DNA of 64,000 bases from Hypanus sabinus (GCF_030144855.1 NC_082714.1:45260001-45324000), one strand, 5' to 3'. Shown: positions 1-64,000, counted from the stretch's first letter. The notes: generated by a model not told the origin, from the sequence alone. Program-made: numbers and translations.

Positions 1-519
1 GAATTGCAGAATTGCAGAATTTGGGATGTCCCTGTAGTGAATGTACCTGTCCAAATGCCCAAATGTTTTATGCATATTATGTGATCCCCACAGAATCCCA
101 CCTAAAGAGGTCTGGAAATTGCACCATTTTGCCAGTGTGTTTAGTCTGGTCACATATCCATTAATAATTCCCATGTGCCAAGCTTGCAACTCTCAAACTT
201 TAAATCTTTATTCCACTACTAATTGGACCTATCTGCCTTTGGCCTCCTGAACAATTCCAATGATGGAAACAAGAATTTGAAGAACAGCATTTATCCTCTA
301 TATGGACATAATGCTGATACTGAAATTTAATATCAAATTCAGTAATTTTAGATAATGCATGTTTTCTCTTTGTATCAGTACTTGTCATTTCTGCTATAGT
401 TCACCCATCTGTAATGTTTATTCAGTTTTTCTCTCTCCACTGACAATGCCTTACCTATTGGGCATTTCCTACTGCCTGGACCTGTACTGTATACTTTTTA
501 CATGCCTCTTTGCTTATTT

Positions 520-760
520 TCTTCCCTCTCTGACTTGCTGCATTAATCTATCAACCAGAAGCTTCACCCACAGCATATCATCAAACCAATCCTACCCTCA
601 CCCTATCAGAGATATCTCCTCTATCCTATCCATCTTTTCACTATGTCCTGTTTTTCGCTCTCTTTTTCAGTTCTATTGTGGGTTCTTTGATCTAAAATGC
701 TCTACTCTTTCCCTCTCTCCAGATGCTGCCTGATTTGCTGAGTGTTTCTACATTTTCAAT
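520..760 (+). mobile_element. Degenerate Penelope-like element 3' terminus
   Basis: Pyrimidine-rich 3' UTR followed by 'ccagatgctgcctgatttgctgagtgtttc', matching the better preserved Penelope terminus at 23552-23690. Ends approximate. Confidence 0.5.
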
Positions 761-3027
761 TTCAATTTTAATTGAGGCAGCATTGGATTAAAATGTGCTT
801 TTGGGTTTGCAGCATGTGAAACCTGTCTGTAGGCTGTGGATTAATATGCCCACCAACACCTCTCTTATACAGGTACTCTCCTTTCTTGTTTGTGACCATG
901 TTTTCCTGTTATGTGTCCAGTCCTTGTACCTCAGTATGTCAGTTGCCTTGAGGGATGTTTTCACATGTGCCCTATTCAGAGAAAGTGGCTGAACCCGATG
1001 TACTTGTGAACTCACCAATGTCCCTGACACATCCATTGCCTGTCACTATAATCACAATGTCCTAAATTCAATGCTATAGAATTATCTTCTGGGATGTTCT
1101 GTTTTGCTACTTTGCATGAGGAAATAAACAGTGGTAGAACTGAAAACAGGACATCTTTTACTAGGGGGAGCTAATCTCAACCAATAGCAGTGTATGGTAT
1201 AACAGGGTACTGATGGGGATCCCTGATGACATACGTATCCTTACACATACATACAATACACGCATAATATTCTTTAGCAGTAGATGATCTGATGTAAATC
1301 GCAAAATCTAATTTTAAAGTGTAGCTGAGAGGTTTGCAAATAGCAAAACATAACGTGATCATAGTGACTTTTGCAATTTCCCTAATTTCAGAAAATTGGC
1401 ATTTATGGGATATTTATTTCCGACTTCGCTTCTTTCCGATAACCTCAAACGATTACTCTGCAATGACATCATTCATTTACAGGATGTGAACCCCCCCCCC
1501 CCACCACAGCCAGTTCTTATTGCCCATCTTTGATTGTTCTTGAGAAAGTAGAGGTGAGCCTCTTTTATGAACTGATATGTTCCATAAGGTGAGACTGCTC
1601 TGACAATGGTGTTCAATATAATGTATGACATATAGGACAAGTGGCAGGAGCAAAATGGGACATCTTTTCAAATCAATGTAGTGTGTAATTTGGTGAGGAA
1701 CCCACAGATTAAAGCATTGCTTCATCCTTCCCATTGAACTTAAGTTTCCCTACAACTTTCTTTTACCTTTGTTTATTTTATTGAATTCTTCCTGCCTTCA
1801 CACTATCACAGAGTTTCCCTTTTATTCTACTAACAATTCTCCAGGTCTTAAAACTTGCTTTCTTTGATAATTCCTGGTTTTGGTGAAGCAACGTCAATTA
1901 GAGTTGCTTGCTCCATTTTTCTTTCCTTAAGGTGCTGACTGACCTTTGAAGTACTTCCAGCATTTTCTTTTTTTCCTTCAGGTTTGAACTTCTCCAAAAT
2001 TCTGCGAATGCATTACTGGTCATACATTCTTTGTGCTTTCTAAATATTTAATGATGCAAGCAAATGGAAAATTGTGTTCCGTGCTCACCCAAATTTAAGG
2101 GATGCATAACCAGTGGAATATAAAGTAAGGACAATTACACTGGTAAAATCCTCTGTAGCAGGGTGATTTGATTCTTCAAAGTCTCACTGCTACAATCAGG
2201 TTGCAGCAACATTAACATGTGTAGCTTTCAGTAAGGAGATTGTTTAGAGGGAATCAAGGTAAAGCTTGCTTTCTGAAGCCTGTTTTCCTAAAACCTTAGT
2301 TCAACCCAGTGCAAACAGAGCCTGCCATTTCAGGTAAGTACCTGTTTTTGTTTTAACCGTCCTTCTAATATTTCCCCCTAATAATATTTTCAGTACAGTT
2401 AATACCATTCTGACTCTCAGATAAAGAAGATATTAGTTCCAGAACACTACCAGAGGGTACTGAGGACACAGATTTAATTAGCAGTATTCTGCAGGAGTAT
2501 AGTCATTCACTCCTTTGCCAATTAAATGCTATCAAATTTACCTGTGTTGCTTGCTGCTTGTACAATGCAGCTGTCTATGTGGGTGTGCACTTCCCCTACA
2601 TAAACCTCCACAAAACAAATCTTATTATAAATGAAGAGACTCAAATGTGACTTATTATAATGCACTAACAGCTGGTGTTATGTATCCTTAAAATGGAAAA
2701 CGTCATTTGTGATACAATAACAACTTACAGATATATTTTCAGGAATAAATTCACTTTTAAAACAAATTTTGTTGTCCCATCTTCTCTGCTCCCTCTGCAA
2801 AAGCTGCTGACATATTCTAGGTGTATCTTCTATGCACTGGCAGATCACAGGTATACCCTGTGAGTGCCCATTCTTCAAGGCCAGATTGAATAGCTAAATT
2901 ATAGACAAAGGAAATGAAGAGGTGTCAGTCAGAAACCCAAGGGAAATCAAATGAAAACAACCGGTTTGCTGTAATTAAGTTAATTATGATGACGAAGAGA
3001 AAGTTCTATGGAAAAAGATACCCTTAC

Positions 3028-3064
3028 CTGTACATCTGTGGTATTCATCATTTGCTTGCTTGCC
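3028..3064 (-). other. Candidate 37-nt host-gene exon (gene not identified)
   Basis: Minus strand reads gtctctctattttgcccctAG|GGCAAGCAAGCAAATGATGAATACCACAGATGTACAG|GTAAGG: polypyrimidine tract, AG acceptor and near-consensus donor in non-repeat sequence. Open frames ASKQMMNTTDVQ or GKQANDEYHRCT; no homology recognised. Confidence 0.45.
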
Positions 3065-3324
3065 CTAGGGGCAAAATAGAGAGACAACCTAACTCAGATT
3101 GTCTAGAACTTTTCTTAAAGCTGCTTTTACTTTTCATTTGGAACCCATTACAAAGGTAGAAACACTGTTATTGAAATCTTATAATGGTTCGTAACATTGT
3201 TCACCACCTTGCAACAATACAATATCTTTAATAAAAAAGTCAATCCCTTTGCTTTGTATGTCAATAATATATATCTGGATTCTCAATCTGGATCTTCTAA
3301 AATAACAGGGAACATGTGCAAGAT

Positions 3325-4245
3325 TCTGAAATCTAAGATGGCGGCACGACGCAGCTTGCAGCGGCCACTCCGGAGCTGATTATCTGTTATTTGTGAAGTG
3401 GGGTGCCATGCGCAATCATAATCAATTGAAAACGGACGTGGGAGCACGGAGGAACATCGGGAACATCTCCAGGAAGACCTTCTTCGTTGCTGCTGCTGCT
3501 GTGAGGTCTGGGACTCTGCTGGGAAGAACAGGACCCCAGTCCTCGGGGTTGCTTTGCAGATGGCCGTTGGCAGGGCCGTCTTAATACGCTCGGCAGAAGA
3601 TGGTGCTCAGAGAATCTGTGCCGGAGGGAGTGATTGTCGGCTTGGAGGTTCGACGGACTTGAAGTCCGCTGTGGTCAGGTCGCTTTCGGTGTGTGCTGCG
3701 TCTGGAAGGCTGGTTTTGACGAAGCTATCGTTGAGTGCTGCGTCTGCAAGGTTGAGTTGGGCGGCGCCGTGGAAGTCCATAGCAGAGGTACTCCCTTCTG
3801 CCGCCAGCGTGGGATGGCGAGTCTGTCAGGACCCTGGGGACTTGTGGAAACTGTGTGGTGATTTCTTTTGAACTTATAGTCCTTTAACATCTTTGGACTA
3901 TTTTTACTGTGCCCATGTTCTGTTTTTTTTTATCAATTATGCTATTGTTTGCACTGTTGTAACTATGTGGTTTTGTGCAGGTCTTGTAGCTTTAGTTTTT
4001 GGTCTTGTTTTTGTCTGGTGGAATTGGAGCTCCTTTCCGGGGAACGCGCTAAGACGGTAGCGTGATATTAATATGCAGCAGCATCTCCGGACTCTGGATT
4101 GGGGATTGCCAAACGTTTTGTGGATTTCTGGTGTAGTCCGTTTTGTCATATGCTTTTGTGATATCATTCTGGGGGAATGTTGTCTCATTTTTTAACTGCA
4201 TTGCATTTGTGGTTTCTAAATGACAATAAACCGAATCTGAATCTG
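3325..4245 (+). mobile_element. ~920-bp non-autonomous retroposon (YY1-motif head, Rex1-like tail), copy 1
   Basis: Aligns end to end with 54051-55586. Head AAGATGGCGGC; tail tgacAATAAAccgaatctgaatctg; candidate 5-bp TSD AAGAT (3320-3324 and 4246-4250). Confidence 0.8.
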
Positions 4246-4329
4246 AAGATGGGTGCAGAGAATTCAGAATACCAAAAATGTCCAAACCTCATCTTGGCAT
4301 CATTTGTACTAAATTCGATTTTGCAAATA

Positions 4330-4560
4330 GCGTAGATCTCAATCCTGACCTGTGTGAAATTTGAACATTCTACTGATGACCAAATGGATTTCACTAGGAT
4401 GTCACAATTTGCTCCCACATCCCAAGGTTATGTGCATTGATAGATTAATTAGCCAATGTAACTTGTCCCAGAATGTAGATAGATTGAGTGACTGGGTAAA
4501 AACCTAGCAATGGAATTTATTGGAGGGAAGTGTGAAGACTTGAAGATTAATAAGAGGAAT
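4330..4560 (+). mobile_element. Degenerate V-SINE (HE1-like)
   Basis: 'tcaatcctgacc...tgtgtgaaatttgaacattct...ctcccacatcccaagg...ttaattagccaatgtaacttgtccc' resembles the SINE at 13508-13790. Confidence 0.55.
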
Positions 4561-4599
4561 TGAAACTTGGAACATTACTATAATGGAGAGACACAACAG

Positions 4600-5215
4600 A
4601 TAAGTGAAGTTCAGATGGATACAATTGTTCAAGCGCATGAATCACAAAAAGTTAATATCATCCAACAAATAGTTGAGAAGGCAAATAGCATGTTGGCTTT
4701 TATTCCAAAGCAATTGGAGTTTAAAAAAATAACAGAAGTTGTTTTTGAAGTTTGTACAGCGTATTGGTGAGGCCACATCTGGTATACTGGCTACAGTTTT
4801 GGTCACTTTACCTGAAATAGGATAGAGTAGAATCGGAGACAGTCCAAAAGAGATTCCTGGGATGTGAGCTTTGACTTATCAAGAGAAGCCTTGGAGAAGT
4901 GAAGGTTTGTATTCCTTGGAGTTTAGAAGAATGAGGGATGACGTTAGTGAAACATTTAAGATCCTGAGGAGCCTCAGCCGCGTAGATATTGACACACTTC
5001 TGTGAGTGGATGAGTCACAAACAGGGGGAAGGTGGGCTGCAAGGAGCCAGTCAATTAACACTGCGAGGTACAGAAATTTCTTCTCTCAGAAATCAGTAAA
5101 TGCTTGGAATTCACTGCTCCTGAGAGTGGTGGAGGCCAGATCCTTATATAGAGTTAATGTGGGCAGTCCCAGGGTTAGGTAAGGGTTGCATTCTCAAGAA
5201 CTATCTGGAAAGCAA
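4600..5215 (+). mobile_element. Degenerate CR1 LINE, RT C-terminal fragment
   Basis: Translates to IVEKANSMLAFI and LVRPHL..W..FWS-like motifs, as in ORF2 of the CR1 at 10356-11645. A CR1-type 3' end follows at about 6330-6490. Confidence 0.75.
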
Positions 5216-5314
5216 GTTCTCCATAAGTCAGAAAGAACAGTTTTCTGTAGTTAACCTTATCATATTGCTTTACATATTATGGAATTATCACCCTAAGACT
5301 ACTGTAATTAAGCT

Positions 5315-6170
5315 AATCAAATCAATTCAAATCAAGTTTCATTGTCATTCAAATATTTATAGATACAGCTGAACAAGACAGCATTCCTCTGGGGCTAAGG
5401 TGCGAAGCAAGTAACATAATTCAAAATAGCAAGCAAAGAAGCATATTCACTCAAAACAAAATCACACATATAGTCCAAGACTTTGAGCAACAATCAAACT
5501 GGCAATCAATAGTTCAGTCTCCCGGCTTTGTGCAGACACATCCAATCCAGCCTGTCATTCCACTGCTCGAACACAGGAGGGCAGTACCAACAGCAGAGGC
5601 CAGGCCCCAGCCGAGTGCGAACGCCATGACGTAACGCTTCCGTGTCTTCTCATCTGGTCTGCAGCAGCAGGCAAGCCTGAGGCTTGAAATCTAAACCTCG
5701 CTACAACTGAGACTACACAGCTGCCATGCCAATGGTACCTCCACCACACAAGGGTAACGAGCCTGTGGCAGCACTGTCACAGGCCAACAGAGTCTTGCAA
5801 TTGCAAGTGAAACTTCGGGGACATTCTCCCATGGTTATACTGCAACAATTACGATGCTTCTGAGCGGGCAGCAACATGGACTGCAGCCAGATCAACTCCT
5901 CTGATATCCTGATCGTCTCCTTTCACAGTATCTCAATCTGCTCCTTCTTCAGCATCCTGGCCGACCCCTTCGACACCTCGGTCAGCTCTGTTGCTGATAT
6001 CAGTCCAGCTACTCTGATCAACGAGCTGCTCACTGATGGAGTAGCCTTGTAATACTCAAAGTTCTTGAGCAAGATTGTCTTTGGTTGTAAAAATCAAGTT
6101 TTACAAAGAAGAAAGCGTCTTTGGTTGGCCCCCAAGAGGCCACTGAGTTCAATGTGCTGCCATCTTACCA
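5315..6170 (-). mobile_element. ~850-bp non-autonomous retroposon, diverged relative of 3325-4245
   Basis: Reverse complement starts AAGATGGCAGCAC...CAGTGGCCTCT (copy 1: AAGATGGCGGCAC...CAGCGGCCACT) and ends aatgacaatgaaacttgatttgaattg (copy 1: aatgacaataaaccgaatctgaatctg). The interior is not obviously alignable. Confidence 0.6.
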
Positions 6171-6689
6171 GATTCACCAATAAGAATATATACTGAGTGG
6201 GGTACATCTAATGGAATATATACTGAATACAGTCATTAATGAATACCATAAAGCATTTTATTGTTTTGAAAAAAATTCTTTATAATTGCATGATAGAATT
6301 TATTTTAGCTAGGTTGTTTGTAACCCAGGAAGCTCCTGAGTTTGAAGATGGAGGAATTGAGGATTTGGGGGACTGGTAAAGAAGGGGAACTGAGGCTGGA
6401 AATGATCAGCATTGGTCATAATGGATGGTAGAAAAGTCTGGAGGGGCTGAGTGGCCTATTTCTGCTCCTACTTTCCTATGTTCTTGTGTTAAGATGTGTA
6501 GGTTAGTGGTCAAGTCTGGATAGAGAAGGCACTGATGGGACTGGGTGAGATAAAATGGAAATATTATAAACATATGCTTGCTTACTATGAACTTGGTTAG
6601 TGAAAAGTTCTGGTTCCATACTCTGTAACCCTATAAATATGTACTTGTTGGTGTGGACTCAGTGAGTGAAATGGTCTGATTGCATGCTC

Positions 6690-7320
6690 TGTAACACTAT
6701 GACACTCAACACTCAGGAGAGAGTTCAAAATTTCCACCAGCCTCTACAAATAGATATTATTTCCTAACTCCTCTCCTTAATAGCCTGGCTCTTTAGCCTC
6801 CCTCTCTGTACTTAGATTCCCAGCTAATAGAAGTAGCTATCCTCTATCTTATCAGCTTTGCTTGGAACTTAAGTCAAACAGTCCCTTTATCTCCTATTTT
6901 TATGGAATACATTTTTAGTTTCTGCCCTTGGTTTGTATTTCCCCTTGATAAATAGTCTTTAGATTCTAACCAATGCTCTGGTAATCTACACTGCACTCCC
7001 AAGGCAGGTATATCCAGCCTCATTACAGTACCCTGAACAGAACTAATCACTCCTGGTGTGGACTTCGTAGAGTTGTACTTCAAACTTCTTGCATCTTAGT
7101 TTTCTTGCTACGAAGGCCAGTATTCCAGTGGCCTTTTTGATTACATTTTTGAATGTCAATATTATTTTATTAATCTATGTACAAAATCCCTCTATTTTAT
7201 TTTTCGATTTCCCTTTATAAAATCCAGTCTGTATCATATTGGCTAACCCTGTCAGCCTATTCACTTAATCAATTAACACCTTTTTCTAATTTTATATCTC
7301 ACCTATTTCACCTTAAAATG
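6690..7320 (-). mobile_element. Highly degenerate CR1 3' fragment
   Basis: Weak antisense resemblance to the CR1 RT C-terminus and 3' UTR ('aaatttccaccagcctct', 'gaaggccagtattccagtggcctttttga'). Confidence 0.45.
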
Positions 7321-7327
7321 CCTCCAC

Positions 7328-7478
7328 AAACACGAGAAAATTTGCAGATGCTGTAAGTCCGAAGCAACATGTCATGATCTGGTCCTGGTGAAGTGTGTTG
7401 GCCTGAAGCGCTGGATGTTTACTTTTCCATAGATGCTGGATGGCCTGCTGAGTTCCTCCAGCATTTTGTCTGTGTTAT
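7328..7478. mobile_element. Short Penelope terminal-repeat remnant with inverted arm
   Basis: 'aaacacgagaaaatttgcagatgctg' then a decayed hammerhead-like 'gtcctggtgaagtgtgttggcctgaagcg' and 'ccatagatgctgg...gagttcctccagcattttgt'. Confidence 0.65.
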
Positions 7479-8094
7479 CCTGATGGCCCGGTGTGGAAAC
7501 ACCAATGCCCTTGTATGGAAAAGCTTACAAAAAGTAATAGCTACAGCCAAGTCAATCACGAAAAAAGCCCTCCTCGCCAATGAGCACATCTACAGGGAGC
7601 GCTGATGCAGGAAAAAGGATCCATCATCAACAACCCCCACCATCCAAGCCATGCTCTCTTCTCACTATTGCCATCAGGAAGGAGGTACAGGAGCCTCAGA
7701 ACCCATATCACCAGGTTAGGGAAAATTTATTAACCCTTAACCATCAGGCTCTTGAATCAGAGCTCATCTTCTCTCAGCTCTACACTGAACTTTTGGAAGA
7801 ACTCTTTTGGAAGAAGACAGCGAGGCTTTGAGAGGAAGTGCGGCGGCGGCCATTTTCAAATTGCTTCTCAGATCGGAGTTCTGAGAGGCGGGACTGCGCA
7901 GGCGCATGAAGGAGGCCTGGGAAGGAGGGAAGATATAAAAAGAACGCAGCCTTAAGCAGCGGGCAGCTTCGTTTGCGGGCAGCGGAGTGAGCTGGGAGCA
8001 GATTGTAGGGCTTGGGCTCAGAGGACTTAGGTGGAAGAGGGCACAGTAGGCTTATCTTTTAGTTCTCCTTGTTATTTTCAGTTATTCGGGAAGT

Positions 8095-9018
8095 ATGAGT
8101 GTGAGGGCAGCTTGTTGTTCTCGGTGTTGGATGTGGGAGATCCTGGAGTCTCCGAGCCTCCACATCTGCGCCAGGTGCGCCAAGCTGCAGCTCCTAAGGG
8201 ACCGTGTTAGGGAACTGGAGCTGCAGCTCGATGACCTTTGTCTGGTCAGGGAGAGTGAGGAGGTGATAGAGAGGAGTTACAGGCAGGTGGTCACTCCGGG
8301 GCCACGGGAGGCAGATAGGTGGGTCACGGTCAGGAATGGGAAGAGGCAGGTACTAGAGAGTACTCCAGGGGCTGTACCCCTTGACAATAAGTACTCATGT
8401 TTGAGTACTGTTGGGGGGGACAGCCTACCTGGAGGAAGTGACAGTGGCCGGGCCTCTGGCACAGAGGACGGCCCTTTAGCTCAAAAGGGTAAGGATAGAA
8501 GAAAGAGGACCATAGTAATAGGGGACTCGATAATCAGAGGTTCAGACAGGCGGTTCTGTGGAGGTGATCGGGAGTCCCGGATGGTAGTTTGCCTCCCTGG
8601 TGCCAGGGTTCGGGACGTTTCTGATCGCATCCAAGATATCCTGAAGTGGGAGGGTGAGGAGCCAGAGGTCGTGGTACATGTAGGTACCAATGACATAGGT
8701 AGGAAAGGGGAAGAGGTCCTGAAACGAGAGTATAGGGAGTTAGGAAGGCAGTTAATAAGAAGGACCGCAAAGGTAGTAATCTCGGGATTACTGCCTGTGC
8801 CACATGACAGTGAGTATAGGAATGGAATTAGATGGAGGATGAATGCGTGGCTGAGGGATTGGAGCAGGGGGCAGGGATTCAAGTTTCTGGATCATTGGGA
8901 CCTCTTCTGGGGTAGGTGTGACCTGTTCAAGAAGGATGGGTTACACTTGAATCCTGGGGGGACCAATATCCTAGCAGGGAGGTTTGCTAGGGCTACAGGG
9001 CAGACTTTAAACTGGTAA
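8095..9018 (+). CDS. CR1 ORF1p: zinc finger/leucine zipper plus SGNH (GDSL-like) esterase domain
   Basis: Uninterrupted 307 aa. CxxC...CxxC, heptad LRDRVRELELQL, and SGNH blocks IGDS, LPG, HVGTND, DGLH, typical of esterase-type CR1 ORF1. Confidence 0.9.
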   Translation: MSVRAACCSRCWMWEILESPSLHICARCAKLQLLRDRVRELELQLDDLCLVRESEEVIERSYRQVVTPGPREADRWVTVRNGKRQVLESTPGAVPLDNKYSCLSTVGGDSLPGGSDSGRASGTEDGPLAQKGKDRRKRTIVIGDSIIRGSDRRFCGGDRESRMVVCLPGARVRDVSDRIQDILKWEGEEPEVVVHVGTNDIGRKGEEVLKREYRELGRQLIRRTAKVVISGLLPVPHDSEYRNGIRWRMNAWLRDWSRGQGFKFLDHWDLFWGRCDLFKKDGLHLNPGGTNILAGRFARATGQTLNW

Positions 9019-9019
9019 G

Positions 9020-11241
9020 ATGGGGGGGAGCGGGAATCAATTTGAGGAAACTATGGGAAAGGAGGTTAGTTCACCAGTAGAGCAAGTAAGTAGACAATGT
9101 GTGAGGGAGGAAAGGCAGGTGATGGAGAAGGGATGCACTCAGCCCGAAGATGTAGGGGAGAAGAAAGAAAAGGATAATAAATTTGAATGCATTGTTAGGG
9201 ATGAAAAGAGAGGAGGAGGTGGAGAGTATCTTAAATGTATCTATTTTAATGCTAGGAGCATTGTAAGAAAGGTGGATGAACTTAAAGCGTGGATTGATAC
9301 CTGGAATTATGATGTTGGAACTATTAGTGAAACATGGTTGCAGGAAGGGTGTGATTGGGAACTAAATATTCCTGGATTTAGTTGCTTCAGGTGTGATAGA
9401 GTAGGAGGGGCCAGAGGAGGAGGTGTTGCATCTCTTGTCCGAGAAAATCTTATGGCGGTGCTTTGGAAGGATAGATTAGAGAGCTCCTCTAGGGAGACTA
9501 TTTGGGTGGAATTGAGGAATGGGAAAGGTATAGTAACACTGATAGGAGTGTATTATAGGCCACCTAATGGGGAGCGTGAGTTGGAAGAGCAAATGTGTAA
9601 GGAGATAGCAGTTATTTGTACAAATAACTTTGAGGAGGTGCGAAGGGATTTAGAGAGAGTGGATTGGGTCAAGTTGTTTTATGGGAAGGATGTAATAGAG
9701 AAATGGAAGTAATTTAAGGGTGAAATTATGAGGGTACAGAATCTTTATGTTCCTGTTAGGTTGAAAGGAAAGGTTAAAGGTTTGAAAGCACCATGGTTTT
9801 CAAGGGATATTAGAAACTTGGTTCGGAAAAAGAAGGATGTCTACAATAGATATAGGCAGCATGGAGTAAAGGAATTGCTCGAGGAATATAAAGAATGTAA
9901 AAGGAATCTTAAGAAAGAGATTAGAAAAGCTAAAAGAAGATACGAGGTTGGTTTGGCAAATAAGGTGAAAGTAAATCTGAAAGGTTTCTACAGTTATACT
10001 AAAAGCAAGAGGATAGTGAGGGATAAAATTGGTCCCTTAGAGAATCAGGGTGGTCAGCTATGTGTGGAGCCGAGGGAGATGGGAGAGATTTTGAACGATT
10101 TCTTCTCTTTGGTATTCACTAAGGAGAAGGATATTGAATTGTGTAAGGTGTGGGAAACAAGTAAGGAAGTTATGGAACCTATGACAATTAAAGAGGTGGA
10201 AGTACTGGCGCTTTTAAGAAATTTAAAAGTGGATAAATCTCTGGATCCTGATAGGATATTCCCCAAGACCTTGAGGGAAGTTTGTGTAGAGATAGCAGGA
10301 GCTCTGACGGAGATCTTTCAGATGTCATTAGAAATGGGATTGGCGTATTGCTCATGTGGTTCCATTGTTCAAAAAGGGTTCTAGAAGTAAGCCTAGCAAT
10401 TATAGACCTGTCAGTTTGACATCAGTGGTGGGTAAATTAATGGAAAGTATTCTTAGAGATAGTATTTATAATTATCTGGATAGACAGGATCTGATTAGGA
10501 GTGGCCAGCATGGATTTGTGCGTGGAAGGTCATGTTTGACAAACCTTATTGAATTTTTTGAAGAAGTTACGAGGAATGTTGACGAGGGTAAGGCAGTGGA
10601 TGTAGTCTATATGGACTTCAGCAAGGCCTTTGACGAAGTTCCACATGGAAGGTTAGTTAAGAAGGTTCAGTCGTTAGGTATTAATGCTGGAGTAATAAAA
10701 TGGATTCAACAGTGGCTAGATGGGAGATGCCAGAGAGTAGTGGTGGATAATTGTTTATCGGGATGGAGGCCGGTGACTAGTGGGGTGCCTCAGGGATCTG
10801 TTTTCGGCCCAATGTTGTTTGTAATATACATAAATGATCTGGATGATGAGGTGGTAAATTGGATTAGTAAGTATGCCAATGATACAAAGGTAGGAGGTGT
10901 TGTGGATAATGAAGTGGGTTTTCAAAGCTTGCAGGGAGATTTATGCAGGTTAGAAGAATGGGCTGAACGTTGGCAGATGGAGTTTAATGCTGAGAAGTGT
11001 GAGGTTCTACATTTTGGCAGGAATAATCCAAATAGAACATACAGGGTAAATGGTAGGGCATTGAGGAATGCAGTGGAACAGAGAGATCTAGGAATAACAG
11101 TGCATAGTTCCCTGAAGGTGGAGTCTCATGTAGATAGGGTGGTGAAGAAGGCTTTTGGAACGCTGGCCTTTATAAATCAGAGCATTGAGTACAGAAGTTG
11201 GGATGTAATGTTAAAATTGTACAAGGCATTGGTAAGGCCAA

Positions 11242-11272
<31 letters not shown>

Positions 11273-11645
11273 GAATTATAGGAAAGATATCAATAGATTA
11301 GAGAGAGTGCAGAGACGATTTACTAGGATGTTACCTGGGTTTCAGCACTTAAGTTACAGAGAAAGGTTGAACAAGTTAGGTCTCTATTCATTGGAGCGTA
11401 GAAGGTTGAGGGGGGATTTGATCGAGGTATTTAAAATTTTGAGAGGGATAGATAGAGTTGACGTGAATAGGCTGTTTCCATTGAGAGTAGGGGAGATTCA
11501 AACGAGAGGACATGATTTGAGAGTTAGGGGGCAAAAGTTTAAGGGAAACACGAGGGGGTATTTCTTTACTCAGAGAGTGATAGCTGTGTGGAATGGGCTT
11601 CCTGTAGAAGTAGTAGAGGCCAGTTCAGTTGTGTCATTTAAGTAA
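9020..11645 (+). pseudogene. CR1 ORF2 (endonuclease-reverse transcriptase), disrupted
   Basis: Three fragments (9020-9712, 9728-10384, 10356-11645). EN motifs FNARSI, ISETWL, YYRPP; RT motifs NYRPVSLTS, QHGF, DFSKAFD, GVPQGS. The EN C-half (GDFN..SDH) is deleted near 9620, there is a stop at 9710-9712 and a frameshift near 10340, and the catalytic ADD motif reads YAND. Confidence 0.93.
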
Positions 11646-11900
11646 AATTGGATAGGTATATGGACAGGAAAGGAGTGGAGGGTTATGGGCTGAGTGCGGG
11701 TAGGTGGGACTAGGTGAGATTAAGAGTTCAGCACGGACTAGGAGGGCCGAGATGGCCTGTTTCCGTGCTGTGATTGTTATATGGTTATATGGTTATAACT
11801 GTTCCCACAAACTATAGATTCACTTTCAAGGACATTTCACCTCATGTTCTCAATATTATTGCTTATTGATTATTACTGTTGTTATGTCTGTTTATTTTTT

Positions 11901-13120
11901 CTCAGCTCAGACTGGTAAAACCTGAGATACAGGCATAGCCAAGCATGCTCATTTGTCAATAGCTAGAAACTTTTGGACTAGTCTTGTGGTGCTTAGTATT
12001 GTGACTCTTTCTGGAGACTGTTACGAAACCCCGTAACTAGGTCACTTACCAGCAAAGATAGAGAGGTCCGTTGAAGTCTGATGGTACTATTTTTTTTAAG
12101 TATTTATTGATAAAGGGGCACAAAAATAAGATTAATGCAAACATACAGATAATATACATCATCAATACTAAATCTAAAGCGTGGGTATAATAATAATCAA
12201 TAAGAAATAGCTCTATTGTTGTCTAGGGGATAATGTTTTGTCCGATGGAAATATAACAGTCACTGTTAGTTCGTTCACGCTGCAGCATTTTTAGGTTTAA
12301 GAGCGAGGCAGTTTAAACTTGCCCAGGTCTTTTATGATGCCAATCCGTTGAGTCAGGGGAGTGGGTTTCCCCGGTGTTAGCTAATAGCTGTTTCCATGGT
12401 TTCAGCCACCAGTTCCAGCCACGGAACTGAACGCACGTGGCCTCCTTCAGAAGACTTCCTGCTATATCGTGGTCGCTTAACGTTTCTTCTGGTGCGTCTG
12501 AGGGACTGTTCCTACAGACCCTCTTTTATCCTGACTCGCAGGGTCGTAGATGTCAATCAGGTTGGGGGTGATGCAGTCTCTCCCTCAACCAGCCCACTCT
12601 GCCTGAGGGCGTTCACGTAGCATAGTATCTCAATCCACAAATTTGTCTCCAAAAGACAATGGCCATGTCCCGTAGCTTTACATCGCCGGGGAAACGTCTC
12701 TTCTCCCATTTCCTGGGCCCCTTGACCCAACCCAATAGTGATCATGCGATTCTCACAAAGGAGGGGGCTACAGACGTAACAAGACTTACAGACATAGTGC
12801 TGAGTAACCCTAATTGTTTAATGCTATTGTGCAGTGCCTTTGGGATGATATGAATTGTAGATATTATTATCAGGATAATGCATACCCTGTTCATGTTCCA
12901 ATGTCTTTCAATTTCCTCTTTTAACTCAGCATATTTCTGGTTGTTTTCACTCATTGATTTCTGTAAGTTATGTGTTTTTGGAATGGCTATTCCTATTAAA
13001 TAAGTTGTTCTTGCTTGTTTAACCTGTGTTATGATATCCAGATGGTTATTTTGGATTGTCCTATATGTAACAACTGATCGGTCATAATATAATTTGTGTA
13101 TTCTGACTCGAAAACTAGAT
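11901..13120 (-). mobile_element. R4/Dong-like non-LTR retrotransposon 3' fragment (restriction-like endonuclease), interrupted by a solo LTR
   Basis: ORF 12742-13260 contains KLYYDRSVVT..TI.NNHLDII...TTYLIGIAIP...KYAEL..EI...W, a decayed RLE PD..D..K domain. It continues past the LTR at 12014-11950 as VTILSTTRLVQKFLAIDK*. Confidence 0.75.
12019..12781 (-). mobile_element. Solo LTR (763 bp), Gypsy/ERV-type
   Basis: Termini TGTTACG...CGTAACA (perfect 7-bp inverted repeat); 4-bp TSD AGAC (12015-12018, 12782-12785). AATAAA on the minus strand near 12105 suggests orientation. Confidence 0.88.
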
Positions 13121-13244
13121 CTTCTTCTTCTTATTCTTCTTCTTACTATTAGTTTCTTCCTATTTACTGTGAATGCCCACAAGAAAATCAATCTCAGGGT
13201 TGTATATGGTGAGAGTATTTGAACTTTGAAATGCTTCATCAGCA

Positions 13245-14560
13245 TTAAGACCATAGACACTGGAACAGAACTTGGCCATATAGCTCATTAACTCTGCTAC
13301 ATCATTTGATATGGTTGATTTATTACCCCTTTCATCCCATTTCTCCTGCCTTCTCCCTGTAACCTTTGACACCCTTACTAGTCATGAACCTATCAACAAC
13401 TGCTTTAAACATACCCAATGACTTGTCCTTCACAGCTATCTGTGGCAACGAGTTCCACAAATTCACCACCCTCTTGCTCAAGAAGTTCTGTCTCATCTCT
13501 GTTCTAAGCAGCACTGTGTGTAGTGGTTAGCGCAACGCTTTAAAGTACAGACAATCCGGGTTCAATTCCCAATGTTGCTTGTAAGGAGTTTGTACATTCC
13601 CCCCGTGACTGTGTGGGTTTCCTCTGGGTGATCTGGTTTAATCCCACAATCCAAAGGCGTACTGGTTGGTAGGTTAGTTGGTCATTGTAAATTGTCCTGT
13701 GATTGGGCGAGCATTAAATTGGGTAATTGCTGAGTGGCTTGTCTTGAAGAGCTGGAAGGGCTTACTCTACACTATATCTCAATAAATAAAGGGATGCCAT
13801 TCTATTCTGAGTCTGTGCACTCTGATCCTAGATATCTCCATGAATGGAAACATCTTCTCCACATCCACTCTATCTAGGTCTTCCAATATTCAATAGTTTT
13901 CAATGAATTTCCCACTCATTCTTCTAAACTTCAGTGAGTACAGGCCCAGAGCCAGGATCAAATGTTCCTCATACATTAACTCTTTCATTCCTGGGATCAT
14001 TCTCATGAACATCTTCTGGACCCTCTCCAATGCCAGCATATCCTGTCTTCGATAAAGAGGCCAAAACAGTCACAATACTCCAAGTGCAGTCTGACCAATG
14101 CCTTATAAATCCTCAGCATCAGATCCTTCCCTTTATATCCTAGTCCTCTAGAAATTAATGCTAGCATTGCATTTGCCTTCTTTACCAATGACTCAACCTG
14201 GAAGTTACCCTTTAGGGAATCCTGCATGAGGTCTCCACTGTCCCTTTGCACCTCAGATTTCTAAACTTTCTCCATGTTTAGAAAATAATCTATGCCTTTA
14301 TTCCTTCTGTCAAAGTGCAAGACCATACACTTCCTGATACTGTATTCCATCTGCCACTTCTTTGCCCATTCTGCTAATCTGTTAAGTCCTTCTGCAGAGT
14401 CACTGCTCCCTCGACACTACCTGCCCCTCCACCTATCTTCGTATCACCTGCAAACTTGGCCACAAAGCCATCAATTTCATCATCCAAATCATTAAGATAT
14501 GATGTGAAAAGAAGTGGTCCCAACACAGACCCCTGGGGAACACCACTGGTCTCTAGTGGT
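13245..14560 (-). mobile_element. 5'-truncated CR1 fragment (RT to 3' end)
   Basis: ORFs 14003-14251 (VKKANAMLALISRG, LYKALVRLHLEYC-like) and 13332-13514 (RVVNLWNSLP). Confidence 0.88.
13508..13790 (+). mobile_element. tRNA-derived V-SINE (HE1-like) inserted in CR1
   Basis: A-box-like 'gtgtagtggttag', B box GGTTCAATTCC, central 'gagtttgtacattcccccgtgactgtgtgggtttcctc', tail (AATA)n. It splits the CR1 sequence 'gttctaa|gggatgcc'. Confidence 0.85.
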
Positions 14561-16024
14561 TAACTGGATAAACCTCCTTGAATTATGTAATACACTCACT
14601 AATTCATATGAATCTCTGGCCCATAACCATTCAGAGTGCAGACGGTGTATCTGGAATGGCACTAACAATCTTAAGTCTCTTCATCAGGCATAGAACGTTA
14701 AGTGCAAATGGCATAAGGAAAGCACCATTTCCCAAATTACCCACTCACCCACCTCATCACAGATTTCTTGTCCTATCTTTGGCAGAGTCTGCGGATCTAT
14801 CTTGGGCTCATTGGTCAATTCAGAATCTACAGAAGTGAAATGGAATTACATCATCCTCAATCTCGAGCAAGTTCCTTAAAAAAAAAGATGTGATTGAAAG
14901 TTACGTATCCTGGCTGCAGGTGATAGAAAAATAGATGCACAGGGAAAATCATTTAAGTCAGTGGATCATCCCGTTCTAGATGACGAAACCCACTCTAAGA
15001 AGACAACATTCCTTTTCTGGTTTGTTTGCCCAGGTGCTGCATACACTATCTTGATCATTGGGGTGGTCATCCTCTACCTGAGATATTTTGCACAGTGCAG
15101 CAGTATCTATATTTATGAGCTCTGAAAGTGGCGAGACTTTCAGGTCGGTCTCTGTTGGATCCTGAAGTGCCAGGTCCAGATATTCATACTGACCAGTGGA
15201 AACTTTCTGTCCACAAATTCTTTAATGGGAGATGGCCACTACACATGAGCACCACATGGGGACCTCAGAGAGTGAGCTCGCTGTCTAATGGCAAAGGGAT
15301 TGTGTTGTGCTGACACATGTGCTCTTGCAACCACCTCTTTCTTAAACCTGTCCTTCAGCCATTGTTTCCTTTCTCCTTCTCACCCTCATCTTCCTCTTCA
15401 CTGTCCACTTCCTCACACCCTTCCTCAGTACCCTTTGCACCATTATCTTCACGGACTTTTCCCCTGTTGGCCACCTTTTTGATGAAGTTAGTCACTTCTT
15501 CTGGGTAGTAAATATATTCAGGGGCTGGCTGAGATTCCAACACTGATCTCTGTAAGAAGCTATTGCTCCAATCCTGCTAATAACCATTCCTTCCCATTAT
15601 TTACTTCTGTAGTCTTCCAACCAGCTTGAAACAATTCCATGAATTTGAGTTTAACCTACAGCCTCTTATGTTGGTTTTATTATTTGCAGTCAGGAACTCC
15701 ATAGAAATAACAACCATTGATATTCTTCTGTCAAGCATTTGATTTACTTGTTAAAAGAAATCAATAAGATTGTGATATCCTTATAGTCTGGACTCTTTGA
15801 ACACATGTTGGCTGATTCTGAACATCTAATATAATTCACTCCCTCTTCGATCCATTTGATCCAGATGGTCAGATGACAACATGCTTTTTGAAACACAAAG
15901 ACATTCAGGGATACTGAGTGGTGCAGTTGTCCATTTACGTGCAGTGACAGTAATACGTTCCTGACCTCAGCTCTACTCCCTTCTGTTTCAATCATTCCTT
16001 AGTTTTTCCACTATTCTTTTACCC

Positions 16025-16882
16025 CTTTCACGAGAGGGCATACAGGAGCGCGATATGCCAACTGGTCGAGTGTTGCCGCAGCAACAATCTTGCACTCAAT
16101 GTCAGTAAGATAAAAGAGCTGATTGTGGACTTCAGGAAGGGAAAGATGAAGGAACACATACCAATCCTCAAAGAGGGATCAGAAGTGGAGAGAGTGAGCA
16201 GTTTCAAGTTCCTGTGTATCAAGATCTCTGAGGACCTAACCTGGTCCCAAAGAGGGCAAGACAATAACTATACTTCATTATGAGTTTGAAGAGATTTGGT
16301 ATGTCAACAAAAACACTCAAAAACTTCTACAGGTATATTGTGGAGAGCATTCTGATAGGCTGTGTCACTGTCTGGTATGGTGCAGAGAAGCTCCAGAGGG
16401 TTGTAAATTTAATTGAAGAAGCTGCAGAGGGTTGTAAATTTAATTGGCTCCATCTTGGCTACTATCCTACAAAGTATCCAGGACACCTTCAAGGAGCCGT
16501 GTCTCAGAAAGACAGCGTCCATTATTAAGGACCTCCAGCACCCAGGGCATGCTCCTTTCACACTGTTACCATCAGGTAGGAGATCCAGAAGCCTGAGGGC
16601 ACACAGTCAGTGATGCAGGAACAGCTTCTTCCCCTCTACCATTCAATCCCTAAATGGACATTGAAGCCATGAACACTACCTCACTTTACTAATATATATT
16701 ACTTTTGTTTTTGCATGATTTTTAATCTATCAATGTAAGTATCCTGTAATTTATTTATTAATTATTATTGTTTTATTTTGTATTTTTCTCTTCTTCTATA
16801 TTATCTATTGCATTGAACTGCTGCTGCTAAGTTAACAAATTCCATGACATATACTGGTGATAATAAACCTGATTCTGATTCT
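16025..16882 (+). mobile_element. Rex1/Babar-type LINE 3' fragment
   Basis: Reads LVECCRSNNLALNVSKIKELIVDFRK, LKRFGMS.KTL.NFYR..VESIL.GC and LLPSGRR; tail AATAAAcctgattctgattct. Confidence 0.85.
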
Positions 16883-17899
16883 AAGCTCACCCATCTCTAA
16901 TCTCCATCCAAGCCCAATAGCTCAAAGTCCTTGTGATCGCACTGTGATAAAATGCAATACCACTGCAGTTCTGGGAAAACTCCACAGGAATGTACACAGA
17001 TAACAATTCAGAAACACTTCACTGTCTTTGAGGTGCTTTTGGGCAATGAATGATTTTACATCAAATGCAAGTTCTTTTACAGAAGAGGAAAGGCTTCAAT
17101 TTCAATGGAACACAGGAACTATATCATGAATTATATGAGACTGGTCTTGAGCATCTCTGAAGTACGTTTAGTATCAGATCAATCTCTTGCAATTAGGCAG
17201 TATCCTGAGGAATGTCTGAAACCGAAATGGAATATTTTAACGTGCCCTATTTCCCGTGTAAGGAATTTCCAGCTTAATTGTTTAATTTCCAGTTTCTTTG
17301 GTTTACACATGGCGTTCAACACCACATAATGTGATTACACACTAAGTAAAAGTAATACCCATGATTCAGCATGTCAATGTACCTACACACATGTAATGTA
17401 CAACTCACATGAAACCATTTATACTTTTCTGCACTCACACATTTGTGGTTATTTCCAAAAGAGGAGACTGGATGATTGACTCATCAGGAACAAAAGGTAA
17501 CTTTGAGAACCTGTGATGACTGCAAAGTGGTTATATCTGCACATTAGATCATGCCTAGCATATCTCCAGCAGAGGATCCACAAAGTGAAGAAATGGAGGG
17601 AGGTTTCCCATTATAGATTTTCTTACACCTTGAATATTATTGCACTTTAATCTGAGAGCTAGAGAGGAGGTATTTGGTCAAGCAGTGCAGAAATCAAAAT
17701 AAAGAGTGAGTGTAGAAATTTTATTATTTTTAAGTTTTTTTTCCACATTTTTTGCATGACATAGAAGGCATCAGCCTAACAAATCTGTACTAGATCTCAG
17801 AACCTTCCCATCAGTCCACTCTCGCATTTGTTTGTCCACAATTTATTCTTTTTCTTATGCCCATCGATTACATCAATAACACCACCTCCCCAACCCCTG

Positions 17900-19150
17900 A
17901 TTCTCCTGCTGCCCACGCACACTAGGCGTAATTTACTGTAACCAATTTACTATCAGATTTCTGAATGGTCCATGAATGCGTGCGGTTTCTCGCTCTCTCT
18001 CTTTCCCTCTCACTCTCTATCTCTCTATCTGCTTATTTATCTGTTTGTTTGTTTATTACTTGCAACTTGAAAGAATTTTTATGTATTCTTGCCATAAAAC
18101 AACAAATTTCATGACACATGCCAGTGATATTAAATCTGATTCCAATTCACATCTTCGGGATATAAGGAGAAAATGGTTTCAGGGGAAAGTTCCACACAGA
18201 CTGCACTGGAGGTCTGAGATGAACCCAGGTCAATCTGAAACAGAAGCACTGCCTACAGTGTCATGCTGTTCTGGATCTTGCATACCTGTCACTGATTGAC
18301 AGATGATTTTACCCAAGCATGTACAGCCCTTGCAGAAACAGCTTCATTCTTGTTTGTTGAAGATAACGTGGCTAATTTTGCTCTGCCCATATTATTACAA
18401 CTAGCATTAGCTCACCTAGAGGTACTGTCACTTTCAATATGACTGCTGGACACATAATGCCAACAGGTTCTATTGGCATATTGTTTATGAGGCTTAAAGT
18501 TAGGTTTGGGAGGTACACCTATTATATGGTCATATGGTAGAACTAGTTAATGAAACATAAGATTGTTCTACCTAATGTTAATGCACACTTCTCCAACCTA
18601 ACTGCATCCGATTACTCCTCTTAGGGAAGAAGATAGTTGATCGATAATACAGTCACAGAACGACACAGCAGTAGAATAGACCCTTTCACCTATCGAGTCT
18701 GTGATCACCATCAACGTTTACATTAATCCCATTAGATTTTATTTTTATTTTGAGATGCAGCCTTCAGGCTTAACAAGCCCAGCCATCTTCGGGATGTGGG
18801 TGGAAATCAGAGCACCAAGAGGAAAGCCACAAAGTCATGAGGAAAACAAAGAAAGTCCTTACAGACTGCGGCAGGAATTGAATGCAGGTCGCCGGCGTTG
18901 TAAAGCGTTGCGCTAACCGTGCCACCCCATAAACATTCCTCTCAACAGATGTTCCTGCCTCTAGATTTTATCACTCACCTGCGCACTTCAGCTAACTTAC
19001 TTTGGCCAATTAATCGACCAACGCGCATGGCTTTGTGATATGGAGAAAAACTGAAAGCGTTTGGAGGAATCCATGCCCTCATAGGGAGAGTGTGTAAGCA
19101 GAAACATATGGTTGAACCCAGGCCACTGAAGCCAGAAGCAGCAGCTGTAC
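17900..19150 (-). mobile_element. Cluster of degenerate V-SINEs (about 17900-18270, 18650-18930, 18975-19150)
   Basis: Antisense V-SINE motifs 'cttcgggatgtgggtggaaatcagagcacc', 'ggaattgaa' (B box) and 'gcgttgcgctaacc' (A box). The first copy is interrupted by a Rex-type tail at about 17960-18145. Confidence 0.65.
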
Positions 19151-19317
19151 AAGCTGTATATCCGATCGCAGACTTCCTCATAGACTTTTCCAAGACATAC
19201 TTCTCCAGCCCGAATCTCACCACGCTGCTAAAGGCCATTAGAGCTGTCCTAAGTTTTCACGTCTTGGTGGTTGAGTTAGAGTGGACATTTAGAGGACATA
19301 CTGCAACTGCATATTGC

Positions 19318-20175
19318 AAGTGTATACCATGACTGTGTCATCACACACAGCTCCAATCTGTTAATTAAATTTGCTGATGATACTAGACTGATTGGCCTAA
19401 TGTCAAATAATAATGAGGCAGTCTGACACAATGATGTCAAGAAAATGACCTCTTCCTCAATGTCGCAAAAACAGAGTAACTGGTCGTGGATTACAGGAGG
19501 AATGGAGACAGGATAACCCCTATTGATGTTGATGGATCTGGGGTTGAGACGGTGAACAGCTTTAAACTCGTTGGCATACACATCACGGAGGATCTTACGT
19601 GGTCTGTACACACTGGCTGTGTGGTGAAAAAGGCACAACAGCACCTCTTTCACCTCAGACAGCTGAAGAAGTTTGGTATGGGCCCCCAAATCCTAAGAAC
19701 TTTCAATAGGGGCATGATTGAGAGCATCCTGAATGGCTGCATCACTGCCCGGTATGGAAACTGTACTTCCCTCAATCGCAGGACTCTGCAGAGACTGGTG
19801 CGGACAGTCCAGCGCATCAGTAGGTGTGAACTTTCCACCATTCAGAACATTTACAAAAAACAAGTGTGTAAAAAGGGCCCGAAGGATCATTGGGGACCTG
19901 AGACACCCCAACCACAAACCATCCGGGAAACGGTACTGCAGCATAAAAGCCAGGACCAACAGGCTCTGGGACAGCTTCTTCCACCAGGCCATCAGGCTGA
20001 ATAATTCATGCTGACACAATTGTATTTCTATGTTATATTTACTGTCCTGTTTTACATACTATTTATTACAAATTACTATGATACCACATTGCACATTTAG
20101 ACAGAGACGTAATGTAAAGATTTTTACACCTCATGTATATGAAGGATATAAGTAATAAAGTCAATTCAATTCAAC
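19318..20175 (+). mobile_element. Rex1/Babar-type LINE 3' fragment
   Basis: IKFADDT..IGL near 19365, then ORF 19486-20004 (VNSFKLVGIHITEDLTWS.H...VKKAQQHLFHLRQLKKF); tail AATAAAgtcaattcaattcaa. Confidence 0.88.
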
Positions 20176-20179
20176 TCAA

Positions 20180-20455
20180 CCTGCCTCCATCTCCTAACTC
20201 CAGCCATCCCCTCCCCCACCTGCCCATGATCCTTCACACCTCCTTTCATCTGCTCTCCTTCCATCTCATTCTTCCCTCTCTCTGCTTCACATTGGCTGTC
20301 CTCCCTCTCCACTCTCAGTCCTGAGATAGGATCTTGACCCAAAACTTTGTCAATTTTTCACTTGCCCTGCCGCAGATGTTGCTTGACCCACTGAGTTTCT
20401 CCAGCTGTTGTTTTTTGCTCCAATTTCCAGCATCTGCAGTCTCCTGTGCTTCCAC
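20180..20455 (+). mobile_element. Penelope-like element 3' terminus
   Basis: Pyrimidine-rich UTR, decayed hammerhead 'cagtcctgagataggatcttgacccaaaac', then 'tttccagcatctgcagtctc'. Confidence 0.65.
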
Positions 20456-21069
20456 TTGGAAGACACACACTGGAATTTTTTAAAAATCACCTTCTGTGCA
20501 ACACCGAAACAGTTCAATGATCAAAGGGAATTTGGAACCATTCACTTTCATATTCCAAGTGTTCACAATTTCTGCAACAGGGTTTCCCAGCACCAGTACA
20601 ACCTTGTCTTGGACAGAGTGCCTTTATCCCTTTGCTTTAGAAGGTTGTAAGACCATTTTCAGCCCGAAGTCCAAGCTGACCATTCTGTACTGGGTGACTG
20701 CTGCACCATTCTTCAGAAGCAACATAAAACCATGCCTGACCTTTCAGATGAATATACAAGATCACAAAAATATTGTGCAAAGAAGTATAGGAACATTTTC
20801 TTTGTTCCTTGGTTGATACTCCTTTTACAACTAAATCAAAGATAAGGGTTCAGGCTTGTCAGACACAATTATTATCCTTGCTGTGTTACCATGGCAACCG
20901 ACATCCCACACTTTAAGTACAATGGACTGGTACGTCACAAGCACCTCACAGAAATCGACCAATAATTCCCAAAATAATAGATCGTTTTATCAAAGAAACA
21001 TTGTAGAGTATAAACATTCAATTCAAATTCCTGCTTGTTTGTTTTTTTTATTGTTTATGTTAAACTTAT

Positions 21070-21275
21070 GCTGTTGAAGACATTCAGCCCATTGAGTCCC
21101 TGCTGCTGTCATCCCCGTCTAATCCATTACTCTACTTATTCTCCTATGTCCTTGGCTTTCCTGTCACTCACTCACATTGTGGGCAATTTACAGAAGTCAG
21201 TTAGCCTGCAGCACATCTTTGAGATAGGAGGAAACCAATGCATCCAGTGGAAACCCATGAGGTCACAGAGAACAA
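21070..21275 (-). mobile_element. Degenerate V-SINE
   Basis: 'gggcaatttacag...ttagcct...catctttg...ggaggaaacc...ggaaacccatgaggtcacagagaac'. Confidence 0.6.
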
Positions 21276-21565
21276 CTTCTATTCTGTCGTTTTTCTCCTC
21301 CAGTTTCCCAGCATTGAGCAGCTGAATGCAAAATCCTGTGGTGAAATTCCCCATTCTTTCAGTACCAAGCAGTTCTTTTGCCACGCAGAAATGAGGGCTG
21401 ATTTGTGCCTGCACACTTCCAGCACTTCCATCTTAGTATGCAGAAATGTTTTCTATGTCTGCAGACAATTGTCTCCATCAAGGAGTTTTAAAAAAACAGA
21501 TCCATATGCAGTATTCATTTTCCTCAGGCTTTGGCCCTGTTGTACTCCAGCCTCCTTCATGTCTT

Positions 21566-22015
21566 AGAACATAGAACAATACAGTTCAGAAAGAGCCCCC
21601 CCAGCACACAATGTTGTGCTGAAACAATTAAATTAACAATCAATTGCTCAACTAACCTAATCCGTTATGTCTACACAATGTCCATAACCCTCCGTTTTCC
21701 TCACATTCATGTACTTATCTAAAACTCCCTTAGAGTTCCCTAATATATCTGCCTCTACCACTACCCCACCAGTTCATTCCAGGCACCTACCACTCTCTGT
21801 GTAAAAAAAAACTCCCCCTTCACCTCTGCTTTAAAATGACCCCTCTCAACTTAAATGCTTGTCTTCTGGTATTCGGCATGTCAACCCTGGGAGAAAGATA
21901 CTGCTTGTCTACTCTTTCTATACCTCTCATAATCTTATAAACTTCTATCAGATCTCCTCTCAGCCTCAAAAGTTCCAGAGAAAACAACTCAAGTTTGTCC
22001 AACCTCTGGTTATCC
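21566..22015 (-). mobile_element. CR1 3' fragment
   Basis: ORF 21820-22032 RLDKLELFSLELLRLRGDLIEVYKIMRGI; tail 'tagaacatagaaca'. Confidence 0.85.
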
Positions 22016-22157
22016 CAAGTGCTGAGGCACAAAGCGACTTGGGAGTCCTTGTGCAGGATTCCCTAAAGGTTAACTTGCAGGTTGAAGAAGACAAATGCAA
22101 TTGTAGCATCTGTGAAGTGGTATTTTTTTCTCTCATCTGACTGGTTGCTGCACTCAC

Positions 22158-22830
22158 TGTGCTTTCTTTACGACAGTTATTTAGTTTATAATATTTTCAC
22201 TTAGTAATTCATTCAATAGTATTTTCTAGTTAGAATTAGAAGTGTTTAAAGTATATTCATTGCATGTAAAATATATCGGCATGCGATGACGTCACATCCG
22301 GTTTCGCCGCGTCTTGTGGGAAAGTACCGGTTTGAAATTAGCGCGAGGGTGGGGGCTCACCACGAGGCACAAGTTGAGCAGAAGTTGTTTTGCAGGCATG
22401 AGAAATCACAGTGAGAGCAACGCTGTAAGTTAATAGATAATCGATATATTGAACTAAGATGTTAATGCCGATCCTGTTAGAAGTAACGACGGTAGATAAT
22501 GTTTATGCTTTCGTTAGTTAAAGAGTTGCGGATAGTTTGCATGGAAGTGTATTTAAAGTAGTCAATGGAGTAGGTAAACTCTGCCAGTATACTGCACCTT
22601 AGTGTAATGTAGTTATAGTCACCTTTGCAAGTATTTACAATTGAAATGTGATATTAAGGAAGGAACAAATACTGTATCAATCTTGTATTGTTTTATCAAC
22701 AGTTTTCACCATATGTTAATGTGAAGAGTGAACAGTAAATGGTTAATCTTACTGCGATCTGGTTCTTATTGACTGTGGTTTATCTCGACGTTTAATTCAG
22801 CGTTCGTTACACGCGAAGGAGAACGTTACA
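22158..22830 (+). mobile_element. Solo LTR (673 bp), 5-bp TSD
   Basis: TGT...ACA termini flanked by CTCAC (22153-22157, 22831-22835); CpG-rich core with TGACGTCA and CCGGTTT motifs. Orientation tentative. Confidence 0.75.
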
Positions 22831-22874
22831 CTCACTTTGAGGAAATTAAATTACATAGTACCAAACTAGCTGTA

Positions 22875-23080
22875 GCACTAAGGTGGACCCCACAGGGAAA
22901 GCGAAGTAGGGGCAGGCCCAAAATGACGTGGCAAAGATCTGTGGAAGCAGAACTGAAAGAAGTCGGCATGAACTGGGAAACGACGAGCAGCAGAGCGAAA
23001 GACCGGCAGAAATGGAAGACCCTTGTGGAGGCCCCATGTGCCACCTAGTCACTAAGGGTTCGGACGACGACGGTGACTAG
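22875..23080 (+). mobile_element. RTE-clade LINE extreme 3' fragment
   Basis: Reads WTPQGKRSRGRPKMTWQRSVEAELKEVGMNWETTSSRAKDRQKWKTLVEAPCAT*, the RGRP..W / A.DR..W C-terminus of RTE ORFs; short (GAC)n tail. Confidence 0.8.
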
Positions 23081-23551
23081 TGCTAGTGCTAGTAGGCCAT
23101 CAGAAGCTCGAGGTATCAGAAAGAAACAGTGAATAGAAAACACACCTTTCTAGAGGTACATTTTGTTTATAAAAAACAGCAATATATACAAAATATTTAC
23201 ATGAGTAAGAACAATTCAAAATTCCAACATTCTGTTTAGGTTCTAAATCACAGATACCAAATTAAGACCAATTTCCTTGTTAGTTAGAATCAGTGACATT
23301 CATTAGAACAACCTTCATTACTCCAATCTCTCTAACTAATTAGATCTAGTGTTATTCCCTATTGAAAGGTTTACACACTAACTTTTCCTTTGTATTTATC
23401 CCTAAGTATTATGGTTAACTTCAAATTCAGTTCCAGTCAGTATGTCTATAAATTCAAATTCAAGCTCAAAAATTATACATATATACAGCTTCATGACCAA
23501 TTTGACTTTCCTGCGAGTGGTGTACTTGTGAACAGGGACTAAAGAAAGTTG

Positions 23552-24850
23552 TTCACACGAGGAAATCTGCAGATGCTGGAAATTCAAACAACACACACAA
23601 AATGCTGGTGGAACACAGCAGGCTAGGCAGCATCTATAGGAAGAAGCACTGTCGATGTTTTGGGCCAAGACCCTTCGTCAGGACTAACCAAAAGGAAAGA
23701 TAGTTAGAGATTTGAAAGTAGTGGGTGGAGGGGGAAATGCAAAATGATTGGAGAAGACCAGAAGGGGTGGGATGAAGCTAAGAGCTGGAAAGGTGATTGG
23801 CGAAAGTGATACTGAGCTGGAGAAGGGAAAGGATCATGGGACGGGAGGCCTCAGGAGAAAGAAAGCGGGGGGGAAGCACCAGAGGGAGATGGCAAACAAC
23901 TAAATATGTCAGGGATGGGGTAAGAAGGGGAGGATGGGGCATTAACGGAAGTTAGAGAAGTCAATGTTCATGCCATCAGGTTGGAGGCTACCCAGCCGGT
24001 ATATAAAATGTTGTTCCTCCAACCTGAGTTTGGATTCATTTTGACAGTAGAGGAGGCCATGGACAGACATATCAGAATGGGAATGGGACGTGGAATTAAA
24101 ATGTGTGGCCACTGGGAGATCCTGCTTTTTCTGGTGGACCGAGCGTAGGTGTTCAGTGAAACAGTCTCCCAGTCTGTGTCAGGTCTCACCAATATATAAA
24201 AGGCCACACCGGGAGCACCGGACGCAGAATACCACACCAGCTGACTCACAGGTGAAGTGTCGCCTCACCCGGAAGGACTGTCTGGGGCCCTGAATGGTGG
24301 TGAGGGAGGAAGTGTAAGGGCAGGTGTAGCACTTGTTCTGCTTGCAAGGATAAGTGCCAGGAGGGAGATTGGTGGGAAGGGATGGGGGGGATGAGTGGAC
24401 AAGGGAGTCGCGTAGGGAGCGATCCCTGCGAAAAGCAGAAAGTGGGGGGAGGGAAAGATGTGCTTGGTGGTGGGATCCCATTGGAGGTGGCAGAAGTTAC
24501 GGAGAATTATATGTTGGATCCGGAGGCTGGTGGGGTGGTAGGTGAGGACAAGTGGGACCCTATCCTGAGTGGGGTGGCGGGTGGATGGGATGAGGGCAGA
24601 TGTACAGGAAATGGGAGAGATGCGTTTAAGAGCAGAGTTGGTGGTGGACGAAGGGAAGCTCTTTTGTTTAAAAAAGGAAGATATCTCCTTCATCCTGGAA
24701 TGAAAAGCCTCATCCTGAGAGCAGATGCAGCGGAGATGGAGGAATTGTGAGAAGGGGGTAGCATTTTTGCAAGAGACAGGGTGGGAAGAGGAATAGTCCA
24801 GGTAACTGTGAGAGTCTGAAGGCTTATAGTAGATACAGATAGAAAGTTCA
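23552..24850 (-). mobile_element. Penelope-like element, 5'-truncated (RT thumb, GIY-YIG endonuclease, terminal repeat)
   Basis: IYYKPSDSHSYLDYSSSHP...PFSQFL.LR.ICS and RVPLVLTYHP (ORF 24265-24996); GTYPC...C.TC and FTCES.GVVFCVRCSRCGLLYIGET (ORF 24179-24481); hammerhead-like motif at 23649-23686. Confidence 0.92.
23649..23686 (-). ncRNA. Minimal type I hammerhead ribozyme motif, mutated
   Basis: UAGUC-CUGACGA-A-GGGU-CUUG-GCCC-AAAA-CAUC-GACAG. GAAA and CGUC are changed at CpG sites, so predicted inactive. Confidence 0.65.
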
Positions 24851-25600
24851 TTGTCTTTAGAAGGAAGAAATCCACAAGGGAGCAATAGATCCCTGTGTAA
24901 TGTTTGTAAGAACCCAAAGTGGTTCTCAGGATGTACCTTGAAGACAGGCAGATCACCAGCTTGGCTCGCCACTATGCAAAGACTATTTCTTCCCATTTAT
25001 CAGCAAGTTTGTTTTTTCCTCGTAGGCGTGTATTCCTTACTAAGTCTCCTTGCTTCAACTCGGGATGATATGGTGTAGCTCTGACATTTTGAATTCCAGT
25101 TATCTCACACAATTCTTTAGTCAAGTGGGATTCAAAGTTAGGCCCTCTATTGTTGTGTAGGCGCTCGAGATAACTAAAATGCAAGATAAAATGCTCCCAC
25201 AAGCACTTCATAACTGTCTTGGCATTTTGGTTGGGTGTGGGAATAGCCAAAGCATATTCAGTAATAACTAACACATAGTTTGTGTTACTTTGATCGGGCT
25301 CTGATGTAAGAAAGTCCATGCAGATCAACTGCAAGGGTCGAGTAGTCACAATATTTACTGACGGAGCAGCTTTCTTAGTCAAGGTCTTTCTTCTTAAGCA
25401 TTGACCACATACTTTAGTCTTGTGTTCCACATCAGCAGCCATCTTAGGCCAATAGAGCTGGCTTCTGAGTCAATCCAGGGTACGATCAATACCCATGTGA
25501 CCAAAGTCATTGTGAAGACTCTTAAGTACATCAGATTGAAACTTGTTAGGTAAAAACAGCTGGTATGTTGTTTCATCTCTGGTTAATCTTTTTCTCTCTT
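24851..25600 (-). mobile_element. Gypsy (Ty3) pol remnant: integrase zinc-binding and catalytic core
   Basis: LH.DFGHMGIDRTL, CGQC, RPLQLICMDFLT, LHNNRGPNFES, ATPYHP, KLADKWE in ORFs 25470-25667 and 24972-25442; frameshifted and internally deleted. Confidence 0.88.
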
Positions 25601-25607
25601 TTAGCTC

Positions 25608-25992
25608 TGTCACAACCACGCATTTGGCAGCGCAGTAGATACGGCAATTGTGCTTGTGAATATGCACGAGTCAGCAAATTATTATTTTATTGTGATAGTA
25701 TTTAACTCCATTCATTCCATCATAGTGTTTGTTGAGACTTGGACACAGAAACATTTCGCTGCCTGTTTGTATTCTGCCTTGCCTGAGAAACTGGACTGTC
25801 AAGTCAACTGACTGAAGGCTAGCGGTATTCATTTTATTCTTAGTTGTTCTTTTCAGCCGCAGTGTAGGCTTCGTTTTCCATTTGAGAGTTTTAGTTAATG
25901 GCCCTGTTTGGCCTAGCATTTATTGTTTTCTTTTCCCTTTAACATTGTTTGCATTAACGTCTGTGAACTATCAACCTGCTTCCACACTCACA
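25608..25992 (+). mobile_element. Possible LTR remnant
   Basis: Begins TGTCACAACC at the edge of the Gypsy fragment and has LTR-like T-rich composition; no TSD found. Confidence 0.35.
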
Positions 25993-25994
25993 CA

Positions 25995-26175
25995 GTGAAG
26001 AAGTTTTTCCTCATGTTCCCCTTACATGTTTCATCTTTCACCCTTAACCAATGACTTCTGGTTGTAGTCCCCCTCAGATCTCAGCGAAAAAAGCCTGCAT
26101 GAACTTATCCTTTCTATACCCCTCCTAATTTTGTATACCTCTATCAAATCTACTCTCAATCTTCTCTGTTCCAGA
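25995..26175 (-). mobile_element. CR1 fragment
   Basis: Antisense of the GDLIEVYKIR.G region ('ttttgtatacctctatcaaatct'). Confidence 0.7.
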
Positions 26176-26399
26176 GAACGGACAGTAAGAAGGACTGATC
26201 ACACAAATGGCAACCTGAAGTGGTGGATAAGAAAGGATACCTCTGAGGCGATAGCTGGCTAGCTTAGGAACAAAGTCCAAGACATCTACTTGAATGACCT
26301 AACAGATGAATGATAATCCACTCCCATCCAGGATAAATACACATAACCAGGTCGATTACTCCTGTGAGTATAACACTCAGTACTCGTATGCTGTGCATT

Positions 26400-27700
26400 C
26401 AGCAACACACTCTGGTGCTGGAGGAACTCAGTGGATCAGGCAGCATCCAGCGAGGAAAATGGTCAGTTGACATTTTTGATTGGGACCTTTCATCTGGACT
26501 GGAAATAAAGATGGGGAGATGGCCAGTATAAAAAACAGTGGGAGGGGGGAAGGGGTGGAACAGTGAGGCGGTGAGGGCGGAGTGATCTAGGGAGGGAAGG
26601 GAGTAGAAATAAATTGCGACAATGAGAGATGATGGGTAGAAGTAACAAAAGATGGAAGAAAATGCAATCTGATAGGGGATGACAGTGGACCGTGGAATAA
26701 AGTGAAGGAGCTGAGGAGGGGAACAGGGAGAGGAATGCTTGTGTTATGGGTAGGTAAAGAGGGCAGGAGATGTGGTGATGGGGACTAGAGGGATAAAGGA
26801 AGGAAGAAGGGACAGAAGGGAGTGTTGATTAGAAATTAGAGAAATAGATTTGATGCCATCAGGTTGGAGACTACGAAGTAGAACAGGAAATGATGCTGCT
26901 CTAAACTATGGCTAGCCTCAACATGTTGGTGTGGGAATGCAAAGTGAAACTGATATAAATGGCTTTCAGGACAAAATAGATGGTGTGGTGGACAGACTGA
27001 AGATGTTGAACGAAGCAATCCCCCAATCTGCATCGGATCTCACTGATGTAGAGGGGGCCACACAGGAGTACACAGTGCAATAAACAACACTGATGGATTC
27101 ACGTGCAAAGAATTGCCTCACCTGGAAGGGCTGTTTGAGGCACTGAAAGGTGGTGTAGGGTGAGTTGTATAGGTGCGTGGCCAAGTGGTTAAGGCGTTCG
27201 ACTAGTGATCTGAAGGTCGCTAGTTCGAGCCTTGGCTGAGGCTGCGTGTGTGTCCTTGAGCAAGGCACTTAATCACACATTGCTCTGCGACGACTCGGTG
27301 CCAAGCTGTATGGGTCCTAATGCCCTTCCCTTGGACAACATCGGTGGTGTGGAGAGGGGAGACTTGCAGCTTGCGCAACTGCCGGTCTTCCATTAAAAAA
27401 AACCTTGCCCAGGCTTGCGCCCTGGAAACTTTCCAAGGCGCAAATCCTTGTGTTACAATGAGGTGTAACACATTGTGCGGTTGAAGGCATAAGTGCTTGT
27501 TGGGGGTTGATGGGGAGGGGCAAGTGTAAAAGGGGGTCACGGAGAGAGTGATCCTCTGCAGAAAGCAAAGAGAGGGAAGAGGAGAGGGTGTGCCTGTTGT
27601 TGGGATTCTATTGGAGATGGCAGAAGTTGTGAAGAATTATTCAGTACATTGGAGGTTCTTGGGTTGTTAAATGAGACAAGAGGAACTCTATTCTCTTCTT
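26400..27700 (-). mobile_element. Degenerate Penelope-like element interrupted by a SINE
   Basis: Colinear with 23552-24560: terminal repeat at 26400, decayed hammerhead at about 26465-26500, GIY-YIG region 26830-27170, resuming at about 27450. Confidence 0.8.
27172..27448 (+). mobile_element. tRNA-derived SINE, relatively young
   Basis: A box TGGCCAAGTGG (27178-27188), B box GTTCGAGCC (27223-27231), body 'gtgtccttgagcaaggcacttaa'; CpGs retained; no intact acceptor stem. Confidence 0.85.
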
Positions 27701-27831
27701 CACTGTGCTCTCATAATTTCTTCAGTCTGCTGAAGAAATTATATTTTTGGAAATATTATACGATATTAGTTTGAGTAAGGAATGTATTTCAGTAAGTATG
27801 ATATCGTGTACATGTGGCATTCATCACTTAC

Positions 27832-27896
27832 CTCTGGACTGTACTCTAAGTACTGAGGGCATGCTGTAATCCGTCAGCCAGCAGGTGGCATGAAGT
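27832..27896 (-). other. Candidate 65-nt host-gene exon (gene not identified)
   Basis: Minus strand gtttgttcttctAG|ACTTCATGCC...GTCCAGAG|GTAAGT: perfect donor and plausible acceptor. One open frame, LHATCWLTDYSMPSVLRVQSR. A second strong acceptor (ttcaccttttcatcttttAG) would start an exon at 28204. Confidence 0.4.
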
Positions 27897-28399
27897 CTAG
27901 AAGAACAAACATTTTCAACGAACCATAGGTCTGTGGCCATAAATCTCATTAAAACCTTCACTGGAGTGTAAAATAGTGGTAGCAGTATGATGATTAAAGG
28001 GGAATAGCAAGTATAAACTTGAACAAGCACGATTTTAAACAAAACCATCTGTGTCTTCAAACTGCGTCTTTTGCCTAAGCCTCTCTGGCAAAACAATTCT
28101 CAACGGAGCAGGCGTGAAAGATCTGTGTGAGCATGCTGTATTCTGTTTTACCACTACACGAGAAAAGCCTTTGACTCTGCCCATCAGATCAATATCTTGT
28201 ATGCTAAAAGATGAAAAGGTGAACACTAAATCTCCCAATCTACCTTATGGTGGCCCTTGCAACTTTATTTGTCTACCTGCACTCTCTTTCTCTATATCTG
28301 TAAGACTTTTATATTCTGCTTTCAAGTTTCCTTTTTACTGCTTTGATATAGAATGATTTGCATGTATCGCACACAAACAAAAGCTCTATATTGGTTTAT

Positions 28400-28765
28400 A
28401 AGACTATAAGGCCATAAGATATAGGTGCAGAATTAGACCATTTGGCTTATTGCATCTGCTCAGCCATTTCATCATAGCTGATCCATATTCCCTCTCAGCC
28501 CCAATTCCCTGCCTTCTTCCTGTATCCTCCCGTGCCCTAGCTAACTAAGAATTTGTGAACCTCTGACTTAAATATACCCAATGACTGGCCTTCACAGACA
28601 CATGTGACAATGAGTTCCACAGATTCACAACTCTCTGGCTAAAGAAATTCCTCCTCATCTCAGTTCTAAAAGGATGCCCCTCTATTCTGAGTCTGTGTCC
28701 TCTGGTCTTAGACTCCCCCACCATAGGAAACATCCTCTCCACATGCACTCTATCGAGGGCTTTCG
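28400..28765 (-). mobile_element. CR1 3' fragment
   Basis: ORF 28545-28748 VERMFPMVGESKTRGH.LRI.G..F.TEMRRNFFSQRVVNLWNSL. Confidence 0.88.
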
Positions 28766-30291
28766 ACTGTGTTATGAAGTGTTAATAATAAATTAATACA
28801 GGAAGTGGAGTAACTGCAACAGGGTCTAAACGTGGATTCCTGTGTAATCAAATAACACATAAGCTATACAGGTAAATTAAAGCACATTTCCCCATGACCC
28901 TTTCCTGATTCAAACAAGTTTTATTGGGCTGAGTGATGTGTTATTCAGAACAAAGTGAGGAGGTGAGTTGTCGGAGGAGGGGAGTAGTGAAGCAGTGAGT
29001 GGTGGGAAGGGAGGGAAGAGGTAAGCGCTTGTGAGCTGAGAAACAGATGTTATGGTGTGAGCTGTTTTGAGTGCACGCAGGATGATGGGGTGGAGGGTTG
29101 AGTATGCTTGGCTACAGTAGTGGTGGTAATTGTTGAAATGTTGCTGAGAATCTTTCTCAGCTGAACAGTCATTCAATGATGTACGTAGTCCTTGTGAAAA
29201 CCACTCTTGAAAAACTGTGCCAGATTCGATGGAAGTCAAACCTCAGGCCTGTCTTCTAACGCTCACACGGACAACAAATAAACTTGTTGATACTTTTGCA
29301 TGCATCCAAGTTTTCCGAACAAGAATTAGTTTTTCCTTTCCTTTTACCAGTTATAATGGTTTTCTGAGAATAGGTTTTGTCAGAAATGGGAATGAAAAAT
29401 GAGACATTCAGGACCTTATGTTCTTACTGCATTATGCTACCAACATCAAAGATCCACAGTTGTAAGAGAACATACAGTTCTATCCAACGCTGATTCAAGC
29501 TTCAAATGACTTTTCTTTGGCTTTGCTGCCATCTTATTGACATTTAGATCAAACAAGATTATCGCTTTTTTTTGTCAGCTATAAATAGGTTTCAGATAGA
29601 ATTAGTTATTTATATTTCACTGACAATTGAAAACAATTTCTCTCACAGCTCACTTTTACCAATGAACAGCTAATGGGTTAAAAGAGGGGTCTGGTTTGCT
29701 GGGTTTGCTGTTAGAGTCAAGGATCAACCATTTCTGACATCCATGATAATTCTTTACCGAACCAGCCTCTCTGATAACAAGTCCATCCAGTAGAAGTAGG
29801 AATCCCTGACACATTTTGTTGGAATATAACTTACAGACACTCAGTTGGCAACCTAATTCATTTCAGCCAAATAGAAATGTTATCATGGTTGAACTGGGAA
29901 ATAACTTTTCTATTTTCTGCTAAGGGGATGGGAAGCAATTGAATTTTGGCACACTCCTGGCAAACTATTCCATAACTCTCTAAATATTGTTTCTGCTGTG
30001 CAAACACCACAAACAAATGCTTTTATTAACAGTTGCTTACAGAAATGTTAACTTCCCTAACACAAAATTCAAAAACGCAAGATTGTCAAAAGCATTATTA
30101 CCATCCCAATGAAGTTTATTCGTCCCAGGTGGATGCATACCTTAAGGGTTTGTAAATCCCCAGAAATGTCATGCACCCATAAGTTCACCAAGCTCTGTGC
30201 TGACAACGGGACGGGGTGAGTAGGGTTTGTGACTTGTGGATGATATTCAGAAGATGGATTGCAAACATTGAATATAAAGAATTTTCCTCTG

Positions 30292-30965
30292 TGTCATGGT
30301 CCGGATCGGTTCCCTTTTAAATTTAGTTAAGTTACGTTATGATCCGGACCATTGACTCCTTGTTTCCTTCTACTTCTGTTTCACGTGTCCCTTGAGCTTG
30401 GCCATTAAGGTAATCTACTCTCGACCTGAACCGGCAGCTTATAAACCCCTGGCTTTAGCAGTTCGGGGCGAGAGTGTTAGGAAGCATTAGCAAGTCGCCA
30501 TCGCTACCGCAAGCCAGAGTTATCTAGCCCACATCGGAGTGCCAGCAATTCGTCTTCCTTCGCCAGAGTGGGTCTGGGCAAGGTCAAACTGCCAGGGGTG
30601 AGTTGAAGGCGGAGTCCTGACTCAATGTTCATGCCCCTTGTCCGTGTCTGTCCCTCGAAGAAGAGTCCCGGCTCGGTGCCTGAGTTGAAGGGGGAGTCCT
30701 GGCTCGACGTTTCTGTCCTGTGTTTGAGTGTCCACGTTCTGGCTGCAGCGATCCATGGCATCCACGTTCTGGCTGCGGCGAATCAAGGTCCTAGTTTCCA
30801 AGGATTGCGGCGATACAAGTTCCCAGTCTCCAGGTCCAAGGTCCGTGGCGATCCATGTTCCCAGTCTCCAGGTCCAAGGTCCGCGGCGATCCATGTTCCC
30901 AGTCACCAGGTCCAAGGGCCATGGCGATCCAAGTTCCATTGTCCAGGTCCAAGGACCTTGTAACA
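30292..30965 (+). mobile_element. Solo LTR-like element (674 bp), 5-bp TSD
   Basis: TGTCA...TAACA termini, TSD CTCTG (30287-30291, 30966-30970), TATAAA near 30440. Confidence 0.82.
30819..30958 (+). repeat. 38-bp tandem repeat, about 3.6 copies, inside the LTR
   Basis: Unit GTTCCCAGTCTCCAGGTCCAAGGTCCGTGGCGATCCAT starting at 30819, 30857, 30895 and 30933. Confidence 0.9.
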
Positions 30966-32039
30966 CTCTGCCTTTTGACTAAAACCACATTGGCAATGAT
31001 CTTAACTTTCATTTCTAGGGTGGTAAATTGACAGGCCAAATTCTCCACCTCTTTTGGAACTCATCAAATTTCCAATGGAAAAAATGTGGGACTGGTGGTG
31101 TAGTGAATGTTGATCCGCCCTGTTAGTTCCTTTAAATTAATGAGTAGAGAACAGATAAACATACTAACATAGGAATATCGAATTAGGTGGGTGAGTAGCA
31201 ACTTGCCCACTTAATCTTGTTCCAGCATTAAATAACATCATGGTTGATCTGATTGTAACTTCAGATATTAACCCCATCAAAGAATAGTATCATCAAAACA
31301 TGATAGAACTCTTCGGGCTATCCACACCAGAGGCTAAAGTCCAAGGCAAATTGAACATTAATGTTATAAAATAAATTGGTTTATTGACAGTTGCAAATAG
31401 AATTTATAATTGTGTTTTGTTGCATTTTACAATACACAGTGATAAAACTGCACTGGATCATCTTGGTAGATACTAGACGGCTTACCATGTTAAAATAAAA
31501 GCCAATTGTCCTGGAAATTTAGTATTTGTAGTTTTTAAACTGTAGCCACTTGTAAACCACTGTCAACTAAAATAATTCCTTTATCTAATGTGCACCAGTC
31601 TCTTTAATTGTTGAATAAATTGGTCAACAGGAAGACTCCTTTCCAAACAACTCTTGAAAGCTCCTGAGAAAAGGAAGTATTTTCCATGACTGAGATTAAT
31701 TAGTCAAGTCTTTACTGGGATAGATTAATTGCTTTATTTGTTAGAGAAGAATTTCATCAAATTCTTGGCCATGGTTCAAAGCATCAGGCAATGTTACTTT
31801 GTTGGTAGGAAGTAATTATTAAGTTTGTTGGACATATCCTGCCTGAAGTTTTGTATATTCCTCTTTTGCAAAGTCATGCATATGACATATATTAAACTTC
31901 TACTGTTCACATTACCTCTGCCTGCCACCTCTCTTCCCCTTTTAAACTGATGCCTGTTATTTACTCATATGATACAACAATTTCATGCACTTAATAGTTT
32001 CCATTTGTACAAACTTTCTTCAAATTGTTGAGGTGTGGT

Positions 32040-34700
32040 GACAGGTGAGGTGCCGGACGATTGGACGATAGCTAATGTTGTTCTGCTGTTTAAGAAAAGC
32101 TCAAAAAATAAAACAGGAAATTATTGGCTGTGAACCTAACATCAGTTCTGGGAAAGTTATTGGAAGGTATTCTAAGAAACAGAGAAACATAGAAAACCTA
32201 CAGCGCAATACAGGCCCTTCGGCCCACAAAGTTGTGCCGAACATGTTCCTACCTTAGAAATTACTAGGCTTGCCTATAGCCCACTATTTTACTGAGATCC
32301 ATGTACCTATCTAAAAGTCTCTTAAAAGACCCTATCATATCTGCCTCCACCACCGTTGCCGGCAGCCCCTTCCATGCACTCACCACTCTCTGAAACCCCT
32401 GACATCTCCTCTGTACCTACGCCCCAGCACCTTAAACCTGTGTCCTCTTGTGGCAACCATTTCAGCCCTGGGAAACAGCCTCTGACTATCCACACGATCA
32501 ATGCCTCACATCATCTTATACACCTCTATCAGGTCACCTCTCATCCTCTGTCACTCCAAGGAGAAAAGGCCAAGTTCACTCAACCTATCCTCATAAGGCA
32601 TGCTCCCCAATCCAAGTAACATCCTTGTAAATCTCCTCTGCACCCTTTCTATGGCTTCCACACCCTTCCTGTAGTGAGGTGACCAAAACTGAGCACAGTA
32701 CTCCAAGTGGGGTCTAACCAGGGTCCTGTATAGCTGCAACATTACTTCTCTGTTCCTAAATTCAATTCCACGCTTGATGAAAACCAATACACCATACATC
32801 TTCTTAATGATAGAGTCAACCTGCGCAGATGCTTTGAGCGTTCTATGGACTCGGACCCCAAGAACTCTCTGATCCTCCACACTGCCAAGAGTTTTACTAT
32901 TAATACTATATTCTGCCATCATATTTGACCTACCAAAATGAACCACTTCACACTTATGTGGGTTGAACTCTATCTGCCACTTCTCAGCCCAGTTTTGCAT
33001 CTTATCAATGTCCCACTGTAACCTCTGACAGCCCTCTACACTATCCACAACACCTCTAACCTTTGTGTCATCAGCAAACTTACTAACCCATCTTTCCACT
33101 TCCTCATCCAGGTCATTCATAAAAATCACGAAGAGTAAGGGCCCCAGAACAGATCCCCGAGGCACACCACTGGTCACCGACCTCCATCCAGAATATGACC
33201 TGTCTACAACCACTCTTTGCCTTCCGTGGGAAAGCCAGTTCTGGATTCACAATGCAATGTCCCCTTGGACCCCGTGCCTCTTTACTTTCTCAATAAGCCT
33301 TGCATGGGGTGCCTTATCAAATGCCTTGCTGAAATCCGTATACATTACGTCTACTGCTCTTCCTTCATCAATGTGTTTATGGACCAGCTAGATGAGTATT
33401 TGGATATTAGGGATTGTCAATATGGTGTTGTGTGTGGTAGGTCATGTCTAACCAACCTTATAGAGTTTTGTTTGGAAGTTACCTGGAATGCTGATGAAGG
33501 CAAGGCAGTGGATGTTGTCCACATGGGCTTTAGCAAGGCCTTTGACAAGGTCCAGCTTGGGAGTCTGGTCAAGAAGGTTCAGTCACTTGGCATTCAGGAT
33601 GAGGTAGCCAATTGGCTTAGCTATTGGCTCTGTGGGAGAATCTAGAAGGTGGTAGACGCTCTGACTGGTGGCCTGTTACTAGTGGTGTGCCGCAGGGATC
33701 TGTGCTGGGCCCTTTATTGTTTGTCATCTATATCAATGATCTGGATGATAATGTGGTTAACTGGATCAGCGCATTTGCAGATGACACCAAGTTTGGGGAC
33801 GTAGTGGACAGTGGGGAATTCTTTTATGGCTTGCAGAGAGATCTGCATCAGCTGGAAAAATGGGCTGAAAAATGGCAGATGGAATTTAACATGAACAAGT
33901 ATGAGGTTTTCCACTTCAGCAGGACCAACCAGGATAGGTCTCACCCAATGAACAGTAGGGCATTGAGGAGTACGGTACAACAAAGGGATCTGGGAATACA
34001 GGTCCATACTTTGTTGAAAGTGATGTCACAGGCCGAGTCGTAAAGAAAGCTTTTGGCACATTGGCCTTCATAAATCAAAGTACTGAGTACAGGAGATGGG
34101 ATGTTATGTTGAAGTTGTATAAAACAATGGTGATAAGGTCTAATTTGGAGTATAGTGCAGTTTTGGTCACCTACCTACGGGAATGATGTAAACAAGATTG
34201 AAAGAGTACAGACAAAATTTACAAGGATGATACTGTGACTGGAGGCCCCAAGTTATAAGAAAATATTCAATAGGTTAAGACTTTATTCTTTGGAATGTAG
34301 AAGGTTGAGGGGAGATTTGATAGAGGTATATAAAATTATGAGGGGTATAGATAGGGTAAAGGCAAGCAGGGTCTTTCCACAGAGGTTGGGTGGGACAACA
34401 ACTAGAGGTCGTGGGTAAGGGTGAAAGGTGAAAAGTTTAATGGGAATATGAAGAAGAACTTCTTCACTCAGAGGGTTGTGAGTGTGTGGAACAAACTACT
34501 AATGCATACATGCAAGTGATGCACATGAGCTTGATTACAACATTTAAGAGAAGTTTGGATGGGTACATGGATGGTACAGGTATGGAGGACTCTGGTCTGG
34601 CTGCAGGTTGAATGGGCTAGAGAGTTTAAATGGTTTGGCACAGACTAGATGAGCCAAATGGCCTGTTTCTATGCTGTACTGTTCTATGATTTTATGACTC
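32040..34700 (+). mobile_element. CR1 RT-to-3' fragment, host of an antisense CR1 insertion
   Basis: VPDDW.IANVV.LFKK at 32045-32100; resumes at 33381 with [21 protein letters not shown] and FADDTK; tail 'ctatgattttatgactcta'. Confidence 0.9.
32177..33380 (-). mobile_element. 5'-truncated CR1 inserted antisense into another CR1
   Basis: ORF 32551-33213 (GVPRGSVLGP, KFADDTK, RPHLEYCAQFWSP); tail 'aaacagagaaacatagaaa'. Host 'attctaag|ggacc' rejoins on removal. Confidence 0.9.
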
Positions 34701-34900
34701 TAAATTCTCACATCTTTCAACAGAAACAAGGAACAATGTTTCTTTCTTAAGTTCCTTAGTCCACACTGAATTTGGCTCCACCATAGGTACAACTTGTGAA
34801 CAGAAATTGCATTGAAGAGCCTCAGATTAAAATCTGCTGGCTGTTAGGTTAAGCTCTTTATCTTCAAACACTTTGAGGGATTGAAGGGTAGGGTTTATTA

Positions 34901-36125
34901 TAGTGGTCACAAACGAGTCAATCGTGATCTACCGGTCGATCTTTTGGACTTTCCCAGTAGATCCCAAAAAAAAGAAAAATAAATACACAGATACATTATG
35001 CCTGATAAACCTTCTGATGCAAATATGTAGTAACTTCTGCTTTGAAAAAGGACCACTGGAGAACTTCATGCCCAAAAGGAACAACTTTATCTCGGATGGT
35101 AAAACGATATTCGCACGCAGAGGTTTTCACTAATGCACACTGGGCAGAAAAGACCGGAAGGAAAACCCTGCAACCCCGGAAACAATCTCTCTTTGCAAAC
35201 AGTTTTACCATGATCCTAATTGGTATTAACTTATCTTTATAATGCCCACAGTACAACATTTCTCCCCCTTTAAATTCCAACATTCCCCAAATGTGAAGGA
35301 ATGGCAAACGAAAACAGTGGTGTCATTAGCTTGCGTACTCCTAAAACTTATACTAGTGTCTCGGTAACAGTTTACCAATACCAGGAAAGTTGGGGAGGTG
35401 AAATCGGATTTGAAGGTTCTGAGGATGTGGATTGCAAGTGTTAAAGGACTTGTCACTCTGTGAATATTTCACGACAGTTCGACGAATCCCTGGATATAAT
35501 GCAAACAGCTCAGCTTGTCATTATTTGTCAGAATGGCTTTCCTGGATTTTACAACAGGGGACTTCCTCACTCTTCTGCACTTACAGGAGAGAAAGAGAGG
35601 TGAGGATATTTACAATGAGTTAAAAAAATGTCCGTGAAAATGACATCCCTATTCATAAACTGGTGGCAATTACTGCTGATGGGGCCCCAGCGATGTGCGA
35701 TGTGCACGTTGGTTTTATAGCACTGTGCCGTAATGACCCTGATTTTCCCGACCTCCTGGATTGTCACTGTGATTCATCAGCAGGCCTTGGCTGGGAAGGT
35801 CATGGACTTTTCTCATGTAATGACACTGGTGGTCAAACTGATAAACTCGATTCGAGCAGAAGTGCTTCAGCACCGCTTATTCAAGGCGTTATTGGATGAG
35901 CTCGATTTGCTATGGCCTGTTTGATATGCTAGATACAGTGTTTCCTTGGTTGAATTAATTTGAAAATTTAACAAAAGCATTTTATGTAATTAAAATACAA
36001 TTAGTCCAAATAAAAGGACTCAAGTTTGAAGTACAATCTGAGCTGTTTTTTTCTCTAAATGATTTAGTGAGTTGATCTTGCCTTTCACTAAGGGATCTTG
36101 GGCTTAAAAAAGTTGGTGACCACTA
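34901..36125 (+). mobile_element. Internally deleted hAT (Charlie/GTF2IRD2-like) DNA transposon
   Basis: TIRs TAGTGGTCACAAAC / GTTGGTGACCACTA (13 of 14 match), 8-bp TSD GTTTATTA (34893-34900, 36126-36133), transposase remnants AITADGAPAM, HC..HQQAL and VVKLINSIRA..LQHRLFK.LLDE. Confidence 0.92.
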
Positions 36126-39065
36126 GTTTATTAGATCAATTTGTCCAGGACTAGCTGGGCAGTCCCTGTAAAACTATAATAAAATAGTTCTGAATTGAAA
36201 CTCCTTTTACATCCTTAAGTTACCTTAAATATTTTGCCCTCCCCTGCTCCAATCAATATGACAGCTACCACTTTTCATTAATTCTATGAAGCACTCATTG
36301 GGGACAAGGCTGTGCTCACTGAACCTGCGGTGTCCCAACCCCAACACTCACCCAGTGCATTTTCTAACCACATGATCTTTGGTCATCTACTGATCACTCA
36401 CAACCCTTCCAGTACATGAGTGCCAATGTTCACCCATACCTGTGGCAGGGCAGGAACTGTTACACATCCAGTTTTGTTCTTTGCATGTAGGTTTTGGGGA
36501 GATGGAGTGGGGTTTGCTGCTGAACACTATGTTCAATTACGAGCTAATGGGAATAGTATTTGTGATTTATTATCATCTCTTACTCTGAGACCCTTGAAAT
36601 AAAAATATTTGGAATTGCATAGGATATATCTGTATGAAATTCATTTTCAACTTTTACCAAAAGCGGTTAGATTGTCCATACTCCAGACCCAATCACAGTG
36701 TTGCAAGACCTGGATCATTAACAGCCGCAATTCTCAATAGTATGATGCAAGCACAAGTGATTTTGGTACTGCATCAAGCAATTAAATTATTCAAGACGTT
36801 TTGAAGCCACATACAAAAGAGCCAACAGCTCCTTCAGGAAATATTCATTGCTGAGTAACTAAGATGACTCATTACAATCCGTCAGGTAAATAAATAGAGT
36901 GTAAGACTGGCCCTGTGTTAATTGTGGCTGCAGATTTGCACTGTGGCCTTCAGAGATGGGCAATCACTCCTGCTCTACTAGTCTTGTCCAAATCCCCAAA
37001 AAGTGGCATAGTCAGTTCTGGACTGAGACTGCAGTTGGTTCTGGTTGCAGTAGGGCCTTTTACTCCTGGATATCTCAAGGAATCAGACTTGCATGAACAA
37101 TGTGAATTGAGTGTAAGCACAGCAGATTTTCCTGATGCTTCATCAGGGAATTCATTGTATCTGATGAGGTGTTACTGAAATCATAGTTACAGAGGTGCTA
37201 GTCCACAGTCTACATTGGGTATAAAAAGGTAAATTGTTGGGTATAAAAAGCTCTTCATTAGCAATCCCAGAGTAACTCTGGAAAGTTGCTCTAAAGCTAT
37301 AAACTCAACAAGAATTAAATAAGTGTTTGCAGATACATACATCTTTCAAAGACAGTGAAGTACTTTCGAAAGTGAAGTAGATGTTATATGGGAACCACCC
37401 ATGCCAAGTTCCCAGACAGAAAATCATCCTTAAAATATGTGAATTCATGGACAAATGTTGTCCTGGATGCTCAGTTTGACTTCTATGCCCTTCTTCAGGG
37501 TAGAGCCTTAGAGTTTTGATTTTTAACATTTACTTCAGAGAGCTTAAATTTACCTTTTCATCAAGAACATCTCCAAATGTGCGGGACTTCCTCCCAGCTT
37601 CACTTTTATGGAAATTCCAGTTAGTATGATGGATATTCACAATCCAGTGCCAGGGGATCTTCCTTTTTCTGCCAAATCCATCTTTCTAATATAGCAGCTG
37701 AAATTTCTAGAGATCAAAAGATTTTTTAAGAAAGATAAGCTTCCAACCAATATTCTTTTTGTGCTTCTTCTCATAAACAAGAGACAATCTTCAGCTCTTA
37801 ATATGAATAGCAAGTTAAAAGAACAGTATTGCTTACAAACACACTGTCTATAGAACACAGATGCTAGTCGCAGCACCTGGAATGTCTTCTGAAGAGTTAC
37901 AGTGTGGGACAATGGGGTTACTTTATTGGGCTTGTTTAAAGTGAGACGACATGGCTAAGTTATGTAGTTCAAGAAACCTCTCATGCCAGATTGATACTAT
38001 CATTTAACACATCAAATAGCTGATCTGTTAATAGTTGGAAGGTTTGTGTGCTAAGAGAGTCAGCTTCACAGCATTAGTTGTAGGACCTGGAAACTCTGTC
38101 TGCAGAAGCTTTTAGCTTGTTTGTATCTGAGAAAAAATATCATGTATGTGTGAAGTCACCCAAGTGGCAGAAAAACAGTATAAATGTAGAGTGAAGTTCA
38201 GCTTATTAGGAATGGTCCAGGAACATCAAGAAGAATGACAGAAGTACAGGATGAACTAGAATCCATTCCTCTGCCTTTGATTTCTGGGATGAATGATTCG
38301 TTCACCTGCATCATTGTTGTGTTTTTAGCTTATTGGAATTGTATTTCTACTTTGGAAATCCTTTGTGTTTTAGAAATTGTTTGTAATTTGGAAATCTTAT
38401 TTTTTAAGGGAGAAAACCTCTGTGATTTTTAAATGTGCATTGAGAATTTTGTCTGGATTTAAAGGTGTATCACTAAAAATAAATGAACTTTGTTAGCTGG
38501 GAATATTTCCTCTTTGGTAGAGGAGTGACCCATTGCTCAAATAATGTGCACTAGCAGCTAACTTCGCCATACAGGTGTGGAAGAATAAAGGATTATTTCT
38601 CTGATAGTGCCAGAGTTGCTAGTATATTTCCATTATGACCCTTAAAATTAGGAAAATGTGTAACTTCCCGATTCTTCTAGTGTTGCTAAAATTATGCACG
38701 TAGTCAGCCATGACATCTGGCCAAAGGGTCAGCAAAAGGCTTAATGAACTAAGTAACTAACTTGCATTTTTCTATTTGAACTTTGTAACCTAATAAACTA
38801 ATGTCCCAGGATTACAGCAGTCTTTTGTAATCAGAATGCAGCCCTAAGTGCAGAGAAGAGAAACATATGACTTAGTTATTGTCTGTTCTATAATTAAAAA
38901 CACATTGTTCTATGGATATATCTATTTGCTCCTGTTTTCCTGTGTGGCTAAAGTGTAGTTAAGACTAAAATTACAAACATCTTCATTCTGTACTGTAAAA
39001 AAGAATACAAAATGGAACTTTCCACTGCTTATTTGGAGTCCGGAATGCCATGATTGTGAGGTGGA

Positions 39066-39102
39066 CTGCATCTGAAAACCTAGCATCAGATTCTACCTGC
39101 AG
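39066..39102 (+). repeat. 37-bp dispersed direct repeat, copy A
   Basis: CTGCATCTGAAAACCTAGCATCAGATTCTACCTGCAG, 33/37 identical to 41434-41470. Confidence 0.85.
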
Positions 39103-39319
39103 TATCTTGTAAATAAAGTGGGTTTGATCCTAGTTTTCCTGGAGTCTGTGTTTATTTGTTCAATCAAAATAGTTAGTTTTGCAAAAGATTTGGCGACGAG
39201 GATGGGATCACTTTTATATGGGGTCCAGCGAAGCATTATAATGTGAATTGCTGTGATCTTGAGAAGCAAGATCAGTGAACAAAACTAATAGATGAGGGGA
39301 GAACCATAATACTGTGAGT

Positions 39320-39735
39320 TACTGTATTCACTGGAATTCAGAAAAATGAGGGGTGACCTAATTGAAACCTATCAAATGTTAAAAGGCCTCGATGTGGAGA
39401 GGATGCTTCCTATGGTGGCAGAGTCTAGGACCCAAGGACACAGCCTCAGAATAGAGGGGTGTCCTTTTAACACAGGGTTGAGGAGGAATCTCTTCAGCCA
39501 GTGAGTGGTGAATCTGTAGAATTCATTGCCACAGGAGGCTGTGGAGGCTAAATCTTTATATATATTTAAGACAGAGGCTGATGAATTCTTGATTGGTCAG
39601 GGAATGAAGGAATATGTGGAGAAATCAGGAGACTGGGGCCGAGAGCGAAACTGGATCAGCCATGATGAAATGGCAGAGCAGACTCAATGGGCCAAATGAC
39701 CTAATTCTGCTCCTATATCTCATGATCTTATGGTC
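39320..39735 (+). mobile_element. CR1 3' fragment
   Basis: LYSLEFRKMRGDLIETYQMLKGL, DVERMLPMV.ESRT.GHSLRI, and 3' UTR ending 'tcttatggtct'. Confidence 0.88.
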
Positions 39736-41029
39736 TATTGAATTACCCAACTGTATAAAAACTGTGTTTAAGCTGTTGGCAATGTGAAAGCTCCACTGAA
39801 ATCTGAAGGTCATTCCTCCATAAAATCATTAGCTGGCAGCCTCTCTCTACTGTTTGGTAAATATTGCTGCATAATCACAAAATGTTCGTCATAAATTTGT
39901 TTGAACAGACATATTCTGCTGATAGACGTACAGATGTGGCCTTATGAGTGCTGGAAGTAACTCCCAATGATTAATCTGTGAAAGGTCATTTCAAAGCAAT
40001 GACTAATCCATTTTGCATTTCACACCAAGTTCTTCATTACCAGGTCAAACAACTCCTGAAATAAGACTTTCTTTATTCAGGGAATAGGAATGCATTTATC
40101 ACTCTTTGCCACTATATCACAGATATAAATAATGTTATCATCTTTACTGTAAAAATAAGCAGCTTTGTGGAACTGTTAATCTTTACAATGTAACCAGAAC
40201 ATAAAATCAGGCTTTTTGCTGAAAAAAACTTAAAGGCACTGGATTTCTTTTACAGCCAAAATATACTTATTTGCACACATCTTTAATATAATAACAAAGC
40301 ATAATGGAAAGCTTGGTTGTTGGTTTCATATTTAATTACATATATATACACACACACATAATTAATTTGCCACGGATACGAAAATGAATCCTTGAAAAAG
40401 CTGAATTTGGGTTTAAAAAAATCATTAAGAGTGTTATGCGTTTTGTTGACAGAATCATTCTCTTAAATGGGATCATAACAAGTGGGACTGATTGAATGAG
40501 CATCAGACCTGAAAGAACTATTTTTTTACAATTACAAACAGCTGCAGACAAGTCTGGTGCAGAGGTGAGGGGAAAAGCAGAGGAAGGGCAAGAGCCCCCT
40601 GCTGTATACCAGGCCGGACTTTTCCTACCATACTGAGATAATGATTTGGACAAAGCAATTCTAGCGATTCCTGATTCTGATGTCAAAAGGGATCCCAGTC
40701 ACACGACAAGGACCTCTTGAGGCAGCCAGTGATTGCAACATGCAGATTAGAACTGACTTACACATGAAGCGACAATATTTTCTGCACATGTGACCATTGG
40801 ACACCAATGCTGTGCCATGATATAAAAACTTTCATTGCTTTCTCATTGTTGCTCCCTGCGTGATGTGCTCCTAGTGAGCCACCAACGAAGGTCCAAGTTT
40901 CCAGCCACAATGTCCAATGCATAATGGCAGTGGAGGAAATTTGCAGTGTGACACCTGTGACATCATCAGGTACATGACTGATGGAACAAAGGTGTCACAA
41001 TCAGATTGGAATGGCATTTTATAGGGTTA

Positions 41030-41365
41030 TAGAAAGATGGAGAATAGAAATAGATCTCTTGGGCCCAAATACCAACAGTCAACTGCCTATTTTTACAGTC
41101 AACCACCTATTTTTATATTCATCCTATCTTCCCAATTCTATCTTCCTGTCAACTCCCTTGCTGACTCTACCATACTCCTCCACACTGAGGCGACTTACAG
41201 TGGCCAGTTATTATGCAAACCTACGCATTTCTGGGAGGTGGGAGGAAACTGAATTACCTGAAAGAGAGCTGTGAAGTCACAGGTAGAACTTGCAAACTAC
41301 ACAAGGTCAGAACGGATTGAGGCTGGGTCAGAAGAGCTGTGAGACCATGCTACTAGCTATGCCTC
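41030..41365 (-). mobile_element. Degenerate V-SINE
   Basis: 'ttacagtggccagtta...aacctacgcatttctgggaggtgggaggaaactg...gtcacaggtagaacttgcaaactacaca...ggattga'. Confidence 0.65.
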
Positions 41366-41433
41366 CCAAGCCTGTTGTTCTGTTCTCCCAAAGGATCTAG
41401 TAGATTTCTGATTTAAAGTCTATGCCTCAGAAT

Positions 41434-41470
41434 CTGCATCTGGAAACCCAGCATTAGGTTCTACCTGCAG
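41434..41470 (+). repeat. 37-bp dispersed direct repeat, copy B
   Basis: CTGCATCTGGAAACCCAGCATTAGGTTCTACCTGCAG. Confidence 0.85.
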
Positions 41471-42084
41471 AATGACAAACCGAGTTCTCTTTCACCTCAC
41501 CTTTTTCGCCTTGCTTGTTGGCTCTTAAGTTGTTGAACATTCTGTCCTTCATCTTACACTGGAAAATTAGAAACTTCCTCCAATTTAATTTGAGGAAGAC
41601 TGAGTTGAATTCTTTATGTCACAATTATAGAGTACATTGCATTCCTTAAATATTGCCCCTTTTCCACTCTCTAGCAACTGTCTGAGGGCAACTTGGGCAA
41701 TATGACCCCACAATGGGCTTTCAAGATACCCATAGCTTTAGAAATGCTATTTCTGTTTCATTTAACACTATCTATGCTTGGTTCTTCTGCTCCTGAAATC
41801 CTCCTTCATTGTTCTGTAATCTTAAATTTTCATTGTGTTGTTGGCTGACTATACAATATGTCACAAACATTCTTCACTCTATAAACAGGAGCTATCCATT
41901 ATAATGCTACCCATGCTTTAAATTTAAACAACTCCTGTTTAATTACCACCTCTAAGCACTTTCCAAAATATTGGCTCTCTGTTAAACAGAAAAATGATTT
42001 TGGTTGTCCTATGCTAAGTGTAGACCTGAAACATCAACGATTACTATCAATATATTATAGGCTCATTCCTCCCCATCAGTGGCA

Positions 42085-42410
42085 ATATGTACGTGAAATG
42101 GCTGACTCAAGAAGGTAACATTTATCATCAAAGATTTTCACCATCGGAGCTTTGGTATCTTCATGTAGCTACCATTGGGCAGGAGGTAAAGGAGCCTAAA
42201 GTTTTGCACCACCTATTTCAAGAGCAGATAACTTTCAATCTTCCAGTCTATGAACCAACCTGTACAACCCCAATCCTAACTCAGTATAATCACTTTGATC
42301 ACATTGAACAACAATGAACTTGTTTGTATTTGTTTTAATTGTGCTCTTTCTTGTACAATATATGTTGTTAATTTATGTTTTTGTTCTGGACATTGTGTAT
42401 TTGATGCTAA
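42085..42410 (+). mobile_element. Highly degenerate Rex1-type 3' fragment
   Basis: 'atcatcaaagat...caccat...gctaccattgggcaggaggtaaaggagcct', matching the LLPSGRRYRS region of other copies. Confidence 0.55.
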
Positions 42411-44589
42411 CATCCAGAACAAGCCTTATAAGCTGATGAGAATTAACAAAATCTTCTGTTGATAAATTAAATTGCCGCAAGTCGGCTTATCATTGCATCT
42501 GTGCATAAGTGTACTCGTTCTAATAAAACAAATTTGACTTTGACCCTTTGCCAGCAGAGATGTTGCTAGACTTACAGAATACCTACAGAGGTTCTTTGCT
42601 GCAGATTTCATCATCTGCTTTCTCTTGTTCCAACACAATTTCAAAATTTTCATTCTTATTCTCATTTCACTTCTTGTTCATCTGTTTCAGAGTTAATGTT
42701 AACTCTCTTAAAATTCAGCTGCTATGACCTTTAGATCTTGAATTCTGTCCATGAACCACTGCACCTCTCTATTTCACTCTGGTCCTTGAAGATCCTTCTT
42801 AAAGTTTACCTCAAGGTTAATATCTCCTATGCACCCAAGTTTCAGATGTTGGCTAATAGCTACTATGTTAGGAACTTAGTAATGCTTACCTACTTTGAAA
42901 TTGCAATATAAATACAAGGCCTCTGTTAAGAACTAATTCAAACAATTAAGTGCAAGATTGAGAACAAATTCTGTATTAAATAAGGAGGTAAAATAGAAGA
43001 ATAAAATCAGCAGTGATCAAAAGCATCAAATGTAGCCCTTGAAATCTATAGGATGGCTACTTTGAGTTGATATCTTCAATATTTTCTGCAATATATTCAA
43101 CAATTACTGCTCTCTGTGTAGAAAAGAAGTACTTTAACTGGGTTATTTTGGTAAGTAACTTATCAACAGAAGATTTTGTTAGTATTCATCAGCCTATTAG
43201 GTTTATTAACACATCACAATCTGCCTGGTTATGATAAAAGTAGTTATAAGTAATTTATGACATAACTGAGACAAGTATCGGTCATCTCTTTAATGCTAAC
43301 TTGAAGGATTTACTCTTGATGTGTCATAAAGTTTCTTTCCAATTAGTCTTCTTGATGAGTTTTAACCTGGAATAGGGTCACTTGGGATATACTTCCAAAA
43401 TGAAGGTGGAAGGAGAAAAAACGAATTTAGAGATTAATTGTAGTTCTGGAAATATCAAGCATTTATAGTGATTAAACACTAACAATTCTTGCATGTCTGC
43501 TTTTGTTTCATGTTAAGTAATAATGGCTCCAAGCCGACTTTACATTAAACTGTTTCTAGCATTAAGATAAGATGTGAGATATTTACTCTGAGATCAAAGC
43601 GCGCAATGCTCCAATCCTGTAAAATAAACTTTAAAAAAGACTTAGCATTTGAAATAAGGCCACAAAACTTTTCTGCCACCATGGTTTCTCTGGAGATGGT
43701 TTGTTATACCTGCTAAATCACTGGGAATTTATCCTTTCATATGACATCGATTTATTTCAAAAGTATATTTATAAGTAGAAATAAATCAACAATATGAATG
43801 CAAACAGAAATGCTTCATTTTTGTCTGATCCACATTAGATGATGGTTGTGCACATAAAAGCAAAATATAAAAACTACTTGGGAGCAGCACTAGTTATATT
43901 TTCCTCCAAGTTTGAAAGGGTTCCACATCAACATATCAATTCTATTAATTTGTCTGTTGACATGTTTTCCCTGAATAAAAGAGCTCTGACTGTAGTTCAG
44001 TGAGGCTTGGAGTCAACAAATGACTAATTATGATGACTCTCAATTGGTGGCATTTAGTTTAGAATTGTAAATGAAAATTAAACTGTAGTTAAATATTAAC
44101 TTGATAATTGCTGATTTTCTGTAGTACAATGAAGACCACATTTATTTTGCAATTTTATAAATCACTTCTTTAAAAAAAATCATATAAATACAAGTTGAAT
44201 TCAAGTTTTCATTTAAAAAAAAGTCTCTTATGAACTAATATTATCAGTCTGCAGGACTTCTTTGAATATTACCTTGTTTTTATCACATCATGTTACAAAT
44301 ACTGTATAAAACAAGCATTTATTTGTATAGGCTACTGGCATGCACAACTTGTGACTTCAGATGATATACACATTTTGAGAATAGTTTCACAAGTTCAAAT
44401 AGTGAAGAAGCTGAAGGGTGGGCCTTTGACCCAATACTCAAGTGGTAGTCAAACAAGGTGTCTCACACTTAATATTTATATGGTGAGGTACAGATTATTG
44501 TGACAAATTATGGAATCAGTACAACAGGGGCAGTAAGAAGTCTACAAAGCAAATCTGTTCATTAACTGAGGGAGTGAGAGAACAACAAA

Positions 44590-44810
44590 GCTCAAAGTTC
44601 AAAGTAAATTTATTATCAAGTGGATACCTGTCACCATATGCAAGCATGAGATTAATCTTCTTGCCGGCTTGCACAATGAATCAAGTAATTATAATAGAAT
44701 CAATGGAGGACCACAGCAGACAGTGTGCAAAAGACAACATACTGTGCAAATACAAAAAAAGAAAGATAAAAAGAAATGATAATCATCATCATAATAGTAA
44801 TAATAATAAA
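44590..44810 (-). mobile_element. Rex1-type 3' UTR and tail
   Basis: Reverse complement ends 'gataataaatttactttgaactttg', like the tail at 13200-13230; (TTA)n-like tract at 44776-44810. Confidence 0.65.
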
Positions 44811-45178
44811 CATAAGATCAACAAATTCAAGATGATAAATGTAGAAAATGCTGAGAAAAAAACAGAAACAATCCAACACATTACAAGATCCTGTAGCAGT
44901 TTAACACAATCTGATTACTTACACAGACTCAATCAAGTGGCAAACATCATTCATTAAAGACTTGCTTTACAATACAAGCTCCTAAAAGAAATCACACCTT
45001 ACTATAAATACAAGATTGATCCTGTTTTAGAGTCAAAATACCACAAATTATATTATGATCAATCAGTTATACAGATAGAATAATCCAGAATAACCATCCA
45101 GATATAATAATATAGGATACACAAACAAGGACTAATTAATCAATAGATATGGCCATTGCAAACACACATAACTACTGC
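44811..45178 (+). mobile_element. R4/Dong-like fragment (CCHC knuckle and start of RLE domain)
   Basis: CRKC..KTETIQHIT.SC.SLTQSDYLHR.NQVANIIH (frameshifted), then KLYYDQSVI and IDMAIANTHN; homologous to 12950-13120. Confidence 0.75.
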
Positions 45179-45189
45179 TTGATAGTCAC

Positions 45190-45990
45190 TCAGGCAAATT
45201 ACCATGGTCTTTTTAGGCACAGGTCTAAGTGAAGCTTAATTAAAACAAGTGGGTACCTCAGACTGCTGAAATGAAAGATCTTAGTGAACACACCACCTAG
45301 TTGATCATCGCAGGTCTTTAATACCTGGACAGGTACCCCATCTGGGCCAGATGCTTTCTGTGGGTTCACTCTCCTGGACAATGCTCTCATGTTGGACTCA
45401 AAGACTGAAATCACAGGATCATTGGGGTTGTGAGAGTTTGTTATGATTCCTCCAATTTTTGATGTTCAAAGAGAAGCATAGAAACCATTGAGCTTATCTG
45501 GATGTAGCTCAATTTCACTTTGTAAGAGGTGATACCGTTCAAGTCCTGCCACAGCTGTCGAGCATCTTGATTAATTCAAGTTCAGTTGAGAATGGTCAAG
45601 TTGCTCATGAGAAGCCTTTCCAGAGGTTGAACTTGCACCTCTTGTAACTTCTGTGGCCACCAGACATGAGTGACTCTGGTCTGGCCCTCTGAAGATTGTG
45701 GATCTCATGGTTAATTGAGGGCTTCTGGTTAGAGAATACCCTGAATGGTTTTATGGGGACACTCTCATCTAAAGCTGTTTCTATAAACTTTGTGATGACC
45801 GTGGTGTATTCATTCAGATCCACAGCTGAGTCCTTGAACATGGCCCAGTCCTCCGACTTGAAGCAATCCCATAGTCGCTCCTCAGTCTACCTCGCCCACC
45901 TCTTTGTTGCCCTAATCTCTGGAGCCTTGCTCTTTAGCTTCTTCCTATATGCAGATAGGAGAAGGACAGACAAGTGATCAGCTTTCCTGA
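45190..45990 (-). mobile_element. Rex1-type ORF internal fragment (EN-RT linker)
   Basis: DCFKSEDWAMFKDSA.DLNEYT..I..FI, F.NQKP.IN and RVNPQKASGPDGVP.VLKTC.DQL.GVFT.IF. Confidence 0.82.
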
Positions 45991-48559
45991 ACAAAGAACG
46001 TGTCACCAAAAGAACTAAACTGGAGGAGTATCAAAAACACAGCCCTCAAGACTTGTGACCTTCCTTCTCGGAAAATGTCCCCGTATTAGACAATACTCTG
46101 AGGCAGCACCACCATTTGAACTCAGAGGAAGGGAAGGATGAGCATGACATGGACTTTATAATGACCTCTAGCCTCCACAGACACTGGACATACTATTTCA
46201 TTACCCTCTGCTTTTTATGTGCTTATAAAATCCCTACAGATTCTTTTTGATTGTATTTCCCAGTTATTTTTCATACTTACACTTCGCTTAATTTTACTCC
46301 TTACCTTTCTTTAAATTTTTTAAGCATTTGGTTCTGATGTAAACTTCCAGTTTTGTTTTACTGCTTTCTCTATGCACTTAGCCATCAAGATTTGCGAGTC
46401 CCACCACTTTATTCATGAAAACATGTTCACTTTAAATCTCTTAAATTTGCTTCCAATTGCCTTGAGACAATGAAAAATATTTTCAAACATAACTGCATTG
46501 AAAAACAACAGCTGTTCACACTTAGTAAAAATGTTTTATCCAATTTGTTGCGCTCTCTTGGATTCCACGACTCAAATTCCATGGCAACATTCACCAACTG
46601 CTTCATTTCTCACAGAAGACCTTGAATCACATGTTGATCTGCAAATTTGTGCCTCCCAGCCATCGACTGGGGGTAGTGAGGAAGTTTATAATTTGAAAAT
46701 ACTGTGTTCTTAAATAATTTAAATATCTATTGAGCTGAAGGAGTTTCAAATGAAGGTGGAGTAAGTATTGGTGGATGGCACATTATCCGTGGATTACATT
46801 CAGCTAGATCGAGAAGTAGAGCTGCAATGATAATAAATTGGGGTAACATCTAGTGGAGAAAGGGAAATAAGGAAATACATGAGAAAATTCAAAGACTTTG
46901 CACATTTTACACTGGAGAGTCATACAGAGAAAGCACAGAAACTTTGTTGAAGATGAAGGTTTCTGACAAGCTCTACAATATATAAAGCATTGCTTATTAA
47001 GCAGTACTTAATCTCTAAGAGCCAGCCTGATCAAAATATTGTCATCCCCAACATGCGGATCTACAGAGCTGCAGACTTCAAATCTATAGAATTGACATCA
47101 CTTGAATAAAAATAAGAATTTAAAGAAAAACAAACCTTAATCAGGGATGAGAAAGTATGGTGGAGTAGTAATGCTGGAAAAATAGTCTTTATCTGTATAC
47201 GCTATATTTGGCCACAAAGGGAGGGTCGTTCTCCCTGCCAATTGCTACTTCAAAGTTTGAAAAGGGTATAACCTTCCCTGATTTGTTGAGTGAGCTCTAA
47301 TCGATCTCTGAAGATTTTGCCAATGAAAATCCTGGAGCTCATAGCCTGAGACTAGAATAAAAATGACCAAACACAAAATAAAAGCTATAAAATATGTTGA
47401 TGAACTACATAAATTGTTTTTTGGTTTAAGGTGGTGATTGAGTTTGTATTTGAGATAAGCATAAACGAAAAAGAAACGGTTTCCACTGACCAGTGACCAG
47501 ACAGAATGGAGAAGAGGGCTGTTCATTAACACAAGTTGTTGTAATGTAGAAGGCACTGCCTGAAAGGGTAATTGAAAATGGAAGGTTGGAAGCAAATCTA
47601 CCACCCACAAATGGTTACATATCCAATCAGATCATTACATTGGCATGTACAATGTCAAAAAGAGAAGGGTTACTTCATGCCCTAATGTGAACTCATGATG
47701 TCCCAATGTGCTTTTACAAAAAGCCTGTTGTGCTTTTTCAAAGAGACAAAGAAATCTCTTTGAAAACTGACCAATCACTGTTCCAACTTCACTGCTACTT
47801 TGCTGTAAAAATACTTAACTGGGAATGAAAGTGCTCACTTGAGGTATTTAACTGAATCCTATTCTGAAAACCTGGAACCCAACCAACATTTTCGATCAGG
47901 CTGAAAGTTTAGTGTTTTACTTTAGAGATGATTCCTGCCAGCCACCAGAAATGGTAAAGCAAACATTGTGAGGACACACACCTGCAATAATGAGTGTGAT
48001 AGAGATAACAGGCACCAGTTCAACAACACCACACACCATTTTATTGCTCAGAAAGAGACACCGTCCAAGCCCATAAGATCTTAGCATCTGAACAACATTG
48101 TTAAGGATGCTGTAAGAAACATGGTAAGTAATAACAGTTTTTAAGTTTTAAAATAGATCATCCAAGCTCAAACTTTTAAGAGATCAAAGTGAGAAGAACA
48201 TGGGATGTTCTATATTGTAAGGCATCCATGTTGTCACACATGCAATTTGGATCACTCATTCATGCACTATATTTTGTGGAGAAATCTCACATGTCAAATA
48301 ATTAGACAAATTAGCATCAATTATTAATGTGCAGATCATATACAAATGCAATTTAGCCTAGCTTGGCTCATGATTGTAATCATTTAGCCTAAATCGTAGG
48401 TTGAACAGTTTGGAAAAGTGAGGATAAAGTAAACAGGAAGGAGAGTGCAGGAGAGGTTACAAAAGTCTCCAGAATAAAGAAAAAGACAAAAAAATTAAAA
48501 AGGGATTGATGAGAATTAAACTTCTTGTAACTTGAAGACAGAATTGAAAGGTCAAGAGT

Positions 48560-48880
48560 GAAAGGGGAAAGGATGTTTCCTATAGTGGGGAAGTCTAGGA
48601 CCAGCAAGCACAGCCTCTGAATAGAAGGAGATCCTTTTAGAGCAGAGATGAGGAGGAATTTTTTTTCTGTGAATCTGTGGAATTTATTGCTACAGATGGC
48701 TGTGGAGGCCAAGTCATGAGTGTACTTAGAGCGGAGTTTGATAGGTTCTTGATTTAATCAGGGCATCAAAGGTTATGGGGAAAAGACAGGAGAGTGGGGT
48801 TGAATCAGCTATGATGGAATGGCAGAGCAGATTCGATGGGCTGAAAGACCTAACGCTGCTCCTATGTTGTATGGTCCTAC
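48560..48880 (+). mobile_element. CR1 3' fragment
   Basis: ERMFPIVGKSRT..HSL.IEG..FRAEMRRNFF, plus a 3' UTR like 39600-39735. Confidence 0.85.
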
Positions 48881-49389
48881 ACTCTTATTCCAGGTGAAGT
48901 CATCCTGTGAGCAAAGTGGCCTGGTTTTCTTCCTTGCAATAGATATTGGAACATTTGTATGAAAATTACAACTTCTGTTAGAAATTCATAGTAGAAGCAT
49001 ATTGTATTACCTTGTTGCATTTATGTCTGCTGACATCAAAGAGATGTGACTGGACAATTTCAGAGCCAACTGCAGACTTCCAAAAAGAAAGATTCTGTTT
49101 AAGCTAATCAGGAATGCTGTCGTTTCATTTCAGAACTGTCTCAGTTGTGACACTATTGATAACAATCCATTAACAACTCAAGTGAGATCAGTAGAAATGC
49201 CAGCAGCTGCCATCTCATATCATTTGTCTCCATAATTAATAAATACCTTATTGCACTAAATGAGAATGCTTTTAAACCATGCTGTTCCTCTCAGAGTTCA
49301 TTAAGCAAACTGGACCATTGATGGAACTCATAACATATGTAGCCAAAATTTCCTGTCTACATTCAATTTCAGTTCCTATCTTAATAATT

Positions 49390-49601
49390 GTGTTACAACA
49401 CACACAAAATGCTAGTAGAACACAGCAGGCTAGGAAGCATCTATAGGGCGAAGCGCTGTCGACGTTTCAGGCCAAGACCCTTCGTCAGTACTCACCATTT
49501 GCGCTTCTCCCTATAGATGCTACCTGGCCTGCTGCGTTCCACCAGCATTTTGTGTATGTTGCTAGAATTTCCAGCATCTGCAGATTTCCTCATGTTTGCT
49601 G
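49390..49601. mobile_element. 212-bp Penelope-derived fold-back insertion enclosing a hammerhead core
   Basis: About 60-bp inverted arms (49397-49456 and 49501-49561); 10-bp TSD CTTAATAATT (49380-49389, 49602-49611). Confidence 0.82.
49456..49490 (-). ncRNA. Minimal type I hammerhead ribozyme motif, catalytic core intact
   Basis: UA-CUGACGA-AGG-GUCUUGG-CCU-GAAA-C-GUC-GACAG, with palindromic ACGU in place of stem III; stem I is weakened. Confidence 0.7.
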
Positions 49602-49943
49602 CTTAATAATTTTGTTCTTCATTTTCAAAGTTTTCTCTTCTATTCGAGCTGAATTAGTTATCAAGAATTTCACCCCGGTTATTAGTTAAATGTGGCAACA
49701 CATACTACTTTAAGTTTTGAAAATTGCAACATAAAGCACAGTGTTAATCTCTTTTATGTAGCTCAACGTGCACAGCTATTTGGGAATGAACTTGTATTTC
49801 TTTGTTGCTAGGAAGAAGTTTCCATTGGATCACAATGAAATTGGCAAAGAAAGAAATTTTAACCCTATTGAGCCTGTTATTTCTTTCCAGTTTCATTTTG
49901 GAAACTATTAAATTTGCATTAATTGTCCTCTTTTTTTCATTAT

Positions 49944-50304
49944 GTTCATTATGTGCCATGTCGTATGACACGGGCGGTCATGGTCTTTCCATGACTATGA
50001 CAGTTCTTGCCCAACTATTTCTATAGAAGGCTTTTAACATTGTCTTCTTCTGGGTGTTGGGTGACCCCAGCCATTACCAAAACTCTTTAGAGATTACCTG
50101 GTGTCAGTGGTCGCCTAACCAGGAATTGTGATGTGCACCAGCCGCTCCCCATGGCTTCATGTGATCCTGATTGAAGGCTAAGGGGTGGGGGGGGGGGGGC
50201 GCTAAGCTGGTGCTACACCTTGCCCAAGGGTGACCTGCAGGCAAGCAGAGGGAAGGAACATTTTACACCTCCTTTGATAGAGGCATGTCTTAACCCTGCC
50301 ACCC
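49944..50304 (-). mobile_element. SINE-like element with RTE/Bov-A-like 3' portion
   Basis: Reverse complement starts GGGTGGCAGGG and ends 'gaagaagacaatg...gtcatggaaagaccatgaccgcccgtgtcatacgacatggcacataatgaa'. Family assignment is from recall only. Confidence 0.5.
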
Positions 50305-50749
50305 TATCAATTGCCCTATTAGAGCATTTTAGATACTTACTATGCACTTTGGAATTTTCCTCATTTCCTTCTCACTTTTAATTCTTACTTCAAATCAGCA
50401 CCATTTGGTTAATGTATCCAATGACATTGGTAAGCTTATCAGAACTTGAAAAGCCCAATCAGTCAATCCCGTTTCTCTGTACACTGAGGAGAACACCTGT
50501 TTCCTTCATCGTTCCCTGACTGAGTCTCTCATCTCCTGAACCAATTGAACATTCAATTAAAGCTTTGGCACTCAAAATCTAAATTCCAACTCAGCAGTGA
50601 CTAGAATTTTTATTTCATGTTTAACATAGTAAGCTATCTCAAGGCATTTCACAACAGTCTTATTGAACAAATATTGCTACTAATTCACAAAAGTTTTTAG
50701 GATAGATGACTAAAGCTTCAGGACCAGGCAGAGACAGGCTGGAACATCT

Positions 50750-51030
50750 GGGTAATACTGTGGAACAGCCTCTGGAGCTGCTGCCTCACAGTTCCAGTTT
50801 CTCAATCCTGACCTCTGGTATCATCCACATCCTCCTTTTGACCGTATGAACTTCCTCTAGTTTCATCCCAGTTCCAAAAATGTGGCATTGTAATTGTCCC
50901 CAGTATTCAGGTGAGCTGCAGAACCTAGGGGGAGCTCACTGGAAAGTGGAGCAAATAAAACAGTTTAGAGTAAGATTAGTGTAAAAATAATGCTTGATGG
51001 TTGGCCAGCCTGTTGCCTGAAGGATTTGTT
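50750..51030 (+). mobile_element. Degenerate V-SINE
   Basis: 'ggagctgctgcctcacagttccag...tcaatcctgacctctggt...cattgtaattgtcccc'. Confidence 0.6.
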
Positions 51031-52378
51031 TTCCTTATGAAATTTTGCTAGGCTTCAATGAAAGAGAATTTCAATTGGAGAATTACTTAGCTATTACATG
51101 ATTCTTGTCACAAAATGAGCTGGCAGTATTGGAACCCACATGTCAAGTAAATACAGACTTAGATGTAGAGACGGTGACTAGAGTTTAGTCATAATAATTC
51201 CAAATGAAAATTGGTGTCGTGGCTGAGAGTTATCACAAGCAGTAACATTCTCAAAACTAGGACCCCTTGGTTAGAGCTAATCTGGCGTCTGCTTAAATAA
51301 TACAAGTAACATGAAATCCCAGAGCCTATTAAAATAAACTTGACAAGCTGAAACAGAAAACACCAGGAATCCATATTACAAAGAGTGAATCACTCAAGAG
51401 GAAAACACAAGGAACTCTAAATCATTAACAACTTTCATTAAACAACAATTAATGAATTCAGGTGTTCTAAAAGCCCAACATTCACTGCTGCCCTGCACAG
51501 GACCAAAGAGCTCCTTACATTTCTGGAGATTATTGAATTCGAAGGATTTCAATAAACAGACAAAACTTATGAAGTGTTTATTTCCTGGGCACATAATTGT
51601 TGGGGCACATAGAAGAGGTACAATTATTTAATATTAGTTAGGGTAAGGGCAGCAGAGTTAAAAAATAAAGAATAATTAACAATATTGTAAGTCAAGGATG
51701 ACCAAAAGACCAATGGATAACCTAAAGACAACAACAGCAGGGTTGAAGTTTTCAAAGGTAGATGAGTTGAGATGGCAGATGAGATGAAATAAGGTTACAG
51801 AAGTACAAGAAGCCAGTCATGGTGATGAAAAGAATTGTGTATCTGAAGCTAAAATAATTACTTTAATTAGGATGATAAGATTACAAACGATCTAGATTCT
51901 GAGAGTCAGGGGAGTTGGTAGCCAAGCAACAGAGTGAAACTCCATTTGATGTAAGGAACACCTGGTCAATGCAACTAAGTGCTAATAAGTGAGTCCAATC
52001 CAGCAGTCTCTATTATACAGATAATATTAATGACCAAACATGGGTTTCTTATCCTCCTTTCAGAAAATAGTTGATCAATATCAATTACATACTTTTCGTC
52101 TATTTTCTATTGTGCCGTTGTGTAAGGAACACATGACTGAAACAGGGCTAAGTTTTCCTATTATATAACTTGATGTTTGAAGGCAGTTCAATGTTTCTTG
52201 GGATAAGACCTTTTTTGGTTCAGGTGAAGTAGTGATACTTTTTGAAAGCTCCTGTGGAAACACTGCAATGACAAACATAAGTGATCAGCAGCTTCACTTT
52301 TAATCCATTGTTGACTCTGAAGGGAATGCAACAAGTCCACGAATTCTAGTGTTAATTTCATCCCATGCTGGACTTGGT

Positions 52379-52522
52379 TGGATTGTTCTTTGTCAGGGAC
52401 CTCACCCTCGACCTTACTGCCATGGGTGACCCTACAATGAGCATAGCTCCAGACGGCATTGCTCTCGGGATCTCAGGACCACACAAGCTTCTCCACCATG
52501 ACAAGGTGACAATCCATGGAGA
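52379..52522 (-). ncRNA. HDV-like self-cleaving ribozyme fold (RTE 5' end, inverted)
   Basis: Minus strand: P1 UCUCC/GGAGA, P2 UGGAUUGU/ACAAUCCA (8 bp), P3 ACC/GGU, 7-nt L3 UUGUCAU, J4/2 CAAA with candidate catalytic C at 52392, in HDV order. P4 not resolved by eye. Confidence 0.65.
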
Positions 52523-54050
52523 TGGAACAGGTGGACGAAGTTACTTTGAATTCAACGGCTGTGAAGGCGGATGAAGGCTGCAACAAATCCATCAGCTCCG
52601 ATCGTCGTGGTTTCTATGTCATTGGAACCAGTTGGTTGATTTGTGAAGTAACGTGTGCTTCTTGGAGTGCAATATCAAGTACACGTTAAACAAATACATG
52701 CACAGGCGTCTTTGCTCTGTGGGCCACATCCTGAAGTCTTTTGGCGATCGGGGGAGGACGATGGGAGCAGGCAATGTGATGGCTGGAAGCTCCTAGTCAA
52801 GAACCAGCACGAAAGTGGTGAATACTTGATACAGTCGCTCAACTTTTGTACAGGAGCAGGGAAGTTGTTCGGTCGCAGTATTCACGTCTGAGCAGCCCTA
52901 CTTAGGATCCATCTGCTCACCCTGAACTGGGGGGTGGGGGGTGCTAGAAAAGGTGCCATAAAAATAGTCTGCTTCACCCCATCCTGTCTGGAAAGCCGCT
53001 TCCAGAGGGATCACCATAATGCAGTTGAAAAACATCGAGAAGCAAAACTGTGAAATCTGGAACCTGGAATACACGGACTCTGATGGATAACCCAAACTCA
53101 GACCGACCAGAGTGGAGAACTGCCTTTGTTGCCCAGGCACTCCAAAAATTCAACTTTGGCATTGTTGCTCTGAGTGGGACCCGCAGAGCTGTAGGAGGTC
53201 AACTAAAGGAAGAGCAAGGTCAATACACCTTTTTCTGGAAAGGACTCGATCCTGAACAAACGAGGATCCATGGAGTAGGTTTTGCCACCTGAAACAGCCT
53301 ACTTCAGAAGCTGACAAAGCAACCACTGGGAATCAATGAACATCATATGACTCTATGAATCCTGCTCATCAAGAACCAACATGCCTATGCTCCAAATCTG
53401 GATGCTGAAGATGAAGTAAAGATGAACTTCTACACCCAACTTGATGACGTCCTTTCCTCTGTTTCCAACAACGAGAAGATCATTCACTTGGGAGACTTCA
53501 GTGCCAGAGTCGGGAAAGATCATAGGCTCTGAACTGGAATAATAAGCAAGGAAGAAGTTGGCAAGGTCAACGCCAATGGAACACTCCACCTCACCCAATG
53601 TGCTGAACACAACCTGGTGATTATAAACACCCTATTTCACCAGAAAAACAGGCACAAAGTCTCCTGGCAGCATCCACGCTCCAAACACTGGCACCTCATC
53701 GACTACATCATCGTATGATCTTGGGACCAACAAGATATACTGATAAGAAGAGCTGTTACTGGCGCCAACGAGTGCAGGATAGACCATCGACTCATCTCAT
53801 CCACCATGAGAATGAAGATTTGGCCCAAAAGGAAACATCAAAATCAGAACACTATTAAGAAATTCAATGTTGACGTCCTTCAAGACATCAACCATGTACA
53901 GAAGTTCCAACGAAATCTTCAAGAACAACTGGCTCAACAAATCTCCCATCTGTATAAGAACACTGTAATCAATTGAAGAACAGTATCATCACCTCCTGCA
54001 AAGAAACAATTCGGTTCAAGATGAAAAAACATCAGGATTGGTTCGATGAT

Positions 54051-55586
54051 CCAAGATCCAAGATGGCGGCATGACGCAGCTTGCAGTATTGGAGTATAAA
54101 AATATTATGGAGTATAAAACTTGTATTACTTGCTGTGTAACCAAAACTATGTAGTCAGTTTGTTATGCATGTACCCAAGATGAAATGCTAGGAATGTAGA
54201 ATGCTGTGTTGATATATGTTAATGAGAGGTAGCTAAGAGATGTAGTCAGCTTTGAAGTTTGCTATTTGCTATGCATGTATTCAATTGAATGTAGAAGACA
54301 ATGGTGTGGTAATGAGAGGTAGCTAAGAGATGTTTTGCTTTGAACTTGTTTGCTGTGTAACCAAAACTATGTAGTCAGCCTTGATGTAGATTATGTAGTT
54401 TGAACTTGCTATTTGCTATGCATGTACCCAATTTAGTAGGAGAATGAAATCTTAAGAATGTAGAAGACAATGGTGTGTTGGTGAGAGACAGCTGGGAGAT
54501 GTGGATTGGAACATGATTAAGTCAATGGGACGTACGTGTGAAACTGGACCAGGATTTTGCTATAAAAAATGCCGTGTCCGAGGATTGGTGGGTAATCAGC
54601 GACTAGCTCACTGACTGTCTCAGCTTTGATTTGCAAATTAAAGTTTAACCCTTCTTGAAGAATCTTCTGCGTCTCCTGGTCATTTGTGAGGCACGAAAAA
54701 CCACAACAGCAGCAGCCACTCCAGAGCTGATTATCTGTTATTTGTGAAGTGGGGTGCCGTGCGCCATCTTAATCGATTGAAAACAGACGTGGGAGCACAG
54801 AGGAACATCGGGAAATCTCCAGGAAGATCTTTGTTGCTGCTGCTGCTGTGAGGTCCGGGACTCTGCTGGGAAGAACAGACCCCCAGTCCTCGGGGTTGCG
54901 TTGCCGTTGGCAATTGGCAGGGCCGTCTTAATACGCTCGGCAGAGGATGATGCTCAGAGAAGCTGTGCCGGAGGGGATGGTCGTCTTCTCAGAGGTTCGA
55001 CGGACTCGGAGTCCGCTGCTGTCATGTCGCTTTTGGTGTGTGCTGCGTCTGCGAGGCTGGGTTCAACTGAGCTTTCATTGTGTGCTGCGTCTGCAAGGCT
55101 GAATCGAGCCGTGCTGTGGAAATCCATAGTGGGGGTACTCCCTTCTCTCACCGGTTTGGGATGGCAAGTCTGTCGGTACCCTGGGGACTTGTGGAAACTG
55201 TGGTGATTTCTTTTGAACTTATAGTCCTTTAACATCTTTGGACTATTTTTACTGCGCCCATGGTCTGTTTTTTATCAATTATGCTACTGTTGTAACTATA
55301 TGTTGTAACTATGTGGTTTTGTGCAGGTCTTGTAGCTTTAGTTTTTGGTCTTGTTTTGTTTGGTGGATTTGGAGCTCCTTTCCGCGAAACGCACTAAGAC
55401 GGTAGCGCGATATTAATATGCAGCAGCCTCTCTGGACTCTGGATTGGGGATTGCCAAACATTATGTGGATTTTCTGGTGTAGTCTGTTTTGTCATATGCT
55501 TTTGTGATATCATTCTGGAGGAACGTTGTCTTATTTTTTAACTGCGTTGCATTTGTGGTTTCTAAATGACAATAAACTGAATCTGA
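54051..55586 (+). mobile_element. Non-autonomous retroposon copy 2 (same family as 3325-4245), nested in the RTE and split by a solo LTR
   Basis: Head CCAAGATCCAAGATGGCGGC, tail AATAAActgaatctga, TSD ATGAT (54046-54050, 55587-55591). Confidence 0.88.
54087..54708 (+). mobile_element. Solo LTR (622 bp), 4-bp TSD
   Basis: TATTG (mutated TGTTG)...CAACA termini, TSD GCAG (54083-54086, 54709-54712), TATAAAA at 54561, ATTAAA near 54637, and shuffled 20-30-bp direct repeats in U3. Absent from the sibling copy at 3361. Confidence 0.88.
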
Positions 55587-58500
55587 ATGATAACGACAAA
55601 CTATTCCAACAACTCATCGACGAAAAGAGAAAAGCTTTCATCATCTTACAAAATGAGCAAAAATCAGCTACCAAAAGAAAATGCTATCAGGAATGCAAGG
55701 CTACAGTCCAGAAGAGCACCAGAAACCTGAAAACCCGATGGTGGAGGAAGTAAGCTCAGGAAATCCAACAACTAGCGGATGCCAACCACACTCGAGGCTT
55801 TTTCAAAGCAACAAAAGCTATTTTTGGCCCATCCACTCACAGTCAAGCCCCTCTCAAAAGCAAAGATGGTTCAACCATCCTGAAGAGCAATGCTGACATC
55901 AATTCTAGATGGAGGGAGCACTTTGAAGATCTTCTAAGTCAAACCATCTCATTTGACAAGAATGTGATCAACAACATTCTGAAGCAGCCCATTGACGACT
56001 CCCTAAGCAAAATACCAACACCTGAAGAAGTCGAGGAAGCCTTCAAAACCTTTACAAACCACAAGGCCATTGGACTCGATGGAATACCAGCCGAAGTCTG
56101 CAAAATTGGGGGTAACCTGCTTCAGTACCAACTGCATCAACTTCTTATCAAGATCTGGATAAATGAAGATGTACCAGCAGATTTTAGAGACACAGCAATT
56201 ATTACTATCTACAAAAGGAAAGGCGATCGATCCGAATGCCGACACTATCGTGGAATTTCCCTGTTAGCAACAGCAGGAAAGATCCTCACTTACGTTATTA
56301 ACAACAGGCTCAAGCCTTTAGCCGAGAAGATCTTTCTGGAGACACAAGCCGGTTTTAGACCATTACATGGAGTAATCAACATGATCTTCATAATGCGACA
56401 ACTAACAAGAAAAACATTGTGGACAGCTTCAACCTTTGTACATGGCACTCATCGACCTGACCAAAGCCTTTGACTCAGTATCAAGGGAACTCCTATGGGA
56501 TGTCCTATCCACCTATGGATGCCCTGAAAAGTACATTCGAATCCTGAGACTCCGCCACGATGGCATGCTTGCTACAATCATGGTCAGCAATAGTAACTGT
56601 GAGCCTTGTCAAGTCAGATCAGGAGTAAAACATGGATGCGTGATTACCCCAACTTTGTTCACCATCTTCATTGCGAGAATCATCCACGTCATCAAGGACG
56701 ACCTACCCCCAGAAATCAAAACTGTCTACAGAATAGATGGCAGACTTTTCAACCTTGCCCGTCTCAAGTCCAAAAACAAAACACCCACAAGTTCCCTTAT
56801 CGAGTTTCAATACGCAGATGACAACAGTGTTGCAGCTCTCTCAGAAAACCACCTACAACAGATTCTGACTGCCTTCAACCATGCATACACGAAACTTGGA
56901 CTTACCATCAATTCCAAGAAGACTCAGATCATCTAGCAACCATCACCAACTGAGACAAATTGTATAGAACCATCAATTCAACTTGGCAAAATAACCCTGG
57001 AAAATGTGGACCACTTTATATCTTGGAAGTCACCTCTCCTCCAATGTTGACCTTAATGATGAGATCCAACATTGTCTTAAATGAGCTGGAACAGCTTTTG
57101 GACATCTCTGAACAACAGTCTGTCATGATCGTGACATCCAAACAGACACCAAAATGTTAGTGTACAAAGTAGTGGTAATCCCAGCGCTCCTGTTTGCATC
57201 AGAAACCTGGACAACATACCAATGACATCTGAAGGCACTTGAAAAGCTCCATCAACGCTGTCTTCGAAACATCTTACATATCAGCCGGGAAGATAGAAAA
57301 AGCAATGTCAGCTTGCTATATGAAGCAAAAACAACGGGCATTGAAGCCTACATCATCAAGAATCAACTAAGGTGGAGCGGTCATGTTGTTCGGATGAAAG
57401 ACGAACATCTGCTGAAACAAATCTACTCCCAGCTTAAAGAATGCAAACGTAAAAGAGGCGGACAACAGAAGAGATTCAAAGATGTCTTAAAAGCCAACAT
57501 GAAGAAATGTAACATTGACATCAGCAATTGGGAAACCAATGCCAAGGACAGGGAACACTGGCAAACCATCATCCGAGAAGGAACAGCAACTTTCGAAGCC
57601 AACGGATGTGCAGAATTAGAAGAGAAGAGAAGAAAATGGAAAGAGAGACAGCAACAACCAAAGCCCGATCTGCCATCTGGAACTACCTGTCCTGAATGTA
57701 GAAGAACTTTCAAAGCCAAGATTAGACTCATAAGCCACTTGAGAACCCATAAATAGATCATCGGAACGAAACCCATCATCCTCGATCTTGAGGGACAGCC
57801 ACGAAAATGCTGGTGAAATGGCATTTTAGAGTATTTTTGCTCAGTAACACAAAAAGTTATGTAGTTAGTCAAAAAAAGATTGTATTATATTATTCAGCAA
57901 AAAAAGTTGTTACATTTCGCAGTACTTACAATATATATAAAAAAGGCTAGACTATCTCTCCAACAAGTAACTTTTGCAACCGAGTTATCATTCAGGGATC
58001 TATTTTATTCTTTTCCAAGTGGACAGTAGCAAAGGAAAATTCTGTTTTGGTCTTTATTTCTTTCACTCACTGCTCCCAAAGCACTATTTCTTAATTACAT
58101 TTTAAGACTTTAAGCTGTTGCTCAAATCACGTGTTTCCTCAAACTAAAAGCTATTTGCTACCAAGGGATATAATTATCTAGAAATAAAACTAATGTTAAA
58201 ATAGTGCAGAGTGGATGATAACTCCCTGAAGAAATTCAAGAAATTGTCTGAAAGCAATTTGAAAATATGTTAGAATGGTTTACATCCAGAAACACCTGCT
58301 AAATCACAGCGCACAGCTTCTAACAAGTTCTCAGCCCTTAAAGGCACAGTCCTCACGGCAGCAAAACAATATATTGTCTGCAATGGAGCTGGGTTATACT
58401 GTTGAGCAAGAGGGCAAGAGGGGAAAAGGGGGAAGTCAGTGAGGGAGAGGTGTCATCCAGCAATGAGAATAACCACATTATGGAAAAATATTGAAACAAA

Positions 58501-58639
58501 TTACAGTATTTTATAGAATTACAAGATCACATCTTCCCTTCACCTAATGTTGACATTGCAACCCATTCCACCATTTGCACTGAGATCCAGTAGATAGAGG
58601 GACAATAATGAAAAAAGTTCTTGTTACCCTTTATCTCCC

Positions 58640-58945
58640 TTATAGCAACATCTGAAGTATTGTGTGTAGTATTGGCTCCTTATTTAAGAAAGAATGTTTA
58701 TGCATTAGAAACAGTTCAGGTCAAGATTACAAGACAATATTTGGAATGGGTGGGTTGCGTTATAAGGAAGGGTTGATCAGACTCAGCTTGTGTCTGCTGC
58801 AATTTAGAACCATGAGAGGCAGCCTGAATTAAAGATTGAGGAACCTCAGAGTAGATGTATTGAAGTGGATGTTTCCTCTTTTGGGAGAATCTCGAATCAC
58901 TAAGAGAATGTAATTTAAGACAGTGTGAAAGAGAATTTCTCAGGT
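58640..58945 (+). mobile_element. Degenerate CR1 fragment
   Basis: 'catctgaagtattgtgtgtagtattggctccttatttaagaaaga...gcattagaaacagttcag' (HLEYCVQFW.PYLRK-like). Confidence 0.65.
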
Positions 58946-59241
58946 CTGAAGTTGGAAGACAATGCCCGAAATTGCCTGTGGCGTCCTGGCCAATTCTGAG
59001 TCAATCATGGTGGCCATGGCCCAAACCATATTACTGGTAATGATTACTCATTGTTGTAGAGTGAAGGCTGGCCTAATGCTCGCTTCATGAAGCAAACTAG
59101 CAACACAAACACCCAGTACATGCACCCTGAATATTTAACAATTACCAATTTCTGTACTGTGGTAAATGTTATCTGCTTGTTTAGGGACACGCATTAGCCT
59201 CAGGAAACAGAACAGAGCTTACAAATATTATTGTAACTATA

Positions 59242-59473
59242 CAGTGGCATGTAAAAGTTTGGGCACCCAGGTCAGAATTTCTGTAACTGTGAATAGCTAA
59301 GCGTTTAAAAGATGATCTGATTTCCAAAAGGCATAAAGTTAAAGATGACACATTTCTTTAATATCTTAAGCAAGATTACTTTTTTATTTCCATCTATTAC
59401 AGTTTCAAAATAACAAAAAAGGAACAGTAACAGAGATTTTGACCAGGGGTGCCCAACCTTTTGAATGCCACTG
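59242..59473. mobile_element. Tc1/mariner-derived MITE (232 bp)
   Basis: TIRs CAGTGGCATGTAAAAGTTTGGGCACCC / GGGTGCCCAACCTTTTGAATGCCACTG extending to about 50 bp; TA on both sides. Confidence 0.92.
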
Positions 59474-59959
59474 TATATTAAAAATACGAGCTACCAGTAC
59501 AAGTTACAGCAGCCAGATTTATAGATATCTATTTGTTCGATGGGTGCCATTCTTAATGTCAGAGTAACCACAGCAATGACCCAGTTTTTCTAAGCTTAGA
59601 TTACACATATTCAAGCTAGTATTTCAATACCATAATAAGCATAGAAGAGAGCCAAGCACAATGCAAAATGTTTCACAATCACAGTTGCAGGCTCTGGAAA
59701 ATCTTCAAGTGGATATGGTTTGAAAGTCTACAAAAATAATCTCAAATGATATTGCAATAAGTGAGCAAAATTGATTATTAGTCCCAAAACAACTAATAAA
59801 ATCGGCAATGAAAAGAAGTCAATTTTGTATTCAGCTAAAAAGTTTACAAATTATAAATTTTAAGAAATAAAGTTTCAACGTTTTGTGTCTCGACCTTCTA
59901 TTTCCAAGTGCTGCCTGACCTGTTGAATTCCTCAGTTTGTTTTACCACTAGAAAGGTAA

Positions 59960-60710
59960 ACAAGCACAAGAGATTCTGCATATGCTGGAAATCCAGAGCA
60001 ATACACATAAAATGCTGGATAGAACTTAGGTGCTTGACAAAGTGGTTCCCCAATCAATGCTTGGTCTCACCAATGTAGAGGAGGCTGCATCAGGAGTATT
60101 GGATACAGTAGGCAACCCCAACAGCTTTGCAGGTGAAGTCTGGCCTCATCTGAAAGGACTGTTTGGGGTCCTGACTAGAAGTGAGGGGTGAGGTGAATGG
60201 GCAGGTGTAGCACTGCTGCCACTTGCAGGGATAAGTGCCAGGAGGAAGATTAGTGGGGAGGGACAAATAACCAAGGGAATTATGGAGGAAGTGATCCCTG
60301 TGGAAAGTGGAAGATGGGAGTGGCGGGAGGGAGAAGGTAAAGATGTGTTTGGTAGTAAGGTCCTGTTGAAGATGGGGGAACTTGCGGAGAATGATACACT
60401 GGATGCAAAGGCTCATGGGGTGGTAGGTGAGGACAAGAGGAACTCTATCCCTGTTAAGGTGGCCGGAAGATGGGGTGAGCACGGATGTCTGGGAAATGGA
60501 GCAGATGTGGATGAGGGCATCATCAATGTTGAGGAAGGGAAACCTTCTTCTTGAAGAAGGAGGCCACCGCTGATGTCCTGGAAAGGAAACCCTCATCCTG
60601 AGAACAGAATGGGCAGAGACAAGGGAACTGAGAAAAGGGGATAGTATTTTTACAGGAGACAGAGAAGGGGAAGAGTTATAGACAAGATAGCCATGAGAAT
60701 TGATGAGTTT
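59960..60710 (-). mobile_element. Penelope-like element fragment, internally deleted
   Basis: ORF 60090-60776 RVPLVLTYHP...PGTYPC...CYTCP...FTCKAVGVAYCI; terminal repeat at 59960-60030. Confidence 0.85.
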
Positions 60711-61164
60711 CTGGCTTGCGAATTTATGAGTGGGATCTTGTATGCAGAAAATATGGACTGTGTCAACGGACTGCACTTCACTATATCTGTGAATGAATAA
60801 GTACAGTATATCAATAACATAATCATTTGAATGTTGAGAAGTTATTTAATCATTGAATGAGTGTCTTATTCAGATTGGCTTATAAATGAATCTAAACCTG
60901 AATGTTTTTTTTTCTCCTTGAACATACTATAGTGGGAATAACATTGACATTAGTTAAGCATGGCCTGCTGCTGGTAATGAAGAAGGAGTTCAGCGACTTT
61001 GACATAATTAAATTGCCTGCTGCAGTTCTTAACATTAGCAATGACTTTACTTCCCAACTACATTGTTACAACAGTCCAGCAGTAGTTTACATAAAGACAT
61101 AAAGCATCTCACATACTCGGGCGCATTCGGAAACAGCTGCAGCATCAAAACTAATTGCAAAGCA

Positions 61165-61780
61165 AAACCCACAAAATTCTGGAGGAACTCAGCAAGTCGG
61201 GCAGACACCAAGATTAATTAACAGGCAATGTTTCGGGCTGAGACACTTCTTCAGGACTGGAATGTGGAAGATGGAAGGTGGAAGACACCAGAATAAAGAA
61301 GGTAGGGGGAGGTAAAGAACGCTAGCTGGAAAGTGATAGGTGATGTCAAATGGGTGGGAAAGGTCAAAGGCTGGAGAAGAAGGAATCTGATACGAGAGGA
61401 GAATGGACCATAGGAGAAAGGGAATGGAGAGGTGACTCAAGCAGGAGGTGATAAGCAGGCCTGGAGAGATAAAAGGCCAAAGAGAAGAATAGAAGAAGAG
61501 GGGAGGTGCAGAGAAAAATACATAATCACAAGGAGAAATTGAAATTCACGGCATTGGGTTGGAGGCTACCCAGACGGAATATAAAGTGTTGCTCCTCCAC
61601 CCTGGGGTTGGTCTCCTCTTGACACAAAAGGAGACCGACAAGTCAGAACAGGAATGGGAATCAAAATTGAAATATTTGGCCACCAGGAAGTTCTGCTTTT
61701 GGCAGATGGAGTGGAGCTGTTCAATGATACGGTCCCCCAATTTACAACAGGTCTCACCGACGTAGAGGAGTACTGACTGC
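61165..61780 (-). mobile_element. Penelope-like element 3' fragment with hammerhead motif at 61221-61260
   Basis: LLYVGET...LGDRI.EQL (ORF 61546-61803); CCAGUC-CUGAAGA-AGUGUCUCAGCCC-GAAA-CAUU-GCCUG. Confidence 0.85.
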
Positions 61781-62216
61781 CAAAGGACTTTGTTGATTTC
61801 CAAATGGACAAATACAAATTTTTTTTAAAGTTGTTTTTTGGCACATTTATTGCACAAAGCTGGTAAAAATGAATGATCTGTTCAGATTGTGGTGGTGAAA
61901 GCTCGAGGCTCTCTGTATCAATGCTCTGCCAGAATGTGCTTCTGGAATCGGGGAGCAGAATTTGCTGTCTCTTCAGAAAGTAACAGTAAACCACCAACTC
62001 TATGGCCCTTTGCAGCTTTCTTGTGAGGAGCTCATGACGAAGACATGAAACTACAAAACGATTCTGCTTAAAGATAACAGATACCCTGAAGAAAATGTCA
62101 CACTCCGTTTCCTAGCTTTTCCTGTTATTCGGAGGGCAGGTGTTGGGGGGGGGGGAGGGGTTGGCGGTTGAGTTCTTAAAACTATGGTTTTCAATGGGAA
62201 TGTCCACTTCATTATT

Positions 62217-62792
62217 CTTTCTTTTTACAATATTTTTATTCAGAAGAAAAAAAACAAGATTTACAGAGTGCAACACATAGATACATCTCAACATAACTTG
62301 TGTACATTCATATGTTGTAATAAAATTGATCAAAATGTTATAGCATAACACATAAAGGTATACAAAGGTGTACCACTCTGTAATCAAAAATTTAAAGATC
62401 GGTCATACATCATAAAAGAAATTTTTTATATAAAAAAAAAGTCAACCCCCTACTAACTGCCAAAGAAAAAAGCTGATGGATGACAATGGATAACTAGAAA
62501 AAAACCATATTCACTTAAGAAGAGAAGATAAAAATATGCATAAAAGTCTGTGCACTGTTAAACTTTATAAATTGGAAAAGTAATTTAGGAAAGGTCCCCA
62601 AATATCATAAAAAGATTGTTTTGAATTTAAGATTGAGCAGCGGATCTTTTCTAAATTTAAATAGGACATAATATCATGTAGCCATTGAAGATGTGTAGGA
62701 GGGGTAGACTCCTTCCATTTAAGCAAGATTGCTCTTCTTACTAAAAGAGAGGTAAAAACTAAAACCTGTAGGTTAGTAGTATTTAAAGTCTG
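62217..62792 (-). mobile_element. L1-clade LINE 3' fragment
   Basis: ORF 62565-62798 LLVRRAILLKWKE..PP...WL..IM..L.LEKIR...F..IW.PF; AATAAA plus A-rich tail; 10-bp TSD CTTCATTATT (62207-62216, 62793-62802). Confidence 0.85.
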
Positions 62793-63689
62793 CTTCATTA
62801 TTGAGGTTGAATCTGCAGACCAAACCTAGAATGGCAAGATGGAGACAGGTTGGGGGGGGAACATGGATATGTAGATTTTCTGAGGTCCCTCACAAAGGTT
62901 AAAGCCATACATGGAGCATACGGAGATACCTAGCTGACTGAAGAAGATTCCATGACCACCTATAGCAACGGGCTGCTTATTGTCAAATCAGGCAAGAACT
63001 GCCTACTGGATTTTATAAGTTGTAATTGTTTTTAGCTCTACTTTTGTGGTTCCGACCCATAGTAATTCTTCATTGTATGTGCATGCTGAGCATTGCAGCA
63101 GTAACTTCAAGCCAATGACAGTCACAGATAACTATCTTTTTTATACTATTGAAATACATGTTTCTATCAACAATATCTAAAGGAGATGTTCTCAGCATCT
63201 GTATTGAGAATAGGTTTATTGGCTTCTAGGATAGTTCTGACTATAACTGCCCTTTCCATTGAATTAATAGTAGCAGAGATAAAAGGAGGAAGGGTGGAAA
63301 AAGGGAGATTTCATGCGACAGAAGTTAAAGCGTTGGTGGGGGGGAGTGGGGGAAAGTGACAGGGGTTAACTTGGAGGGAAGGAGAGAAGTAATCTAAAGT
63401 GGAATCCCGACCACCCAGAAAATATGTTAAAGGGAAAAATCTTCTGACTGCCAGTAAAAAGATACGACTGCATTATAAATTAACCATCTCTCAGATGATG
63501 CCCAGGGGTTTTAAGATTTTATTTGCTTTGTGTTAAAAGCTGTGCACAGTGAGCTCAGCAGTGATCAACTTGTGATTTGCATTATGAATGCTACATTTAA
63601 TAAAATGCATAAACCCTGAAATCAAATTACTTCAGATGTGTTATGACACTGGTTTGATCTCAGGGCGGTGGGACGATTACCAAGACTAG

Positions 63690-64000
63690 TGAACATTTGT
63701 GCCTCATACTCATGATGTCTGATTATCAATGAAATATCAAGTCCTCCATAGAACTCCAAATCCCTGGGAGTTCGCATCATGGATGACCTCAGCTGGCCCC
63801 TTAATATCGCCTCTTGGAACAAGAAGGTACAGTCGTGCCTCCACTTCCTAAGAAGACTGAGGCAAGTGAGACTCCACAAACCCCCTCCCTCCATCTTAAT
63901 TGTGTTTTACAGCAGCACCATTTGGGGTGCCCTGACAAGTTGCATCTCCATCTGGCGTGGGAGCAGCCAAGCACTGGACCAGAAGTCTCAGAGGGCTCCT
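63690..64000 (+). mobile_element. Rex1-type LINE fragment running off the window
   Basis: KSLGVRIMDDLSW.LNI....KKVQSCLHFLRRLRQ and FYSSTI.G.LTSCISIW.GS. Confidence 0.8.

Follow-up and report, generated by a model that had tools for sequence, protein, structure and literature searches.

Structure of the retrotransposon at the locus

The window analysed here is a 64,000-nt stretch of the Hypanus sabinus genome (GCF_030144855.1 NC_082714.1:45260001-45324000), and all coordinates given below are positions within it. The segment 52365-57813 is occupied by a single decayed non-LTR retrotransposon on the + strand, which measures 3894 bp (~3.9 kb) once a nested repeat of 1541 bp is removed. Its first ~150 bp (52372-52522) form a head lying on the - strand, which is followed on the + strand by the sense 5′ leader (52523-53018), imperfect ~37-nt units standing at the start of the latter. 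The leader is collinear with an external locus (L002:1384-2443, 75% identity from 52524), and the junctions found in other members of the family also enter it at 52523. No coding signal was seen in the 650-nt leader by Pfam search. The reading frame extends from about 53019 to the stop codon at 57754-57756, comprises ~1065 codons and is broken by many stops and frameshifts. Its first part (53019-54045, + strand), which itself contains several stops and frameshifts, corresponds to the endonuclease region, as the homologues P0096 and P0098 carry PF03372, while the second part (55587-57756, + strand) encodes a decayed reverse transcriptase and a C-terminal C2H2-like finger, recognized by Pfam (RVT_1, zf-C2H2) and by homologues. 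The 3′ UTR is 50 nt long (57757-57806, + strand) and ends in ...CACGAAA without a poly(A) tail.

In the preliminary description of this DNA the ORF had been placed on the + strand, and the protein domain matches bear this out: RVT_1 is found at 55754-56933 in two pieces (E=4e-6 and E=1.3e-18), and the C2H2-like finger, the zf-C2H2 match of which is below the Pfam cut-off, ends at 57753. The reverse transcriptase is only remotely similar to those of L1 ORF2p and R2 (E 1e-7 to 1e-10), thus the element is not an L1. One of its protein relatives carries the name 'craniofacial development protein 2-like'. Elements of the RTE clade have one long ORF of about 920-1066 aa that encodes an apurinic-type endonuclease and a reverse transcriptase, lack a separate large ORF1 and are 3.2-3.9 kb long (PMC1291365). 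The window copy agrees with this architecture in its size and in its single ORF with RVT_1, and the N-terminal homologues contain PF03372. Its 3′ end is likewise of the RTE kind, with a very short 3′ UTR and with short repeats rather than poly(A) in the shark copy (L001), where CACGA is followed by a microsatellite-like tail of (CGA/TGA/CAA)-like repeats. Judged by architecture rather than by phylogeny, the element would be an RTE-type LINE, and it is referred to as RTE-like below.

The ORF is interrupted by an unrelated repeat of 1541 bp (54046-55586, + strand), which does not belong to the LINE and is flanked by the 5-bp duplication ATGAT. The uninterrupted form was found in all four public runs as a joint 54045->55587 (skipping 1541 letters, with five letters that fit either side), and L001 also lacks the insert. 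A second copy of this repeat lies at 3331-4242, and it was the only part of the locus that recurred in the window: self-BLAST of the 64 kb revealed no further copy of the LINE or of its head. Since the window holds no second copy, public runs were used for the family comparison. Contigs from four of them, representing four related organisms, were aligned to 52100-58099 at a likeness of at least 80%, and four external loci were compared as well: the shark copy L001, L002, the Logan contig L003, and L005, which was retrieved with a 27-nt pattern taken from the conserved core of the head. The locus itself was present at a high share in none of the public runs checked.

The target-site duplication and the outer junctions

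The preliminary description proposed that one target-site duplication (TSD) brackets the whole element, and this was confirmed: the 7-bp ATGCTGG occurs at 52365-52371 and at 57807-57813, encloses both the inverted and the sense part, and abuts directly on both ends. It is the sole common word of at least 5 nt between the two 41-nt junction windows. The chance of such a 7-mer, estimated empirically from random position pairs in the window with a slack of three positions at the left end and nine at the right, was P ~0.002 (0.2% of trials).

The target site reads ...TCATCCC|ATGCTGG, which is not of the TT|AAAA type. This bears on the possibility that the L1 machinery acted in trans on the RTE RNA. 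Besides the target site, the absence of a poly(A) tail and the fact that the copy ends at the 3′ end proper to its own family (...CACGAAA) argue against an L1-driven insertion, and a 7-bp TSD with an initial A fits RTE, the typical TSDs of which are 7-15 bp long and have A as the first base (PMC6007223). L1 action in trans is therefore considered very unlikely.

Both outer junctions were also found in contigs. A 975-nt X19 contig covers 52100-52399 with 10 differences in 300 nt and includes the unique flank, the 5′ TSD copy and 28 nt of the adjoining inverted head (52372-52399, the antisense head end); owing to these differences, it comes from another organism and not from the source sample. 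The 3′ junction with the second TSD copy is covered by contigs of X19 (57775-58099) and X9 (57754-58098). Consequently, the insertion is old and common to at least two other organisms. Organisms F and C share it, and their flanks differ by 3-10%.

The X19 contig also bears on whether the antisense orientation was produced by the assembler flipping a 150-bp segment. The head is a very high-copy repeat, and the inversion junction 52522|52523 was spanned independently by none of the contigs listed from the four runs. However, the contig of another organism joins the unique flank and the TSD to the antisense head end exactly as in the window, and a 150-bp flip bounded by a TSD would be an odd assembler error, so an artefact of this sort is extremely improbable.

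An empty site with a single TSD would read ...TCATCCC ATGCTGG TGAAATGG.... In X1 and X3 there are contigs whose exact match to the flank reaches 52364, the base preceding the TSD, and which continue with 188 nt that were not placed on the stretch. That their match ends at 52364 is compatible with an empty site, although it gives no more than a hint of one.

Orientation of the 5′ head in other copies of the family

The head was numbered from 52522 on the minus strand, which was taken as canonical position 1; the TSD-proximal end then corresponds to canonical ~151/150 at 52372/52373. Two kinds of contig ends define its extent in the family. Opposite-strand joints 52373->52523 were found in each of the four runs (4, 4, 6, and 11 contigs, 25 in total), together with the minor variants 52373->52522 and 52373->52537, and every one of these joints is supported by 27-45 letters per side. 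Given this support, and as the sequence to the left of 52365 is single-copy, the contigs must run along the minus strand to 52373 and then along the plus strand from 52523. In other copies of the family, the reverse complement of 52373-52522 is thus located immediately upstream of 52523. At the other end of the head, 142-185 contigs per run lose their match at 52522 and run into unrelated AT-rich sequence (agreement 0.37-0.39), having only their first letters, AGA, in common before they diverge. It follows from these loose ends that position 52522 on the minus strand lies within 2-3 nt of the 5′ terminus of the family.

Another 63-85 contigs per run lose their match at 52373 and agree in what follows (agreement 0.71-0.77); in reverse complement this shared sequence reads ACCTCAACGG..., with which the leader begins in three external loci (L002, L003, and L005). 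An inverted-head subfamily transmitted as such is not supported, as the contigs ending at 52373 share this consensus continuation rather than random flanks.

The external loci show the same order. L003, which contains endonuclease and reverse transcriptase ORFs on the + strand, starts with the reverse complement of 52388-52433 (L003:1-46, 42 of 46 positions identical) and continues with the leader. L005 carries a complete sense head at 352-499, which is 83% identical to the window from 52522 to 52378; no TSD was found for the L005 element. L002 is collinear with the window from 52524 onward, and its sequence upstream of the leader repeats could not be aligned to the window head and offers just a weak 6-bp candidate for the P2 helix described below.

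The head is antisense in the window copy only among the copies compared. The proposal that the first ~150 bp stand antisense to the family was thus upheld by the opposite-strand joints of four runs and by the sense heads of L003 and L005, and the comparison with other copies that had been suggested as its check gave the expected outcome, the segment being normally sense and directly upstream of the body. The coordinates assigned to it earlier, 52372-52522, are right within 1 nt and are best given as 52372/52373-52522.

A predicted HDV-like fold in the inverted head

The head on the minus strand of 52372-52522 appears to consist of a ribozyme-type fold and a linker of 7-8 nt, from which the first 2 nt of helix P1 are missing. 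The elements of the predicted fold follow one another in the order P1 / J1/2 (AU) / P2 / P3-L3 / P1′ / large P4 / J4/2 / P2′. In the pairing model, P1 would be formed by canonical positions -2 to 5 with 29-35: its 3′ arm GGAGAAG lies at 52488-52494 (- strand), and the 5′ partner CUUCUCC is partly present (52518-52522). The 5′ arm of P2, GGAUUGU (canonical 8-14, 52509-52515, - strand), can form seven of seven pairs with the 3′ arm ACAAUCC (canonical 137-143, 52380-52386, - strand), which is the last helix of the fold and is preceded by a conserved J4/2-like CAAAG. P3 within the head would be ACC/GGU with a 7-nt L3, and all three of its pairs are also possible in L005. The P4 region is large and contains a 46-nt core, in which even the distant L003 retains 91% identity. 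The fold ends at canonical position 143, so the head proper has a length of ~143 nt.

Support for this model comes from L005. Its P2 reads GGAUCGC/GCGAUCC (7/7 pairs), which differs from the GGAUUGU/ACAAUCC of the window by two compensatory pairs, and its P1, GUUCUCC/GGAGAAU, is likewise paired in all seven positions with a basal G.U pair. Covariation between L005 and the stingray head is seen in both helices, P1 and P2, the pairings having been checked by script. The letters AGA shared by the loose ends at 52522 imply a C at position -2, by which the first pair of P1 would change from G.U in L005 to C-G in the stingray family. On this covariation, the head is predicted to have an HDV-like nested double-pseudoknot topology.

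A clear P1.1 was not seen in the head, and Rfam models applied to both strands of 51800-58300 up to E=10 detected no ribozyme, tRNA or SINE-head family. In the copy scanned against Rfam, P1 is 2 nt short and P4 is very large. When folded by MFE, neither strand of the head did better than shuffles (z 0.28 and -0.25), an outcome that a pseudoknotted fold would explain, being invisible to a plain MFE method.

It had also been proposed that the inverted copy stops about 2 nt short of the ribozyme cleavage site. This agrees with the P1 model starting 2 nt beyond 52522, with positions -2 and -1 absent from the window copy; the inverted piece would then equal the predicted ribozyme plus the 7-8 nt linker. 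The coincidence of its end, within 2 nt, with the predicted cleavage site may lend weak, independent support to a template RNA that started there.

The same two nucleotides matter for the possibility that a normal full-length RTE copy was inserted and that exactly its ~150-bp head was turned around by a later chromosomal inversion. Such an event would leave a nearly identical end product, and the age of the insertion, shared as it is by organisms F and C with flanks that differ by 3-10%, would have allowed time for rearrangement. On the other hand, one of its breakpoints would have to lie by chance no more than 2 nt from where the element starts, and the 2 terminal nucleotides are absent on both sides of the segment, which a simple inversion does not predict. 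Neither is there a suitable repeat to mediate it: the only inverted repeat is formed by the 7-8 bp arms of P2 (52380-52386/52509-52515), and these are internal, while the outer 6-7 nt are also flipped. Repeat-mediated flipping can be excluded on this ground, because recombination between the internal P2 arms cannot turn the sequence outside them. A later inversion of any kind is regarded as unlikely.

A probable twin-priming origin of the inverted head

Read along the + strand, the locus is composed of the TSD, the antisense canonical positions 150 to 1, the sense positions from 151 to the end of the element, and the TSD. The internal priming point postulated in the preliminary description adjoins the 5′ TSD copy, as 52373 is canonical ~150, and the sense part begins with the next canonical position (52523, about 151), in line with the joints of the family. 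A 1-nt overlap is possible, since the T of position 151 can be read on both sides (52372 on the minus strand and 52523). The two breakpoints are thus complementary, and the far end of the inverted piece is the 5′-terminal one. One TSD, an inversion, adjacent breakpoints and a 5′-terminal far end are all as predicted for twin priming, and the geometry first noticed in the sequence is supported.

These breakpoints also weigh against two independent insertions, that is, a 5′-truncated RTE copy and an unrelated antisense copy of an abundant short element bearing the head. Short head-bearing copies are indeed common, as indicated by contig depths of the head and the tail that exceed that of the ORF 10-100 times. 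However, target-primed copies are 3′-anchored, while the antisense piece consists of canonical positions 1-150 only and has no 3′ tail; ordinary target-primed reverse transcription does not yield a fragment of this kind, with the head alone. Moreover, the end of the piece (150) and the start of the body (151) are complementary to the nucleotide, and instead of a second TSD, a single 7-bp TSD surrounds both parts. An origin from two insertions is accordingly judged highly improbable.

We consider it probable that the locus represents one RTE-type insertion, the first ~150 nt of which are a second, opposite cDNA made by twin priming or by an equivalent two-primer event. The following course of events is inferred for it. 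The RNA of the element would have begun at, or 2 nt before, the position that is now 52522, which is the predicted HDV-like cleavage site. A nick in the bottom strand would have primed ordinary reverse transcription from the 3′ end of the RNA. A cut in the top strand, offset by 7 nt, would then have freed a 3′ end (...ATGCTGG), from which a second reverse transcription may have begun at a site ~150 nt from the start of the RNA and 7 nt beyond the ribozyme fold in the 3′ direction. The second cDNA would have been extended until no more than 2 nt of the RNA were left, while the first one would have halted at the neighbouring position (~151), and the two cDNA ends would then have been joined without visible microhomology. 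With an antisense head, the resulting insert would have been dead on arrival; decay and the insertion of the nested repeat presumably followed.

On inspection, the overhang ...GCTGG-3′ showed no complementarity to the RNA adjacent to position 151, nor was there microhomology at 52522|52523, where the joint is blunt. In L1 twin priming, microhomology at either of these sites is frequent but not obligatory (PMC2912911). In most other members of the family, the head is followed by ~10 additional nt (ACCTCAACGG). No intervening letters are listed for the joints to 52523, which suggests that the window copy belongs to a subfamily without them; alternatively, ~10 nt may have been lost at the junction in the window copy. 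Either case fits twin priming.

Implications and comparison with known systems

The evidence above supports a fossil of the twin-priming type in an RTE-like LINE; the mechanism itself is known almost only from mammalian L1. In the literature we found, twin priming and RTE or BovB are mentioned together in passing or in reference lists only; an earlier description of an RTE inversion is possible, and Ichiyanagi and Okada are said to have analysed genomic RTE junctions in 2008. Going beyond this locus, we lean slightly towards the view that LINEs of the RTE clade can twin-prime on a 7-nt overhang without visible annealing, and that the fossil also records a second cDNA running off the 5′ end of a ribozyme-processed RNA. 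If this is true, it would provide natural evidence, from within a genome, that 5′ inversion is not restricted to L1, and that in a vertebrate the HDV-like head defines where an RTE template RNA begins. Inferences on how the intermediates of LINE integration are resolved draw on twin priming. With its 7-bp duplication and blunt joints, the RTE case suggests that the 3′ end of the second strand can start reverse transcription in another clade as well and that this start may proceed without annealing. Some non-LTR reverse transcriptases can start without annealing. The twin-priming case described here is a single fossil; being single and old, it is valuable chiefly as a motive for a genome-wide census of inverted RTE copies.

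Ribozymes at the 5′ end are known from several non-LTR retrotransposons. HDV-like ones have been described in R2 (PMC3774820) and in L1Tc (as cited in PMC6765202), and the RTE element Perere-3 has 5′ twister-variant ribozymes (PMC8501958). The stingray head differs from HDV-type ribozymes in its length of ~143 nt, in its much enlarged P4, and in having no clear P1.1 and no Rfam match; in addition, the stingray family would have a C-G pair where the P1 of the HDV type has a basal G.U. In common with the HDV type, it has the order P1 / J1/2 (AU) / P2 / P3-L3 / P1′ / large P4 / J4/2 / P2′, and like the ribozymes of R2, L1Tc and Perere-3, it places a fold of the self-cleaving type at the very start of the element, so that the processed RNA would begin at ribozyme nucleotide 1.

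Twin-primed L1 insertions (Ostertag and Kazazian 2001, as described in PMC2912911 and PMC4245944) resemble the stingray element in several respects. In both, one TSD surrounds an antisense 5′ part together with the sense part, and the antisense part borders the TSD with the more 3′ of its RNA positions. Both have breakpoints that are adjacent in the RNA (in the stingray element with a duplication of at most 1 nt, or with a loss of ~10 nt), and both are dead on arrival. The possible 1-nt duplication (the T of position 151) is of the sort found in L1 inversions. In contrast to twin-primed L1, the stingray element is RTE-like, has no poly(A) and shows no visible microhomology, and its TSD has 7 bp, while the TSDs of L1 inversions peak at ~15 bp (PMC4245944). 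A further difference is that its second cDNA, since it would have been primed just ~150 nt from the RNA 5′ end, stopped no more than 2 nt short of it.

In cell culture, 5′ inversions were obtained with human L1 in human cells and in one insert of Nimb-2_DR, while none was seen with ZfL2-1 (PMC4245944). The same work tied inversions to long overhangs (10-20 nt) and argued that an overhang of ~5 nt is too short to prime; that of the stingray element would have been 7 nt. A close parallel is the insert of Nimb-2_DR, a zebrafish LINE, in chicken DT40 cells (PMC4245944), which is likewise a 5′ inversion outside L1. It was, however, an experimental insertion of a different LINE family, whereas the stingray copy derives from an RTE-like element and is an old fossil of natural origin in the genome.

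Distribution of contig depth along the LINE

When the contigs of four public runs, each from a different related organism, were aligned to 52100–58099, the summed contig depth at the head and leader of the LINE (52300–52700) and at its 3′-end (57100–57800) was, in each of the four runs, 10–100 times as high as over the ORF. Such an excess is consistent with a highly abundant, short non-autonomous element, which would have the predicted ribozyme head and the RTE tail in common with the LINE. The ORF itself is interrupted at 54046–55586 by an unrelated nested repeat of 1541 bp, flanked on both sides by the 5-bp duplication ATGAT and carrying AATAAA followed by terminal CTGAATCTGAATG-like repeats. 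Its contig depth was enormous in one organism (2–6 × 10^5 in run X19) but far lower in the others. A further copy lies at 3331–4242 of the window, and many other copies skip the tandem-repeat block found inside the repeat at approximately 54083–54708.

Conserved core of the head and variation of the leader

The head contains a 46-nt core (52388–52433, minus strand) that falls in the putative P4 region and J4/2 and is 91% identical to its counterpart in the related copy at the external locus L003, while the remainder of the two elements is only about 65–70% alike. Such identity is unexpected in a P4 stem and hints that the core may have a further function, for example to act as a promoter, bind a protein or make a tertiary contact. 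At the start of the leader are imperfect tandem units of approximately 37 nt (pattern CTCAACGG...GGCGGA.GAAG...), about 1.5 of which are present in the window (52523–52590) versus about 2.5 in another external copy (L002:1339–1450). In most contigs of the stingray relatives, the first unit opens with ACCTCAACGG, which the window copy lacks.

Related copies in other taxa

A 5′-truncated copy of the same family, showing 81–85% identity, was found in the shark Chiloscyllium punctatum (L001:9770–12367). Part of it is annotated as the hypothetical protein chiPu_0000562, and at its 3′-end CACGA is followed by a (CGA/TGA/CAA)-type microsatellite tail. The nearest protein relatives of the 55754–56470 segment (55–73% identity) were found in marine metagenome contigs and in assemblies of octopus, mantis shrimp, bamboo shark and mackerel. 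A patchy distribution of this type has been reported for RTE elements that spread horizontally.
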